Notes: a model not told the origin generated them from the sequence alone. A stretch of DNA of 64,000 bases from Bdellovibrionales bacterium (GCA_965199825.1 OZ241329.1:576001-640000); one strand, 5' to 3'; shown: positions 1-64,000, numbered from the stretch's first letter. Program-made: numbers and translations.

Positions 1-436
1 TCTGCACGCGTTCGGTCGTGCCCACGCTGCAGTACCTTGATTTTTCCTTCAGCGCTTTTTCAGGATGAGCCTTTGCGATTTCTTTTTCAAGTTGGCGCTT
101 TGTGCCTTTGGCAATATCGATCCACGTTGGCGCATTTTCTTCAGTGATCACCGAAACCAATCGATTGGCTTTGGAAGCCGAAAGCTCACCGAGTTCCATT
201 TCTTTTTTGAGTTGTGGCACTTCGGTAAATTTCTTGGCGATCTTATTGTAGATGCTTGCAAGCTCTTCAGACAATTTAAGTTGAGTTGTTGAATATTCAA
301 ACAATGAGCGACAGCCAAATTGATAATAACTTTTGTTGATCCAAACTTGCTCTAAGGCTTTTAGCAATTCGATTTCGGCTTTGCGATGAGAATCTGCGGC
401 GCGGACCGCATTCTTGTGAAGAGTGAGATGATCTAT
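1..436 (-). CDS. DUF222-like/HNH endonuclease family protein, N-terminal part (runs off the window; paralog of 62518..63324)
   Basis: Not in the ORF track. Manual translation gives IDHLTLHKNAVRAADSHRKAEIELLKALEQVWINKSYYQFGCRSLFEYSTTQLKLSEELASIYNKIAKKFTEVPQLK...KAHPEKA, which aligns without gaps to 62518..63324. An AGGAG RBS precedes an ATA codon at 436; an in-frame ATG lies at 469. Confidence 0.85.
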   Translation of the reverse strand, partial: MDHLTLHKNAVRAADSHRKAEIELLKALEQVWINKSYYQFGCRSLFEYSTTQLKLSEELASIYNKIAKKFTEVPQLKKEMELGELSASKANRLVSVITEENAPTWIDIAKGTKRQLEKEIAKAHPEKALKEKSRYCSVGTTERVQ

Positions 437-457
437 AAATGACTCCTGTTTAGAGTA

Positions 458-466
458 GAAGTGTAA
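458..466 (-). promoter_or_regulatory. Extended -10 promoter (TGnTACACT) of HNH paralog 1
   Basis: TGTTACACT upstream of the RBS; the other paralog has TGTTATATT at the equivalent position. Confidence 0.5.
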
Positions 467-664
467 CATGGGTTTTTAAAATTACGATTTGAGGTAGGCA
501 TGATCGAAATTAGGGGTAGCGATTTTTGACCGTTCTATCGTTGATAGCGGCCTCTGGACTCACAAGAATAACAAAAAACCTTCAGCGTATGTTCAAAGCC
601 AAACACAGTCTAAAATTACCGCCAAAAATTCACGTCAATATTTATTTTGAAAAAGTCTAATTTG

Positions 665-810
665 ATTTTGGGCACGATCGCGATAGATAGTCTAAGATAA
701 CCATTCTGCCATCAGTTCCCATCAATCAAAATTCACCGTAGTTCCGGGCACAATCGCGAATTATGAATCATAAATTCAATCGAGATCCACTTGTATTTTG
801 GGCACGATGA
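665..810 (+). repeat. Cluster of three GGGCAC(G/A)AT REP-like repeats
   Basis: GGGCACGATCGCGA at 670, GGGCACAATCGCGA at 746, GGGCACGATG at 800; copies 1 and 3 are preceded by ATTTT. Confidence 0.75.
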
Positions 811-850
811 TTCTCTCAACAAAACGCCTCGTCAAAATATACCATCGTTT

Positions 851-927
851 ACCCCATCCCCAACGATCCCAACGACCCCAACGACCCCATCCCCAACGAT
901 CCCAACGACCCCAACGACCCCAACGAC
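851..927 (+). repeat. C-rich tandem repeat: two exact 33-bp units built from CCCAACGA(C/T) 9-mers
   Basis: ACCCCATCCCCAACGATCCCAACGACCCCAACG at 851-883 and 884-916, followed by a further 9-mer. Confidence 0.9.
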
Positions 928-1010
928 TCCACAACCCCCCAACCCCGCCGCCCAATTCTTCAACACCCCACAAACTTATCGACACTTCTCCCGTCTATTC
1001 AACAATAGGC

Positions 1011-1026
1011 TGGCGCTGATCTTGCT
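1011..1026 (+). promoter_or_regulatory. sigma54 (-24/-12) promoter
   Basis: TGGCGCTGATCTTGCT (GG-N10-GC); predicted TSS coincides with ATG 1038. Confidence 0.6.
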
Positions 1027-1037
1027 CAACTCAAGGT

Positions 1038-1613
1038 ATGAGTCACTGCACCACCAGCCTTAAAATGCGTTTGTTTCAAATTAAGGCGATTCTAACCGGT
1101 TTGACCCTTGGCTTTTGTTGCCATGGTGAAGAGCCCTATGCCTATTTGCGCTCAACCAACGATGGGCAAATGGAAATCAATTTGGAGCGCGTTGAGGCTG
1201 CAAGCAGTCGCAATTCAGATCAGTGGATCAAGGGCTATCTTCCCGTCAACGTCACCGCTCGCGACAGTCAATCCCAAGTGACCCAAAAATTTTTGAGTCG
1301 AGGCTTTGAGCAATTTGAAAAAACCCATAAGGAAGAGTTTGCCGCAACAATTCAAACCATAAAGGCCGTCAATCAGACCTCATCCTCAGGCTTATTAGGA
1401 ACTAATGTTCGTTTTGAATTTATGGCTCTTCAAGGTAAAGGGACCTTTGTGCACGATGGTATCGTTCGCACAGCTGTGAGTTTTCAAACTGCTGGGAGCA
1501 CCTCGCAACTTGAATTTAGCAAATACATTATGCCGCATACAAAAGTGAGTTTTATCCAATCTTCAAACTCACTCCAGACACTTTCAAAAATGACTTTGGC
1601 TTACGATTTTTGA
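1038..1613 (+). CDS. Hypothetical exported protein, possibly outer-membrane beta-rich
   Basis: 191-aa ORF with an N-terminal hydrophobic segment and a C-terminal alternating strand ending in Phe (TLAYDF); alternative start at 1065. Confidence 0.65.
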   Translation: MSHCTTSLKMRLFQIKAILTGLTLGFCCHGEEPYAYLRSTNDGQMEINLERVEAASSRNSDQWIKGYLPVNVTARDSQSQVTQKFLSRGFEQFEKTHKEEFAATIQTIKAVNQTSSSGLLGTNVRFEFMALQGKGTFVHDGIVRTAVSFQTAGSTSQLEFSKYIMPHTKVSFIQSSNSLQTLSKMTLAYDF

Positions 1614-1680
1614 TCAATTCCGTTTTTTGACAAAAGTGCCATTCTTCGTCACCCCATATGCAATAAGAATCAAAAGCGCG

Positions 1681-1696
1681 TGGCGACCTCATTGCA
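1681..1696 (+). promoter_or_regulatory. sigma54 (-24/-12) promoter
   Basis: TGGCGACCTCATTGCA, 12 nt before ATG 1709. Confidence 0.6.
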
Positions 1697-1708
1697 ATCA
1701 AATCAGTC

Positions 1709-2323
1709 ATGATTAAAACAATTCTATTATCGGCTCTTCTGGCGACAACCGCACATGCTGTGGAATCAACAACAACTGTTTACCAACAAGAGACTGTCGC
1801 AATAAAGAAAAATATTTTTGTTCTCGATTTGCTGCCTCTCGCACTCAAAGGGGTGGGACTTTCTTATCAAAGAGAAATCACACCTCAGTGGACTCTTGGT
1901 GCATTTGTAAGCTCTTTTGCTTTAAAGACATCAGATGAACAAAGCATGATTCTCAAATCTGAATTTCAAGAAACAATGTATGGGGGACGCGCGCAGTATT
2001 TTTATACCGGCAATGCTCATAACGGTGGATTTTACGCCACTGGCAGTTTGGGTTTAACCACCGCGAAGCAAAGCGCTACTTACTTTTCAATTCAAGGAGC
2101 TCCAACAACAGTTACCGACTTTTTGTATCGCGTAGGAACAGGCTACCAAGGCCGGCTAAGTGAAATCTCGGACAGCATCGATCTCACTTGGAATATTGGG
2201 GCGATGTATGGTCATGGCTACGAATATAAAACTCAAGTGAGCTATTCGAATGGTAATCCAAACAATGACTTTAATCTGCGTGACGGACTATTTTTTGAAT
2301 TGGGATTAGGCCTACTTTTTTAA
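1709..2323 (+). CDS. Outer-membrane beta-barrel protein (DUF3575-like)
   Basis: Signal peptide (TTAHA), amphipathic beta strands, C-terminal ELGLGLLF. Confidence 0.7.
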   Translation: MIKTILLSALLATTAHAVESTTTVYQQETVAIKKNIFVLDLLPLALKGVGLSYQREITPQWTLGAFVSSFALKTSDEQSMILKSEFQETMYGGRAQYFYTGNAHNGGFYATGSLGLTTAKQSATYFSIQGAPTTVTDFLYRVGTGYQGRLSEISDSIDLTWNIGAMYGHGYEYKTQVSYSNGNPNNDFNLRDGLFFELGLGLLF

Positions 2324-3547
2324 TTTGCCGATATCCGTTCGCATCTGACACCCCGGCCAGCTTGCCATTTGTGAACGATGGTAGGCCTGCTCTAGAGCTT
2401 CGCCCACATTCAAACCCAATCCGATTGCATTCAAGACCCTTCCTCCTGCAACCACATATTTGCCATTTTTTAATGATGTGCCCGCGTGAAGCCAATAATT
2501 TTTTGGCTCTTCAGAAATAAAGTCGCCATCAATCTCTACGTCTTTAATTGGATGATCCGGATAGCCCTTGGCCGCCAATACCACACACGCAGAAGCCTCA
2601 TTTTTCCATTTTAAAGGTTTGATAATTCCACTGGCCACATCCAAAAAAACCTGACCCCAATCTCCTTCGAGCAAAGGTAAAATCACCTGAGTTTCTGGAT
2701 CGCCAAAACGCACATTGTATTCAAGAACACTCGGGCCATGATCGGTGATCATCAAACCCAAAAATAAAACTCCATTATAAATTTCACCATTTTTGGCGAG
2801 CTGATCCACAGTTGGCTTTAATATTTTTTGATGAATCTGATTTTCAAGATCACGATCAATGGCGATTGGAGCAACCGTTCCCATCCCCCCGGTATTTAGA
2901 CCCTGATCGCCATTGCTTAGGCGTTTGTGATCTTGAGCCAAAGGCAAGGATTCATAACTGTGACCATTAGTTAAGATCAGATAACTTAATTCATATCCAG
3001 CTTGATGCTGCTCAAGCAAAGCCCGAGCACCTGCTGGCCCAAGTATTTTTTGATCAAACAATTGCTCTGCAGCCTTAATCAGACTTTGTTTATCTGGTAA
3101 AATAAAAACACCTTTACCAGCAGCAAGTCCATCGGCTTTAAGAACATAAGGTGGTGTAAATAAATCCAATTTATCTAAAATATCCGCTGTACTTTGCACA
3201 ACCTCAAAATAAGCGGTGGGCACCTGCGCTCGAAGCATAAATTGTTTTGCCACGATTTTGCTTGCCTCAAGCTCGGCCAGTTTTTGGTTTGGTCCAAAAA
3301 CTTTTAGGCCACAAGACCGCAACTGATCGGCAAGGCCATCGGCCAAAGGATTTTCGGGGCCAATGACTACGCAATCCACATTGAGTGATTTTATCTTTTC
3401 CACATAAAGCGAGCTTTCAAGATTTAGAAAGCACTCGGCCTCTTGAGCCATCCCTGCATTACCCGGAAACACAAATATTTGATGAGCTGAGAGGGCTCGC
3501 ACAATCGCATGTTCTCGGCCCCCAGAGCCAATTATCGCAAATTTCAT
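2312..3547 (-). CDS. purD: Phosphoribosylamine--glycine ligase
   Basis: GSGGREHA, VLKADGLAAGKGV, QDHKR, NTGGMG and EYNVRFGDPETQ motifs. Confidence 0.97.
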   Translation of the reverse strand: MKFAIIGSGGREHAIVRALSAHQIFVFPGNAGMAQEAECFLNLESSLYVEKIKSLNVDCVVIGPENPLADGLADQLRSCGLKVFGPNQKLAELEASKIVAKQFMLRAQVPTAYFEVVQSTADILDKLDLFTPPYVLKADGLAAGKGVFILPDKQSLIKAAEQLFDQKILGPAGARALLEQHQAGYELSYLILTNGHSYESLPLAQDHKRLSNGDQGLNTGGMGTVAPIAIDRDLENQIHQKILKPTVDQLAKNGEIYNGVLFLGLMITDHGPSVLEYNVRFGDPETQVILPLLEGDWGQVFLDVASGIIKPLKWKNEASACVVLAAKGYPDHPIKDVEIDGDFISEEPKNYWLHAGTSLKNGKYVVAGGRVLNAIGLGLNVGEALEQAYHRSQMASWPGCQMRTDIGKLKK

Positions 3548-3553
3548 GGGCTC

Positions 3554-3611
3554 AAACTAAAAGCGTCATTCAGGCATGTCAATTGACCTCGTCTAAAGAT
3601 GACCGTACGCT
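3554..3611. promoter_or_regulatory. Back-to-back divergent sigma70 promoters, both leaderless
   Basis: Minus strand: TTGACA-N17-TAGTTT-N6-ATG (purD). Plus strand: TTGACC-N17-TACGCT-N6-ATG (3618). The two -35 boxes abut as TGTCAATTGACC. Confidence 0.65.
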
Positions 3612-3617
3612 TTTGTA

Positions 3618-4367
3618 ATGGCTCAAGAATCTTCGCTAAAATTAAGTGATAAAACTATCGTCATTTCGGCTCCCTTTACCAATCTCACTTGCGCAATTAT
3701 GACAACTCTCACCGGTCACGGTGCGGACTGCGCCCTGATTACCGAAAAGGCAAACGAGGCTCGGCATTTTTGCGAAAATTTATCTGACTCTCGCGAGATC
3801 AACGAAAACCACGGTCGCGCCATGGCCATCGAGGCCCAAAATGCTGACCAGGTGATCGAAGGCATGTCCCGGAGTGCCGAGGCCTTTGGTGGGCTAGATG
3901 TCTTTATTGATGGCCACTTTATTTTTCCAAGTGGACGCTTTCAGGATTTTAATATGCTCGAAGAGGGCCGCCAATTGATCGAGCGCTCTCTATTTTCGAG
4001 TATGGCAACCGCACAAAATGCACTTAAATTTTTAGAAGGGCGCACCAAGGGACGTTTGATCTTTTTGGTTCCTGATCAAACTCAACTTCCAGGTGAGAGC
4101 TTATCGGCTTGCCTGCGCTCGGGCCTCAAAAGTTTTGTCGAAATTTTGAATCAAGAATTGAGCAGCAAACATGTGCAGGCCCATTGCTTGTCGGTAGGAC
4201 TAACCGAAGAATATTTGATCAAAAAATTTCCTAAATCCCCAAGCGTAAAGCTTGCACTCGAAGAATTTAAAAAAATCGACCCCAGTGCAAAATTGCAAGA
4301 GCCCACCGATATTGCCAATGCGCTGGCATTTTTATCGAGCCCGTTGAGCCAAGGCTTTCACTTTTAA
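3618..4367 (+). CDS. SDR-family oxidoreductase-like protein (degenerate motifs)
   Basis: LSDKTIVIS start, FGGLDVFI, EPTDIANALAFLSS C-terminus; lacks TGxxxGxG and YxxxK. Confidence 0.7.
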   Translation: MAQESSLKLSDKTIVISAPFTNLTCAIMTTLTGHGADCALITEKANEARHFCENLSDSREINENHGRAMAIEAQNADQVIEGMSRSAEAFGGLDVFIDGHFIFPSGRFQDFNMLEEGRQLIERSLFSSMATAQNALKFLEGRTKGRLIFLVPDQTQLPGESLSACLRSGLKSFVEILNQELSSKHVQAHCLSVGLTEEYLIKKFPKSPSVKLALEEFKKIDPSAKLQEPTDIANALAFLSSPLSQGFHF

Positions 4368-4768
4368 TCTAAAAAATATTCTTTTTCATTCGACGCTGGA
4401 ACTCGGCACGTTTCAAGCTGACCAAAAATGCTGTAGCGGTTTGAAGCCACCGAATCGTAAAACTTGATCTGTAAAAATGGCGGCACAAATTGAGCCGCCT
4501 GAGCGAGCAGTCCGCTCAATCCACCAAGGCGTTTTAAAATTTCTCTAGCCGCCTCGGCTTTGATCAAAATTTGACCCTGATCATAAAAAACAACGGTCGA
4601 AAGATCTTTGATCAAAGCGGGATCCAAATGTTTTTTTGCGGCTTCACCTTGAAGGGGTGCAAATAAAAATTGGTGATCACGGTCTCGATTAAAAACATAG
4701 CTCACAAAGTGATCACACAACCCGCAGACCCCATCAAAAAAAATGATTGGCTTAGAGTTTTTTGTCAG
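4364..4768 (-). CDS. DCC-family thiol-disulfide oxidoreductase (DUF393)
   Basis: Reading frame extends upstream of the ORF call to give PIIFFDGVCGLC; also FAPLQG and YDSVASNRYSIFG; start uncertain (CTG 4768 or TTG 4720). Confidence 0.85.
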   Translation of the reverse strand: MTKNSKPIIFFDGVCGLCDHFVSYVFNRDRDHQFLFAPLQGEAAKKHLDPALIKDLSTVVFYDQGQILIKAEAAREILKRLGGLSGLLAQAAQFVPPFLQIKFYDSVASNRYSIFGQLETCRVPASNEKEYFLD

Positions 4769-6068
4769 AAAAAATCTTTTCGGCTAAGGTAAACTGTTCT
4801 GGTTTAACATAGAGTCGATCAATCCGGCGAATCTGCTCATAGTTTTTAAAAATTTCGGTGCTTTTTTGAATCGGATAGGGTTTTGCTCTTGGATCATATT
4901 GATCAACCACAAAGATTTCGATCGATCGCTCCTCTGGGGTGGGCGTGTGGTACTTACTTAATCGCGCCATGGAGCTTGCCAAAACCACATCAACACCTTC
5001 GCCCTCCAAGATTTTGCAAGCCTCCTCGGAGCGATCGCTTTCTTTGAGCGAGTGGAGTTCAAACAGCATGCGGTAAGGCTGGCGATCGGCAATGCGCTTG
5101 GCCCATTCATTCGATTGATGGCTTAAGTGTTCATACAAAGCATAATCGGTGCAGTGGATGTACTCTTCAATATTTGAAGGTAGTCGAAATTGACAATCGG
5201 GAGAAGCAAGATATCTGGTTAAAAGCTCTTCATAAATAATACTTTTATGATGGAAATAAACCATCAAGTGCATGTGATGACGAGACAACAAAAAATCATC
5301 AAAAGTATATAGAGCTCTGCGGTTGAGTGCGAGATGAAGATCACTCCCCACCTGGTGGGTCGTCATATTGGCAATCAACCAATCAAGTTCGACACGCCCA
5401 TAATTTGTTCCGCAAAAATAAGCATCGCGTTCGAGATAGTCCATGCGGTCGACATCCATTTCGGATGAAACAATTTGCGACAACACATTTCGAAAATTGA
5501 TTGATTGATGCTCAAAAAAATCATCAGGACACAAAAGAGTTTTGTCGATTAAGCACGCGATATGCAGTGGTGAAATATCAGGAAAATTTGTTTTGAGGGT
5601 TTGGGTGAGCGACGATTCGGTAATAAATTTGATGGTGTAATCTTCATGATTGGCCCGACGTTGAAGCGTGTCGTTGGGTACCACAAATTTCAAATCCATT
5701 CTTCGATTTTTGTAAGCATTGACGTTGAGATCCGAAAGCATGGGCATCACATCTTCGGTGGTATGGCTCAGTGGCCCGTGACCAATATCGTGGAGTAAAG
5801 CCGCAAGTCGAACCGCTTGCCTCATTCGCGCTTTAAAATGAACATCGGCAAATGGATAATTTTTAAAGATCGAGTCAAAAGCCTTACCAGCCAGGTGGCA
5901 AACCCCAATGGAATGCAAATACCGATTGTGTGTGGCACCGGGATAACTAAACTCAGAAAATCCAAGTTGTTTAATCGCACGTAGGCGCTGATAGGGCTTG
6001 GAATCCAGGATGGCCACCTCGCCATCGGACACATCAATTGCACTATGAACAGGGTCACGAATATCCAT
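4752..6068 (-). CDS. HD-domain phosphohydrolase (SAMHD1/dNTPase-like)
   Basis: [53 protein letters not shown]. Confidence 0.93.
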
Positions 6069-6105
6069 TTGTTCTCACCTTACTTTAAGTGCTAACTTTT
6101 CAAAA

Positions 6106-6900
6106 ATGAAAATCTACCATCAACTTCTTGAACACATCTTAGAATGTGGTGTTAAAAAAGAAGATCGCACCGGCACCGGCACGTTGAGTGTTTTTGGATA
6201 TCAAATGCGTTTTGATCTTTCGAAAGGCTTTCCACTGGTCACCACAAAAAAATGTCATATGCGCTCAATTGTGCACGAGCTTCTGTGGTTTTTAAAGGGC
6301 GACACCAATATTCAGTACCTAAAAGAAAATAAAGTTTCGATCTGGGATGAGTGGGCCGATCAAGACGGAAACCTTGGCCGAGTTTATGGAGCTCAGTGGC
6401 GTTCGTGGCAAACCGCCAACGGCCAATCGATCGATCAAATATCCAAAGTCATCGAGCAAATAAAAAACCAACCCGATTCAAGACGCCTATTGGTGGTGGC
6501 ATTTAATCCAGGCGAAGTTGACCAGATGGCTCTTCCTCCTTGCCACGCCTTTTTCCAGTTTTACGTGGCTCAAGGAAAACTCTCCTGCCAAATGTATCAA
6601 CGAAGTGCCGATGTCTTCTTAGGAGTTCCTTTTAATATTGCAAGCTATGCTCTTCTCACCATGATGATCGCCCAAGTTTGTGGTCTCGAGGCTGGAGATT
6701 TTATCCACACTCTAGGTGATGCGCACCTCTACTCCAATCATATGGAGCAAGCTCAACTACAACTCAGTCGCGAGCTTCGCCCACTCCCCCAAATGAAGAT
6801 TAACCCAGAAGTAAAAAACATTTTTGAATTTAAGTACGAAGATTTTGAATTGGTGGGTTACGATCCACACCCGGCAATTAAAGCCCCTGTGGCGATCTAA
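6106..6900 (+). CDS. thyA: Thymidylate synthase
   Basis: [38 protein letters not shown]. Confidence 0.98.
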
Positions 6901-7453
6901 ACAAAAGAACTTTGCATTTTTCAGTCCGCACATCAATCACGTGATCGATGGTAGATCGGGTCGGGCCATCAAGCTGATCCATCAAATTTGAGTGATCGAG
7001 GACGATCAGGATCGATGCTTCAGACATATTCTCTTTTAATCTGGTAACCCAATGGGCTTCGTAAGGGCTTGGGATTTCATCATAAAAAATAATCTTGTTG
7101 TTCATGCTCTCGACCATGAGCTCAAAGTAATTTACTGCTGACACGGCTTGATTTATTAACCAGCCCCAGCTGTCCCCTGTTTCGGAGGTGAGCATTTTCA
7201 AAAACTGCCCAACCGCATAACGGTTGTTTTCGTTTTTATTAGCTGCAATCCAAATCAATTCGGGTTCAATCTTCTCCGCTTCGCCAATATCTCTAAGGCG
7301 TTGATGGAGTTGTAAAACAATGTCGACCTGATTTTTGTATTGTTCAGCAGGTTGATGGACCATTGCGAGATCATCAAAAAGTTCATTCAAATTGATTGGC
7401 ATCGCACTGCCAATTTGAATAAATAAAATAAGTTGGATAAATATAAGAATCAA
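6878..7453 (-). CDS. Hypothetical exported protein
   Basis: 191-aa ORF with a hydrophobic signal-like N-terminus; no family recognised. Confidence 0.6.
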
Positions 7454-7465
7454 AAGGAACTCGAC

Positions 7466-7990
7466 TTAAACGCGGCGACTCAACATCGCCTTGGCTTGCA
7501 CCTTTGATTTTTTAATTCCTTCAAGCTCATTGATTTGCTGAAAATCTTTTTCGCCCAAGGTCCCGCGGCTCACAATCGTACGTGTAAAGGGACGATGATC
7601 CCAAAACTTTTCGCGCTTTTGACCCGACCGTGTCCATCGATTTTTACCGGCGATCGCCATCGCGATTGCACTAGTCACCGCACGAATAAAAGGAGTATAG
7701 TTCGAGCTTTTTTTGATCTGAACATGAAAGTGGAGATGGTTACCAACATTGACCAAAGATTTAATTTTGATTCCGTAGCGATCAGAAAACTTCGCTACAA
7801 TGAGCTCGATCGCCTCTTTATTCTTTTTGCGTAAGAAGGACATGTCGCCAGTTGCGCGCGACGATCGCAGCACAAGGTGCATCGCATTTTTAGTATCAAC
7901 AGGACGTGGCTTAAGACGACCCTTGCGGCTTTTAAAAAGTTCGCCCCCGTAAGCGCGTTCTTTTGTTTTATATAAAGTTTTTTGTTCCAT
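7466..7990 (-). CDS. Y1 (IS200/RAYT-like) HUH transposase homolog, catalytic Tyr apparently replaced by Phe
   Basis: MHLVLRS, NVGNHLHF (HUH), KFWDHRPFTR, then KDFQQIN where the paralog has DYIIAN; start set at ATG 7990 by alignment to the paralog (ORF track 8041). Confidence 0.8.
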   Translation of the reverse strand: MEQKTLYKTKERAYGGELFKSRKGRLKPRPVDTKNAMHLVLRSSRATGDMSFLRKKNKEAIELIVAKFSDRYGIKIKSLVNVGNHLHFHVQIKKSSNYTPFIRAVTSAIAMAIAGKNRWTRSGQKREKFWDHRPFTRTIVSRGTLGEKDFQQINELEGIKKSKVQAKAMLSRRV

Positions 7991-8076
7991 CGCGAGCGAA
8001 GGTATAGGAGCGGCTTTGCGAACGCAAACCTTTTTCTCCACTCGACAAGTTTTCTTTAGTGAGCTAATTCAAACCA

Positions 8077-8568
8077 ATGATTCTTTCTCACATGGTCGCA
8101 GCATCACGTAATAATGTTATAGGTAAAGATAACGATCTTCCATGGCATATTCCCGAAGATCTGCGCTACTTTCGTGAAAAGACAAAACACAAAGCATTGA
8201 TCATGGGTCGCAAAACCTTTGATTCGGTTGAGCACCCACTGCCACATCGATTGAATGTGGTCATCACCCGAAATCAAAACTACAAACCCGATGGATGCCA
8301 TTGCGTACAAAATTTGGATCAAGCGATTTCAATTTGTAAAAATCAAATTTCAAAATACGGCGAAGAAATTTTTATTATCGGCGGCGGCCAAATTTTTCGC
8401 GAAACGATTGATCTTGTCGATCGAATTTATTTAACTCGCATCCATCGCGATTATGACGGCGATATTTTTTATCCTGAATTTGACGAATCAAAATTTACGC
8501 TCGTTAGTCGAGTCGACCGGACCGAACCCGAGCCCTTCTCGTTCCTGGTGTATCACCGCCGCATTTGA
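8077..8568 (+). CDS. folA: Dihydrofolate reductase
   Basis: VIGKDNDLPWHIPEDL, IMGRKT, LPHRLNVVITR, IIGGGQIF. Confidence 0.97.
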   Translation: MILSHMVAASRNNVIGKDNDLPWHIPEDLRYFREKTKHKALIMGRKTFDSVEHPLPHRLNVVITRNQNYKPDGCHCVQNLDQAISICKNQISKYGEEIFIIGGGQIFRETIDLVDRIYLTRIHRDYDGDIFYPEFDESKFTLVSRVDRTEPEPFSFLVYHRRI

Positions 8569-8723
8569 GGACTTGAGATAAGTAAAACTTAAGTCCGGTA
8601 TAAATAATGAGCGCATTGTCAATTACAAAAGCTTCACAGGTTCTTCAAACTAGTTCCATGATGGTGCTTTATCTTGATAAAAGAAGTAAGACTTCTTAAC
8701 AACAAATTCAGTAGGAGAGGCGA

Positions 8724-9227
8724 ATGAGCGCAAGTGTTCACGAAGGAACCCAAGACATTTTGAAATTGGGCCCAAATATGAGCTCAGAATTTAACGACTA
8801 TCTTGAGTTTTATTCTGAAGTCCTGCAGGGCGAGGCTGTTAAAAAAGTCATTATTGTCGAAGACGATGCCTTTAGCCAAAAGATCTTAGAGAACACCATT
8901 TACGCTTACAATCCTGATCTCTACTGCTTTTTTGCCAAAAACGAAGAAGAGACCTTAAACATTCTAGAACACTACAAGTGCCAACTGGTGATTGCCGATT
9001 ACTTTTTAGAAGGAAATAAAACTGGTTTAGACGTCTGCAATGATGTTCGAGAACTTTATCCCGATACAAAGTGTATTATCGTATCTAAAATTGGCCGCGA
9101 ACAATTTAAAGAGCTCGCGGGTCGGTCGCTGATGTCGCCACCACCATTTATCGAAAAACCAGTCAAAATTAATTTAATGCAAGAAATGCTAAACGTCATA
9201 TTTGGAGGGGTCAAAAATGCCTACTGA
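8724..9227 (+). CDS. Single-domain response regulator
   Basis: IIVEDD, VIADYFL, KTGLD, FIEKP receiver motifs; RBS AGGAGAGG. Confidence 0.85.
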   Translation: MSASVHEGTQDILKLGPNMSSEFNDYLEFYSEVLQGEAVKKVIIVEDDAFSQKILENTIYAYNPDLYCFFAKNEEETLNILEHYKCQLVIADYFLEGNKTGLDVCNDVRELYPDTKCIIVSKIGREQFKELAGRSLMSPPPFIEKPVKINLMQEMLNVIFGGVKNAY

Positions 9228-9972
9228 GAACCAGAACTTGAATATTGAGTATAAGGGATTTTCCCCTGATGCTGAATCAGAATACAAAATCAAAACCACT
9301 CTTACTGGTTTGCTCGAATCCTGCCCTTACGACTCGATCGTAAAGGCAAAGATCGCAGATCACGATGATCACTACCTTGTTGAAATCTTTGTTCATCATC
9401 AGTCTGGAAAGTTCAGTGCAATCGGTGAAGAGACCACTCTGTCCGAAGCCTTAAGTGTTGCAGCCTCGGAACTCACCGCACGTCTGCAAGACTGGAGATT
9501 GACCCGATTTAATCAAGCAAGCAAAGAAACCCAAGAGGGTTTGGATGTTTTAATCGTGGATGATGATCCATTGGCAATTCGGTTACTAGAAACCTGCTTG
9601 CAAGAAAATGGCTGTCGCACCGTTGCCGCCGAAAATGGCGAGCGCGCGATGGAAAAAATTGAGCGACAAAAATTTGATCTTGTTGTGATGGATTGGATGA
9701 TGCCGCGATTAAACGGAGGCCAAACCGTCTCGGCAATCGATCGCAAAATCAAAAAGAAAAACAATTCCTCTACCCAAAAAATTCCGGTTTTGACTTATTC
9801 GATTTGCGAAAAAGGAAAAATCCAGTTCCCAAAAACGGATGTGCTCTTTCAAATTGGTCATATGTCTAAAATTGCATCGTACCAGATTTTGCAAAAGCTC
9901 ACACGCGAACTGCTTCGTCAGGTCAAAGAGACCATGAGTCCCCAGCCCCAACCCGCTACTGTAAATTCATAA
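9217..9972 (+). CDS. HPF/RaiA-like domain fused to a receiver domain
   Basis: N-terminal ~95 aa with an HPF-like beta-alpha-beta-beta-beta-alpha pattern; C-terminal VLIVDDD, VVMDWMMP; RBS GGAGGGG before ATG 9217. Confidence 0.7.
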   Translation: MPTENQNLNIEYKGFSPDAESEYKIKTTLTGLLESCPYDSIVKAKIADHDDHYLVEIFVHHQSGKFSAIGEETTLSEALSVAASELTARLQDWRLTRFNQASKETQEGLDVLIVDDDPLAIRLLETCLQENGCRTVAAENGERAMEKIERQKFDLVVMDWMMPRLNGGQTVSAIDRKIKKKNNSSTQKIPVLTYSICEKGKIQFPKTDVLFQIGHMSKIASYQILQKLTRELLRQVKETMSPQPQPATVNS

Positions 9973-9973
9973 A

Positions 9974-10402
9974 CTAAATTGAGCCGTCAGCAAGACATTG
10001 CTGACGGAGAGTTTCGCTGCAATAGCGCTTTGTCGTCTCAAGCAAATTATCAATATCGATCGGCTTTTTAAAAGCTTCATCCGCACCAATTTGAATTTTC
10101 TTTTTTTGGACTTCGGTCTCTGCGGTCAAAATAAAAATAGGTATTGTTTGAATCCGGGCATCACAGAGTTGCTGGGCTCGAAACTCAAATCCATCCATCA
10201 CGGGCATCATCAAGTCGAGATAGATAATATCTGGAAGGGGAGATTCCGAAGCCAAAACATTGAGGGCTTCTTTGCCATTGCCAGCGCATAAAACGTCATA
10301 TCCCTCGCTCATCAACAATGACTTTAATATCAGCTGAATATCGAGTGAGTCTTCGACAACTAAGACTCGGCTCTTACGCGTGGTGTGCACTTCTTCCCCC
10401 AA
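9974..10402 (-). CDS. Single-domain response regulator (CheY-like)
   Basis: VLVVEDS, LDLMMPVMDGFEF, ILTA, KKP. Confidence 0.9.
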   Translation of the reverse strand: MGEEVHTTRKSRVLVVEDSLDIQLILKSLLMSEGYDVLCAGNGKEALNVLASESPLPDIIYLDLMMPVMDGFEFRAQQLCDARIQTIPIFILTAETEVQKKKIQIGADEAFKKPIDIDNLLETTKRYCSETLRQQCLADGSI

Positions 10403-10408
10403 AAGATG

Positions 10409-10780
10409 TCAGACGGACGGTTGCTTTAAGAAAAGATCAAGCTCCTGAACAACGTGCTCATACTCAGACTTGAAAGATTCGAATTTTTTTAAAATTTCGC
10501 TGGTGTCCATCGCGGGATCAAGCTCTTCAAAAAAATCACAATCCGACGAAAGCTTTTCGCCACCCAGATTGGCAGAAGCAGACTTAAGTTTGTGAGCGAC
10601 GAACTTACATTTGTAATAGTCTTTTTGCATAATCGCTTCACGCATTGAATCGACTTGGGGCCGGTAATCTTTAAATAACGCCACAAGCTCTCCAAGCAAA
10701 CCAACACCAAGACGCGAAGCAAGCTCCGATGGAGCTTGCACATTGAGGTAAGAGTAATTTGTCATAGCTGTTTCCATCAA
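10409..10780 (-). CDS. Hpt histidine phosphotransfer protein
   Basis: AHKLKSASANLGG Hpt signature. Confidence 0.88.
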   Translation of the reverse strand: MMETAMTNYSYLNVQAPSELASRLGVGLLGELVALFKDYRPQVDSMREAIMQKDYYKCKFVAHKLKSASANLGGEKLSSDCDFFEELDPAMDTSEILKKFESFKSEYEHVVQELDLFLKQPSV

Positions 10781-11469
10781 ATTTGAAATTTATAACCCAC
10801 GCCAGATACTGTTTTGATTGAGTGGTCATAGGGTTGAATTTTTTTGCGGATGGTACAGATGTGTTTGTCGATCGAACGATCTTCAATAAACACATCATTG
10901 CCCCAAATGCTGTCGAGCAACTGTTGGCGAGTGAGTACAATTTGGTGACTCTGTACAAATTTAAGTAGGAGTTTAAATTCGATAGGCGTCATCGAAATTT
11001 GGCGCTCTTCACCATCAACATTTAAAAACACCGACATGTTTTGGACCTCAAGGCGAATCGGTCCTTTAGTGATATTCTCCGAAAAATAACGCCGACGTTG
11101 AGCTCTTAAAATTAATGAATCCACACGAATTAAAAGTTCTGCTGTATCAAAAGGCTTTGTGACGTAATCGTCCGCACCTAAAGAAAACCCTGCATACTTA
11201 TCTGAGATTGAGTTTTTGCCGGTTAAAAAGACAACAGGCGTACTCGTGCTCTCGAGTTGGTCGCGCACTTCACGACAAAGATCAAACCCTTGACCGTCAG
11301 GCAACATCACATCCATCAAAATTAAAGCATACGATCGAGAATTTATTTTTATCCGCGCCTCTTCAACAGAACTCGCAGTCTCGACTTGATATTTAAAACC
11401 TAAAGCTCGCTGCACGATCAGCTGTGATTCAATAGAATCTTCGATAAGAAGAATTCGACTTTGCATCAT
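10777..11469 (-). CDS. OmpR/PhoB-family response regulator
   Basis: ILLIEDS, MDVMLPDGQG, GADDYVTKPF, winged-helix RSIDKHICTIRKK and TVSGVGYKF; ORF could extend to GTG 11544. Confidence 0.93.
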   Translation of the reverse strand: MMQSRILLIEDSIESQLIVQRALGFKYQVETASSVEEARIKINSRSYALILMDVMLPDGQGFDLCREVRDQLESTSTPVVFLTGKNSISDKYAGFSLGADDYVTKPFDTAELLIRVDSLILRAQRRRYFSENITKGPIRLEVQNMSVFLNVDGEERQISMTPIEFKLLLKFVQSHQIVLTRQQLLDSIWGNDVFIEDRSIDKHICTIRKKIQPYDHSIKTVSGVGYKFQI

Positions 11470-11732
11470 TGTGCCCGAGTTGTTGGACCAATTTTTGTTT
11501 TCTGGTAAAAGTTGTTTAATAGAACCCTCTCTTTTTAAGTTCACATATACCCCAATTGTAGTGCCAATATGATATGGTTTTTATCGAAGTTTTACGATGT
11601 TACGAAATCACGATCAAGTTAATGCTTTTAGTCTGGCTTTTAGGCCACAATGTCTTGACTTCCGCTACAGCTGCGAGTGCCAGGCTTTTGCTAGACATAA
11701 GTCATGTTTATCTCAACATGAGAAAATAACCC

Positions 11733-11759
11733 TAAAGAATCAAAACGAGACACCGAAGA
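11733..11759 (+). promoter_or_regulatory. sigma28 (FliA)-like promoter of flagellin
   Basis: TAAA-N15-ACCGAAGA. Confidence 0.6.
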
Positions 11760-11821
11760 GTTATTTAACTAAGAACCCAGATATCACGGACTGATATCTC
11801 GCATCTTCAAGGAGGAAGAAA

Positions 11822-12670
11822 ATGGGGTTACGGATAAATACAAATACGGCATCGTTAAACGCACAGAAGAATCTTGTGGGAACGAAGCTTGGTCTCGACA
11901 AAAGCCTTGAGCGATTGTCTTCTGGATATCGCATTAACAGAGCGGGCGATGATGCCGCTGGTCTTGCGATCTCTGAAAACTTAAAAGCACAGATTCGTGG
12001 CTTAAAACAAGCTTCACGAAACGCTCAGGACGGTGTGTCCTTGGTGCAAGTGGCAGAGGGATCTCTAAACGAAATCTCTTCTATCTTAATTAGATTAAGA
12101 GAACTCGGAGTTCAGGCAGCTTCTGATACTATCGGACCTGTAGAACGCCAATTTTTGAATGTAGAATATGATCAGTTAGTTTCAGAGGTTGATCGAATCG
12201 CTGATGGTACAGAATTCAACGGCACTCAACTGCTCAGCGGAACTGGTTCAGTTCTCGACTTTCAGGTGGGTACACGTAACGATCCAAATATTGATCGTTT
12301 GAGTTTTGATGCTTCAAAAGCAGATGCCAACTCTTCAGCACTTGGTGTGAACTTAACAAGTGTTGCCGATAAAGCCTCAGCACAAAATTCTTTGACCGCA
12401 ATCGACTCGGCCATCGTGTCTGTTTCAGCCATGAGAGCCGACTTTGGAGCAATCCAAAATCGTTTACAGTCCACCATTAGTAACATTGGTGTGAGTGTAG
12501 AAAATATGTCGGCTGCAAACTCTCGAATTCGTGATGTGGATGTGGCAGAAGAGACGTCAGAGCTTACAAAGAACAACATTCTGTTGAGTGCTGGAACATC
12601 TGTACTTGCTCAGGCGAATCAGTCCGCACAATCGGCACTGACATTATTGAACAAGTCTTTTCAAGGTTGA
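11822..12670 (+). CDS. fliC: Flagellin
   Basis: MGLRINTN, LERLSSGYRINRAGDDAAGLAISE, SRIRDVDVAEE, QAN. Confidence 0.97.
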   Translation: MGLRINTNTASLNAQKNLVGTKLGLDKSLERLSSGYRINRAGDDAAGLAISENLKAQIRGLKQASRNAQDGVSLVQVAEGSLNEISSILIRLRELGVQAASDTIGPVERQFLNVEYDQLVSEVDRIADGTEFNGTQLLSGTGSVLDFQVGTRNDPNIDRLSFDASKADANSSALGVNLTSVADKASAQNSLTAIDSAIVSVSAMRADFGAIQNRLQSTISNIGVSVENMSAANSRIRDVDVAEETSELTKNNILLSAGTSVLAQANQSAQSALTLLNKSFQG

Positions 12671-12794
12671 TTGATACTTTAGGTATTTAGTTTACTGACT
12701 TAAAAATCCTGACTGAGGCTGTATCAGCCTCGAGTCAAATTGCAAACTTTTAGGCTTCACAGCTTTGAATGTTTATTCTGTTTCCTGCGAATAA

Positions 12795-12823
12795 GGCCGC
12801 TGGCTGCAAAGCTAGCGGTTTTT
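12795..12823 (+). terminator. Rho-independent terminator
   Basis: GCCGCTGGCT-GCAA-AGCTAGCGGT followed by a T run, between convergent genes. Confidence 0.7.
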
Positions 12824-12824
12824 A

Positions 12825-14351
12825 TTAGAGCGAAGTCTGAATTTGTACAGACAATGCCATCACATCTACCGATGAAAAATTGCCATCAATTTTGACCTCG
12901 ACTCGCCCCTCTTGTAGTCTGTCATGAAACCATTTTTTTAAATGCATATGGTCCACATCAATTCTGATTTCATCCGAAATTCTCTCAAAGTCGACATCAC
13001 TTAAATCTTTTGAATACAGAGTTTCAGCAATCAGTTTGATCGCGGCTTGCAATGATTCTCGAGTACCTTCGTACACAACAATAAATCTTCCTTGATCCAC
13101 CGAGACTTCAAATTGGCCATTTGTCCATTGTGTGAGATGACGGAATAATTCTTCGTGATAAGGTTCAGATATCGCCATCAATTCGTAATCTGACCTCGTG
13201 TCCCGTAAATCAAAATTATAGATGATTGTAATTGTCGATTTTTTATTGCGCGTTGGAGTGACGTCAATATGGTATTTGCCACTGGCAGCATGATAATTAA
13301 CTGCAGATTCAGGCTCAGGCTGTTTTGCTACACTGAGTGGGTTTGGTCTCGGCTTGTAATGATCAAAATAGATCACCTGTTTGGGCAATTGATTTGGTGA
13401 GGTCCTGTAGTGCAAACTAAAATAGTTTGATCGTAGATTTGCGTCCTGTAGATCCGGTTTGCCAATAAGCACCTTAATCTGCCCGGGCTTGTAGCTCAAT
13501 TGCACCGAGTGAAGAATAGCTTGAGTCGCCGCCCATAAGGTTTGCCAGTCCCCGCCCTCCATTTGTTCATATTGAAAAATTAAAAATTGATGCGTTGAAG
13601 ACGAATCCAGCCAGACCTTGGAGTTTGCAATTTGGAGCTGGTCTTTAAGAGGCCGATCAAAATTATTGCTCAACTGATTTTGAATCAACTCCAGTTTTGG
13701 ATCTTCATTGGGATCAAGTTGAACCGCGACGGCGAAAACGTTTTTTTCAGATTGCCATTCGATAAATTGCGCATGTTCCGGCACCGCCAATCTCGGATAC
13801 GAAAGCCGGGTTCTGCGAACCGGATTGGGATAAAAAAATCTGGGCCTCACCCATTTGATATTACCCGTGGTGAAGTATTGTTTAAACTGCTCATGCATAT
13901 AATCTTTATTTAGTTTTTTTAATGTTTCCTGACTCCCTTCAGTCACCCGCGAGATCGGGTGGGTAGGATCTGCGGTTTCTCGCATAAGAGAGAGAATTTG
14001 CTTATCAGCATTATGCCGGTCGCTTAAAAAACTTTGTTGAACCAGTTTTTTGCTTGTAGTTAATTTGGGCTGGGCCAGAGCTTCCATGAATTCTCCCCTG
14101 GCATCATGGCGATGAATTGGATCTGCCAAGATGTTGAACTCGATATACTCATAATGAGTCTGAGCATAAACAGTCCGTTTTGTGGAGCGAGCAATTTGTT
14201 GGGCGATAAGATTAAAAAACCCAGAGGCATGAGGTGGATCTTGAAAACTTCCGACGCCTACGCGCACGATGGTGGACGAAGGTAAAAGATTGAGAACACA
14301 AGGATCCTTGGGTGAGGCCCAAGCCGTCATAAAAAATAATAAAATGAGCAT
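12825..14351 (-). CDS. Exported M16 (insulinase/pitrilysin)-like protein lacking HxxEH
   Basis: VGVGSFQDPPHASG and DPTHPISRVTEGSQETL resemble pitrilysin segments; the zinc-motif position reads NLIAQQ; short signal peptide. Confidence 0.65.
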   Translation of the reverse strand: MLILLFFMTAWASPKDPCVLNLLPSSTIVRVGVGSFQDPPHASGFFNLIAQQIARSTKRTVYAQTHYEYIEFNILADPIHRHDARGEFMEALAQPKLTTSKKLVQQSFLSDRHNADKQILSLMRETADPTHPISRVTEGSQETLKKLNKDYMHEQFKQYFTTGNIKWVRPRFFYPNPVRRTRLSYPRLAVPEHAQFIEWQSEKNVFAVAVQLDPNEDPKLELIQNQLSNNFDRPLKDQLQIANSKVWLDSSSTHQFLIFQYEQMEGGDWQTLWAATQAILHSVQLSYKPGQIKVLIGKPDLQDANLRSNYFSLHYRTSPNQLPKQVIYFDHYKPRPNPLSVAKQPEPESAVNYHAASGKYHIDVTPTRNKKSTITIIYNFDLRDTRSDYELMAISEPYHEELFRHLTQWTNGQFEVSVDQGRFIVVYEGTRESLQAAIKLIAETLYSKDLSDVDFERISDEIRIDVDHMHLKKWFHDRLQEGRVEVKIDGNFSSVDVMALSVQIQTSL

Positions 14352-14453
14352 GAGTGTTTTTTGTCTGCGAGGAAGTTTAAATCAATTGTTTTTATGCTCG
14401 ACCTTGATCTTGAAACCCTAGGCAACCTTAATTACATCTTTTAGACTTTATTT

Positions 14454-15041
14454 ATGAAAAAATTCTTAATTGTTATTTGTTTTTTGAGTCTTCCAACCTT
14501 TGCAGCTGTGTCTCCTCTTTCGATCAACGTGTTTCCACCGGTGGAGTTCCCGCCTTCTGATTTTAATGTTGCGGGATTCCGCGCCAGTCTCCTTTGGGGA
14601 TCACAACGAGACGTGCGCGGAATCGATTTGGGTTTTTTAGGAAATATTACTTCGGGCACATTTGCCGGAGCAAGCGCTTCGGGTCTTTTTAATATCACTC
14701 ACGGCACCACAACAGCCGTTCTGTTTCAAGCCGCTGGAGCAGTGAATTGGAACTCCAACAAAACTCGGGTACTTGGAATTCAATTGGCGGGGCTTGTTAA
14801 TTATAATGAAGCTGAATCGGCGGTCTCCGGAATTCAGGCCGCATTGCTCGCAAACTTGAGTGCCCACACAAATATTTATGGATTTCAGCTCGGACTCTAT
14901 AACAAAGCCCAAAATGTTTACGGGATCCAATTTGGTTTGATCAATGTGGCGGCTTCACTTCATGGAATACAAATTGGATTATTAAATTTTAATTCCACCG
15001 GTTTGTTCGCGGTTTCACCGTTATTGAATGCGGGGTTTTGA
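14454..15041 (+). CDS. Exported GxQxG repeat protein (LA_2272-like)
   Basis: Signal peptide; repeats GIQLAGLVN, GFQLGLYN, GIQFGLIN, GIQIGLLN; ends NAGF. Confidence 0.8.
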   Translation: MKKFLIVICFLSLPTFAAVSPLSINVFPPVEFPPSDFNVAGFRASLLWGSQRDVRGIDLGFLGNITSGTFAGASASGLFNITHGTTTAVLFQAAGAVNWNSNKTRVLGIQLAGLVNYNEAESAVSGIQAALLANLSAHTNIYGFQLGLYNKAQNVYGIQFGLINVAASLHGIQIGLLNFNSTGLFAVSPLLNAGF

Positions 15042-15138
15042 TTTTTGGTTTGGTCTCTGCGTGTTTGGTTTTTGGGAGTCCGGGAGTTGTTTGGCGGCTC
15101 GGGTGTTTGTGTGTCGCTCGGCCGTTAGGGTACTTATG

Positions 15139-15678
15139 CTAGGCTTTTTTAGTTCGAGCATCCCATTGTTCTTTTTTGCGCGCCTGAAACTCTTGTCGAC
15201 TTACACTTCCCGACTCGGATTCAATTTGATTTGCAATAATGTAGTCAAAGATTCGAGCCTCATCTTTTCCTTTTGAAACCACACGAGTAAAAACTAAGCC
15301 ATCCCAAAATCTACCAAACTTTTTTCCTTTTTGAGCTTTTGTTACAAGACGTGCAATCAAACCCAAGGTGACTTTAAAAAAGGTTTTTAAAAGATGAATG
15401 GCTTGGAAGCGGATAAGAAGATGAAAGTGATTTCCAACATTCGCGAATTCAGCAATACGAACACCATAACGATGCGCTTTATCATAGATCAATTTTTGAA
15501 TCTGTTGTTTGTGATGAAAGTTTTTAAAACTCTTCACGCCTCTTGCATGCTCTGATCTCGCCACAACATGAAGGAGACGATTTTTATTCAAGGGTCTCGA
15601 CTCCTTTCGCTTACCTAAGTTCACTTTTCCACCGTAAGATTTCGTATTTTTGAATACAAATAAATTTTGTTGTTTCAT
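15139..15678 (-). mobile_element. Y1 HUH transposase (REP-associated tyrosine transposase-like)
   Basis: LHVVARS, ANVGNHFHL (HUH), RFWDGLVFTR, DYIIAN (catalytic Tyr). Confidence 0.85.
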
Positions 15679-15684
15679 ATAATG

Positions 15685-15713
15685 CTTATACTCTTTTTAT
15701 TTATTAGATTCAA
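15685..15713 (-). promoter_or_regulatory. Leaderless sigma70 promoter of the transposase
   Basis: TTGAAT-N17-TATAAG-N6-ATG, no SD. Confidence 0.6.
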
Positions 15714-15780
15714 TATTTTTTTACTTCTTATCAATGACGTCCATCAAGTTTTTTCACTTTAAAATAAGTTATTTCCCGAA

Positions 15781-16108
15781 GTGATTTGCAAACCATTTTT
15801 AAGAATCATCGGGCACTGTCATTTTGAGAAAGTAATTTAGTTCGTTTTGCCAAACGCAAGAAGAGTCATTTCATTAGAACGCCCAAATTTTCTTTCATTT
15901 AATGATCTCCTGTGATGCATTCAACTGAGCTGGAAAAAATTTTTAAAACACTGGGGCACTGTCATTTTAAGAAGGTAATTTACGTCTTTTTGCCAAACAC
16001 CAGAATATCATTCATATAGTGCGCCCAAAAATTTTTTAATTCATTAATCTCCAGTGATGCGACAGACTGAGTTGCAAAAAGATTTTTAAACACCGGGGCA
16101 CTGTCATT
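15781..16108. repeat. Degenerate tandem array, ~143-bp unit, anchored by GGGCACTGTCATT
   Basis: GGGCACTGTCATT at 15811, 15954 and 16096 (periods 143 and 142); the two full units are about three-quarters identical by eye; a partial unit precedes 15811. Confidence 0.9.
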
Positions 16109-16579
16109 CTTTAAGCGCAAGTCTCCAGAGCTATGGTCTTGTCCAATTGAGTTTGAATAACCATGTAGTCGGAACAAGAGCTTTATAAGCACTTTCAATA
16201 AAACATTGAACAGTATGGTAGAACGTTTGGTTAAGAAAAGCGCATCACCAATCACGACAAAATAAGTTCCACGTGGCTTAGAATCTGAATTCTTAGCTCT
16301 AATTATAACAAAGTGGCTTGTTGAATCTTCAAAACCGTATCTCTATGGGAGCCAACGCACGATAAATATAAATCTGCTGAAAATAGATAAGTAATCAATC
16401 ATGAATACGACGAAAGATTTGCTTAATACCCCTATATATGTGAGCCAAATTATTCAAATGGCAAAGATCTAACGGTGGAACACATTCAAATTAAATTTCA
16501 CATTATTTATATCTTTCAGGTATAAGCAAGGCGAAGCAAATGACTTGGCATTCGGCCGAAAAGGTAATGAGGTTTATTT

Positions 16580-17899
16580 ATGCGCAATCTAGGTTTTATA
16601 GCTTTAACAATTTACTCAGTAGTTTTTTTTGTCGGGACGATGTCACCCACCTACGCTACTGAATCTCCGAAAAGGACATGCGAAACCCATTTAAGCTCCG
16701 AGCCCATTGAATTTGTCGATTATATTTTTGACCGATATGCATATTTAGGAATGCCTAACTCAGCCACAGAAGATGAGATTAAAAAAGAGATCGTTAAACG
16801 GAAAAGCCAAAATCATCCTGATCGCATGATGAAGCTTGGCAATGATTTGAGAAGAGCAGCAGAAGCAAATTGGAAAATTATTGAGAAAGTAGAAAATGTT
16901 TTGCTAGACGATCAGTTGCGGAAGCTTTTCGACGAACGACTCAAACAATTTCAAGATGAAAGCCCATCCCTTATTAGCAAAACAGGAACTGCAATCATAA
17001 GCTTGGAAAGAAATTTTATAAATACAGCATACTTGCTGAGCGGTGAAGAAAGCGACTTATCCGATCTGCACCAGCAATTAAGTGCAATGACCGGGCATAA
17101 GCCCAAAGATTTTGAACGGGCGAAGCGATTGTACGAAAAAAATGTTGAGGATATCGACTTCAAGGAAAATTACAAAAGCGCATTAGAGAAAAAGATTTCC
17201 TTTTTGGAAATTCTTGAAGAGTATTTGTGGGCCGCTGCGGGAATTTCGGGAAAAGCCTACACCCAATTTAAAGATCATATTTTTGATCCAAGTTTAATTC
17301 ACGAAGCCGTTCTTAGTCAGATTGAGCATGTCCGCAAAAATTTGATTCCAACGTTCATTCAAGAAAGAAGCCATTTACTTCTCACAAGCGCGGAAAATCC
17401 ATTGCTCTTATTGAGTTATAATTCGGTAGAGGGTAAACAGGACCAAGCGCTTATTTCCGATCATTTGGTTGATACCGTACACAACGTACAATCGCGATTT
17501 ACCGTTCTCAGTGAAGCGATAAAGTCTAATGCAGTTGAGAGAAGTCAAGCCATAGAGGATCTATTAAACTTATCAACTTTTAAAATATTGCATTTAGATG
17601 GTGCAGAGAAAGTAACTATATATTTATTAACCAACACAGATGTTGAGGATCCGATAGAATCCGCATCGGTTAAAGCTGCTGGTGTATTTGATGGAAAATT
17701 TCATTTGGAACCTATAAAGGACGACTTAAAATTTGGTGATTTGAGCAACGGCAATCATAAAGGTACGGTTGCCGCTGTTATCATGAATCAAAATTTTGGT
17801 GAAGCCTTATTAGAGATTGGGAATGCTTACAAACGAGTTCAGCGAACGTTTGGCGAAGAAATAGAATTAGGGGCGCTTCATCGCTCTAAGAAAAATTAA
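16580..17899 (+). CDS. Signal-peptide-bearing J-domain (DnaJ) protein
   Basis: YAYLGMPNSATEDEIKKE...NHPDR J-domain with intact HPD after a signal peptide ending TYA. Confidence 0.8.
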   Translation: MRNLGFIALTIYSVVFFVGTMSPTYATESPKRTCETHLSSEPIEFVDYIFDRYAYLGMPNSATEDEIKKEIVKRKSQNHPDRMMKLGNDLRRAAEANWKIIEKVENVLLDDQLRKLFDERLKQFQDESPSLISKTGTAIISLERNFINTAYLLSGEESDLSDLHQQLSAMTGHKPKDFERAKRLYEKNVEDIDFKENYKSALEKKISFLEILEEYLWAAAGISGKAYTQFKDHIFDPSLIHEAVLSQIEHVRKNLIPTFIQERSHLLLTSAENPLLLLSYNSVEGKQDQALISDHLVDTVHNVQSRFTVLSEAIKSNAVERSQAIEDLLNLSTFKILHLDGAEKVTIYLLTNTDVEDPIESASVKAAGVFDGKFHLEPIKDDLKFGDLSNGNHKGTVAAVIMNQNFGEALLEIGNAYKRVQRTFGEEIELGALHRSKKN

Positions 17900-18255
17900 C
17901 GGGCGTTTTTTTGATTTGGACCACTGAGCACGACAAGTCCAAATACAAAATTTTATCACCTGCGGGAATTTGCGATCGCAACAAACCAACCTCTTGAAAA
18001 TTGCTAGTGCACTGTCATTATTTGCACCAAACAAAATTAGTTTTAATAAAAAATGGTTTATTTTCCGCACAATCAACGAAGCATTAAATCAAACCCAGTT
18101 TAAAACCCCCTCGGAGATTTCGTTCTTGCCATACACTTTCTTGCAACAGGAATACCTTATTGCGTATACAAGACATACCTTCGTTCACACTTCAAACTTA
18201 CAAACCCGCCCAATATGATCCGCCTCAAAGCGATAAATTTGGACTAAGGTCCACT

Positions 18256-18282
18256 TCAGGTCTCAATGTGCGCCACCGAAAT
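18256..18282 (+). promoter_or_regulatory. sigma28 (FliA)-like promoter of flagellin
   Basis: TCAG-N15-ACCGAAAT. Confidence 0.5.
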
Positions 18283-18378
18283 GTTTCATAGAAATACAAT
18301 AACCGGGTCCATGAAGGTCCTGTAAGCCAAGGTTGGCTACTTATTAAGGATGATAAGCACGTTTAAGGAGGACTACTC

Positions 18379-19212
18379 ATGGGACTACGAATCGCTACGA
18401 ACGTAGCATCACTCAACGCCCAAAGATCAATGGCCACTACTAACCGCTCGATGGACACATCGCTTGCACGACTGAGCTCGGGATACCGAATCAATCAAGC
18501 AGCTGACGATGCTGCCGGTCTTGCGATCAGTGAAAATCTCAAAGGCCAAATTCGCGGCTTAAGACAAGCATCGCGAAACGCCAATGACGGAATATCACTC
18601 GTTCAAGTTGCTGAAGGCGGCTTAAACGAAATTTCAAGCATGCTGATTCGCCTTCGTGAATTGGGAGTTCAAGCTTCATCTGATACGATCGGTGATGTTG
18701 AGCGCAAATTTATCGATGTGGAATACCAACAATTAAAATCTGAAGTTCAACGTATCTCGGAAGTTACACGCTTTAACGGTCGCGACCTTTTAAACGGCAG
18801 CGGCGGAGTCGTCGACATCCAAGTTGGTGTTTATAACGATTCATTTAAAGATCGAATTTCATTTGATGCCTCAGCTGCAAATGCTTCGACCGAAGCTTTG
18901 GGTCTTGCGACCGAAAATGTTGCGGTTAAAGAAAGTGCACAAACAAGTCTTGATGTGATCGATCACGCATTGGTTTCTGTTAACGCGATGAGAGCTAATC
19001 TCGGAGCGCTTCAAAACCGTATGACTTCGACAATCAACAACTTGGCGATTGCGCATGAGAACTTGTCGGCTGCGAACTCTCGTATCCGCGATACAGATAT
19101 TGCTGAAGAGACCGCTGAACTCACACGAAATACCATCATGAAACAAGCTGGTGTGTCGGTTTTGGGTCAAGCGAACTCGATGCAACAAGCTGTTCTTAAA
19201 TTATTATCATAA
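18379..19212 (+). CDS. fliC: Flagellin
   Basis: MGLRIATN, LSSGYRINQAADDAAGLAISE, SRIRDTDIAEE. Confidence 0.97.
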   Translation: MGLRIATNVASLNAQRSMATTNRSMDTSLARLSSGYRINQAADDAAGLAISENLKGQIRGLRQASRNANDGISLVQVAEGGLNEISSMLIRLRELGVQASSDTIGDVERKFIDVEYQQLKSEVQRISEVTRFNGRDLLNGSGGVVDIQVGVYNDSFKDRISFDASAANASTEALGLATENVAVKESAQTSLDVIDHALVSVNAMRANLGALQNRMTSTINNLAIAHENLSAANSRIRDTDIAEETAELTRNTIMKQAGVSVLGQANSMQQAVLKLLS

Positions 19213-19213
19213 C

Positions 19214-19281
19214 TGTTTTAGAGCCCGCGTGAAAAACGCGAGCTTGTTTTAGAGCCCGCGTGAAGAGCGCGGGCTTTTTTA
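19214..19281 (+). terminator. Tandemly duplicated terminator hairpin (2 x 31 bp)
   Basis: TGTTTTAGAGCCCGCGTGAAAAACGCGAGCT, then TGTTTTAGAGCCCGCGTGAAGAGCGCGGGCT plus a T tract. Confidence 0.8.
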
Positions 19282-19593
19282 ATTTTCGACTGAAGGCTGC
19301 GGCGTGTTTGTCATCGAAGACAAAGTCTGTAGTGCTTGCGAAATCGTTGCACCACGTATGGCGACAAATTTGTTTTTTCCTGTTTCCCCGCTGATAATTT
19401 CAATGTCCGCTTTTTCAACAGCAAAAATTTGGGCCAAAAAATTGACCACATTATCACCGTTTTGAATTTTTATTTTAAGTCGATCTTGAAAGTTTCCAAC
19501 AATCTCGCTGCGCGAGGCATTGGTTTGAACATGAAGCGCGAGCCGAATTCCCGTAGAAGATTCTGAGAGAAATGGGTATTTCATAACAATCAA
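19279..19593 (-). CDS. yggU: DUF167/YggU-family protein
   Basis: LHVQTNASRSEIVG, IEIISGETGKNK; context next to divIVA. Confidence 0.8.
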   Translation of the reverse strand: MIVMKYPFLSESSTGIRLALHVQTNASRSEIVGNFQDRLKIKIQNGDNVVNFLAQIFAVEKADIEIISGETGKNKFVAIRGATISQALQTLSSMTNTPQPSVEN

Positions 19594-20159
19594 GTTTCCG
19601 CCGTTAAAACAGCTTTTGAAACTGCGTCGTTGACCTTTGCACGAATGGCCTTGGCATCTTCTTCTTCATTGAGATCCACATTAAATCGGGCTTCTAAAAT
19701 CGGGCTTGGCATAATCTTATGGCCTTGCTCAAGCATGGTGAGATGCGATTGAACAATGGCGCGAATATTATTTTCAAACTGCATACGGACACGCTTAAGG
19801 TCATTAACCTCTTGATAGATTTTGCGCAGGCTATCGCGAGCATCCCGAACAATCATATCCGATTTTTGATTGGCATCTGACAAAATCAGTTTGGCCTCGC
19901 GTTCGGCATCGGAGTGAATGCGCTCCGACATGCGGGTCGCGGTGGTGATTGTGCTTTTAAGCAATTCATCGCGTTCTTTAAATTCGGTGAGCATCAATTC
20001 TTTTTCGCGCAAAGCTTCTTTGAGTGCATTGCGGTCACGAATAATGTTTTCCATTTCGTCTGCAATACTTCTTAAAAAGTCGTGAACTTCTTCGGAGTCT
20101 AGGCCCATTAACTTTTTCGAAAATACTTTATGGGCAATATCTATCGGCGCGATTTTCAA
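19590..20159 (-). CDS. divIVA: DivIVA-domain protein
   Basis: IAPIDIAHKVFSKKLMGLDSEEVHDFL followed by a coiled coil. Confidence 0.92.
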   Translation of the reverse strand: MKIAPIDIAHKVFSKKLMGLDSEEVHDFLRSIADEMENIIRDRNALKEALREKELMLTEFKERDELLKSTITTATRMSERIHSDAEREAKLILSDANQKSDMIVRDARDSLRKIYQEVNDLKRVRMQFENNIRAIVQSHLTMLEQGHKIMPSPILEARFNVDLNEEEDAKAIRAKVNDAVSKAVLTAET

Positions 20160-20194
20160 ATGGACCCCCTTTATGCATTTTTAGTTTATGAAAT

Positions 20195-21052
20195 TTAAGT
20201 TTTTGATTCAACATTTCTTAATGGTGCTTGGCCTAGTTCTCGATCTCTTAAAACCGCTTTTTCAAATGAGTATCTTAGCGCTCTCTCGATTTCGAGTTCT
20301 CGCATCGAGCTTAAGCCCGCGGCGGTCACTCCTTTTTTGCTCACAACTTTACTTTGCAACTCTTCAAGAGGGAGCGTCACATCTTGCGAAGCCAAGGTGG
20401 ATGCACCTAAAAAAGTTTGGATCGTCATGTTCCTTGCTTGATCAGGATCAAAGTCGTGCTCCTCGAGCCACTCTTGCCAATACTGCATCAATTCAAAAAC
20501 AAATCCCACTCCACTGCTTGCCGCTACAGTAAGCGCCTCAAACGCCTCACCTTCATCGACCTTGATGACATATCCCAGCTGTGCAAAAAGCTCTTCGACC
20601 AAGGGGCCCGCATCGCTCGTTTTTGCCGAAACACAATATCCAATCACACCTTTATTAATCACGATGGGCGAGTTGGGCATGACCCGCACGAGAGCTCCAG
20701 CTTCAGGCAAAAGTTTTCTGAGTTCCTTAAGACTGACACCCGCAGCAAGACTCATTACGGTATGACCTGAATGAAAGGTGCTCGCAATCGGTTCGAGGGC
20801 TTGCACCAAATCCTGAGGTTTGACCCCAATGATGACGACGTCACAGCTTTCTATTAATTCTTCGTTGGTGGCGTAGGTTCTGATTTTTAACGATTCTGCC
20901 AAGCGATTGAGTTTACCACCCGAGCGATTGCTTGCCGAAATTTGGGCAGGAATTAAAGTTTTTGAATCAAGAAGTCCACGAATGATTGCTTGGTTGATGT
21001 GACCCGTACCTAAAAAACCGAACCGGCGAATTTTCAAAGTGGAATTTGACAT
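20195..21052 (-). CDS. proC: Pyrroline-5-carboxylate reductase
   Basis: FLGTGHI, VKPQ, SLAAGV, RVMPNSP, VVSKKGVT. Confidence 0.93.
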   Translation of the reverse strand: MSNSTLKIRRFGFLGTGHINQAIIRGLLDSKTLIPAQISASNRSGGKLNRLAESLKIRTYATNEELIESCDVVIIGVKPQDLVQALEPIASTFHSGHTVMSLAAGVSLKELRKLLPEAGALVRVMPNSPIVINKGVIGYCVSAKTSDAGPLVEELFAQLGYVIKVDEGEAFEALTVAASSGVGFVFELMQYWQEWLEEHDFDPDQARNMTIQTFLGASTLASQDVTLPLEELQSKVVSKKGVTAAGLSSMRELEIERALRYSFEKAVLRDRELGQAPLRNVESKT

Positions 21053-21089
21053 AACTCACACTAGCATCGCGACTCGGTGACGGGAACAT

Positions 21090-21446
21090 TTAAAAAGTAA
21101 CTACCAATGCTAAAGTTAATAGTGCTGGTATCATTTGGATCGCCCAGATTTTTTTATGAACCGAATAGCCACCATAAAGACCCGCGATCGCGATACAAAT
21201 TAAAAAATAAACTTGAGCATCAAAAGCTATTGCGGGGTCGCACAGACTCAAAAGTAGACCCATGGCCAAAAAGCCGTTGTAAAGACCTTGGTTGGCGGCA
21301 AGTGCAGATGTTGCCAACGCATGATCTTTTGAAATTCTAAAAATTTTAAGCCCAATTGGTTTTGTATAAAAAAACATTTCGAGAATCAAAAATCCAAAAT
21401 GTTGAAGGCTTATAAGTGCGACGAGACTAACAACCACAGTATGCAT
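21090..21446 (-). CDS. DUF1304 membrane protein
   Basis: HFGFLILEMF, LAANQGLYNGFLA. Confidence 0.9.
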   Translation of the reverse strand: MHTVVVSLVALISLQHFGFLILEMFFYTKPIGLKIFRISKDHALATSALAANQGLYNGFLAMGLLLSLCDPAIAFDAQVYFLICIAIAGLYGGYSVHKKIWAIQMIPALLTLALVVTF

Positions 21447-21464
21447 TGAATAATCGTAAACGAT

Positions 21465-22112
21465 TTATTGGCGACTTCCAAACAATATGGTTCCAAGCCG
21501 CAAATGCGTGGAGCCCTCAAGGATGGCCCATTCAAAATCATAGCTTGTTCCAAACGAAAAGGTTTCGAGCTTATGATCTTTTCCCCAGCGATAAAGTTTT
21601 TGATAAATATCTCGGCTCTGCTTTTCGTTAAGATTTGGCGGCGGCATTGTCATAATGCCTTTGACCTCGATATTGGAAAATTGTTTTGCAAACTCGATGA
21701 GTTGTTCGGCTTCGATTAAACTTGATCCATCTTTACTACCTTCGTTCGCCGCATTGATTTCGATAAGTACTTCCTGCTTTTGGTTACTGTGCTTAGCGAT
21801 TTCACTCAAAAGACTTTGGCGATCCACCGAATGAATAAGCTGACAAAGATTGGCGATCGCTTTGACTTTGTTCGACTGCAAGTGCCCAATAAAATGCCAT
21901 TCGACATGGGGGAGCGCTTTTTGTTTTGGTAAAAACTCTTGCACATAATTTTCGCCAAAAACTTTAAGACCCAAACTCTCAGCCTCGCTCACGGTTTCTA
22001 TCGGCCATTTTTTTGTGACACCGATCAAGGTTACAGAATCAGATTTGCGGTTTGATTTTTGACAACTTGTTGCGATTTGATTTTTGATTCGCTCAAGATT
22101 TTCGCTGAACAT
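21465..22112 (-). CDS. yggS: YggS-family PLP homeostasis protein
   Basis: LIGVTK, FGENYVQE, WHFIGHLQSNKVK, HLRLGTILFG. Confidence 0.95.
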   Translation of the reverse strand: MFSENLERIKNQIATSCQKSNRKSDSVTLIGVTKKWPIETVSEAESLGLKVFGENYVQEFLPKQKALPHVEWHFIGHLQSNKVKAIANLCQLIHSVDRQSLLSEIAKHSNQKQEVLIEINAANEGSKDGSSLIEAEQLIEFAKQFSNIEVKGIMTMPPPNLNEKQSRDIYQKLYRWGKDHKLETFSFGTSYDFEWAILEGSTHLRLGTILFGSRQ

Positions 22113-22692
22113 CGAGTCCTTCGTTTTTTAGAGTCTTGATAAAGTCCTCAATCGGAAATCCAATCACGGTTGAAAGCGCGCCAACATACATTTTAACAAA
22201 TTTTTTGGCTTCGCCTTGGATTCCGTAAGCCCCCGCCTTGTCAAAAGGTTCGCCACTTTTGATGTAACTTGAAATCTGACTTTGGCTTAATTTTAAAAAC
22301 TCAACTGAGGTCGTGCTCACCTTGCTGATCAGTTTTAAATCTCTAAAATTAAAAATACTAAATGCGGAGATCACTTGATGAGTCTTGCCAGAGAGGGCCT
22401 CAAGCATTTGGGCCGCATGATCTGCCGATTTAGGCTTTCCGAGTAGACAAAGGTCCTGAACAACCATTGTGTCCGCAGAAAGGCCCAAAATATTTTGACC
22501 CTTGAGACTCGGATGAGCCTCGACGAAGGCCTTGATTTTGGATTCGGAAATTGCCCGAATAGCTTCGGATGGAGTCAGGTTTTTATCAATAGTTTCCGAT
22601 ACTTTTACAGGGCTTACAGAAACTTCGAAACGAGCGTCTTGAAGAATTTGAAGTCTTCTTGGAGATTGTGATGCCAAAATTATTTTGTACAT
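22093..22692 (-). CDS. maf: Maf nucleotide pyrophosphatase
   Basis: IILASQSPRR, ADTMV, LGKP, EPFDKAGAYGIQG. Confidence 0.95.
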   Translation of the reverse strand: MYKIILASQSPRRLQILQDARFEVSVSPVKVSETIDKNLTPSEAIRAISESKIKAFVEAHPSLKGQNILGLSADTMVVQDLCLLGKPKSADHAAQMLEALSGKTHQVISAFSIFNFRDLKLISKVSTTSVEFLKLSQSQISSYIKSGEPFDKAGAYGIQGEAKKFVKMYVGALSTVIGFPIEDFIKTLKNEGLDVQRKS

Positions 22693-22722
22693 GGAGATGG
22701 TTTAAACACTACTGGAATCTAA

Positions 22723-23628
22723 ATGTTAAGCTTTGACTTTGTTCTCCTCATCTCTGGACTCGGACTCACTGCAATTGCGGTTTATTTTTTCATGTCTGCG
22801 GTGTTCACCAACAATGCCGATGCGCAAGCTCTGGCGTGGGCTTCGGGTGATGAGCCAGTAAAATCAAAATCGGCATTTATCAACTTCTCTCGCCCTCTTG
22901 TTCACAACTTTACTTTGCAGCATGCCTTAAGAATCAAAAGCCCTCGCTACCGTGCGAATTTAGAGCGCAAGATTTTAACCGCAGGTTTAGGCGGCGAACT
23001 CAATCCCAATGAATTTATTGGTCTCCAGATTCTATGGGGATTGATGTTTCCGATTGCACTCTCGGTATTGAATTTTGCTTTGCAACTTGGCTATCCGTAT
23101 TATTTGTGTGTTCTGTTTGGTCTTGCAGGATCTTATTTTCCGCATCTTCATTGTAACGGTTCAAAACGAGTGCGCTACATTGCGGTGGTCGCCGATCTTC
23201 CATTTTTTATTGATCTGCTCGCACTCTCCACCGAAGCCGGTCTTGATTTCATCAATGCCATTCAACGCATTGTCGATAAATCTGAAAATAGCGTTTTGGC
23301 TCAAGAACTCAATATTGTTTTAAAAGATATCAAGTTGGGTTCATCACGAAGCGAATCCCTCAAAGCATTTTCGGTGCGATTAGATATTCCAGAAATCACA
23401 AGTTTTGTGGCGGTGATCAATGATGCCGATCAAACGGGCGCAAGTATCGCAAAGGTTTTAAAAGACCAATCGATTCAGATGCGGCTTGAGCGATTTGTAC
23501 GCGCAGAAAAAGAAGGTGCCAAGGCCTCACAAAAAATGTTGATCCCGATGATGATTTTTATTTTGCCCGCAGTTTTCATTATGGTGTTTGCGCCGGTGAT
23601 CCTCCAATTTTTTTATGGAGGCAACTGA
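22723..23628 (+). CDS. tadC: Tad pilus inner-membrane platform protein TadC (T2SS F family)
   Basis: LPFFIDLLALSTEAGLDF, QTGASIAKVL, RAEKEGAKASQKMLIPMMIFILP. Confidence 0.9.
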   Translation: MLSFDFVLLISGLGLTAIAVYFFMSAVFTNNADAQALAWASGDEPVKSKSAFINFSRPLVHNFTLQHALRIKSPRYRANLERKILTAGLGGELNPNEFIGLQILWGLMFPIALSVLNFALQLGYPYYLCVLFGLAGSYFPHLHCNGSKRVRYIAVVADLPFFIDLLALSTEAGLDFINAIQRIVDKSENSVLAQELNIVLKDIKLGSSRSESLKAFSVRLDIPEITSFVAVINDADQTGASIAKVLKDQSIQMRLERFVRAEKEGAKASQKMLIPMMIFILPAVFIMVFAPVILQFFYGGN

Positions 23629-23966
23629 TGAAGCTGTATCATCAAAACACAGTATTGGCTGAAAATGTGATTGAGGCCAAAACTTTTATCCAACGAGGCA
23701 TTGGCTTATTGGGCCGAAGCTCATTTCCCGATGATTCCACTCTTTGGATTAAGCCCTGCAATAATATCCACACCTGTTTTATGAAATTCGAAATGGACGC
23801 CATCTTTGTTGATAGAGAACTTCGCGTTGTTCGGGTGATCCATAATATGAAGCCTTACCGTTTCATCTTATATGTTCCAAAGGCAGCATCGGTATTTGAA
23901 TTTTACAAAGATGTTTTAAAAAATAAAGTTCTCAACCATGGAGATCAACTTCATGTGGGCACTTAA
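23628..23966 (+). CDS. DUF192-family protein
   Basis: RGIGLLGR, WIKPCNNIHTCFMKFEMDAIFVD. Confidence 0.88.
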   Translation: MKLYHQNTVLAENVIEAKTFIQRGIGLLGRSSFPDDSTLWIKPCNNIHTCFMKFEMDAIFVDRELRVVRVIHNMKPYRFILYVPKAASVFEFYKDVLKNKVLNHGDQLHVGT

Positions 23967-25503
23967 ACTTTTAACTGGTCCACTCGCGGGCCAACTATTT
24001 AATTTAAAAGAAGGCACCAATCAAGTGGGTCGAGCTCCGCATTGCGAAGTCAAACTTCCTTCGAGTGGTGTTTCAAAAGAGCATGCAAAGATTGATGTGC
24101 TTGGTGGAAAATTAATTATCACTGATCTGAACTCGCGCAATGGAACCTTTCTTAATGGCATTCAAGTCAAAAGCCAAAGAATGGCCGAAGGTGATAAAAT
24201 TGCCTTCCATGATATTTTGGTTGAACTGGTTCAGGGTCAAGCCCAACCGCGAGTGGCACAGGCGCGAACGCCCCTTCAACCCAAACCAGAATATCCAAGT
24301 TTTGAGCAACCCTCCAATGAGTTTGAAGCCCCTGTGCCGGTTAAACTTGAAATGTTTCAATGGCTCAGAAATTATGTTGAGACCGTGGCGCTTCCCGGGG
24401 TGTACCGACTCCCAGAGATCGTTGAATTCAAATTTGTACTCCTTGGTTTTATGGCTTTGTTTTTGATCTTTACAACATCGCTCTCGTCGATCCCTTTAAT
24501 GACGATCTTAAAATCAAGTATCGAAAAAGAAAGTCAACGACGAGCCCTAACGATTGCAAGAACATTGGCCCAAATCAACCGTCCAGCGCTGATGCAAGGA
24601 CTTGAGAGTTCGGTCACGATCGACATCGCCGCGCGCGAGCCCGGGGTGGAAAAAGCGATGATCATTTCGCACGTGGATGGAAATGTTATTGCTCCTGCAA
24701 GTCTTGCCGGAACTTATCCCAACATCCCATTTGTCCACGAAGCCCGCAGATTAAATAAAGAAGCTGTTGAGCAGTTAAGCAATAGCCGCATTGGAGCCCT
24801 TGTTCCGATTGAATTTTTTAATGCCGAAACGGGCGCAAACCAAACAGCCGCCTATGCCGTTGTAATTTATGATATGGGCACACTCGCTGTGGACGATGGT
24901 AGAACTTTGAGTTTGTTTATTCAAACCTTTGTGATTGCGCTTATCGTGGGTGGACTCTTATTTTTCTTTATGTATAAATTGATCGAGTTCCCGTTAAGTA
25001 GCGTCAATAACCAACTGAGTACGGCCCTGCGCGAAGGACAAACCCAAGTTCAGAGCAAATATTTATTTCCTGCTTTGCAAACATTAATCACCAATATTAA
25101 CTCCTCCCTTCACCGCATGGGTCAGAGCAATCCCCAAGAGTCTCATGTGAATGAAAGAGACCGCCATTCTGAGATGTCAAATTTGGTGGAACTCATGGGG
25201 TTTGGTGCAATTGCAGTTTCGGCCAACAGTCAAGTTATCACAGCAGTGAATCCCGCTTTTGAACAGAGCACGGGACTCTCAGTCTCACAACTCCAGCATG
25301 GATCTTTAACCCAAATTCCTGATCAATCGCTTAAGAAAAGTCTGGTTGATTTGGTTGAACGATTACAAAATGCTCCAGATCAAATGGCCACAAATGATCT
25401 CGAATTTTCGGGACGAAATTATCAAGTGGCGGGGCAAGCGGTTTTTGGAGCCGAAAAAGTGGCTTACTTTTTATTCGTTCTTGTACCGGTGGAGGGTGCT
25501 TAA
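23953..25503 (+). CDS. FHA-domain membrane protein
   Basis: N-terminal FHA (VGR, SKEHA, DLNSRNGTFLNG), two TM helices around a periplasmic domain, PAS-like C-terminus. Confidence 0.85.
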   Translation: MWALKLLTGPLAGQLFNLKEGTNQVGRAPHCEVKLPSSGVSKEHAKIDVLGGKLIITDLNSRNGTFLNGIQVKSQRMAEGDKIAFHDILVELVQGQAQPRVAQARTPLQPKPEYPSFEQPSNEFEAPVPVKLEMFQWLRNYVETVALPGVYRLPEIVEFKFVLLGFMALFLIFTTSLSSIPLMTILKSSIEKESQRRALTIARTLAQINRPALMQGLESSVTIDIAAREPGVEKAMIISHVDGNVIAPASLAGTYPNIPFVHEARRLNKEAVEQLSNSRIGALVPIEFFNAETGANQTAAYAVVIYDMGTLAVDDGRTLSLFIQTFVIALIVGGLLFFFMYKLIEFPLSSVNNQLSTALREGQTQVQSKYLFPALQTLITNINSSLHRMGQSNPQESHVNERDRHSEMSNLVELMGFGAIAVSANSQVITAVNPAFEQSTGLSVSQLQHGSLTQIPDQSLKKSLVDLVERLQNAPDQMATNDLEFSGRNYQVAGQAVFGAEKVAYFLFVLVPVEGA

Positions 25504-25509
25504 ACTCAA

Positions 25510-26442
25510 GTGAATCAGCTTAAAGTCGCAAGTCAACTCCCGCAGACCGAATTTCGTTTGGTGGTCCTCAACGGCCCTGAGCGCGGGGCGATCTATCGCC
25601 TTTTGTCGCCCCAGGTGACTCTAGGTCGCGGTGCTGATTGTGATATTGTTTTGTCTTATGATTCTAAGTGTAGCCGTCGACATGCCCAAATTAATTTTAA
25701 TGGAACCCAATTCGAAGTCCATGACATCAGCGATCGCAACAAAATTTATGTCAATGGCCACGAAGTTAAAAATTCTTTATTGACCGAAAACACCACCCTC
25801 CTCTTAGGCGAAACAGAACTGCGCTTTGAGTCGGCAAATTCAATATCTGTAAAAGATCCCACCAGGGTGTCGATTCCACTCAACTTTAAAAAACCAAAGA
25901 TCAATCCCATACAGATTGTTATCGTTTTGGTTGTGTTGATTTTTGGCTACATCTTAATGTCGAGCTCGGCAAAAAAACGTGCTGAAGTGAGCATCCGAAA
26001 TGACGAGCAGATTCAAGCCGACATTGCCACAGCCGAAGCCCTAAAAGAATCGGCGAGCAAAAAACGCTTAGGTAGTGCAACCGGCAATCCTAACGAAGAG
26101 CTTGCGATGGATGAGTCTCAAGCGATTTACATTCGTGGATTTCGTGATTATCGCAAAGGACAATACGGGCGAGCACTTGAATCCTTTCAAGCCTGCTTGT
26201 CGATTTATCCTCAACACGTTTTATGCAATAGGTATAAAAGATTAAGTGAACGAAAGTACAATGAGCTGGTTCAATATCAAATGGTTCTTGGACGAAGGTA
26301 TCGGGATCAGCAGCAGTATTCGGCTTGTGTGGCTGCATTTCAGAATGTGATGTACATGATTTTAGACACCAATAATGCCACCTTTAAAGAAGCAAAGGCG
26401 AACTATCAAGCCTGCGCCACATTTATAGGAGAGCGATACTGA
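25510..26442 (+). CDS. FHA-domain, TM and TPR protein
   Basis: LGRG, SRRHA; TM ~130-150; helical TPR-like C-terminus. Confidence 0.85.
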   Translation: MNQLKVASQLPQTEFRLVVLNGPERGAIYRLLSPQVTLGRGADCDIVLSYDSKCSRRHAQINFNGTQFEVHDISDRNKIYVNGHEVKNSLLTENTTLLLGETELRFESANSISVKDPTRVSIPLNFKKPKINPIQIVIVLVVLIFGYILMSSSAKKRAEVSIRNDEQIQADIATAEALKESASKKRLGSATGNPNEELAMDESQAIYIRGFRDYRKGQYGRALESFQACLSIYPQHVLCNRYKRLSERKYNELVQYQMVLGRRYRDQQQYSACVAAFQNVMYMILDTNNATFKEAKANYQACATFIGERY

Positions 26443-28349
26443 TGAAACTGATTGTCAGAAATCGCGGGCAAGAGGTCACCCGATTCGAACTCGAATCCGG
26501 CCGCGAATATTTTGCTGGGCGCAGCCGCGACTGCGCAGTGGTGCTCGAGGGTGCCAAAGCAATATCTCGCCAACACGTTAAATTTTTTGAGCGCAATGGA
26601 ATATGGGTGGCCCAACTGATCTCGCGATTTAGCGGGATGATTTATGAGGGTCAATCCGTACAGATTTTAGAACTTAACAAAGGTGCCGTTTTTAATATCG
26701 AAAATTACGAATTTTCGATTGAAGAGGCCGAGGTTGTTTCGGTTCCTCAATCCAGCAATGCAATCGCCATTCGGGACCAAAACCAATCCATGGTGGAAGA
26801 TGATGCCTTTGCAGGAAATATCGAAGCCACGGTTGCCGGATTTTCGACTCTCGAACCATTTTTAAAAGTGCAATACGGCACAACCCAAAAGGCCGAAGTT
26901 TTTCGACTTGAGGGAAATGTTTGGGTTGCCGGTCGCGAACCCCAGTGCGAAATATTTTTGGACGACCGACAAATTAGCCGGAGACATTTTGAGCTCTCAA
27001 GAACTCATGAGGGAATTTACATTGCTGATCTCGGGAGTGCCAACGGCACCCAAGTGAATGGCGAAGCCTTGGTGCCTCATGAGCCATTTAAAATTTCGAG
27101 TGGCGATAAAATTAACATTCTTGATGTTGAAATTGATTTTGAACTTCGTGATGCACAGTTCGATTCCAAAGCAAGTAGTCTTGTTCCATCGGCCTACGTC
27201 CCTCCCCAGGATCAATTCTTGCCCCAAGAGTATCAACCGCCCTCACCGCTTCAACGAGTTGAACGCTCTGCACCTCCACAAAAAGATTTTAAAAAGCTCG
27301 GCATGCGTGTGGGTCTTGGTATTGGTGGACTTTTATTAATCATCGGTCTGATGAGCGGTGGCAAAAAAACAAAGGTCGAAGAGACCTCATCCTCATCAAA
27401 TGATTCGGTTGTGAGTTTTGATAAGATGACTCTCGAAAAACAAACTGCAGTAAAAGACAGTTTTAATCTCGCCCGCAATTTGTATGTGGGAGCAAAATAT
27501 GAATTGTGTTTACAAGAACTCAAAAAACTTCATTTACTTGTTCCGTTTTATGACAACTCAAAAGAGCTTGTGACATTGTGTGAACAAGGGGCTGATTTTG
27601 CTAAAGTCAAAGCCGATCTCGATTACAAAGAGCAAGAAAAATTACGCCAAGAACGTGAACTCAAAAGTATTACGGACACGTGTCAGGAAAAATTGAGTGC
27701 CCATCCCGATATGGCAGAAGCTGAATTACAAAATTGCTTAAGCCCCGCAATTGAAATTGATCCTGGCAATGCGAAAGTTGTCGAGCTGACGTCGATATTA
27801 AAGGCGCGATCCGCCGAGCGTGAGGATAAAGCGCGATCGGTTCAGCAAAAACAAGGACGGCTTCGCAATGCCAACGTCCTATTTCAAAAAGCCAAGCAAA
27901 AGGTAAAGGCCGGCAAACTTCGTGAAGGTATCGATGAGTTCGATCGCCTCTTAAGTCTTAATTATCCTGAGGCGCAACAGCTGCGGTCGCAAGCCCAACG
28001 CGAGGTGGCCTCGGTCCAACAGCAGCTCAATCAAAAAGTGGAGCGACTCCTTTCGTCCTGCAAAGACAATCTGAATAAGGCTCACTTTCGTTTGGCATAT
28101 GAAGCCTGCGCAAATGCGAGCAAAGAAGATCCAAAAAATACGGGCGCCCAAAGCTTGATTAAACAATCTTTGTCCGAACTGCGCAGAGAGATGAAAGCGA
28201 TTTACGAAGATAGCGTGATCGAAGAAAGTTTAGGCAATATCGATGCTGCCAAAGAAAAATGGCATCGCCTTTTGACTGAAGACTTAAGCAGCGATGACTA
28301 TTACATCAAAGCCAAACTCAAACTTCAAAAGTATGGCGTGGGTATATGA
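26442..28349 (+). CDS. Double-FHA, TM and TPR protein
   Basis: AGR...ISRQH and AGR...ISRRH...DLGSANGT; TM; long helical C-terminus. Confidence 0.87.
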   Translation: MKLIVRNRGQEVTRFELESGREYFAGRSRDCAVVLEGAKAISRQHVKFFERNGIWVAQLISRFSGMIYEGQSVQILELNKGAVFNIENYEFSIEEAEVVSVPQSSNAIAIRDQNQSMVEDDAFAGNIEATVAGFSTLEPFLKVQYGTTQKAEVFRLEGNVWVAGREPQCEIFLDDRQISRRHFELSRTHEGIYIADLGSANGTQVNGEALVPHEPFKISSGDKINILDVEIDFELRDAQFDSKASSLVPSAYVPPQDQFLPQEYQPPSPLQRVERSAPPQKDFKKLGMRVGLGIGGLLLIIGLMSGGKKTKVEETSSSSNDSVVSFDKMTLEKQTAVKDSFNLARNLYVGAKYELCLQELKKLHLLVPFYDNSKELVTLCEQGADFAKVKADLDYKEQEKLRQERELKSITDTCQEKLSAHPDMAEAELQNCLSPAIEIDPGNAKVVELTSILKARSAEREDKARSVQQKQGRLRNANVLFQKAKQKVKAGKLREGIDEFDRLLSLNYPEAQQLRSQAQREVASVQQQLNQKVERLLSSCKDNLNKAHFRLAYEACANASKEDPKNTGAQSLIKQSLSELRREMKAIYEDSVIEESLGNIDAAKEKWHRLLTEDLSSDDYYIKAKLKLQKYGVGI

Positions 28350-29017
28350 ATTTAAATCAGTATAATTTTGGCGGAGAACTGTTTAGACCCACCCCCGAAA
28401 TCCGAGTGGAAGAGGGCGGCAAACTCTGTGTGGTGGCTACCTCGTGGGGGCCTCGGGCAAGCGGCAAAAAATTATCCAATAATATCATCGAATTTTTTAA
28501 CACCGCAAATCGGGATATTGAAGTCACCTCGCCCTTTCAAAAATTGACGTGCCTATCTTCGCAAAGCAATTGTTTAAGGACCGCAGTCATGCTCGCAAAT
28601 GACTCCAGCTATCGCGAAGATAATAAAAATGAATATTTGAGTGGGCTTGAACTTTTTGTTTCGGCAAAAAATGAAAGCGAACTTTCATTTGTCAGTATCG
28701 GCCAGCCCCATGTGCTTTTGCTGCGCAATCAAAATTTGGTGACTCTCTCCTCAAGTATGGAACTCAGCCTTGATTTGATCACTGAGCCGAAGACTAAGAC
28801 CGCACCGCTCCCCCAAAATCTTTTAGGCCTGCACTCAACTTCAAATTTTGAGGTCAAAAGTTTAAAGTTAAAGCCCAAAGATCAAATTATACTGATTAGC
28901 CGAAGCGTTTTGCCCGCCTCGTTGTTTGAAAAAACATTTAGTATCGATGAAGTTCGATTAAGACTAGCAAAAGACAATCCGGCGATGCCCTTTTGGATTG
29001 GCGAACTTACTTTTTAA
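28346..29017 (+). CDS. PP2C/SpoIIE-fold protein, degenerate
   Basis: FVSIGQPHVLLLR, LLGL, LKPKDQIILISR pattern matches a PP2C core without the DG metal ligands. Confidence 0.55.
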   Translation: MNLNQYNFGGELFRPTPEIRVEEGGKLCVVATSWGPRASGKKLSNNIIEFFNTANRDIEVTSPFQKLTCLSSQSNCLRTAVMLANDSSYREDNKNEYLSGLELFVSAKNESELSFVSIGQPHVLLLRNQNLVTLSSSMELSLDLITEPKTKTAPLPQNLLGLHSTSNFEVKSLKLKPKDQIILISRSVLPASLFEKTFSIDEVRLRLAKDNPAMPFWIGELTF

Positions 29018-29531
29018 TTTTTGTTTTTGTCTCACCAAAATAATAACTCACCACAATTCCATTTTGTAAACCGGCCGCAGTTGCACCACTCAAATAAATA
29101 ACCGGAGCAACTTCGGCTCTTAAGGCCCAGTGCGTACTCGGAAGCAAATATTCAAATGCAATTCCACCCCGAACTCCAAATCGTGCGGTATCCCCTTGGC
29201 GAAGGGGTAGACCAGTGGTCACTCCACCAAAAACATTATACAAAATATGTCCGACCTGCCCTGGCTTTTGCCATGGATCTTCTTCGGCCATAACGTAATA
29301 AGAATAATTGATATCCCCTTCGATAAACCGATCAATGTTGTAGCCTGCGGTAAAAAACACCGCCGATCTCCAACTCAAAAATCTTTGGATGCGCAAACCG
29401 GTGGGCATCCCCAGCACACCGCCAATACCTAACTGACCCTGTCGAAATCCGGTGTACTGGAATGTTTGCTCATCATCGGCATGAGCCGTAATAAAAAAGC
29501 TTAAGAGCAGACCAAGAAAAATGTTTTTCAT
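29007..29531 (-). CDS. Outer-membrane beta-barrel hypothetical protein
   Basis: Signal peptide; GIGGVLGMPTGL; C-terminal VSYYF strand. Confidence 0.7.
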   Translation of the reverse strand: MKNIFLGLLLSFFITAHADDEQTFQYTGFRQGQLGIGGVLGMPTGLRIQRFLSWRSAVFFTAGYNIDRFIEGDINYSYYVMAEEDPWQKPGQVGHILYNVFGGVTTGLPLRQGDTARFGVRGGIAFEYLLPSTHWALRAEVAPVIYLSGATAAGLQNGIVVSYYFGETKTKIKK

Positions 29532-29616
29532 AGGTTTATTCTAGAAACGAGAAATTCATTTCTGCAAGTCGCGATGCGCTTGCTTGTGAACTTGGTTTTA
29601 AGCAAAATAAAGCACG

Positions 29617-30369
29617 ATGTTTGAACTCACCATCAATCCGCCCTTTCATTCCCGCCGCTATGGTCGATGCCTCGACATCAATCTGTTAGGCCCCCAAAAG
29701 TTGTGCTCCTTTGACTGCCCTTATTGCAATCTTGGCCCGAGTGTCCAGCGCCTCAATCTTATTAAAAAAGGTGAGCTCCAACTTCCTACAAAAGCTGAGG
29801 TCTTGGATCAATTTCGAATTAAAACTTTGGAATATCGTGGAACATTCGACCATGTGATCCTTTCGGGCAATGGTGAGCCCACCCTTCATCCTGAATTTGC
29901 CGAGATCGTGACAGATCTTGCTTTAATTAAACGTGAGCTCGAAATTAAGGGAAAGTTTTTGCTGCTTTCAAACGGAGCTCACTTTGAAAATAAAAATATA
30001 GTTACCGCCGCAAATCTTTTTGATGAGCGTGTGATTAAACTTGATGCGGGCAACGACCGCACTTTAAAAAAAGTAAACCAACCTTTGGTGCGTGCGAATG
30101 TGAACAAAATCTACACGAACATGCGAAAGCTCAAAGACGTCATCATTCAAAGTTTTTTTGTTACCGGAAGTGCCGACAATACAAGTAACGAAGCCATCGA
30201 AGACTGGATGGAAGTCATAGGAATTATCAAACCAAAACTTGTACAAATCTGTACGATCAATCAAACGCCGGCCCTAAGTTCGGTGTTGCCCGCAAGTGAA
30301 GACACTCTTTATACCATTGCTTCAAAACTCAAACGGCGCATTCAAATCGAAAGCAATGTCTTCCTTTAA
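29617..30369 (+). CDS. Radical SAM protein
   Basis: CSFDCPYC (CxxxCxxC), SGNGEPTLHP, KLDAG. Confidence 0.9.
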   Translation: MFELTINPPFHSRRYGRCLDINLLGPQKLCSFDCPYCNLGPSVQRLNLIKKGELQLPTKAEVLDQFRIKTLEYRGTFDHVILSGNGEPTLHPEFAEIVTDLALIKRELEIKGKFLLLSNGAHFENKNIVTAANLFDERVIKLDAGNDRTLKKVNQPLVRANVNKIYTNMRKLKDVIIQSFFVTGSADNTSNEAIEDWMEVIGIIKPKLVQICTINQTPALSSVLPASEDTLYTIASKLKRRIQIESNVFL

Positions 30370-31986
30370 TATTTTATTTTTGGTCAACGTCAGATACTTG
30401 TGATTTTCGGGTAAATTTAAAAACAGATCACTCAAGGTCGGATTGAGATTTTTTAAATTTGTATCCCATGGGTATTCCCGCAAAGCATTCAAGCGACTGA
30501 TCCGCTGACCAAGAATTTCCTTGTGATAAAGTGCCAAAAATTTTTCCTGCATCAATTTTTTTTCAGAGTCGCGCGCTTCATGAATCCAAATATAGAGTGC
30601 GTTTAAAGTCTTATCGGTGCAGTCCGGGTTTGCTTCCCCAGTAAAAATCTTGCCACAGCCTTCAAATGATTTAACAAATTTTTTGTTTAAATTCTTTTTT
30701 GCTACCAACTGCCACAAGTCTTGATGATGTTCGACACCCAATTGCTCAAGCTTTGACCATGTATGATTCTGCAGAGCCTGGGTCACACTGGTGTCATAGA
30801 GGGGTGTGGATGTCGGTGTATCTAAATAGGGTCCGTAGCCAAAATTTTTCATTTGTGCCAAAAACTTTTGTTGGTGAGGGTCTTCACTTGGGAAAGGTGC
30901 GGTTTCGAGTTTATCGACCAAGGTATTAAAAAGCTCGGGATGTTTATCATAAATAAAAAGATAAGGATCTGATCTGAGCGCCCCCCTTATGCGGTCACCC
31001 CCGCGCCAAAATCGCAAGGCTGTTTCAGAAATCAAAAAGCGCTCGTCGGGCCACTGCACATGGGGTGTTTCTAAAAATCCAACCAAACTGAGTGCCGGAG
31101 TTGATTCTAAATAAGATAAATTCATTAAATCAAAAAGAGTTCGGCCGACGTCAACCAAAGAGGTGCTTCGATCTATTTTCCACTCGCGAGGTTCTTGTCC
31201 TGCTTTACGAACGGGCTTTATAAACAAAGCCACTTGGGTGCTCGAACTGTGAAGTTCGTTGAGAGAATCCGAACCATTAAGCCCCATTAAAATTACAGTG
31301 GTCTGATCCCATCGCTTTATTTTTTTGAGTTGGGTGACCAAAATATTTAGAGCCTCGCCCACTTCGCCAAGTTGGCTGGTAAAAGAACGTTCTCTCACCT
31401 CACCTTTTAAACTCACTGTGGTCACTTCGGGAAATTGCAGATCAGCAATGTGCACCGCTGCAAAAAAAGACTCGAGCTCACCGAGCTCGCCGATCCATTC
31501 ATTGAGGTGATCGAAGGTATTGCGGGCTGTTCGATAAAGGCGATTTTGGGTCAAAAAAATGGAGTCATCAAAAAGTTCAAACCCCTGGACCAATCCCGAC
31601 TTGCGAAAAATTGGAGGACCACCAGAAAAAAAAGCGGTGTGATAGTTTTGAGCAATTGCAGATTCGGCAACGGTATTGAATTCGGCTGATAAAAAATCGG
31701 TACCATTGTCGTGAACACCAGTTTGCAAAGGAAATTGTGCTGTCAAAACCGATGCCCAAGTGGATTGACTCATCGTGGAGGGGGTGTAGGCGTGAGTGAA
31801 ACGCACCGACTCCTCACAAAATGTGGCAAACCCAGGAAGATCGCGCGAGAGATAAGGATCTGCTCCACAGGAAACAACATTAAATCCTAAACGCTCAACC
31901 CCAATCACCAAAACCGAAGGCTTTTGATTTCCATAAAGGTGACATGCGCACAACTGCATTGAGATAAAAATGAGGAGCCATTTCAT
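30322..31986 (-). CDS. Alkaline phosphatase/sulfatase-superfamily exported protein
   Basis: PSVLVIGV, FTHAYTPS..S...ASVLT, GLVQGFELFDD, SLVDVGRTL. Confidence 0.8.
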   Translation of the reverse strand: MKWLLIFISMQLCACHLYGNQKPSVLVIGVERLGFNVVSCGADPYLSRDLPGFATFCEESVRFTHAYTPSTMSQSTWASVLTAQFPLQTGVHDNGTDFLSAEFNTVAESAIAQNYHTAFFSGGPPIFRKSGLVQGFELFDDSIFLTQNRLYRTARNTFDHLNEWIGELGELESFFAAVHIADLQFPEVTTVSLKGEVRERSFTSQLGEVGEALNILVTQLKKIKRWDQTTVILMGLNGSDSLNELHSSSTQVALFIKPVRKAGQEPREWKIDRSTSLVDVGRTLFDLMNLSYLESTPALSLVGFLETPHVQWPDERFLISETALRFWRGGDRIRGALRSDPYLFIYDKHPELFNTLVDKLETAPFPSEDPHQQKFLAQMKNFGYGPYLDTPTSTPLYDTSVTQALQNHTWSKLEQLGVEHHQDLWQLVAKKNLNKKFVKSFEGCGKIFTGEANPDCTDKTLNALYIWIHEARDSEKKLMQEKFLALYHKEILGQRISRLNALREYPWDTNLKNLNPTLSDLFLNLPENHKYLTLTKNKILKEDIAFDLNAPFEF

Positions 31987-32053
31987 AAACCTTGAATGTT
32001 ACCTTGACCCTGAACTTAACGACCAGGGATAATTTTGCTTTTGGGAGGTTCAC

Positions 32054-32683
32054 ATGCTGACAGATAAATTTTTTGTTATTGCCGAAATTGGCCACGAGAC
32101 AACTCTTTGGCTATTGATTTCTTTAAGCGTGTTGAGCATCGCATTTATTCTGGAACGATTTATTTATTTGCGCCGCGTGCGCGCACACAGCCAGCGTGTC
32201 AGCATCCGCATGCGTGAAGTTTTGCAATCCCATAGCCTAAAAGAACTCGAAGATTTAAGTAAGGATCGCGAATCGGTCGAAGGCCGCGCACTTTCTTACG
32301 GCCTAAGGCATGTTCGCGACAGTGGACCTCAAGGGCTTGAAGAAATTTTTAATGCCTACGCCTCACTCGAGCGACCTTTGCTCGAGCGCTACTTAAATTT
32401 TTTGGCAACCGTCGGCTCGAATGCCCCATTTATTGGTTTGCTTGGAACTGTGTTTGGAATCATGGATGCTTTTCGCGGATTGGCGGTCTCGCAAGGTGAT
32501 GCCTCGGTTGTGATGATCGGCATTTCTAAAGCACTGATTGCAACCGCAATTGGCCTCGTGGTCGCGATCCCCGCGGTCATTTCGTTTAACTATTTTCAAA
32601 AACAAGTTCGCGGAATTTTATCGAGTCTAGATAGTGTGCGAGATTTATGTGTGGCCTATTCTAAGAGCGAGGTAAAATCTTAA
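32054..32683 (+). CDS. exbB: MotA/TolQ/ExbB proton channel
   Basis: LATVGSNAPFIGLLGTVFGI, ALIATAIGL. Confidence 0.9.
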   Translation: MLTDKFFVIAEIGHETTLWLLISLSVLSIAFILERFIYLRRVRAHSQRVSIRMREVLQSHSLKELEDLSKDRESVEGRALSYGLRHVRDSGPQGLEEIFNAYASLERPLLERYLNFLATVGSNAPFIGLLGTVFGIMDAFRGLAVSQGDASVVMIGISKALIATAIGLVVAIPAVISFNYFQKQVRGILSSLDSVRDLCVAYSKSEVKS

Positions 32684-33096
32684 TGGCTGGCTCAACCCGT
32701 AGCAACGCTGGGGATGAACCGATTGCCGAGATCAATATTGTTCCCTTTGTTGATATTATTTTAGTTGTCCTCATTATTTTTATGGTCACCACACCCGTGA
32801 TCATGAAGCCGAGTATCAATGTGAATCTTCCCCAAGCCGGAAGTGGCGATGAGTCCAAGGCCTCAAAACTAACAATTAGCATCAGTGCTGACGGCGCCAC
32901 AAGTCTTAACGGAAAACCGACAAGTGCCGAAGAGATCGGCACCTCGGCCCAAGCTTTGGCTAAACAAAATCCAGATACTCAAGCAATTATCTCGGCCGAT
33001 AAAGATGTGACCCATGGCAAAGTTGTGGCGATTATCGATGTCGTAAAAACGGCGGGGATTAAAAAGTTTGCGATCACGATTGATAAAAAAAAATAG
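32683..33096 (+). CDS. exbD: ExbD/TolR protein
   Basis: EINIVPFVDIILVVLIIFMVT, ADKDVTHG. Confidence 0.92.
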   Translation: MAGSTRSNAGDEPIAEINIVPFVDIILVVLIIFMVTTPVIMKPSINVNLPQAGSGDESKASKLTISISADGATSLNGKPTSAEEIGTSAQALAKQNPDTQAIISADKDVTHGKVVAIIDVVKTAGIKKFAITIDKKK

Positions 33097-33877
33097 AGCC
33101 AGCACCATTAAATTGGGTATGTTCTAGGATTTTTTCTTTGGCCATGGGCAGCGGCACATGGCAAGCCATCAACCTCTTCATCCATCGCTCATCCAAAGGT
33201 TTGGCCAAATTTTCAAGATGGGTTGAGGCTTGGGTGGTCTGTTCTTTAAATCCCAATGCCGGTCCATATCCCACAAAAAAACCAGCACTCAAAAGTCCTG
33301 CCCGAATAGGCGTCGCCTGACTGTAGGTAAATAAGTTTGTGGTTTGACAACGTGAACGAAGGTTTTTAAACACATCCGCAGTCCACATTTCAGAATTTAC
33401 TTTTGGCGAGTACGGTTCAAAAAAAATCAGATCAGCAAATGTTTTTTCGGACTCAATTGTTTGACGAAAATCTCCGTAACGAAGCTCCCAGGATAGGTGA
33501 TCCTTTTGCCATTGGCCTTTTTCTAAAATCGATTCGATCGCATTTTTAAAAGGTGCTAAAAAAGAAAATTGCTCGATATTTTGCAAAGCAAATTGCAACA
33601 GCTCAAGATCCTTTTCAAAACTCACTATTTTTATTGGACGAGATGTGTGTTCAGAAGCGGTCAATGCAGCAATGGCATTGGTGGCTGCACCTAAGCCCAC
33701 ATCATAAATCACATATTCTGAACCGGGTTGGGTGAGATGCTCCAATATCCTTGATGGTTCGATATAGAGCTGCTGAGCTTCGGCCCAGGGGCCGATGGGG
33801 TTATGCATGATTTCGTTAAGCTCGTTGTTGCGGATCGAAAGGCTGCCGGCGGTGGTTGTTACAACTTCAAACTTCAT
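33074..33877 (-). CDS. MnmC-type SAM-dependent methyltransferase (stand-alone)
   Basis: YDVGLGAATN, SFEKD, PYSPKVNSEMWT, TYS. Confidence 0.8.
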   Translation of the reverse strand: MKFEVVTTTAGSLSIRNNELNEIMHNPIGPWAEAQQLYIEPSRILEHLTQPGSEYVIYDVGLGAATNAIAALTASEHTSRPIKIVSFEKDLELLQFALQNIEQFSFLAPFKNAIESILEKGQWQKDHLSWELRYGDFRQTIESEKTFADLIFFEPYSPKVNSEMWTADVFKNLRSRCQTTNLFTYSQATPIRAGLLSAGFFVGYGPALGFKEQTTQASTHLENLAKPLDERWMKRLMACHVPLPMAKEKILEHTQFNGAGSIFFYQS

Positions 33878-34890
33878 CCCCTTAAGGTATCGGGATGGTC
33901 GTAAAAATACAGCATGAATTTAAGTGCCTCGGTGTACATTCCATTAGGATCTTTGGTTTTTAAAAGCTCGTAATCTTTTCGAAACAGTTCGGCTTGACTG
34001 TTCGCCATTGTTTTTTTCAATGCGCTTAAGAATGCGGCTTGGGCTTTGGTTCCACTCTGCGATTTTTTTTCCAAAAGTGCTGCTCTCAGTTGATCTCGAA
34101 GTTCAAACAGCTGATCATAACGTTCGGACCGCTCATCATCCTCGGAATTGTTCATTGCCGCTTTAAAATCGGCCTGGGCTTTAAACTTATTTTGTGTATC
34201 GAGCATCAAACTGTCGGCGACCGGAAGTCCTAATCCTAAATACATATAATTTAAAATTGATTTGGTCACATAGCGATCAGCAAAGCTTTTTAAAGTTCCA
34301 CCAAGTTGAAAAATGCTGGGTGCAAACTTAACCAACACCGCATCTAAAAGTTCGCCGCCAAGAAGTAGACCCGTCACCTTTACCGAAAAATTTGCCGCGT
34401 CTCCTACAAATAAAATTTGTTTTGCAAACCAATTAAAATCTTTATTATCGACAGTATTTAGACAGTGTGAAGTTGCTCGCAAAAAACCATCTGAGTTAAT
34501 CAAAAAGAGTGCATAGGCCGAATTCGCCCAAAATATTTTTGAGTTCGATGGAATATCGGCATACTTGATAAGATCAGCTTTTTTACCAAAATGTTCGTCA
34601 TAAGGAGTTGCAGCACCCTCGGCCATAATCTTTAGCCAGGCCTTAGAGATTTGCTCGAGTCCAAAGGATGGATGACCATAAGTGTTGGCTTGACCCATAG
34701 ACCACGCGTAGCGATAGCCCTCACACAGTTTGTAAGTCATCACCATCGATTCATTTTCGACAAAAGCTTTGTACCTTAAGAGTTCAGAATACTGAGCAGT
34801 ATCGCCATCTTTGGCAAAATTCAAAAGATCAGAGGTCATATCCTCAGCATGAAGAGTTGTGCAAAAAAAAATCAAAACCAATCGGATCAA
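33874..34890 (-). CDS. Hypothetical exported protein
   Basis: Signal peptide (TLHA), 338 aa, overlaps its neighbours in an operon-like way. Confidence 0.7.
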   Translation of the reverse strand: MIRLVLIFFCTTLHAEDMTSDLLNFAKDGDTAQYSELLRYKAFVENESMVMTYKLCEGYRYAWSMGQANTYGHPSFGLEQISKAWLKIMAEGAATPYDEHFGKKADLIKYADIPSNSKIFWANSAYALFLINSDGFLRATSHCLNTVDNKDFNWFAKQILFVGDAANFSVKVTGLLLGGELLDAVLVKFAPSIFQLGGTLKSFADRYVTKSILNYMYLGLGLPVADSLMLDTQNKFKAQADFKAAMNNSEDDERSERYDQLFELRDQLRAALLEKKSQSGTKAQAAFLSALKKTMANSQAELFRKDYELLKTKDPNGMYTEALKFMLYFYDHPDTLRG

Positions 34891-35738
34891 TTGAATGCTC
34901 CAGCCTCTTCAAGTTCATTGCGCAATTGTTGAATCTCAGCACTGAGTTTCACGCGCCAGTTGTAGAGGTCTTTGGTATTGAATGAAAGATAGTAAACACC
35001 GAATGAGGTTCGTACCAATTCAAATCCAAACCAAGCGTAGGTCGCGTATGAGGCCCATTTGAGGCCTGTTGTAAAACCGCTCGACACTCGTTTCATTAAA
35101 CCAGGCCGCACGAGTTGACTAATTTCTTTATCAACCGCAGCAAGCGAAGCGATGTTTTCGCTCATTTCTTGAGTGATTACCAATCTTGACTGAACCATGA
35201 GTTCTTCGACCTCAGACACTATGATTTCGTTGTTGAGTCCGGGTGTTGAGGTATGTAGCGATTCCATCTTGAGGTGAAGCTCGGTCGCTAACTTTGATTT
35301 TTCACCTTGAAGCTGAGCAAGTTTCGACTGAAATTTACGCATATTTTCGGGTTTAAATTCGGCTAATTTCAGCTCCTCAGGAGTCATCACTGGAGCTTTT
35401 TTCTGAAACGCTTTTTTTAAGGCTGCCACCCCTAGGACTGTTGCGATAGGAATTACCAACTGTTCGCCAGGAAAACTCACTGGGAGTAATCCTGTTTGCC
35501 TTTTTGTCACAAACTCTGCGTGAGCGAGTTCTTCGAATAATAATTGATCTACTGTGAGCTTAAGAAGCTTGGCGAGAATAGGATCAGGGATTGATTTATC
35601 AACTTTTTTAAGCCACTCACCAGTGGCTTCAAGCATCTCACCCGCTTCATCGGGGTTTGTAGGTATGGTGACAGTGACCGCAGCGTGACTGAAGTTTGAG
35701 ACCAATAAAATTGCACTTAAAAAAATAGTTTTAATCAT
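34887..35738 (-). CDS. Hypothetical exported/membrane protein
   Basis: Signal peptide (SHA), coiled-coil and hydrophobic segments. Confidence 0.7.
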   Translation of the reverse strand: MIKTIFLSAILLVSNFSHAAVTVTIPTNPDEAGEMLEATGEWLKKVDKSIPDPILAKLLKLTVDQLLFEELAHAEFVTKRQTGLLPVSFPGEQLVIPIATVLGVAALKKAFQKKAPVMTPEELKLAEFKPENMRKFQSKLAQLQGEKSKLATELHLKMESLHTSTPGLNNEIIVSEVEELMVQSRLVITQEMSENIASLAAVDKEISQLVRPGLMKRVSSGFTTGLKWASYATYAWFGFELVRTSFGVYYLSFNTKDLYNWRVKLSAEIQQLRNELEEAGAFN

Positions 35739-35765
35739 AAAAGCCCTCGAGATAAGAGCTTTAAA

Positions 35766-35781
35766 AGCAGACTTGATGCCA
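35766..35781 (-). promoter_or_regulatory. sigma54 promoter
   Basis: TGGCATCAAGTCTGCT (GG-N10-GC) upstream of 35738. Confidence 0.6.
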
Positions 35782-35885
35782 CGAAGCCTTCGAGTCTATT
35801 TTGATTTAAACCATAAGGTAGGCTGAAGAGCGGCATCTCGAGTGACGTATTTTGGCAAGTGCTGATGGGCTGGATTCCCGTTTTA

Positions 35886-36051
35886 TCGTGCCCACTCGAC
35901 GACACATTTTTTGTTTAGGCACTAAATCCGATCAAGCACCTGATCACAAAGTTCTGGTGTTGGACCATCACTCTCTTCGTGCAGGAGTGGTAAAAAAATA
36001 TCATGATCGGTCTTTGGCAGCAGTGTCATGATAAAATTTCGTGCCCGCCGA
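35886..36051 (-). repeat. Solo pair of GGGCACGA REP-like repeats
   Basis: Minus strand TCGGCGGGCACGAAATTT (core 36039-36046) and GTGGGCACGATAAAA (core 35886-35893). Confidence 0.55.
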
Positions 36052-36667
36052 CCCCGAGCGCTTTGAAATGCGCAACCACCGAAGCCTTAAGTGCTCCGCG
36101 ATCAACCGCGCAACCCAAAATTTCTTCAAGCGAAGTCATCGTTTCAGTTGTAAACCCACAAGGTTTAATACCAGTAAACGCAATGGGATCGTACCCAATA
36201 TTTAAGGCCGCACCATGAAAGCTCACCCAGCGTTTTACGCCAATACCAATTGACGCCAGTTTTTTTTGCACAACCCACACACCGGTTTCCTTTTTTTCAA
36301 AACCACCTGTCGCCTGAATGCCAAAATTTGAAACCACATCAATCAAAAGTGTTTCGATAGCTTTTAAATATTTGTGTAAGTCTTGAGCCGGAAATAATTG
36401 GCGCGATCTTTTTAAATTTAAAATGGGATAAATCACGAGCTGTTTTGGGCCATGATAAGTCGCGCGGCCGCCTCTATTGACTTCGAGCACTGGGCCCGTC
36501 CAACCCAAAATATCGGATGCCGAACTTTTGCGGCCAAGGGTCACAATCGAGGGATGCGAACAAAAAACAATAACTTCTTCGCCGCCGTTTGCCACGTCTT
36601 CGACAAGTTTTAATTGTTGATCGAGGGCTAAAGAATAATCGATAGCACCCCAATCCAAAAATCGCAT
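36026..36667 (-). CDS. lipB: Lipoyl(octanoyl) transferase
   Basis: HPSIVTLGR, RGGRATYHGPKQLVIYPI, KLASIGI, HGAALN, IKPCG. Confidence 0.95.
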   Translation of the reverse strand: MRFLDWGAIDYSLALDQQLKLVEDVANGGEEVIVFCSHPSIVTLGRKSSASDILGWTGPVLEVNRGGRATYHGPKQLVIYPILNLKRSRQLFPAQDLHKYLKAIETLLIDVVSNFGIQATGGFEKKETGVWVVQKKLASIGIGVKRWVSFHGAALNIGYDPIAFTGIKPCGFTTETMTSLEEILGCAVDRGALKASVVAHFKALGVGGHEILS

Positions 36668-38100
36668 TAAGCTCTCGTTGCGGTTCTAAGCGGTCGTTGA
36701 ATCACATGGATCGCATGCCCGAGTGCGGCCTCTGCGGCTTCCATCATGGTCTCACCAAGAGTGGGATGGGGATGAATGCTGAGGGCAATATCTTCGAGGC
36801 GCGCACCCATTTCGATTGCAAGGACTGCTTCAGAAATAAGATTACTCGCATCGGGCCCACAGATATGAACACCGAGCACAATATGAGTCTTTGCATCGGC
36901 GATGATTTTTATAAATCCATCGGTTTCCATCATGCTGACCGCACGGCCATTTGCGGCGAATGGAAATTTGCCAATTTTTAAATCATTAAATCCTTGAGCG
37001 CGACATTCTTCTTCAAGCAATCCGGCCGAAGCAATTTCTGGTTCAACAAAAATAACGGCAGGGACTGTTTTTGCATCGTACGCACGATTTTTGCCCGCGA
37101 TCACTTCGGCCACAAGCACACCCTCGTGACTTGCTTTATGGGCAAGCATGGGTTGGCCTGCCACATCACCAATCGCAAAAATTCCTTTAAGATTGGTTTT
37201 GCGTTGAGCATCGACATTAATAAATCCGCGCTCATTGATTGATAAACCAATTTCTTTTAGTCCGAGCTGATCAGAATTGGGTTTACGACCAACAGTTGAA
37301 ATCACAATTTCGGCTTCGATTGTTTTTGTTGAGCCCTTTTGTTCAAACGAGACCGTGTATCCGCCGTCTTTCTTAGTCATGCTTTTAGCAAAACTTTCGA
37401 AATGGGTTTGCACTCCGCGCTTTTTAATTTTGCGCGCAACAAGTTGAACGCAATCGGGATCGGCCATACCTTTAAGCAATTGATCCGACGCTTCGACGAT
37501 CTGAATCTTACAACCCAAGGTCGCCATGTAGTTGCCGATCTCTACTCCGATGTAGCCGCCACCAATAATGATTGCCGACACGGGCAAGTGATCAAGAGCT
37601 AAGGCGCCGGTTGAGGAGAGCACGTCTTTTTCATCAATCTTAAATCCTGGGATTTCGATCGGCCGCGAGCCCGAAGCCACAATATAATTTTTGGCTTCAA
37701 TAGTTTGTGTGCCAGTAGCGGATTTGACTTCGAGTTGTTGCGCCGACTTAAAGCGAGCTTCACCCATGATCACGGTGATGTTGTTGCCCTTTAAAAGTTG
37801 CGACACTCCCCCACTCATCCGGTCACAAACAGATTGTTTCCATTGGACAAGTTTTTTCATGTTGAGTTCGATCGGGCCTTTGATTTCGATTCCCATTTGA
37901 TCGGCATCATGAGAAGCACGCTCAAAAAAATGGGCAGCCGTGATCATCGCTTTTGAAGGGATGCATCCCACATTCAAACAAACTCCGCCTAAATATTCTC
38001 GCTCAATCACCACCGTTTTTAATCCCAATTGGGCCGAGCGAATGGCCGCAACATATCCGCCGGGGCCTGCACCAATCACACAAACGTCAAAAGCTTCCAC
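36667..38100 (-). CDS. lpdA: Dihydrolipoyl dehydrogenase (E3)
   Basis: GAGPGGY, GGVCLNVGCIPSK, HPHPTLGE. Confidence 0.97.
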   Translation of the reverse strand: MEAFDVCVIGAGPGGYVAAIRSAQLGLKTVVIEREYLGGVCLNVGCIPSKAMITAAHFFERASHDADQMGIEIKGPIELNMKKLVQWKQSVCDRMSGGVSQLLKGNNITVIMGEARFKSAQQLEVKSATGTQTIEAKNYIVASGSRPIEIPGFKIDEKDVLSSTGALALDHLPVSAIIIGGGYIGVEIGNYMATLGCKIQIVEASDQLLKGMADPDCVQLVARKIKKRGVQTHFESFAKSMTKKDGGYTVSFEQKGSTKTIEAEIVISTVGRKPNSDQLGLKEIGLSINERGFINVDAQRKTNLKGIFAIGDVAGQPMLAHKASHEGVLVAEVIAGKNRAYDAKTVPAVIFVEPEIASAGLLEEECRAQGFNDLKIGKFPFAANGRAVSMMETDGFIKIIADAKTHIVLGVHICGPDASNLISEAVLAIEMGARLEDIALSIHPHPTLGETMMEAAEAALGHAIHVIQRPLRTATRA

Positions 38101-38107
38101 TAATTCC

Positions 38108-39409
38108 TCACATCATATCCAGCATGAGCTGACTTGGATTTTCGATTCGGGCCACAAAGGCTTTCATAAAATTTGCGGCCACTGCACCATCGATTAAACG
38201 ATGATCACAGGTGATGGTAAAATTCATCATCGAGGCCGGAACCCAGGTGTTGTTTTGCCATAAAGGTCTTTCGATAATTCGATACATTCCTAAGATTGCA
38301 ACTTCGGGATGATTAATAATCGGTGTGGCGAACACACCGCCCACGCTTCCAAGGTTGGTGATGGTGATGGTTGCATGCTTCATCTCATCCATTGCCAATT
38401 TTCCGGTGCGCGCTTTGTTGGCGAGAGTTCCGATTTCATCAGCCAATTGCAAAATCGTTTTTTGATCGGCATTTTTAAGATTAGGAACCATCAAGCCGGT
38501 GGGAGTGTCTGCCGCAAAACCGATGTTGAAAAAATCTTTGTACACAATCTCTTGGGCTTGATCGTCAATGCTGGCATTGAACATCGGGAATTCGCGAATG
38601 GTCGCAATCAATGCTTTGATCACAAAGGGCAAAAAGGTTACCTTGACCCCAAATTTTTCGCCTGCCAATTTGGCTTGCTTACGCACTTCGACCAAGGCTG
38701 TGACGTTGGCTTCTTCGGCCAAAGTAAAATGCGGAATCACCCGCTTTGCCATCTGCAAATTGTCGGCAATTTTTTTGCGCACCCCGCGGAGAGCTTCACG
38801 ACGCTCGGATTGTCCACTACTTCGCACCATTGGGGCTGGCACTTCTTTTTTAAGCGGAGCCAAAGATGCCGGAGCTGAAGACTTGGGAGTTGACGTCACC
38901 GGCGCTTTGCTCGCAGGTGCAGTACCTTCGTTCACACCTGAAATGTCCTCACGAGTGACACGTCCGGCAAGCCCTGTTCCATCGATTGAATTGATATCGA
39001 CATTCATCTCACGCGCAAGTCTTCGAGTTGAAGGGGTTGCAAGCACACGCGATTCTGCAGCTGGTGGTGACACCGCTTTTGGTGCTTCGGCTGGGGCCGA
39101 ATTTTTTGGTGGCTTCACCGAGGCTTCGGGTGCAGGCGCAGGTGGAGCCTTCACCGGCTCAGACACACTTGAGGCATCCAGCGTGAGCATCACGGTTTCG
39201 ATCGGGATCACGTCGCCCTCTTTAAATTTTAATTCTTTAACCGTTCCGGCAAAGGGCGAGGGAACTTCGACTGTTGCTTTGTCGGTCATCACCTCTGCAA
39301 TGGGCTGATCGGGCGATACAGAGTCTCCGATTTTAATCAACCATTTGACCAATTCGCCCTCGGTCACACCTTCGCCAATATCTGGAAGTTTCACATCTTG
39401 AGCTGCCAT
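38108..39409 (-). CDS. 2-oxo-acid dehydrogenase E2 (dihydrolipoamide acyltransferase)
   Basis: One lipoyl domain (MTDKATVE), E3-binding ATPSTRRLARE, catalytic DHRLIDG. Confidence 0.95.
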   Translation of the reverse strand: MAAQDVKLPDIGEGVTEGELVKWLIKIGDSVSPDQPIAEVMTDKATVEVPSPFAGTVKELKFKEGDVIPIETVMLTLDASSVSEPVKAPPAPAPEASVKPPKNSAPAEAPKAVSPPAAESRVLATPSTRRLAREMNVDINSIDGTGLAGRVTREDISGVNEGTAPASKAPVTSTPKSSAPASLAPLKKEVPAPMVRSSGQSERREALRGVRKKIADNLQMAKRVIPHFTLAEEANVTALVEVRKQAKLAGEKFGVKVTFLPFVIKALIATIREFPMFNASIDDQAQEIVYKDFFNIGFAADTPTGLMVPNLKNADQKTILQLADEIGTLANKARTGKLAMDEMKHATITITNLGSVGGVFATPIINHPEVAILGMYRIIERPLWQNNTWVPASMMNFTITCDHRLIDGAVAANFMKAFVARIENPSQLMLDMM

Positions 39410-39412
39410 TTT

Positions 39413-40300
39413 TTACTCCATCCTTTTTCTTTCAATAACACCTTTAATAAAATATTCGGCCGCTTTGTACGAGCTGCGCACCAGGGGGCCAGAGGCCACA
39501 TACAAAAATCCCATTGCTTCGGCCTCACGCTGCCACATTTTAAATTGCTCAGGGTGAACGAAGGTAGCAACCGGAATATGTTTTTTTGTGGGCTGCAGAT
39601 ATTGACCAAATGTGATCACGTCACAGTCGATACTTCTCAGATCTTTTAGGGTTTCGCGAATTTCTTGATCGGTTTCGCCAAGGCCCAACATCAACGATGT
39701 TTTTGTGTAACGATCGGGAGCTCGTTTTTTGGCAAAATCCAAAACATCAAGAGATTGCTGATAACCCGCTCTTAAATCGCGAACTCTTTTTTGCAATCTC
39801 GGCACAGTTTCGACATTATGAGCAAAAACATCAGGCCGCGAGTCGATGATCCGACCAATATGCTCGGTGTTTCCTTTAAAATCGGGAGTGAGCACCTCAA
39901 CAATTAATTTCGGATCTTCGCGTTTGATGGTCGTCACTGTGCGAGCAAAATGACCCGAACCCTCATCAGGCAAATCATCGCGATCGACACTTGTGATCAC
40001 CACATAATCAAGGCCCATTTGGGCGATCGCATAACCCACCTTTTCGGGCTCTTCATTATCGATCACACCTTGGGGATTTCCGGTTTTGACCGCACAAAAC
40101 TTGCAGCCGCGCGTACACACGTCGCCCATCAACATAAAAGTGGCGGTACCCGAACTCCAGCACTCGCCCATGTTGGGACATTTGGCTTCTTGGCAGACCG
40201 TTGCCAATTTTAACTCGCCTAATAATTCTTTGATTGCGAGGTAGCGATCACCACCTGCGGGACGAACCTTAATCCAATCCGGTTTCAAAGGCAGAGCCAT
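39413..40300 (-). CDS. lipA: Lipoyl synthase
   Basis: CQEAKCPNMGEC, CTRGCKFC, VRSSY; start at ATG 40300 after AGGAG. Confidence 0.97.
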   Translation of the reverse strand: MALPLKPDWIKVRPAGGDRYLAIKELLGELKLATVCQEAKCPNMGECWSSGTATFMLMGDVCTRGCKFCAVKTGNPQGVIDNEEPEKVGYAIAQMGLDYVVITSVDRDDLPDEGSGHFARTVTTIKREDPKLIVEVLTPDFKGNTEHIGRIIDSRPDVFAHNVETVPRLQKRVRDLRAGYQQSLDVLDFAKKRAPDRYTKTSLMLGLGETDQEIRETLKDLRSIDCDVITFGQYLQPTKKHIPVATFVHPEQFKMWQREAEAMGFLYVASGPLVRSSYKAAEYFIKGVIERKRME

Positions 40301-40369
40301 GATTTCTCCTTGATTTCTTAAACGCCAGTTGTAGTCAGAGATCTTAAAATTGTCACGACAGGCTTTCAT

Positions 40370-41068
40370 ATGAAATTCGAAATCCCGCTTGAAGAAGGCC
40401 GATTTGTTAAACGCTACAAACGGTTTTTTGCCGATGTCCTGGTCGATGGTAATGAAACGGTCGTCCACGTGCCCAACACCGGAAGCCTCAAAGGCTGCTT
40501 AGTGCCGGGCACACGAGCGCTCTTAAGTACCTCACTCAACCCCGCGCGCAAGCTGTCAAAAACCCTCGAATTCCTGGAGGTCGATGGCAGTTGGGTGGGA
40601 GTCAACACTCACCGCTCCAACCATTTGGTTTGGGAAGTCTGGGAAAAGGCTTTGCACCCGCATTGGCATCAGTTCGATCAGGGAAAAAAAGAGATAAAAA
40701 TTAATGCGGCCACCCGTCTGGATTTGCGCCTGAGTCAGGGCGATCGTCACCACTTTGTTGAGGTAAAAAATGTGACAATGAAAGTGGCCCATCAGGCCCA
40801 ATTTCCCGATTCCGAAAGTATGAGAGCCCAAAAGCATCTCAAAGAAATGATGCTCTTGATGGAGCAAGGCCATTCGGCAGAGATTGTGTTTACCGTGCAA
40901 CGAAGTGACTGCACCGCATTTTCTACCGCAGATGAGATCGATAAAAATTATGGAGTGATTTTGCGTGAAGCGATCAAGAAGGGATTAAAGATCTCGGCTT
41001 GGCCGTGTGAGATTTCTCCAGAAGGAGTTCACCTCGTGCCAAGCCGATCCTTAGACATCGAACTTTAA
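40370..41068 (+). CDS. sfsA: SfsA DNA/RNA nuclease (sugar fermentation stimulation protein)
   Basis: KRYKRFFADV, HVPNTGS, VEVKNVT, FPDS..RAQKHL. Confidence 0.95.
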   Translation: MKFEIPLEEGRFVKRYKRFFADVLVDGNETVVHVPNTGSLKGCLVPGTRALLSTSLNPARKLSKTLEFLEVDGSWVGVNTHRSNHLVWEVWEKALHPHWHQFDQGKKEIKINAATRLDLRLSQGDRHHFVEVKNVTMKVAHQAQFPDSESMRAQKHLKEMMLLMEQGHSAEIVFTVQRSDCTAFSTADEIDKNYGVILREAIKKGLKISAWPCEISPEGVHLVPSRSLDIEL

Positions 41069-41860
41069 TTATTTTTTATCAGCCAACAAACGATCGATAA
41101 TTTTCTTGAAGTGCTCAACAGGATAAGCCCCTTTAACCGAAACTCCGTTAACCAAAAATCCTGGAGTTCCAGAGAACTCATATTTTTTGGCTTCGGCCAT
41201 TTGGGTCTCGATAATTTTTTTAACCGCATCTGAATTCATATCTTTTTTAAGTTTAGCCATGTCTGCGCCAATTTTTTTGGCTGTTTTTTCTAAGAACTTA
41301 TCGCCATCTTTTTTAAGATCATTTTGATTTTCAAACACAGCATCATGAAATTTATGAGCTTTTGCTTGATCTTGCATTGCAATAGCTTGGAAATATTTTG
41401 CTGCAGGCATTGCTTGAGGATGAAATTCAAGTGGCAGATTTTTAAAAACCACACGGACTTTGTCGCCATAATCGGACATCACTTGTTTCATGGTCATGTA
41501 ACCACGGCTGCAGTAGGGGCACTCAAAGTCAGAGTATTCAACAATAGTAATGGGTGCACTGGCATTTCCGAATGAAGCATCGGTCGAGCTGATTTCTGGC
41601 TTTTTAGGATTTTTGAATTCATCTTCCATTCGAGTGGATTCTTGTTTTTCTTCATCCTCTTTTGCTTTGCCTTGAGCTTCACGTGCGGCTTTGTTTACAA
41701 CCTCAATAAATTTGGCAGGATTTTTTTCGATTGCGCCAAAAAGAATATCGGGATTTTCTTCTACCAATTTTTTTAAACTGCCTGCATTGGGTGTACAGCC
41801 AACAAAGCAGATGGCGAGTAAACCGGCCACCGCACTTAACAATTGCTTTTTCAATTTCAT
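41069..41860 (-). CDS. dsbA: DsbA-family disulfide oxidoreductase (lipoprotein)
   Basis: Lipobox VGC, EYSDFECPYC, GTP. Confidence 0.88.
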   Translation of the reverse strand: MKLKKQLLSAVAGLLAICFVGCTPNAGSLKKLVEENPDILFGAIEKNPAKFIEVVNKAAREAQGKAKEDEEKQESTRMEDEFKNPKKPEISSTDASFGNASAPITIVEYSDFECPYCSRGYMTMKQVMSDYGDKVRVVFKNLPLEFHPQAMPAAKYFQAIAMQDQAKAHKFHDAVFENQNDLKKDGDKFLEKTAKKIGADMAKLKKDMNSDAVKKIIETQMAEAKKYEFSGTPGFLVNGVSVKGAYPVEHFKKIIDRLLADKK

Positions 41861-41944
41861 CTCCTGTGGTTAATTAAAGTTTCTTTGAAGGGTGTATTTT
41901 GACACACAATCAAAACATGAAACAAGATAATTTGGGAGTGAACC

Positions 41945-42556
41945 ATGAAGCATTGGATCTTGATATTTCTTTTTAGCCTTTCGGCGCCGTGCGCGTATGC
42001 GACAATGTACAAATATTATGAACTTCGCTCGATGGATCATGATGTGGTGCTGGGAAAAGTGAACCAAAAAATAAATGAGGCAAAAAAAGTTTCGGTTTCT
42101 GACGAAGACGGCGTGGACGAAGATGGTGATCACGAAGCCATCGAGATTCTTCGTGACGCCCTTCGCTTTGCGCTCTCAAGACCTAATCGCGGTGGCGATT
42201 ACTACGACGATATTGTGCCGCCCCTGCGTCGGGAGCTGGGGCAGTACAACGCCTTTGAGGATACATTGGTGAGCTTAAGCGACGAAGCAATGGATGGGAT
42301 CAAAAATCCAAAGCTTCAACCGGTTTATCGCGCCACATATCTTTTTATGCTCGAAAATATTATGAGTGAGATGCAACCTGAAATCGAACGAAAGCCCTTA
42401 TACAAAGCGGCATTAACCAAAATCAAAGATGCAAAGATCGAAATTGCGCCCGAAGTCGCAAAAGAATTAAAAATTTTAAGAAGCATGTACAGCATGGTGT
42501 CACCGTCACAACGAGCTGCTGATGTTTTGACCAAGGCTTCACAAAAAAAGAAATAA
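41945..42556 (+). CDS. Hypothetical exported protein
   Basis: Signal peptide (AYA), helical 203-aa ORF. Confidence 0.75.
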   Translation: MKHWILIFLFSLSAPCAYATMYKYYELRSMDHDVVLGKVNQKINEAKKVSVSDEDGVDEDGDHEAIEILRDALRFALSRPNRGGDYYDDIVPPLRRELGQYNAFEDTLVSLSDEAMDGIKNPKLQPVYRATYLFMLENIMSEMQPEIERKPLYKAALTKIKDAKIEIAPEVAKELKILRSMYSMVSPSQRAADVLTKASQKKK

Positions 42557-42617
42557 ATCTGTTTCATTTCGAAACATTTTGGCTCAAGCACACACCTGAT
42601 TGAACCGAATCAGGGGT

Positions 42618-43016
42618 ATGGGTTTACGCGTACTCGTTATTTTTTTTACTACGGCATTGATTTTCGTTGGGGTGGCCTATGAAACTCCGCTGACGTCGGT
42701 GCGAACCCCACAAAGTATCAAGCCCGCTGTGCAAACCTTGGCGACCGAACCCTTAAAATTGTCATGTCATGCAGAGAGTATTTCGACTTCGTCGCACCGT
42801 GTGAGGTTTAATCTAAAACCCTGCTCGACCAAAGCCAAAGAGGTCAGTTTGGTTAACCAGACCAATGGCTACCTCGCCACCGTTTTTAAAAATCAAAATC
42901 ATTCGCTCAGCACAGATTTTATCACTCTTGAAAAAGGTGAAAATACCATCACCGTTTCATTCAACGATCCCGATGGCGCGGTCAAAACTTTGAAAGTTTT
43001 GGTTCAACGCAATTAA
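42618..43016 (+). CDS. Hypothetical protein with an N-terminal TM and Ig-like C-terminus
   Basis: N-terminal hydrophobic helix; TDFITLEKGENTITV. Confidence 0.7.
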   Translation: MGLRVLVIFFTTALIFVGVAYETPLTSVRTPQSIKPAVQTLATEPLKLSCHAESISTSSHRVRFNLKPCSTKAKEVSLVNQTNGYLATVFKNQNHSLSTDFITLEKGENTITVSFNDPDGAVKTLKVLVQRN

Positions 43017-43810
43017 TTGCGATAAGTTAATCCAACCAACACAACATTTTGGCGAATATAGCCATCAATCGTCTCTGCACCTTCGGTCCCGGCGGTATAG
43101 CTAGTGCCTTGAATATTTGCCGAGAGCGCTTTTGTAAATGCGCGCGAGAGAGTGAGGCGCACCACACTTGAAATCAAACGGTAATCGGCAAAAACAGAAA
43201 CATGATCTGTCAGATTGTATTTCAGCGTGGTGATCATTTCGCCACTGCCGAGGTAGTAACTCATTTTAAAATCAACATTATAGGGATTATCAAAAATGGC
43301 ATCGAGATAATTCCCTGACAGATTGTAACGAAAATTAATTTTGTAGCCTTGCTTCACCTGCACGTCGATATTTGAGAGCTTATCTTTGGCTTCATATACC
43401 GGTCGCAGTTGATCGCTCTCTTTAAAAAAAGCATCGGCGTGATACTCTATCACCCGACGAATCATGTACTCGCCAAAACTTTTTTTGCGCGCTAAATCTT
43501 CCTCATAGCTCACATAAAGACCATTATAAAAATACTGATCAAAGCGTGAAGGCAACAGATTGCGCTCAACTTCTGTTCTGCCAAAGCGCTGTTCGTACTG
43601 GGTTTCAAACTCAATCGAAAGATTGCGGGTCAAAAAAGGCTTTTCTTTGTTCAAAGGTTTTGGGTTGGTGATCACAACAAGCTCGTCGTTCTTTTCATCT
43701 TTTTCGCTGGACACATCATCGAGGTAGCCATGTGGCAAGCCCAAAGCCCATCCAAAAGAAAAACCAAAAATTACAAACAGACTGGCGGTCGAAAATGCCA
43801 GTTTTCGCAA
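43013..43810 (-). CDS. Hypothetical exported/outer-membrane protein
   Basis: Likely TTG start 43810 gives a signal peptide MRKLAFSTASLFVIFGFSFGWA; beta-rich C-terminus. Confidence 0.7.
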   Translation of the reverse strand: MRKLAFSTASLFVIFGFSFGWALGLPHGYLDDVSSEKDEKNDELVVITNPKPLNKEKPFLTRNLSIEFETQYEQRFGRTEVERNLLPSRFDQYFYNGLYVSYEEDLARKKSFGEYMIRRVIEYHADAFFKESDQLRPVYEAKDKLSNIDVQVKQGYKINFRYNLSGNYLDAIFDNPYNVDFKMSYYLGSGEMITTLKYNLTDHVSVFADYRLISSVVRLTLSRAFTKALSANIQGTSYTAGTEGAETIDGYIRQNVVLVGLTYRN

Positions 43811-43854
43811 ATAATCGCATTGAATGGCCAAAAAACGTCCTCTATCCTCTGCAC

Positions 43855-44490
43855 ATGACAAGTGTGGCTTTAAAAAAGCGATCTGACCTTCATCTTTCGC
43901 GAAAGCTCTGGCACACGTTCGGGGTTTTGGCTCTGCTTGCGGTTTACGTGCAGTTCTCGCGACGAATGAGTCTTGAAATCTTAAGCTCGGCAACGGTTGT
44001 TTTTGTAAGCCTTGATCTCTTACGAAAATTTTCGAAATCACTAAATCATTTTCTCACATTACTATTTCGCCCGTTTATGCGCGAGCATGAGCGTCATGGG
44101 TTTGCCGGAACAACCTATCTCCTTTTAGGAGTATTGATCATCATTGCGTTTTTTCCAAAGCCCGTTTGCATTCTCTCACTTTTATTTTTGGCCGTTGCCG
44201 ATCCTTTAGCAAGCCTGGTCGGAATCCTCTACGGCAAAGATAAGATTTGTGGACCAAAAAGTTTGCAAGGAAGTTCCGCCGCATTTTCGGCCTGCACAGT
44301 GATTGCTGGAATTTATTTTTTTACCCATCATTTAATGATCGATCGTTTAGTGATTGTCAGTCTCCTTGCTGGAGTGATTGGCGCCATTTCTGAACTTATT
44401 CCCATTTTCAATATTGACGACAATCTGACTTTTCCGATTGTGAGTTCAGGGTTTTTACACGCCCTCTTTTGGCTATTTGGAGGATTTTAA
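43855..44490 (+). CDS. Phytol/dolichol kinase-like (CTP_transf_1) membrane protein
   Basis: SRKLWH, ADPLASLVG, KSLQGS, DDNLTFP. Confidence 0.88.
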   Translation: MTSVALKKRSDLHLSRKLWHTFGVLALLAVYVQFSRRMSLEILSSATVVFVSLDLLRKFSKSLNHFLTLLFRPFMREHERHGFAGTTYLLLGVLIIIAFFPKPVCILSLLFLAVADPLASLVGILYGKDKICGPKSLQGSSAAFSACTVIAGIYFFTHHLMIDRLVIVSLLAGVIGAISELIPIFNIDDNLTFPIVSSGFLHALFWLFGGF

Positions 44491-45287
44491 TGGAAGAACA
44501 ACAACCCCACCGCTCACTGATGAGACGCCGAATCAGCATGCACATTTATGTGCTCCCCAATTTGCTCACCACCGGAAATATGTTTTGCGGATTTTTTGCG
44601 ATGATTTATGCCATTCATGGCAGCTTCATATGGGCCGCTTACGCCATTGTCAGCGCCGCCGTTTTTGATTTGCTCGATGGACGTGTGGCTCGAATGACTC
44701 ACTCAACAAGTCAATTTGGCAAAGAATATGATTCCTTATCTGATTGTATCAGCTTTGGTGTTGCACCCAGCCTGCTGCTTTTTGAATGGTCGCTTCAACC
44801 CTTTGGAAGATTAGGTTGGCTCGCTTCATTTTTCTTTGTGGCTTGCGGCGCCTTGCGCCTCGCCCGATACAATGTGCAACAACACGTTGTCGAAAAAAAT
44901 TATTTTCAAGGTTTGCCCATTCCAATGGCTGCAGGAATTGTTGCAAGCTCGGTCTTGGCATTTCAAGATCTTAATCTGACCGCTGCACATTCGCGCTGGA
45001 TTCTTGCAATGACCTTTTTACTTGGCTTTGTGATGGTCTCAACTTTTCGTTATCGCTCATTCAAAGATATTGATCTTAAACAACGACTGCCCTTTTCTTA
45101 TTTAGTGATTGGAGTGTTTTTATTTGCTGTGATTGCTATCCATCCCGAGGTCATGCTATTTGCACTTTTTCTCACCTACGCTGTCTTAGGTGCGATATTT
45201 GGATTTTTGCGTTTAGGTCGATCGCCAAGACGAATTTCTGATGAGCACGAAGACGATTTACAAGAGGAAATTTTGGAGGACAAATGA
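44490..45287 (+). CDS. pssA: CDP-diacylglycerol--serine O-phosphatidyltransferase
   Basis: LPNLLT, DLLDGRVAR, FGKEYDSLSD, RLARYN, FQGLPIP. Confidence 0.95.
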   Translation: MEEQQPHRSLMRRRISMHIYVLPNLLTTGNMFCGFFAMIYAIHGSFIWAAYAIVSAAVFDLLDGRVARMTHSTSQFGKEYDSLSDCISFGVAPSLLLFEWSLQPFGRLGWLASFFFVACGALRLARYNVQQHVVEKNYFQGLPIPMAAGIVASSVLAFQDLNLTAAHSRWILAMTFLLGFVMVSTFRYRSFKDIDLKQRLPFSYLVIGVFLFAVIAIHPEVMLFALFLTYAVLGAIFGFLRLGRSPRRISDEHEDDLQEEILEDK

Positions 45288-46258
45288 GACTCGGTGTGGT
45301 CGGCGCCACTGGAATGGTCGGCGAAGAATTTTTAAAACTGATGAATCAACGAAATTTTAAAGCCGAACACGTTCGTCTTTTTGCGAGCGACAAATCCGCT
45401 GGTACAAAACTTCAGTTTCAAAATAAATCGGTCACGGTCGAAACTTTATCCGAAGGCTGCTTTGATGATTTGGATTTAGTTTTCTTTTCTTCGGGCGATG
45501 ATATTTCAAAAGAATGGGCGCCCAAAGCAGTAAAAGCCGGAGCCTTTGCGGTAGACAATTCGGGTGCATTTCGGATGGACGAAAACACAATTCTTTGTGT
45601 GCCCGAAGTTAACGGCGACATTTTGCCAAATAAAAATAATCCCCAAATCATCGCCAATCCCAATTGCTCAACAATCCAATTGGTGATGGCCCTAAAACCT
45701 CTTGATGATGCGTTTCGTGTGAGCGAAGTGCGAGTTTCCACCTATCAAGCAGTTTCAGGAGCAGGAAAACCCGCCGAGGCCGAGCTCAAATCCCAAATCG
45801 AAAATCCAAATCACGAGCCCAAATATTTTCCTCAAGCCATCGCCTTTAATTGTATTCCCCAAATTGGTTCAATTGATGACGAAGGCTTCTGCACCGAAGA
45901 ATCAAAAATCATGCGCGAGACAAAAAAAATCTTACGCCGTCCCGATTTAAAAATTTCGGCTTGGACCGTTCGGGTTCCAGTAATCAATGGTCACAGCGAA
46001 GCCGCGTGGGTCACACTTGAGCGGCCCGCAAAAAAATCAGAGATCACCACAGTCTTAAATAAAATGCCCGGTGTCGAAGTGATTGAATATCCCACCGCAC
46101 TTTCAAGTTCGGGCCGCGATCCGGTTTTTATTGGGCGCATTCATCAAGATTTGGATTTTCCAAAAACATGGATGATGTGGATTGTGGCCGATAATATTCG
46201 AAAAGGGGCGGCACTTAATGGAATTCAAATTGCCGAGAGGATTTTTGACATCTCTTGA
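45284..46258 (+). CDS. asd: Aspartate-semialdehyde dehydrogenase
   Basis: VGATGMVG, ANPNCST, STYQAVSGAG, DNIRKGAALN. Confidence 0.97.
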   Translation: MRLGVVGATGMVGEEFLKLMNQRNFKAEHVRLFASDKSAGTKLQFQNKSVTVETLSEGCFDDLDLVFFSSGDDISKEWAPKAVKAGAFAVDNSGAFRMDENTILCVPEVNGDILPNKNNPQIIANPNCSTIQLVMALKPLDDAFRVSEVRVSTYQAVSGAGKPAEAELKSQIENPNHEPKYFPQAIAFNCIPQIGSIDDEGFCTEESKIMRETKKILRRPDLKISAWTVRVPVINGHSEAAWVTLERPAKKSEITTVLNKMPGVEVIEYPTALSSSGRDPVFIGRIHQDLDFPKTWMMWIVADNIRKGAALNGIQIAERIFDIS

Positions 46259-46279
46259 GCCTCGTGGTCTCATCGCTGG

Positions 46280-47749
46280 ATGGGTCGACAGCTCCTCTAT
46301 TTGCTTCTCATTTTTTTTAGCTTGAATAGCTCGGCGGTGATCGTCATCAATTCGATCACGGGCGCATCAAAAGTCGACCTTGGCTTAAACGGACAAACCC
46401 AAGCCGCCACTGTCACTACCACCGTCTCTGCAACACCCCAAATTTATGGCGGTACTGCCGGCGTCGTGAATAACTGCGCAGGCACAGGACAAGTGATCAA
46501 TGCGACTGATAATACCTGTAACAGCTGTGCGGGAACTACCAGTTTGACCGCCTGCAATCTTCAAGGAATCTATCCAAACTTATCTTTGCAAATCACATTT
46601 TACTCGACCACCCTCACCCAACTTGGCGTTCCGTTGTTGCTTGACCCCAACAACAATGTGATCGGAACCGCAGTACAAAGTTCTGCAGGTGCGAATGCTC
46701 CAGCCGTTATCACAGTAAGATGGGCCGACATTTGTAATGTGGGATCATCCGGCAGCAGTGACTGCAGCACACCGACCGAAGTGACATTGCAATTGGGATT
46801 TAGTGTGGGCGGAGCCAACAATTTTACCGGCACGGGAGCGGATACTCCAACCCAACTCAACTTTCATATTTATACTCCTCCAACTGGGGGCGCCGATGAC
46901 ACCGTAGATTTTTGCGGCGGCGGAGCAGCCTCCATCGCAACTTCGGGAGTGTGTGGCTGGCGGGCTTTTCCGGGCGATGCCAAAATCTATTTAGATCAAG
47001 ATTATTTTGTTCCAGGCTCAAATTTTCCAAACGTGGATACGAGCGGCGGCGGAAGCGCCAACGTGCAAATTGATCAACTGCTCCTTTTTTATTCCACTAC
47101 CGACTTCGCATCGATTTTGCCGAGTTCACCCTACAAGGCCTTTCAACTCCAAACCAATGCGAACCTTACTGCGGGAACCATAGCTTCAAACAGCATTGAT
47201 GTGATTCCGAGTTCTGCTTCTGGTTTTGATAATTACACTCCGTACTTTTTTCGTTTAGCAGCCAAGGATCAAGCCGGAAATGTGGCCTACTTTACCTCGG
47301 ACCAAGCGATCAACACCGCTTGCTCCTCTTCCGGTGGAACCGGAATCACCGCCTCTGCTGTGGATGACAACGTTTTACAAAATTGTCCATTTATCGCAAA
47401 ACCTGATCCGGTACATGGACTGCTCAACAAAGATCTCAATTGTTTTATCGCTTCGGCGGCTTATGGATCATTTCTAGATTCGCGCCTTCAGGATTTCAGA
47501 GCCTTTCGCTCACGATTTATTTTGAGCAATTCGATTGGGCGAAGCTTCAACAAATTTTATTACACTTACGGCCCTTACGCCGCCCGATTTCTTGAAGCCC
47601 ACTCTTGGATTAAATTTCCGGTGCGCCTATTACTTACTCCCGTTTGGTTATTTGCCCGCCTCAGTCTTTGGACAAATCTGTGGGCCACAATTTTATTTTT
47701 AATTTGCTTTTGCTATTTAGGTTCAAGGTTACGGCGTGCGATATTTTAA
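46280..47749 (+). CDS. Cys/Thr/Gly-rich surface protein with a CFI-box-CTERM tail
   Basis: Signal peptide; C-terminal CFIASAAYG...FRAFR...FYYTYGP and a TM with a basic tail. Confidence 0.85.
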   Translation: MGRQLLYLLLIFFSLNSSAVIVINSITGASKVDLGLNGQTQAATVTTTVSATPQIYGGTAGVVNNCAGTGQVINATDNTCNSCAGTTSLTACNLQGIYPNLSLQITFYSTTLTQLGVPLLLDPNNNVIGTAVQSSAGANAPAVITVRWADICNVGSSGSSDCSTPTEVTLQLGFSVGGANNFTGTGADTPTQLNFHIYTPPTGGADDTVDFCGGGAASIATSGVCGWRAFPGDAKIYLDQDYFVPGSNFPNVDTSGGGSANVQIDQLLLFYSTTDFASILPSSPYKAFQLQTNANLTAGTIASNSIDVIPSSASGFDNYTPYFFRLAAKDQAGNVAYFTSDQAINTACSSSGGTGITASAVDDNVLQNCPFIAKPDPVHGLLNKDLNCFIASAAYGSFLDSRLQDFRAFRSRFILSNSIGRSFNKFYYTYGPYAARFLEAHSWIKFPVRLLLTPVWLFARLSLWTNLWATILFLICFCYLGSRLRRAIF

Positions 47750-48716
47750 TCTGCTGTTTGCCTTGATTTCACCTTTTGCGCTGAGTGAAGATCTCAACAC
47801 CGATCCCTCTTTTTTTGAAAAGCCACAGCCTGCGGTTTCGCAAACTCCCGACCAAGCACCACTCGTAAAACCGACGCCCGTGCCGACTGTGTCTCCAACT
47901 GCAAAACCGCCAGCCGTTCGAGTTGAGCCCCAACTGCAAGAACCCTTAGAGCTTGAGCCTGCCGCAGCACCCGCACCGCAAGCCGATCCCAACCAACTGC
48001 CCATTCCTGATATTCGCAACTACACCTTGGAGCCAAAATTTATTGAGCATCCCCTTTCTAAAAAAGGGTTGGTCAAGATCGATAGCGATCGCACATATAT
48101 TTACGATATCAAAAAGAGCGATCAGACCCGAGCTGTTTCGGTGCGCTTTGCATTGTTCACTCCTAAGCAATTGCGCAATTCTTCAACCGGAGTGAGCTTT
48201 ACCGATCTTTACACCGTTGGCAGCGTTCCAATGCTTCTGGTCGACTATGAATGGATGCTCTGGCGCACATTTGGAAAACTGTATTTTACTTTGGGTTCAG
48301 GAATTTTTACGGGCAGTGGTCATGGCCGGTTTGAAACCGAAACTTATTTTACACCAAAAGAAACATTCACCTTTGCGGTATTTCCAATCAATGTTGGGGT
48401 CGCATGGCGCATTCAATTTTTTGAACGACAAATCTTTGTTCCTTACCTCGCCGGCGGCGGAACCCTGTTTCCATTCGCCGAAATTCGCGATGATGGAACA
48501 AAACCAAAATTCGGCATGGCTTACGGCGCCTACAGCGGCGCCGGACTCCAGATCAACGCCAATTTTATGGATACCAAGTCTATGGCTGATCTCGATCGCG
48601 AATATGGCATCAATGATGTTTATTTTACGGGTGAATTCCGCTTGTACCAAGGCAATCCAAACAAATTTGATTTTTCGGGGACAGCCATCAATTTTGGCAT
48701 ACTCATGGAATTTTAA
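47736..48716 (+). CDS. Outer-membrane beta-barrel protein with a Pro-rich N-terminus (MXAN_2562-like)
   Basis: Signal peptide, Pro-rich linker, FVPY, LDREYGINDVY, ends ILMEF. Confidence 0.7.
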   Translation: MRYFNLLFALISPFALSEDLNTDPSFFEKPQPAVSQTPDQAPLVKPTPVPTVSPTAKPPAVRVEPQLQEPLELEPAAAPAPQADPNQLPIPDIRNYTLEPKFIEHPLSKKGLVKIDSDRTYIYDIKKSDQTRAVSVRFALFTPKQLRNSSTGVSFTDLYTVGSVPMLLVDYEWMLWRTFGKLYFTLGSGIFTGSGHGRFETETYFTPKETFTFAVFPINVGVAWRIQFFERQIFVPYLAGGGTLFPFAEIRDDGTKPKFGMAYGAYSGAGLQINANFMDTKSMADLDREYGINDVYFTGEFRLYQGNPNKFDFSGTAINFGILMEF

Positions 48717-48827
48717 GAGTGGCCCCCTTAATTGTTTGTGCAAATAAATAGTCCAATCTAAATAGAACCTCACTCGGCTTGGCCTCTATCCGCCAATACC
48801 AAAATTTTTAAAGGGGCCAGATACAAG

Positions 48828-49604
48828 ATGTCGCATAAAATTAAGTTGCGATTGAGCTACGACGGAGCCGACTTTGCCGGCTGGCAAAGACAAAAAACCG
48901 CCCGTCCCACCGTGCAAGGCGAGCTCGAAAAAGCGCTCTCAAAAATGTTTGATGAACCGATTGTTGTCACAGGTTCAAGTCGAACCGATTCAGGCGTACA
49001 CGCTCTCAATCAGGTGGCCCATTTTTATGTCAGCAAAGATCCATCCCGCTACCAAGTTGTGAGAGGAATCAATTCTCTCACACCTTCAGGTTTGGTGATT
49101 CGAGAGGCGTGGATTGCACCTGATGATTTTCATGCGATCACCTCTACCGTAAATAAAACTTATCGCTATTTTATTTGGAATCATCGCGAACGCAATCCAT
49201 TCAAACGAAATTACTTTACCCATATCGGCCGCGAGCTCAATGTGTCGCTGTTAAACCGGATCATACGCGAGGTGATCGGAGAATTTGATTTCAAGAGTTT
49301 TCAGACTCGGGGGTCCACTCCCAAAACCACAGTGCGAACAATTACCGAGGCCCTTTGGCAAAAAACAGGGCCCCATCAAATCGAGCTGGTGATGGAGGGG
49401 TCAGGTTTTTTAAAACAAATGGTCAGAAATATTGTGGGCACCACCCTCGATTTGTGTTTGCAAAATCAAGATCCACAAAAAATGCGCGAGATCCTATTTT
49501 CGCAGAAAAGGGCCTCCGCCTTGGGTACCGCCCCCGCCCATGGGCTTTATCTTTGGGCAATTCAATACCCCAAGAGTCTTGACAAGAAGTGCCTGAAACT
49601 CTAA
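48828..49604 (+). CDS. truA: tRNA pseudouridine(38-40) synthase
   Basis: YDGADFAGWQ, SRTDSGVHA, FLKQMVRNIVG, TAPAHGLYL. Confidence 0.96.
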   Translation: MSHKIKLRLSYDGADFAGWQRQKTARPTVQGELEKALSKMFDEPIVVTGSSRTDSGVHALNQVAHFYVSKDPSRYQVVRGINSLTPSGLVIREAWIAPDDFHAITSTVNKTYRYFIWNHRERNPFKRNYFTHIGRELNVSLLNRIIREVIGEFDFKSFQTRGSTPKTTVRTITEALWQKTGPHQIELVMEGSGFLKQMVRNIVGTTLDLCLQNQDPQKMREILFSQKRASALGTAPAHGLYLWAIQYPKSLDKKCLKL

Positions 49605-49607
49605 ACC
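49579..49607 (+). promoter_or_regulatory. sigma70 promoter of rplM-rpsI
   Basis: TTGACA-N17-TAAACC inside the truA 3' end. Confidence 0.6.
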
Positions 49608-49648
49608 CTATTGTTCTCTTATAGAATCACTCGAAAGGGTCAAAGCTC

Positions 49649-50092
49649 ATGAAAACGTGGAACGCAAAACCTGAAGAGGTTGAGCGCAAATGGTGGATCG
49701 TTGATGCCACCGATCAAACCTTAGGGCGTTTAGCCTCACAAATTGCCAGCACCATTCGCGGCAAAAACAAACCCACCTTTACTCCCCATGTGGATACAGG
49801 CGATTTTGTAGTTGTGATCAACTCTGAAAAGATCAAAGTTTCTCGCGAACTTGATGCGATGAAATACTATAGTCACTCGCGATTTTTTGGTGGAATAAAA
49901 ACTTGGTCTGCAAAAGAGCAGATGAACAAAGACGCCACCGAAATTTTACGAACAGCGGTCAAAGGAATGTTGCCAAAAACCAAATTGGGCCGATCATTGA
50001 TTGATCATTTAAAAGCCTATAAAGGTGGCGATCACCCCCACGATGCTCAACGACCACAACCTTTAAAAATCATTGATTTCAAACGGGATTAA
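49649..50092 (+). CDS. rplM: 50S ribosomal protein L13
   Basis: [32 protein letters not shown]. Confidence 0.98.
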
Positions 50093-50094
50093 GC

Positions 50095-50493
50095 ATGGCA
50101 CCTGAAAAAAAAGTAATTTACGCAACTGGCCGACGCAAAACTTCTAAAGCCCGTATTTTTTTACGACCAGGCTCTGGAAACATTGATATTAATGGCAAAC
50201 CTTCTGATAAATACTTGGGCACTAATTCTGCTCGAGCCTCGGTGGTGCAACCTTTAATTTTGACAGACACCCAAAAGCAATTTGATCTGATGATCACAGT
50301 TGCTGGTGGCGGAATCACGGGTCAAGCCGAAGCCATTCGTCATGGCGTTTCGCGCGCACTGTGCTCGGTTGACGAAGCATTTCGTGCCACACTTAAAAAA
50401 GCGGGATTTTTAACTCGCGATCCTCGTATGGTTGAGCGCAAAAAATACGGCAAACATAAAGCCCGTAAGTCGACTCAATTTTCTAAACGATAA
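50095..50493 (+). CDS. rpsI: 30S ribosomal protein S9
   Basis: [32 protein letters not shown]. Confidence 0.98.
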
Positions 50494-51498
50494 TTATTCA
50501 TCTAAAATATAGTTGATGGGATCCACGGGAACTCCGTGGATTCGAACTTCGTAATGCACATGGGGTCCGGTCGAATGACCCGTCGATCCGATGGCTGCAA
50601 TCACGTCGCGCCGTTTTACTTTTTGACCAAGTTCTACAAATACTCGCGAGTTGTGTCCAAAACGGGTGACCACACCGTAGCCGTGATCGACCGAAACCAA
50701 TTTTCCATAGCCTTCTTCAAATCCGACATAAGACACCACGCCATCTGCAGGTGAATAGACAGGGGCACCGGGTGGGCCTGCGATATCGATTCCGGCATGC
50801 ATGATCGCTTTGCTGTTAAATGGATCAATGCGGTACCCAAATCGCGAGGTAAACCAACCTCTTGCCGGTCGGATGCTTGGGGTGGCGCTTAATAAACTTT
50901 GGCGTTCGGACAAGGTTTCATACAGTTGCAATATTCCTTGTTCTCGCAGGTGGGTTTCTTTGACCGCGCGATCGATTCGGATCGAGAGAGTCGCATAATC
51001 TTTTTTGCCTTCATTACTGAGCTCGCCTTTGAATTCATCGAGGGGTGGGCGTTGCATAAACATCGAATCTTTGTTTGTGATCTCTGATGCGGGACCTCGT
51101 TCGGCCATCGATTCAGCCGAACCCTCGATGGGCTGACCAGGCTTTGGTTGGGGGCCGATTGCGAGTTTGACCGAGCGGTCTTCATCATCCGTGTTGGTAA
51201 TCAACTTTAGTTTTTTTGAAAAATTTTGGACTCTTTCAAGTGAGTTTTCGAGCGAATTGATTTTGCCTTCGACCACCTGAAATTGCCGTTTTAAATTTAA
51301 ATTCTCGGCTCGAAGTCTTTTGTTTTCATTTGCTTGCAGTAATAGCCCAACATAATCAACGGTTGCGACACCCAGTAAGATTGTTACCAAGATCAACATC
51401 AATATCGAAAGCTTAAGTAATGGAGCCGAGATGCTCAGTCGCTTCGTTTCGCCGCGGCGATTGCTTGTAATTAAAACGGTGTAGGTCTTTTGATCCAA
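50494..51498 (-). CDS. M23 family peptidase with TM and coiled coil
   Basis: HAGID and STGPHVHYEV zinc motifs. Confidence 0.93.
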   Translation of the reverse strand: MDQKTYTVLITSNRRGETKRLSISAPLLKLSILMLILVTILLGVATVDYVGLLLQANENKRLRAENLNLKRQFQVVEGKINSLENSLERVQNFSKKLKLITNTDDEDRSVKLAIGPQPKPGQPIEGSAESMAERGPASEITNKDSMFMQRPPLDEFKGELSNEGKKDYATLSIRIDRAVKETHLREQGILQLYETLSERQSLLSATPSIRPARGWFTSRFGYRIDPFNSKAIMHAGIDIAGPPGAPVYSPADGVVSYVGFEEGYGKLVSVDHGYGVVTRFGHNSRVFVELGQKVKRRDVIAAIGSTGHSTGPHVHYEVRIHGVPVDPINYILDE

Positions 51499-51514
51499 CT
51501 TTTTTTAATCCTCG

Positions 51515-52249
51515 TTAAAACTTTGGTCTGACCACAATAACAGAGACGTTGTCATCGCCACCCGCCTTTTTTGCGGCCTCGATGCAATTATGAACAATTT
51601 TTTCAGGGGTCGAGCGGATACAGATTTCGGCAATCACCGAATTTTGGCAAAGGCCGGAGAGCCCATCCGAACAGAGTAAAAAGCAATCATCGGGCTGAAC
51701 TTCGCGCTCGATCACATCGACATTGACGTCGCGCTCAAATCCCACGCTGCGAGTGATCACATTGCGGCCTTGCATATACTGAGCTTCATCTTCGTGAATC
51801 ACGCCGGCACGAACTTGTTCGTTGATGAGAGAATGATCTTCGGTCAATTGCCACAGGTAGGGCGAGCGAAAAAGATAAGCTCTCGAGTCCCCCACATTGG
51901 CCACATACATTTTTTTACCAAAGGCCATCATACCGATCATAGTTGTGCCCATTCCCATGAGCTCTGGACTTTCATGAGTACTTTTATGATGAATGCGGGC
52001 CGAAGCTTCGCGGTAGGCAAAACTCAAAAGCTCTTTGGGCAAAATCTTTTTATTGGGCTGGCTCATTTCATTGCGAATCACTTCGCTCACTGTTTCGATC
52101 GCCAAAGCTGAGGCGACCTCGCCACCGCGGTGTCCACCCATCCCGTCGGCCACAATAAATAGACCAAGGTCATGGTCGACCAGAATACTGTCCTGATTGA
52201 TTTCTCGGCGTAAGCCCACGTCTGTGTCCGACCATGTTTCAAATTTCAT
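51515..52249 (-). CDS. PP2C Ser/Thr phosphatase (Stp1-like)
   Basis: NQD, VADGMGGH, MGTT, NVGDSR, CSDGL, GGDDN. Confidence 0.95.
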   Translation of the reverse strand: MKFETWSDTDVGLRREINQDSILVDHDLGLFIVADGMGGHRGGEVASALAIETVSEVIRNEMSQPNKKILPKELLSFAYREASARIHHKSTHESPELMGMGTTMIGMMAFGKKMYVANVGDSRAYLFRSPYLWQLTEDHSLINEQVRAGVIHEDEAQYMQGRNVITRSVGFERDVNVDVIEREVQPDDCFLLCSDGLSGLCQNSVIAEICIRSTPEKIVHNCIEAAKKAGGDDNVSVIVVRPKF

Positions 52250-52298
52250 TCTTCACAGTTTATGCATCAGAGGCTGTCGAACCCAAGCCAAATTTATC

Positions 52299-52326
52299 TA
52301 AAACGCCGGGCTCTTTCAGCCGATGA
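52299..52326 (+). promoter_or_regulatory. sigma28-like promoter
   Basis: TAAA-N16-GCCGATGA, 12 nt before ATG 52339. Confidence 0.5.
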
Positions 52327-52338
52327 GAGCATTAAGTT

Positions 52339-53229
52339 ATGACGCTCTTACAAAAAATAAAAAATCGCTCACAGACCTACCTGATTGCATCGGCAATTTT
52401 ACATTTATTTTTTGTGGTGGCGATCAACTTGCCCGACCCTCAACCTCCAGTGGAGCAAGCGGTTGAGGTCAACTTTGAATCAGAACCTGTAAGCCAACCG
52501 GTAAAGAGCAAGACAAAGGCCCAGCCTCCGGCAATTAAAAATCAGGTGGTTGAGCAAATGGAAAAACAACTCAATGACGAAATTCCTGAAGAAACGCGAT
52601 TTTTGAGTCGCCACAATCAGGTTGTTAAAAAACAAACGCGCGCCCGTGAAACCGGAGCCTTTACCAATACCGCCGAAAATGCTCAGGCCGTTGCGGGAAG
52701 TTTATCAGGCCAAAAAGAAAAATCAAAAACGGTAGACCAAACTCACGGCGATCTTCCCCGGCTGGCCGATCTCAAACCTCAATTTAGTCAAACCCCACAA
52801 GCTTTTAACGACAGTGTTAAAAATCCAGGCAAGCCCTCGCAGACTGATGACTACATCAAAGATGTAAACATCGGAATTCAAACTCTCTTGAGTGCAAGAG
52901 AGTTTGTTTACTATTCGTATTATCAGCGCATCAAAGAACAGTTGCGGCAGCATTGGGAACCTACCGTGCGCGAAAAAGTTAAGATTATGGTTCGTAAAGG
53001 AAGAGCTCTTGCCTCCTCCAACGATCGCATGACTCAAGTCATGATTATTTTGAATTCCAATGGCGATCTTGAAAGAGTCGATGTACTGGGTCAAAGTGGA
53101 GTGCAGGATTTAGACGATGCAGCCGTTGAGGCTTTTCGCAAGTCGGCACCTTTTCCACATCCGCCCAAAGGGATTGTCGAGAGCGATGGTCGCATTCGGA
53201 TTCGTTGGGATTTTATTCTGGAGGCATAA
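52339..53229 (+). CDS. TonB/TolA-family energy transducer
   Basis: TM with SxxxH (SAILH); C-terminal SGVQDLDDAAVEAFRKSAPFPHPP. Confidence 0.88.
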   Translation: MTLLQKIKNRSQTYLIASAILHLFFVVAINLPDPQPPVEQAVEVNFESEPVSQPVKSKTKAQPPAIKNQVVEQMEKQLNDEIPEETRFLSRHNQVVKKQTRARETGAFTNTAENAQAVAGSLSGQKEKSKTVDQTHGDLPRLADLKPQFSQTPQAFNDSVKNPGKPSQTDDYIKDVNIGIQTLLSAREFVYYSYYQRIKEQLRQHWEPTVREKVKIMVRKGRALASSNDRMTQVMIILNSNGDLERVDVLGQSGVQDLDDAAVEAFRKSAPFPHPPKGIVESDGRIRIRWDFILEA

Positions 53230-53231
53230 CT

Positions 53232-53744
53232 GTGAACATCATATTGATTGCGGGCCACGCCGATACCTTAGAAAAAGCACTCGAATTTGATGAAGGCCTT
53301 TGCCGCCTCGACATGCAGATCAAAATTTTAGAAGCGATGAAGTATGAAATCATTGTTGTCACAAGCGGATTTGGCAGCGAACAACTTCTTAGAAAATCGG
53401 TTTACCTTGAGCGTTGTGAATTGGTGTTTGACACTCATGACGCAGAGGCAACATTGATCACCAATATTCGGGCGGGCCTTGCCGCCTCACCCGAGGCTTG
53501 TTTCGTACTTCCAGCCTCAAAAGAATTGCCTGAGCAAAAAATATTTCAAGACCTGATCAATGCCTACTACCAAGCGGGCCTTCGCACCGAGACCCATGGA
53601 TTTTGGGAAGGCGATTTCCCAGTCTTGGTCACCCGCACCGGTAATGAATTTATCCGGTCGCATCTAGAACTAAAGACCATTGAAGAGTTAACACTTGTTC
53701 AAGTTGAAGACGGCAAACTTGCCACTCGAGTGAAGTCTCTGTAA
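53232..53744 (+). CDS. Hypothetical protein, distant MobA/NTP-transferase-like
   Basis: Starts IILIAG, has NIRAGL; GTG start after GGAGG. Confidence 0.55.
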   Translation: MNIILIAGHADTLEKALEFDEGLCRLDMQIKILEAMKYEIIVVTSGFGSEQLLRKSVYLERCELVFDTHDAEATLITNIRAGLAASPEACFVLPASKELPEQKIFQDLINAYYQAGLRTETHGFWEGDFPVLVTRTGNEFIRSHLELKTIEELTLVQVEDGKLATRVKSL

Positions 53745-53756
53745 ACTCCAAGCCCT

Positions 53757-56453
53757 ATGAAAAATTTAAATACTCAAGTTTTGGATGCGATTGCTCGTCG
53801 AGCTCACTACCTAGCGAATCTGATGATTTATCGTGCAAACGATCGTCTCAATGTTGAAAAGGGCGACCCCAAAATTGGTGGCCATTCTTCAGCAAGTTCA
53901 TCGGCACTTCATATTTTAGGCGCTCTTCATCTTTATGTAAAATCAGGCTTTGATTTTATTGCCAACAAACCGCACGCCTCGCCTGCCGATCATGCTTTTA
54001 ATTATCTTCTCGATTTATTTTTGAATGCCGATCTTTCCAAGATGTCCCTTGAGGATTGCAACACCGCTATGGATCACTTGCGGGCATTTCCAGATAAGGG
54101 CCAACCCGTTTTACAAAGCTATCACTCTGTTTATGATCCTGATCATCACGGATTTCTACCAACCGGCACGGTGGGAATTCCGCCAGCTAACGTCGGTTAT
54201 TTAGCCCAAGCCTACACCTTTGCAAAACAACATGGATACAAAGTTCCTAACGCTCACTTTTGGGCTATTATCGGCGATTCTGAATTTCGCGAAGGCTCAT
54301 TGTTTGAAGCGGTTCCTGATTTGGCTGAGCGCGAAGTTGGAAATCTCACTTGGATTGTGGATTACAATCGCCAATCGCTCGACGGTCACCGCATCACCAA
54401 TTTAAAAGTGATGGATGGTACCGATGATGTGCGCATTGCGCGAACGATGGAAGCCAATGGTTGGCAAGTCATTCAAGTTCGCCATGGACAAAAACGCCAA
54501 CGTCTTTTTAAACGAGCGGGCGGTTATCTATTTCAAAACTTATTCGAAAAAGATCTTACCGATTATGAGCTGCAAGTTTTGTTGCAACTTAAAGATGGCA
54601 AAACCATTCGCACCGAAATGCTCAAGCATCAAAAAAAATTAGAATCTTTTTTAAGCGAAATTTCAGACGAAGAGTTAATTGGAGCCCTTCGCGATTTTGG
54701 TGGTCATGATTTCCACTCACTGATCGAAGCGATGAATTTGAGCCGCGACACCAAGGGCCGACCCTCAATCATTATTGCCCACACCCTAAAAGGTTGGGGG
54801 CTGAAGATGGCTGCCACACCGGGCAATCACTCTTCTCTGCCCGAAGAAGACGAACTCACTTTTTTGCGAAAATCAGTGCAATTGTCTGAGGGTGAATTGT
54901 TCCAAAGATTTACCGAGAGTTCGAATGAAGGAAAATTTTTAAAAGAGCGCGGCGAATTTCTTTATAAACAAATTTTGGAACAAGAAGAATTACGCAAAGA
55001 AAATACCGCAAGTTTTGAAAAGCTGCAAAAATCCTTGGGCGAATTTCCTGAAAGCTTAGATATTAATCTTAAAATGGCAAGCTACCCTCACACCCAGTGG
55101 ATGCTTGGTCAGTTGACCGCAAAACTCACCCGCATTTCAAATGCGGCAACAGATTCTTTAAAGCCAACCGAAAAACCATTTCAACTTGCAGGCCAAATGT
55201 TGGTGTCGATGGCGCCCGATGTGGGCACCAGCACAAACTTAAATCCGGCAATGGATGGAAAAATCTTTGGTGCTGAAGTTACCGAAGATATCGAGGCCGA
55301 ATTTGGTGTTAAAGATAAAAAAACTCCCGATCTTGTTCCAGGCCAAGAAAAAAATGATCGCTTTTTAAGATTCGATATTGCCGAAGCGAATGTGATGTCG
55401 TGTCTTGGTTCTTACGGTCGCATGCGCGATGTGCTCGGCATTCCGTTAATGCCGCTGATGACTGTTTATGATTTTTTTGTGAAACGTGCACACGATCAAT
55501 TTTTTTATGATCTCTACTGGAAATCCTCATTTATTTTGGTTGGCACTCCATCGGGTGTGACGCTCTCACCTGAAGGTGCTCAACATGGTTGGAAATCTGA
55601 TTTTCAAATTCCAAATCAAGTCACTTGGGAGCCAATGTACTGCCAAGAGCTGGATTGGATCATGTGTGATGCTCTCAAACGTCATTTGCTCAATGATAAC
55701 GAAGGCCGTAATGGCGTTTTTATCCGCGGGGTCACTCGTGGGATTGATCAAAAAACATTGCTCCAAAATTTAAAAACCCAATTGCGATTTAAACAAGATT
55801 CATCTCAAGCACTGTCACACAAAAACTTTTTACTCGAAAATGGAGTTAATGAAGCGGATGTTACGACAGTGGCAGATGAGGAAATTTTTAAAACGTTGCG
55901 CCAAGATGTTTTAAACGGTGGATATGCATTGATCGATTACCGTGGCTATCAAGGCTATGAGCCTGGCGATAATGCGGTCCATATTTTTGCGATGGGCGCT
56001 TTGGGAACCGAGGCCATCAAAGCCTCGCATAGCCTTCTAGAAAAAGGGATCTACGCCAATGTGTTTATGGTCTCAAGCCCCGATCTTTTGATTGGCAATC
56101 TGGCTCATGAAAATAATTATGAACATCTCCGCAAAGGCCTGGGCATTGATTCCACTCTTTATTTTCATCAGGTCAATGAGTCGGGTGAATTTAAAACTTT
56201 GGCGGGAAAGCGAATCCCGATTGTCAGTGTTCATGATGGCGAAGCGGGTTTGCTCGACAATATTGGCTCGATCATCGGTGTGCCCCAAAACGCGTTGAGT
56301 GTTCGTAAACACTCGCGCTGTGGTCGTCCCCCAGATGTTTACAAGTACCATCATATTGACAGTGAAAGTGTGGCGGCTGCGGCACTTGAAGCCCTTGAGC
56401 AAACGGCTTCTGAGGAAGTTCAAGTGAGCCGCAAGGTTTTGGGCCAATTGTAA
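53757..56453 (+). CDS. aceE: Pyruvate dehydrogenase E1, homodimeric AceE/transketolase type
   Basis: GGHSS, LQSY, TPP motif GDSEFREG...DYNRQSLDG, SGVTLSPEGAQH. Confidence 0.85.
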   Translation: MKNLNTQVLDAIARRAHYLANLMIYRANDRLNVEKGDPKIGGHSSASSSALHILGALHLYVKSGFDFIANKPHASPADHAFNYLLDLFLNADLSKMSLEDCNTAMDHLRAFPDKGQPVLQSYHSVYDPDHHGFLPTGTVGIPPANVGYLAQAYTFAKQHGYKVPNAHFWAIIGDSEFREGSLFEAVPDLAEREVGNLTWIVDYNRQSLDGHRITNLKVMDGTDDVRIARTMEANGWQVIQVRHGQKRQRLFKRAGGYLFQNLFEKDLTDYELQVLLQLKDGKTIRTEMLKHQKKLESFLSEISDEELIGALRDFGGHDFHSLIEAMNLSRDTKGRPSIIIAHTLKGWGLKMAATPGNHSSLPEEDELTFLRKSVQLSEGELFQRFTESSNEGKFLKERGEFLYKQILEQEELRKENTASFEKLQKSLGEFPESLDINLKMASYPHTQWMLGQLTAKLTRISNAATDSLKPTEKPFQLAGQMLVSMAPDVGTSTNLNPAMDGKIFGAEVTEDIEAEFGVKDKKTPDLVPGQEKNDRFLRFDIAEANVMSCLGSYGRMRDVLGIPLMPLMTVYDFFVKRAHDQFFYDLYWKSSFILVGTPSGVTLSPEGAQHGWKSDFQIPNQVTWEPMYCQELDWIMCDALKRHLLNDNEGRNGVFIRGVTRGIDQKTLLQNLKTQLRFKQDSSQALSHKNFLLENGVNEADVTTVADEEIFKTLRQDVLNGGYALIDYRGYQGYEPGDNAVHIFAMGALGTEAIKASHSLLEKGIYANVFMVSSPDLLIGNLAHENNYEHLRKGLGIDSTLYFHQVNESGEFKTLAGKRIPIVSVHDGEAGLLDNIGSIIGVPQNALSVRKHSRCGRPPDVYKYHHIDSESVAAAALEALEQTASEEVQVSRKVLGQL

Positions 56454-56460
56454 ACGAGGA

Positions 56461-56491
56461 GTGGCAGTAAATTAAATATATTTACTGCTAC
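56461..56491. terminator. Hairpin between convergent genes
   Basis: GTGGCAGTAAAT-loop-ATTTACTGCTAC. Confidence 0.6.
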
Positions 56492-56500
56492 GTGGCAAGC

Positions 56501-56890
56501 TTATCTCCAACCAATTACTTGATATCCCCGCTCGGCTAAACAGTGATTCACAAAATTATGCTTCACTTGATCAGGCGTAAGGGCTGCAGAGGCTCCGCCC
56601 GCTGCACCACCAACTGTTCCACCCATAAGAGCACCTTGGCCTATGCCACCCCCAAAAATGCCCAATGCTCCACCGATTGCTGCTCCCACCAACGCGCCTC
56701 CGCCAGCTCCACGAGCTAACTGTCGACCTTGGTCGCTATCAAGAAATTTGTCGGCTTCGGCGATGCACTCATCAACATCTTTTTGGGCTTGTTCTTTGCC
56801 GACCGATTTATAATGTTGGTTAGGATAGACCTTAGGTTTGCTTGCGCAGGCGCCGAGCGCCAAAAATAAAAACATAAATTTGAACTTCAT
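56501..56890 (-). CDS. Glycine-zipper lipoprotein
   Basis: Lipobox LGAC, GAGGGALVGAAIGG, CLAERGY. Confidence 0.85.
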   Translation of the reverse strand: MKFKFMFLFLALGACASKPKVYPNQHYKSVGKEQAQKDVDECIAEADKFLDSDQGRQLARGAGGGALVGAAIGGALGIFGGGIGQGALMGGTVGGAAGGASAALTPDQVKHNFVNHCLAERGYQVIGWR

Positions 56891-56933
56891 TTAGATATTG
56901 CAAAAGCATGAGGGTTTGAAGTCAATTGTTTCC

Positions 56934-57647
56934 ATGCACCAACATTTAACTCCTCGACCACTTCACAAATCCACCATCATTTTTGTTCACCATTTTGGTG
57001 GCAACTCCAAGACCACTCGCCGTCACCAAAAATTTGTGTCGGACCTTGGTTTTAATTCGGTGAGTTTTGATTTGAGTTTTCAAAAATTAACACAAATCCG
57101 AAAGATCCCATTCACCACTAAAAACAAAATTGGTTTTCTTGAGGTTTGGAGCGAAGAAGTCGAAAAAGTGTTAACTCAAGTGCCGGGTAAAAAAATTGTT
57201 TACAGTTTGTCGATGCCATCAGCCGCCGCAGTTGCGGCGATCTCGGCACGCCATGCTCAAGACATTGAGGCCTGGATTTGTGATGGCGGTCCCTTTGTCG
57301 AAACCCTACAGAGCATGTGGAATTATTTAACTATTGAGTCAAAAATCAAAAGCACTCTGCTTAAAATACCTTTGACCGCAATGTTCTACACACTATTTAA
57401 AGGCCCCCAATATGCACAAACGATCTTGAGCAGTATCAAAAACCTTCCGGCCCATTTTCCGGTGCTCTCGATTCGTTATTGGCAGGATCAATTGGTTACG
57501 GTGTCGGCCATCGAAAAATGTTTTGAAGGAAGCGATCAGATCGATCTTGAGGTTTTGTCTTTACCCGAGGGCGCACATCTACAAGGAATTCAGTTTGATG
57601 AGTATAAAAGGCGTGTGGCTGAATTTTTAGATAGGAGTTCATCTTGA
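56934..57647 (+). CDS. Alpha/beta-hydrolase-fold protein
   Basis: FVHHFGG, YSLSM, ICDGGP, D..V and GAHL. Confidence 0.7.
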   Translation: MHQHLTPRPLHKSTIIFVHHFGGNSKTTRRHQKFVSDLGFNSVSFDLSFQKLTQIRKIPFTTKNKIGFLEVWSEEVEKVLTQVPGKKIVYSLSMPSAAAVAAISARHAQDIEAWICDGGPFVETLQSMWNYLTIESKIKSTLLKIPLTAMFYTLFKGPQYAQTILSSIKNLPAHFPVLSIRYWQDQLVTVSAIEKCFEGSDQIDLEVLSLPEGAHLQGIQFDEYKRRVAEFLDRSSS

Positions 57648-58309
57648 ATCCTCTTTTAATTTTTGATTTCGACGGCACACTTGTCGACACCGCACCAGAT
57701 ATCGTCACCGCAACCGATGAGTTCTTTAAACAAATGGGGTTTGCTCCACTTTCGCCAGCAGAAGTGAAAGAAAATATTGGTCAGGGACTAACCGAACTTT
57801 TGATGCGCATCTTGCCCGAAACCAAAACCAATCATGCCCATCGCGAAGAGCTCATTGGGAGATTTCTTGCAATCTACAAAGACCACTACCTTCGTACACC
57901 AAAGCTTTACCCTGGAGTTGAAGAAATTCTTCATGAATGGCCTCATCAAAAGGCAATTTTGAGCAATAAAGGGGTTTACTTTATCAAAGGAATTTTGGAG
58001 CACCTCAAACTTGCGAGTTATCCATGGGTCTCTGTGATAGGTGGAAACACTTTTAAAACCAAAAAGCCCGAACCCGAAGGGCTCAATCATATTTTAAAAA
58101 CGGGAAACGTAAAAATTGAGGATGCGGTGATGATTGGTGACGGAAATCCCGATGCCCAGCTTGCCCACAATACCGGAATTTTTTGTGTGGCTCTTGATTT
58201 TGGGTACGGCGAAATTGATGAGCTGATGCGGCTTGGCGCCTCGGTCAGAATTAGCCACTATAATGAATTAAAAGAGGTCTTAAAACGCTTTGAGCGGAGT
58301 TCTTCATGA
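57644..58309 (+). CDS. HAD hydrolase (phosphoglycolate phosphatase-like)
   Basis: [22 protein letters not shown]. Confidence 0.9.
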
Positions 58310-60003
58310 ATGACAATTTAATTGAAGTTAAAAATTTATCGATCTCTTTTAAAACCGAAGAAGGCACCGTCTCTGCGGTAAAAAATATTAGCTTCAGTAT
58401 CGAAAAAGGCAAAACACTGGGCCTCGTGGGCGAAAGTGGTTCGGGCAAAAGTGTAACCTCATTGGCAATCATGCGACTGATCCCTGAGCCTCCTGGAAAA
58501 ATTGAGGGAGAGATTTTAATTGATGGCAAAAATCTTTTAAAGTTTAGCGATTATGATATGCGCGAGGTGCGGGGCAATCGCATTTCGATGATTTTTCAAG
58601 AACCGATGACCTCGCTCAATCCGGTGTTCACCATTGGTGATCAAATTTGCGAGACGATTTTGCTACACCAAAATTTAAGTCGCAAACAAGCCCTTGAAAA
58701 AGCCAAAGACCTTTTAAAACAAGTTGGAATTCCAAGTCCCGATGAGCGGGTCAATGCTTATCCCCATCAACTGAGCGGCGGTCAACGTCAACGGGTGATG
58801 ATCGCAATGGCGATTGCTTGCGAACCCGATTTGCTCATCGCCGATGAGCCCACCACAGCTCTTGACGTCACCATCCAAAAACAAATCTTAGAACTCTTAA
58901 GCCAACTCCAAAAAAAATATCATATGAGTATTTTGTTTATCACCCATGATCTTGGGGTGATTGCCGATATTGCCGATCAGGTCATGGTGATGTATCGCGG
59001 TGAAATTGTTGAGAGCAATACAGCCAAAGAAATTTTTCTTGCGCCAAAACATCCCTACACTAAAGGTCTTTTGGCCTGCCGGCCATCATTGGAACACAAC
59101 CCAAAGCGGCTGCCGATGGTTTCTGATTTTATGAGTGAAGATGGATCAGAAAAAAAAATCAGCACCGATGGCGAAAAGCGCCAAAAGATTCAGCGTCTGA
59201 ATTCGGAGGTGGTGCTAGAGATCAATAATTTAAAAAAATATTTTCCGATCCAAAAAAACTTTTTTGGCACAACCCAAAGTTGGATGAAGGCGGTCGACGA
59301 TGTCTCGCTCAAAGCCTACAAAGGTCGAACCCTTGGTTTGGTTGGTGAATCGGGCTGCGGCAAAACTACACTTGGCCGAACGATCCTAAGACTTGTTGAA
59401 CCAACCTCGGGTCATATCAAATATGCAGGCACCGACATTACCCAGCTCAACCGCAGTGAGATGCGAAAAATTCGACGACGCATGCAAATTGTTTTTCAAG
59501 ACCCTTATGCTTCGCTCAATCCACGAATGACAATCGGTTCCGCACTGATTGAGCCCATGGCGATTCATAATTTGGGTGCAAACAAATCAGCACGAAAAGA
59601 AATGGCCGAGAATCTGATGAAACGCGTGGGGCTAAACCCTTCGATGCTCAATCGCTATCCTCATGAATTTTCGGGCGGCCAAAGGCAGCGAGTCTGTATC
59701 GCACGCGCCTTAGCGGTTGAGCCTGAATTTATTATTTGTGATGAGTCAGTGTCGGCACTTGATGTTTCGATCCAAGCCCAAATTTTAAATCTACTTCTCG
59801 ATCTGCAAGACGAATTTGGACTCACCTATATTTTTATTTCGCATGATTTGGCGGTGGTCAAATTTATCGCTGACGAAGTCGCAGTGATGTACAACGGGAA
59901 GATTGTTGAGCAGTCGGATGCGGTTGGAATTTATGAAAATCCACAACACGAGTACACCAAAAAATTATTGAGCGCGATTCCGAAAGGTTTAGTCGAGCGC
60001 TAA
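58306..60003 (+). CDS. Peptide ABC transporter ATP-binding protein (fused double ATPase)
   Basis: Two Walker A motifs ([16 protein letters not shown]) and two signature motifs (SGGQRQR). Confidence 0.95.
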
Positions 60004-60480
60004 AGACAAAAGAGTTCTAATCGTTTTTTTGACTTTATCATTGCTGATCGGTTTGGTGATGTAATCATCCGCACCCACCGCAAATCCGCGCTTGATATCA
60101 TCAGGCGAGTCACGACCCGAAATAAAAATGAGCGGAATATTTTTAAGGTCATGATGATCCTTCATCAAGGTTGCAAGCTCAAAGCCATTGACCCAAGGAA
60201 GCCCTATATCGAGAACAATCAAATCAGGTGCGGTATCAGATAACACTTCGCTCAGTTCTGAACCATCGCAAGCGAGAAGAATACGGTAACCCTCGCTCGT
60301 CAATAAGCGGTTGAGTGCTACTCGCATCGTCTCATCATCTTCAATAACCAAAATCAATGGTGGCTGTTTTTTTTGACGAAAGTCATTGAGCGACACTATC
60401 GGCTCGGCACTTTGACGTTGCCGTTTTATTTTTTCAATTTTCTCGACAAGTTGATGCGGATCAAATTTTTTATGCTTCAT
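59989..60480 (-). CDS. Response regulator with a short N-terminal extension
   Basis: [21 protein letters not shown]; start at ATG 60480 overlapping the trxB stop. Confidence 0.88.
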
Positions 60481-61408
60481 GATGTTGGGCTTCAAGCCAA
60501 CGTTCAGCATCAATGGCTGCAACACATCCGGTTCCAGCTGCAGAAATCGCCTGGCGATAACTTGGATCTTGCACATCGCCCGCAGCAAAAACTCCATCAA
60601 GCGATGTAAATGTGCTTTTTCCTTTTGTCATAATGTAGCCCACATCATTCATCTCAAGCTGACCTTTAAAAACATCGGTGTTGGGTTTGTGTCCAATTGC
60701 GATAAATACACCTTCCAGTTTCATGGTCGATTCTTCATTGCTCTTATGATTTTTAATCCGAATGCCATCCACACCTTTTTCGCCCAAAACCTCTTCGAGA
60801 GTAGTGTTCCACAGGACTTCAATTTTTGGATTTTTGAGCACGCGCTCAATCATAATTTTTGATGCCCGAAATTCTTCGCGGCGATGAAGAATATAAACCT
60901 TCGATGCAAAACGTGTGAGAAAGTTGGCTTCTTCGAGAGCAGTATCTCCCCCGCCCACAACCGCAACAACTTGATTTTTAAAAAAGGCTCCATCGCAAGT
61001 TGCGCAGGCCGAAACTCCGCGTCCCAAAAGACGGCGCTCGCTCTCGAGTCCCAAATATTTAGCCGAAGCACCTGTGGTGATAATCACACTTTGCGCCTGA
61101 AAGTTTTGATCTCCCACCCAAATCTGAAATGGTTTTTTTGAGAAATCGACCTTTGTTACATTTCGGGTCAAAAAACGGGTGCCAAATCTCAAAGCTTGAT
61201 CGCGAGTGAGTTGCATCAACTCAGGCCCCGTGATGCCGGTGGGCCAACCTGGAAAGTTCTCGACATCAGAGGTGGTCATCAACTGACCACCAGCTTCTTC
61301 GCCCTCAATCATTAGGGGTTCAAGATTCGCGCGAGCCGCATAAATTGCAGCAGTCAAACCAGCAGGACCAGAACCTAAGATCACAACATTTTCTATTTTA
61401 TTTTCCAT
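60470..61408 (-). CDS. trxB: Thioredoxin reductase
   Basis: [28 protein letters not shown]. Confidence 0.97.
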
Positions 61409-61425
61409 TGTGAAACGAATGTATC

Positions 61426-62055
61426 TTAAGTGGGATAAGGAGCAAACCTGCGCTGCGAAAATGCGGGCTCTTTCGTAATGAATTCATAGAGCTCTTTTGC
61501 AACCTCTTTGGGATCCCAAATCTGTTGCTTTCGTGGGGCTGCATGTGGTGGCAGCAAATCGGTGTCCATATAGCCGGGTGAAAAAAGCTTGATGTCGAGT
61601 GGCGGTTTTTCCTGGGCCAATGTCAGAAAAAGACTCTTCAGAGCTGCCTTACTTGCAGCATAGCTCAATGCCCTTGGATCACCGCAATCTTCAGCGACCG
61701 ATGAGCCAATAAAGGTAAGACTCTGGGCTTTGTGGCGAATCAAAAAATGGGTCAAACGGGCCGCAAACAAAAAAGAGGTTTCGAATGCCCAGCGATGATC
61801 CTTCCACTCCGGCTTTTCGAAGTTGCCATAGGGCCCACCACCAGCAAAATAAACCGCGTGGAGTGATGAGAACTGTTTGAGCACTTCGAGCACTCGGTCC
61901 TGATCGTGAGGTTTAGAAAAATCAGCCTGATACCATTGTCCACGCAGCAAAGGTTTTTTACGCGAAAATAAAATCAACTGATCCTGCAGTAAGGATCCAA
62001 ATTGATAACCCAAACCTCGACTCGCCCCGAACAGCGCCCATGTTTTCAAACTCAA
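61426..62055 (-). CDS. SDR-family oxidoreductase
   Basis: [18 protein letters not shown]. Confidence 0.88.
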
Positions 62056-62099
62056 TACTCCTTTGCTTGAAGCATTTGTTTAGCGGTAAATATTTAAGA

Positions 62100-62387
62100 A
62101 TGCCAAAAATCTCTTTTATAAAAAACCGTGCTGGGTTCGATGTGCAAGCTGGTGAAAACCTAATGAAGGCCCTTCTGGCCCACGGTATTCCTGTGGCAAG
62201 TTCATGTAATGGCGATGGGGTTTGTGGAAAATGCCGCTTGCAAATTGTTAAAGGTTCAAAAAATCTTTCAGACCGCAATGCAACCGAAAACTTTTTGACT
62301 GAAAAAAATAATGCAGAAGATGATATTCGATTTTCTTGTCAAGCCTTCGTACACGGCGACATCACCATCGACGCCACCTACTGGTAA
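62100..62387 (+). CDS. 2Fe-2S ferredoxin
   Basis: CNGDGVCGKC ... RFSCQ. Confidence 0.92.
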   Translation: MPKISFIKNRAGFDVQAGENLMKALLAHGIPVASSCNGDGVCGKCRLQIVKGSKNLSDRNATENFLTEKNNAEDDIRFSCQAFVHGDITIDATYW

Positions 62388-62517
62388 CATTGGTTCCCCG
62401 GTTGAGCGGGGTTTGCTAATGGTCGACTCAAGCTTTTACCGACCACACAGTTTGCACATTAAGGATGGTTTTGCCGCAGAGCCATCGAAAAGAAATGTCT
62501 GATTGTGAATTTCGGCT

Positions 62518-63324
62518 TTAATGCCGATGATGGGCACGATGATGACCTGAGCACAAAATCGTCAGGTTCTCGATTTCATCTTTTCCACCTTTTGATCTGG
62601 GCTGTTGATGGTGGATATCAAGATGTCTTTGCTGCGTGCATCTTTCTCCTTTTTCATCGATGTGGGTACATTGACTGTTGTGCTGTTGATGGAGCTTGCG
62701 TTTGATTGTGAGTTTCGAAGAGCTTTTGGGCGGGCACGATTTTTTGAGCGGATCCATTTTCTCAAGTAATAGCTGAGTTGCGTGATCGTGGACATCTTGG
62801 ATGGTTGCGGCACGTTTTAGTTTTTGACTTAAAAGATCTTGGGCTCTTTGAATCTCTTTAAATTTATCTTCGCTCACCGCATAAGTGATTTGGATCAGAG
62901 TTGTTTCACCTACGTGTTTGTATCGTGCCCGCTCAGGGATTGCTTTTTCGGGATGCGCCTTTGCAATTTGTTTTTCTAAATTTCTTTTTGTGCCTTTGGC
63001 ATGTTCGCACCATTCGAGCACATTTTCTGGAGTGATGATACTTGCGATACGGTTAATTTTAGAAACCGAAAGTTCACCCGTTTCCATTTGGGTTTTAAGT
63101 TCAGGAACTTCAGTAAATTTCTTGGCGAGTTTATTAAAGATGCTTGCAAGCTCTTCTGACATTTTGAGTTGCTTTGTTGAGTATTCAAAAAGCGAATGAC
63201 AGCCAAATTCGTAATAACTTTTGTTGCGCCACACTTGCTCTAAAGCATTCAGCAATTCCATTTCGGTTTTGCGATGGTTCTTTGCTGCGATCACTGCGGT
63301 CTCGTGAATTTTTTGGTGGCTCAT
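62518..63324 (-). CDS. HNH endonuclease with a DUF222-like helical N-terminus
   Basis: C-terminal QCTH...RC...LDIHHQQPRSKGG...ENLTILCSGHH zinc-HNH; RBS AGGAG. Confidence 0.88.
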   Translation of the reverse strand: MSHQKIHETAVIAAKNHRKTEMELLNALEQVWRNKSYYEFGCHSLFEYSTKQLKMSEELASIFNKLAKKFTEVPELKTQMETGELSVSKINRIASIITPENVLEWCEHAKGTKRNLEKQIAKAHPEKAIPERARYKHVGETTLIQITYAVSEDKFKEIQRAQDLLSQKLKRAATIQDVHDHATQLLLEKMDPLKKSCPPKSSSKLTIKRKLHQQHNSQCTHIDEKGERCTQQRHLDIHHQQPRSKGGKDEIENLTILCSGHHRAHHRH

Positions 63325-63534
63325 TAAATATCTCCTATTTACTGAGTTAAATATAACATGAGTTTTTTTAAGAGCATTTTTGATGGGGCTCGTCTGGTTG
63401 TGGAGATCAAGTTTTTGCCGAAGTGTTTGGCTTAAGGTGCGTTTGTGAAGTGCATGTGCTTCAAAAAAGAATCGGATGTTTTCAAAAACAAGACCTTGGG
63501 CATTTTAAGCCACCTAAATTTGCGTCAATATTTT

Positions 63535-63610
63535 TTTTGGGCGGGCACGATAATTTGTTTACCTCAGCCGCGGCGGGCACGACAACTTACGAATCGGCGG
63601 GCACGACAAA
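63535..63610 (+). repeat. Cluster of three GGCGGGCACGA repeats
   Basis: Cores at 63543, 63575 and 63599, each preceded by GGC. Confidence 0.85.
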
Positions 63611-63656
63611 TTTTAAAGTCGAAGGCGAGGCGCCGATTATAGTGACGGGTCTTGAT

Positions 63657-63672
63657 TGGCAAAGTCCTTGCG
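63657..63672 (+). promoter_or_regulatory. sigma54 promoter
   Basis: TGGCAAAGTCCTTGCG (GG-N10-GC). Confidence 0.6.
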
Positions 63673-63697
63673 TAGTGGTTCCACTATGGAGGTCAAA

Positions 63698-64000
63698 ATG
63701 ACTTATAAACGAATTTACTTATACTCTCTCTTAACCCTAGGACTCGTGTCCTGTTCCAAAGACAACTCACAGCCCGCTCCTTTTGATTTGGGTCGTCCTC
63801 GAGTCGACGGCGTTTTTCTCAGCGAGGTTAATCAAAGCGATAAGGATGTTAAAATAAATGCACCGATCGTATTTGAAAAAGAGCCTCCAGCGGATACGGT
63901 TGAGATCGAAACACAAAGCTCATGCTTAGGTTCTTCCGGCCAAAAGATTATGGCAAGTCGAAGACAACCATTTTCTCACTTGAGTTTGTATCAGTTGTTA
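63698..64000 (+). CDS. Putative lipoprotein, runs off the window
   Basis: Not in the ORF track; GGAGG RBS then MTYKRIYLYSLLTLGLVSCSKDNSQ (lipobox LVSC), open to the end. Confidence 0.75.
   Translation, partial: MTYKRIYLYSLLTLGLVSCSKDNSQPAPFDLGRPRVDGVFLSEVNQSDKDVKINAPIVFEKEPPADTVEIETQSSCLGSSGQKIMASRRQPFSHLSLYQLL

Follow-up and report, generated by a model that had tools for sequence, protein, structure and literature searches.

The window analysed here is a stretch of 64,000 nucleotides (G000:C1:576001-640000) from the 2.84-Mb genome of a Bdellovibrionales bacterium (G000, hereafter the host genome). Near one end it carries an HNH-family gene of 268 aa (62518..63324 (-)), called as an open reading frame with a Pfam HNH match and predicted to encode a ParB/KorB-like HTH, a ribbon-helix-helix (RHH) and an HNH domain. 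At the other end lies the 5' part of a second paralog (1..436 (-); 272 codons), the rest of which falls outside the window. The motif GGGCACGA occurs exactly at 16(-), 670, 800, 35886(-), 36039(-), 62532, 62732, 62923(-), 63543, 63575 and 63599, that is, 11 times against 1.31 expected, a number reached in 0 of 100 shuffles. All exact copies listed in the original prediction were recovered. It had also placed a cluster of three copies at a similar distance upstream of both genes, and the clusters begin 219 nt from one start (63543 against 63324) and 234 nt from the other (670 against 436). The cluster at 63543..63606 (+) indeed holds three exact copies in the motif scan (63543, 63575, 63599), but in that at 670..807 (+) only 670 and 800 are exact, the copy at 746 being GGGCACAA, one mismatch from GGGCACGA. 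Likewise, the gene proposed at 1..436 is a paralog, but its start codon at 436 is ATA and it is incomplete in the window. Beyond the cluster at 670..807, at 870-930, there is a short degenerate tandem repeat of CCCCAACGA-like units. The two co-oriented copies at 35886..36046 (-), one intergenic and one ending a lipoate-ligase-family gene, have no HNH gene nearby and are a possible orphan pair. The system had been described as two loci; a tblastn search finds 27 near-full HNH paralogs in the host genome, plus one fragment.

The protein matches Pfam HNH over the cut-off (PF01844; E 3e-6, residues 228-267), and the zinc-binding HNH nuclease domain extends over residues ~200-268 (62521..62727 (-)), with structural matches to HNH proteins at Z up to 7.4. 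Residues C219, C229, H238, H239, N253, C258, H261, H262 and H266 are invariant in 59/59 aligned relatives, and the HNH and zinc-ligand pattern is intact in 25 of the 27 host paralogs. As regards the label 'DUF222-like' that had been given to both paralogs, Pfam DUF222 (PF02720) has no match in the 268-aa protein and matches weakly in just 3/59 relatives (best E 0.005) and in 14% of one Atlas cluster, while HTH_ParB matches weakly in 5/59 relatives. In the AlphaFold2 model (pLDDT 95), residues 16-140 match the DNA-binding domains of ParB, KorB and Spo0J (Z 6.0-6.9 with the whole model) and residues 142-195 match RHH proteins (Z 4.4-5.3, including TraM at 5.3 and NikR and MatP at 4.7). When the N-terminal domain is modelled alone the top matches are unchanged (Z 5.7-6.5), with a Foldseek probability of up to 0.72 at E 2.1; the top Foldseek ranks are ParB-family proteins at E>1, and there is no Foldseek match at E<=0.001. 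No region or Pfam match corresponds to the ParB_N CTPase domain, and the model begins with a helical domain. Because all Z scores fall below 8, the tool's safe level, the assignment of a ParB/Spo0J/KorB-like HTH domain (residues ~16-125; 62950..63279 (-); Z 5.7-6.9), an RHH (residues ~142-195; 62740..62901 (-); also seen in the secondary structure) and an intact HNH is likely and unproven. The predicted ParB-like fold would be a plausible sequence-specific DNA-binding module, and the match to RHH proteins makes dimerisation likely. ParB-family domains are described as acting as dimers on short palindromes, with a specificity switch by four residues in the text cited (PMC7383237). The HNH genes are under purifying selection, with dN/dS of 0.07-0.16 across the ten closest host pairs.

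Inside the 268-aa gene there are three exact motif copies. The terminal copy (62532..62539 (+)), which encodes H-R-A-H and forms the right end of the unit shared with other paralogs, has the codons H262, R263 and A264 fixed in 24/24, 24/24 and 23/24 genes. The linker copy (62732..62739 (+)) encodes S-C-P and sits in the same place as the palindrome of relatives. The third copy is reversed (62923..62930 (-)) and encodes E-R-A-R, a single codon being retained for R132 in 18/20 genes and for R134 in 21/23; the second paralog has a reversed in-gene copy at 16-23. This in-gene motif is conserved at the DNA level: among 64 near-invariant columns of 4/6-fold codons in 24 intact paralogs, a single codon is kept at >=85% only at R132, R134, R263 and A264, all within motif copies. 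The linker that joins the predicted RHH to the HNH has exactly one exact copy in 25 of the 27 host genes; it is forward at offset 585 in 14 genes and reversed at the offset-605 position in 11, with both present in none. The site has therefore been lost and regained in the opposite orientation, a switch suggesting that selection acts on the site as double-stranded DNA. In-frame duplications of the linker site, 2-4 in number, are found in G028 and G038.

Comparison of close copies shows a common unit of ~1.04 kb in the host genome with motif copies as its bounds. For the 268-aa gene, the unit in common with its closest paralog (the G000:C1:37218 copy, 96% identical) covers 62520..63556 (-); one end lies 6 nt beyond the nearest upstream motif and the other a little beyond the terminal motif, so that a motif copy bounds each end. 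Against another paralog it extends to ~63612. In most close host pairs the unit reaches 5-8 nt outside an upstream motif on one side and 4-16 nt beyond the terminal motif on the other. Close pairs other than that of the window start at -231 to -293, and three of the ten end nearer the gene. Two of the ten close pairs have 38-52 nt in common upstream and one ends inside the leader; this short upstream identity in three pairs counts against copying of the unit, since gene conversion would give it. By eye, neither terminal inverted repeats nor an evident target-site duplication is seen at the shared-unit ends of close host pairs. Two sister paralogs (G000:C1:534305-534540 and 575425-575600, the second immediately to the left of the window) have, past the stop codon, several further copies of the terminal motif region as degenerate units.

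Between cluster and start codon lies a leader of fixed length. At the 268-aa gene (63325..63528 (-)) it comprises TTGAC at 63524-63528, ~200 nt of poorly conserved DNA, a -10-like box of the extended type near 63350-63361, then AGGAG at 63332-63336, and may have a promoter role; at the second paralog, TTGAC lies at 634..638 (-), 202 nt ahead of the start. TTGAC is found 198-204 nt ahead of the start in 25/27 host genes and at constant distance in 7/7 genes of the relative G480 with upstream sequence, and where flanking sites are lacking the start of the shared unit tends to fall directly ahead of it. The leader has a median identity of only 38%, with alternating T and A tracts (63325-63528 and 437-638), and TTGAC has no -10 box at the normal spacing. 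The constant length suggests a spacing constraint on DNA. An RNA partner, as raised in the original prediction, finds no support, as 25 leaders have no shared fold on either strand (alignment fold energy 0, single-sequence z near 0) and the window and 8 loci have no Rfam match.

Signs of mobility include patchy multi-copy presence among genomes, paralogs that group by genome, and unit ends near sites. The comparison of filled and empty sites that had been proposed yielded no empty site: neither an empty site nor a circle was seen in 14 kb around the locus in contigs of 4 of 23 listed runs, contigs being prone to drop rare variants, and two related strains carry the gene at the same locus, which indicates slow turnover. 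Slow turnover is likewise described for RAYT systems. There is no identical pair among the host HNH genes, the closest having dS of 0.14-0.44.

Across the host genome, the upstream motif has the consensus AGCGGGCACGACAA and is found within 1200 nt upstream of all 27 HNH genes, with 151 copies in sense and 1 in antisense orientation, compared with 3.6% of 3000 random windows. The enrichment near HNH paralogs that had been proposed as a check is thus present throughout, a cluster lying upstream of 27/27. Genome-wide there are 522 copies against 55-68 from Markov models. Of these, 152 precede HNH genes and 78 lie within such genes or directly after them, 17 precede HUH genes, and the other 275 are found elsewhere. 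About 180 of these 275 form nine orphan clusters amid ordinary genes (10 orphan clusters when the one ahead of an HUH gene is included), and the other ~95 are little above background. Of 275 long-form copies of the motif, 8 are isolated. The motif is held by 17 of the 24 long tandem repeats (period >=12, >=4 copies) in the genome. Exact-repeat periods of motif arrays are 16-20 bp, with three at 25, and neighbours are never closer than 16 nt; spacers range from 8 to >100 nt and are frequently tandem copies of one another. Close motif pairs number 260 in the host genome and <=3 in each of the 383 other genomes of the order, most of which are short-read assemblies that can lose arrays. Arrays of this motif are accordingly restricted to the host among 384 genomes, and orphan arrays have also formed, in the fashion of REPs. 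However, the REP-repeat label of the original prediction fails in its strict sense, because the host motif is neither hairpin nor palindrome. Array ends scatter, with no fixed offset from the motif in the tandem arrays of the host, which counts against a fixed nick position since such a nick might leave a fixed offset. The host HNH genes show no replichore bias (15/27 leading).

The host genome also contains 17 Y1_Tnp (RAYT-like HUH) genes with motifs of their own. All 14 genes of HUH clade 1 have a different upstream motif, TGACANTGCCC, with 40 of its 49 genome copies upstream of HUH genes and none at the 27 HNH genes, and the other three HUH genes (3/3) have the upstream motif ACCTTCGCTC. 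Among the 14 largest paralog sets only three families, the HNH and the two HUH families, have a common upstream motif. The gene-motif pairing is therefore family-specific, given this restriction and the absence of the HUH motif at HNH genes. Clade 1, represented in the window by a gene at 15139-15678 (-) with motifs at 15811, 15954 and 16096 and by 13 further host genes, has 1-6 co-oriented upstream copies of TGACANTGCCC per gene and none within the gene; TGACANTGCCC is outside the TIRYT consensus, the protein falls under the RAYT and IS200 cut-offs, and the whole is a system parallel to that of the HNH genes. There are nevertheless points of contact. The HNH and HUH motifs have TGCCC in common, and the HNH motif lies upstream of two HUH genes, one of them with a 16-copy array. 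A third motif, TACCTTCGTT, adjoins 6/40 HNH-motif clusters against 0.3 expected, and a variant of it precedes three HUH genes. A spacer module around ACACCNNCGGA, seen ahead of two HUH genes, is also within 7/40 HNH-motif clusters against 0.13 expected (G000:C1:246439, 512616, 565250, 1133680, 1249026, 1575863, 2565797). Contact of the HUH family and the third motif with some arrays raises the possibility that those arrays are put in place by another enzyme.

Two repeated elements were also observed in the same genome. The sequence TACCTTCGTTC has 61 copies against 0.5 expected, which are single, on both replichores and in 34/61 cases inside long ORFs; in the window it occurs at 7994 (in 7466-8041 (-)), 18177, 21738, 33354, 38924 and 39556. 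A variant precedes the 3 genes of the second HUH clade, the 5' end adjoins several HNH-motif arrays, and a longer form has 44 copies in the host, 14 in G287, 8 in G215 and <=4 in 58 other genomes. A six-copy family of ~308 aa with an N-terminal cysteine pattern (G000:C1:1289493, 1920373, 2082809, 2255216 and two more) is possibly another insertion sequence.

The named relatives of the HNH protein are mostly from Bdellovibrionota MAGs, in agreement with the Atlas clusters, and the family comprises 7672 clusters at 50% identity (E<=0.001). Close homologs are present in 96/384 genomes of the order and in 85/251 sampled from the phylum; a metagenome scan gave 2 loci, and a search with a narrow profile gave no viral contig with a homolog. 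Homologs L286, L297 and L299 are on contigs labelled candidate division WWE3, and the Atlas rank 2 cluster is labelled Ca. Altimarinota. In a quick tree the paralogs group by genome and the host copies join those of G142, which have the linker site GGGCACGAT. Across the phylum, relatives have lineage-specific palindromes of 14-20 bp with a 4-nt centre in the same coding linker. Such a palindrome is called in 54/92 genes of the close clade compared with 92/577 control windows; a strict one is not called in the other 38/92, and mostly none in G469 and G542, though these are multi-copy, and it is called in 2/15 genes of a distant clade. The gene's own palindrome is also upstream in 13/46 genes (5/18 genomes; both counts leave out three further G268 genes with an upstream palindrome) compared with 93/3593 upstream regions of other genomes, 70 of these 93 being matches to one shared palindrome type. 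Held-out loci from other orders and classes (26, of which 23 were scored and 11 had a called site) give 6/11 compared with 9/209 cross-matches, all of the shared type. Several multi-copy genomes have the linker copy without flanking copies, which are found in a minority of genomes. A scan for 8-mer enrichment found no direct-repeat clusters like those of the host in 40 loci of four relatives, the palindromes having surfaced on a later scan.

Individual genomes show how far each palindrome has spread. All 8 sites of one palindrome in G268 are at 4 HNH genes, and 7 of 9 in G015 are at 3 genes, with flanking on both sides. G246 has 47 sites, mainly at genes or contig ends, and its genes are enclosed by inverted arrays built of modules of ~120 and ~350 nt that are bounded by the palindrome, where the module number changes. 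For their own palindrome, G336 has 36 sites and G338 has 16; among 20 regions picked away from known genes, three in G336 are tandem arrays with a period of 30-31 bp, and none of the 20 has an HNH match or a match to the HUH profile built from host genes. In G480 there are two paralog types, each with a different palindrome matched upstream and in the gene. The expectation that each clade would carry its own co-varying repeat was borne out in this form, with a motif in the gene in other clades and beside the gene in a subset of genomes. The host site (AGCGG-GCAC-GACAA) and the G246 palindrome (CTGTC-GCAC-GACAG) have GCACGACA in common, and the host motif is best read as a putative asymmetric derivative of the relatives' palindrome. 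A REP-like hairpin with CATGGATG follows the stop codon in 6/10 genes of G030 (L001, L004, L005, L008-L010), and CATGGATG is also enriched beside the distant-clade genes of G015 (L030-L040).

A residue-to-motif code was also considered and rejected. In the training set, Asn in the predicted recognition helix with a GTC arm was the best of 1220 tests, a post hoc association for which the arms were assigned by hand (10/0/3/18 across 31 representatives of lineages, a choice that hid one N+GGC exception) and with p of 0.06-0.25 from 5 independent pairs. In held-out genes, leaving out loci L262-L313, which were selected on Asn and duplicate earlier loci, those with Asn had 3 GTC and 3 other arms and those without it 2 GTC and 3 other.

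The pairing of gene and motif, the DNA-level conservation within the gene and the genome-specific expansions are directly supported by these data, as are unit ends at or near sites in the host and G246 and the orphan arrays in two lineages. The best explanation, to which we give a probability of about 0.5, is a REPtron-like HNH element whose protein would recognise its cognate site and nick the DNA close to it. Each gene copy would carry a lineage-specific site of 14-20 bp in its coding linker, and often also at its ends, to which a dimer of the protein would bind through the predicted ParB-like domain. At times the bound protein may nick DNA beside the site, and host repair of the nick would duplicate the site locally, giving rise to arrays and in-frame linker repeats; rarely, repair would copy the site-bounded gene unit elsewhere. 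No strand-transfer step is known for HNH domains, and copying must therefore lean on host repair. The same sites probably double as operators that hold the nuclease low. Binding of the cognate site is the step in which we place most confidence and is likely, and the chances of dimerisation, nicking and copying, taken together, appear evenly balanced. The original prediction of a nuclease with its cognate repeat is in this way retained as regards the 27/27 pairing, the motifs proper to each clade and the orphan arrays, and finds no support as regards the RNA partner. We further propose, as a tentative reading, an undescribed class of mobile element, in which a ~270-aa ParB-HTH/RHH/HNH protein would read a site of 14-20 bp that its own linker encodes and that can be reprogrammed, and tethered nicks would copy the element and seed non-autonomous arrays without transposase, recombinase or reverse transcriptase.

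The main alternative, possible though on the unlikely side, is that the sites are operators only. The protein would then repress itself through its cognate sites, by a loop between upstream and linker sites or by a roadblock just before the HNH-coding part, the nuclease being an effector triggered by stress or infection and the genes and arrays being multiplied by slippage, gene conversion or HUH enzymes in trans. HTH and RHH are repressor folds, the commonest layout among relatives is one upstream and one linker site or the linker site alone, the copies are old, under purifying selection and stable between strains, and the arrays have variant units in blocks, which is typical of slippage. The 13E12 genes of M. 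tuberculosis are reported to be induced by DNA damage (PMC3381160, as far as the text cited goes), and the TACCTTCGTT-adjoining clusters (6/40) and those with the spacer module found before HUH genes (7/40) would fit a role for HUH in trans. However, such operators would leave unexplained the orphan sites and arrays far from gene copies in two lineages, the concentration of one motif in 17/24 long tandem repeats, the 2-4 in-frame linker duplications (G028, G038) and the unit ends at sites, and no defence-system match extends beyond the HNH part. An improbable alternative is that the motif is the REP/TIR-like repeat of an HUH (RAYT-like) transposase, inserted beside or inside HNH genes, with the HNH protein as cargo. 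The 17 Y1_Tnp genes of the host, the 16-copy HNH-motif array upstream of one of them, the shared TGCCC and the spacer module and third motif common to array types speak for this, as do the in-frame REPs borne by RAYT subclass 2.4 in the text cited (PMC6006769). Against it, the HUH genes have their own motifs (14/14 and 3/3), the first of which is upstream of HUH in 40/49 copies and at HNH genes in 0; all 8 G268 sites are at HNH genes; the 20 orphan regions of G336 and G338 are without a match to the host-derived HUH profile; and within one genome (G480) the upstream variant of each gene corresponds to its linker variant.

Two further alternatives appear far less probable. The site could be the box of a host regulator of the LexA type, conserved through regulon membership, since 13E12 genes of M. 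tuberculosis are LexA-bound in the text cited (PMC3381160) and lexA and recA are present in the host genome. This is very improbable: the motif is absent from the 500 nt before recA, whose promoter may lie further upstream, and the 400 nt before lexA, isolated long-form copies are just 8/275, and paralogs in one genome bear different palindromes. RNA-guided HNH systems are known in IscB, HEARO and TIGR, and the clusters with their 200-nt leader might similarly be transcribed as guide or scaffold RNAs, given their repeat-spacer appearance, the fixed leader length and an HNH part nearest that of IscB. This too carries very little weight, as the spacers vary from 8 to >100 nt and in many cases repeat one another in tandem, no conserved fold or Rfam match was found (25 leaders; window and 8 loci), the linker site is used in either orientation, and the model has no RuvC or PLMP region.

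The analysis offers a functional hypothesis for an uncharacterised family of great size (7672 clusters), together with a ready target site. Because the recognition site appears to be written out in each gene, binding and nicking are testable together with cognate and non-cognate DNA. If nick-and-copy is true, REP-like repeats would arise by a second route unrelated to the first, and the family would supply compact site-specific nucleases whose sites are long and varied. If the proposed class of mobile element is real, it would parallel RAYT-REP with an HNH enzyme, would offer thousands of naturally occurring site variants, and might account for the 13E12 family. Even if the sites are only operators, most long tandem repeats of the host are explained and a natural specificity series for ParB-type domains is at hand. 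The pairing of HNH genes with a repeat of their own, an HNH version of the nuclease-plus-cognate-repeat design, is real and family-wide, and no HNH family with a cognate site is described in the literature searched, mostly the main texts of non-subscription papers. It would be categorically new if HNH-driven copying holds.

Several known systems can be compared with the HNH element. Homing endonucleases of the HNH type cut the empty allele and lack their own intact site, and IscB needs RuvC and RNA. The present genes resemble homing endonucleases in having an HNH in a selfish setting with putative nick-initiated copying, and differ in that the HNH gene carries several sites; the IscB profile NF040563 reaches 30.7 bits against a cut-off of 175, with the HNH part alone. 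Classical insertion sequences differ in having inverted ends and target duplication, neither of which is evident by eye in close host pairs; G246 has long inverted module arrays. ParB, Noc and KorB are similar in the predicted HTH fold, in the putative dimer on a short palindrome and in specificity set by few residues, as described in the text cited (PMC7383237), and different in that here there is no N-terminal CTPase, the predicted HTH is fused to RHH and HNH, and the gene itself has the site within it and close by. The 13E12/REP13E12 genes of Actinobacteria (DUF222 and HNH) are likewise multi-copy genes of a helical domain and HNH, described as 'insertion elements' and recombination-prone (PMC3381160, PMC13157036). 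However, the host protein is shorter and without a DUF222 match, and a cognate palindrome, linker site and arrays are not mentioned for 13E12 in the parts of these sources cited. The HNH protein is at most a distant 13E12/DUF222 relative. TIRtrons, as far as the text cited describes them (PMC3733652), similarly have short G-rich motifs near a nuclease gene that form families, dimers and clusters, but TIRYTs belong to the HUH class, their terminal repeats are inverted and their consensus is GGGGWSAS, whereas the present system has HNH, direct ends in the host and a consensus that does not match.

In the way it works, the HNH system resembles REPtrons (RAYT/TnpA_REP with REPs, REPINs and BIMEs). 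In the parts of the literature cited, each RAYT has its own repeat family, with in-frame repeats in its own gene in subclass 2.4 (PMC6006769), and REP clusters are reiterated in tandem along with flanking DNA (PMC3733652). Both systems thus combine a nuclease gene with its own repeat family, flanking and in-frame, with tandem clusters elsewhere and with several families bearing different repeats in one genome (PMC6006769, PMC3733652). In the HNH system, flanking by the own repeat is upstream in 27/27 host genes, on both sides in G246 and G015 and present in a subset of other genomes, and the repeat is dispersed in 10 orphan clusters of the host and 20 orphan regions of G336 and G338, with few or none in G268. 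The enzyme differs, being an HNH with predicted HTH and RHH instead of an HUH/Y1 transposase, and the HNH locus has no Y1_Tnp match and no NCBIfam RAYT match. The site differs too: the GTAG/GTGG foot is absent from the asymmetric host consensus and from the relatives' palindromes printed, and the HNH site, asymmetric in the host, behaves as a double-stranded site. The HNH system is accordingly no RAYT, since the defining enzyme and hairpin tests fail, and its genes are multi-copy (27 in the host), whereas class 2 RAYTs are mostly low-copy in the sources cited.
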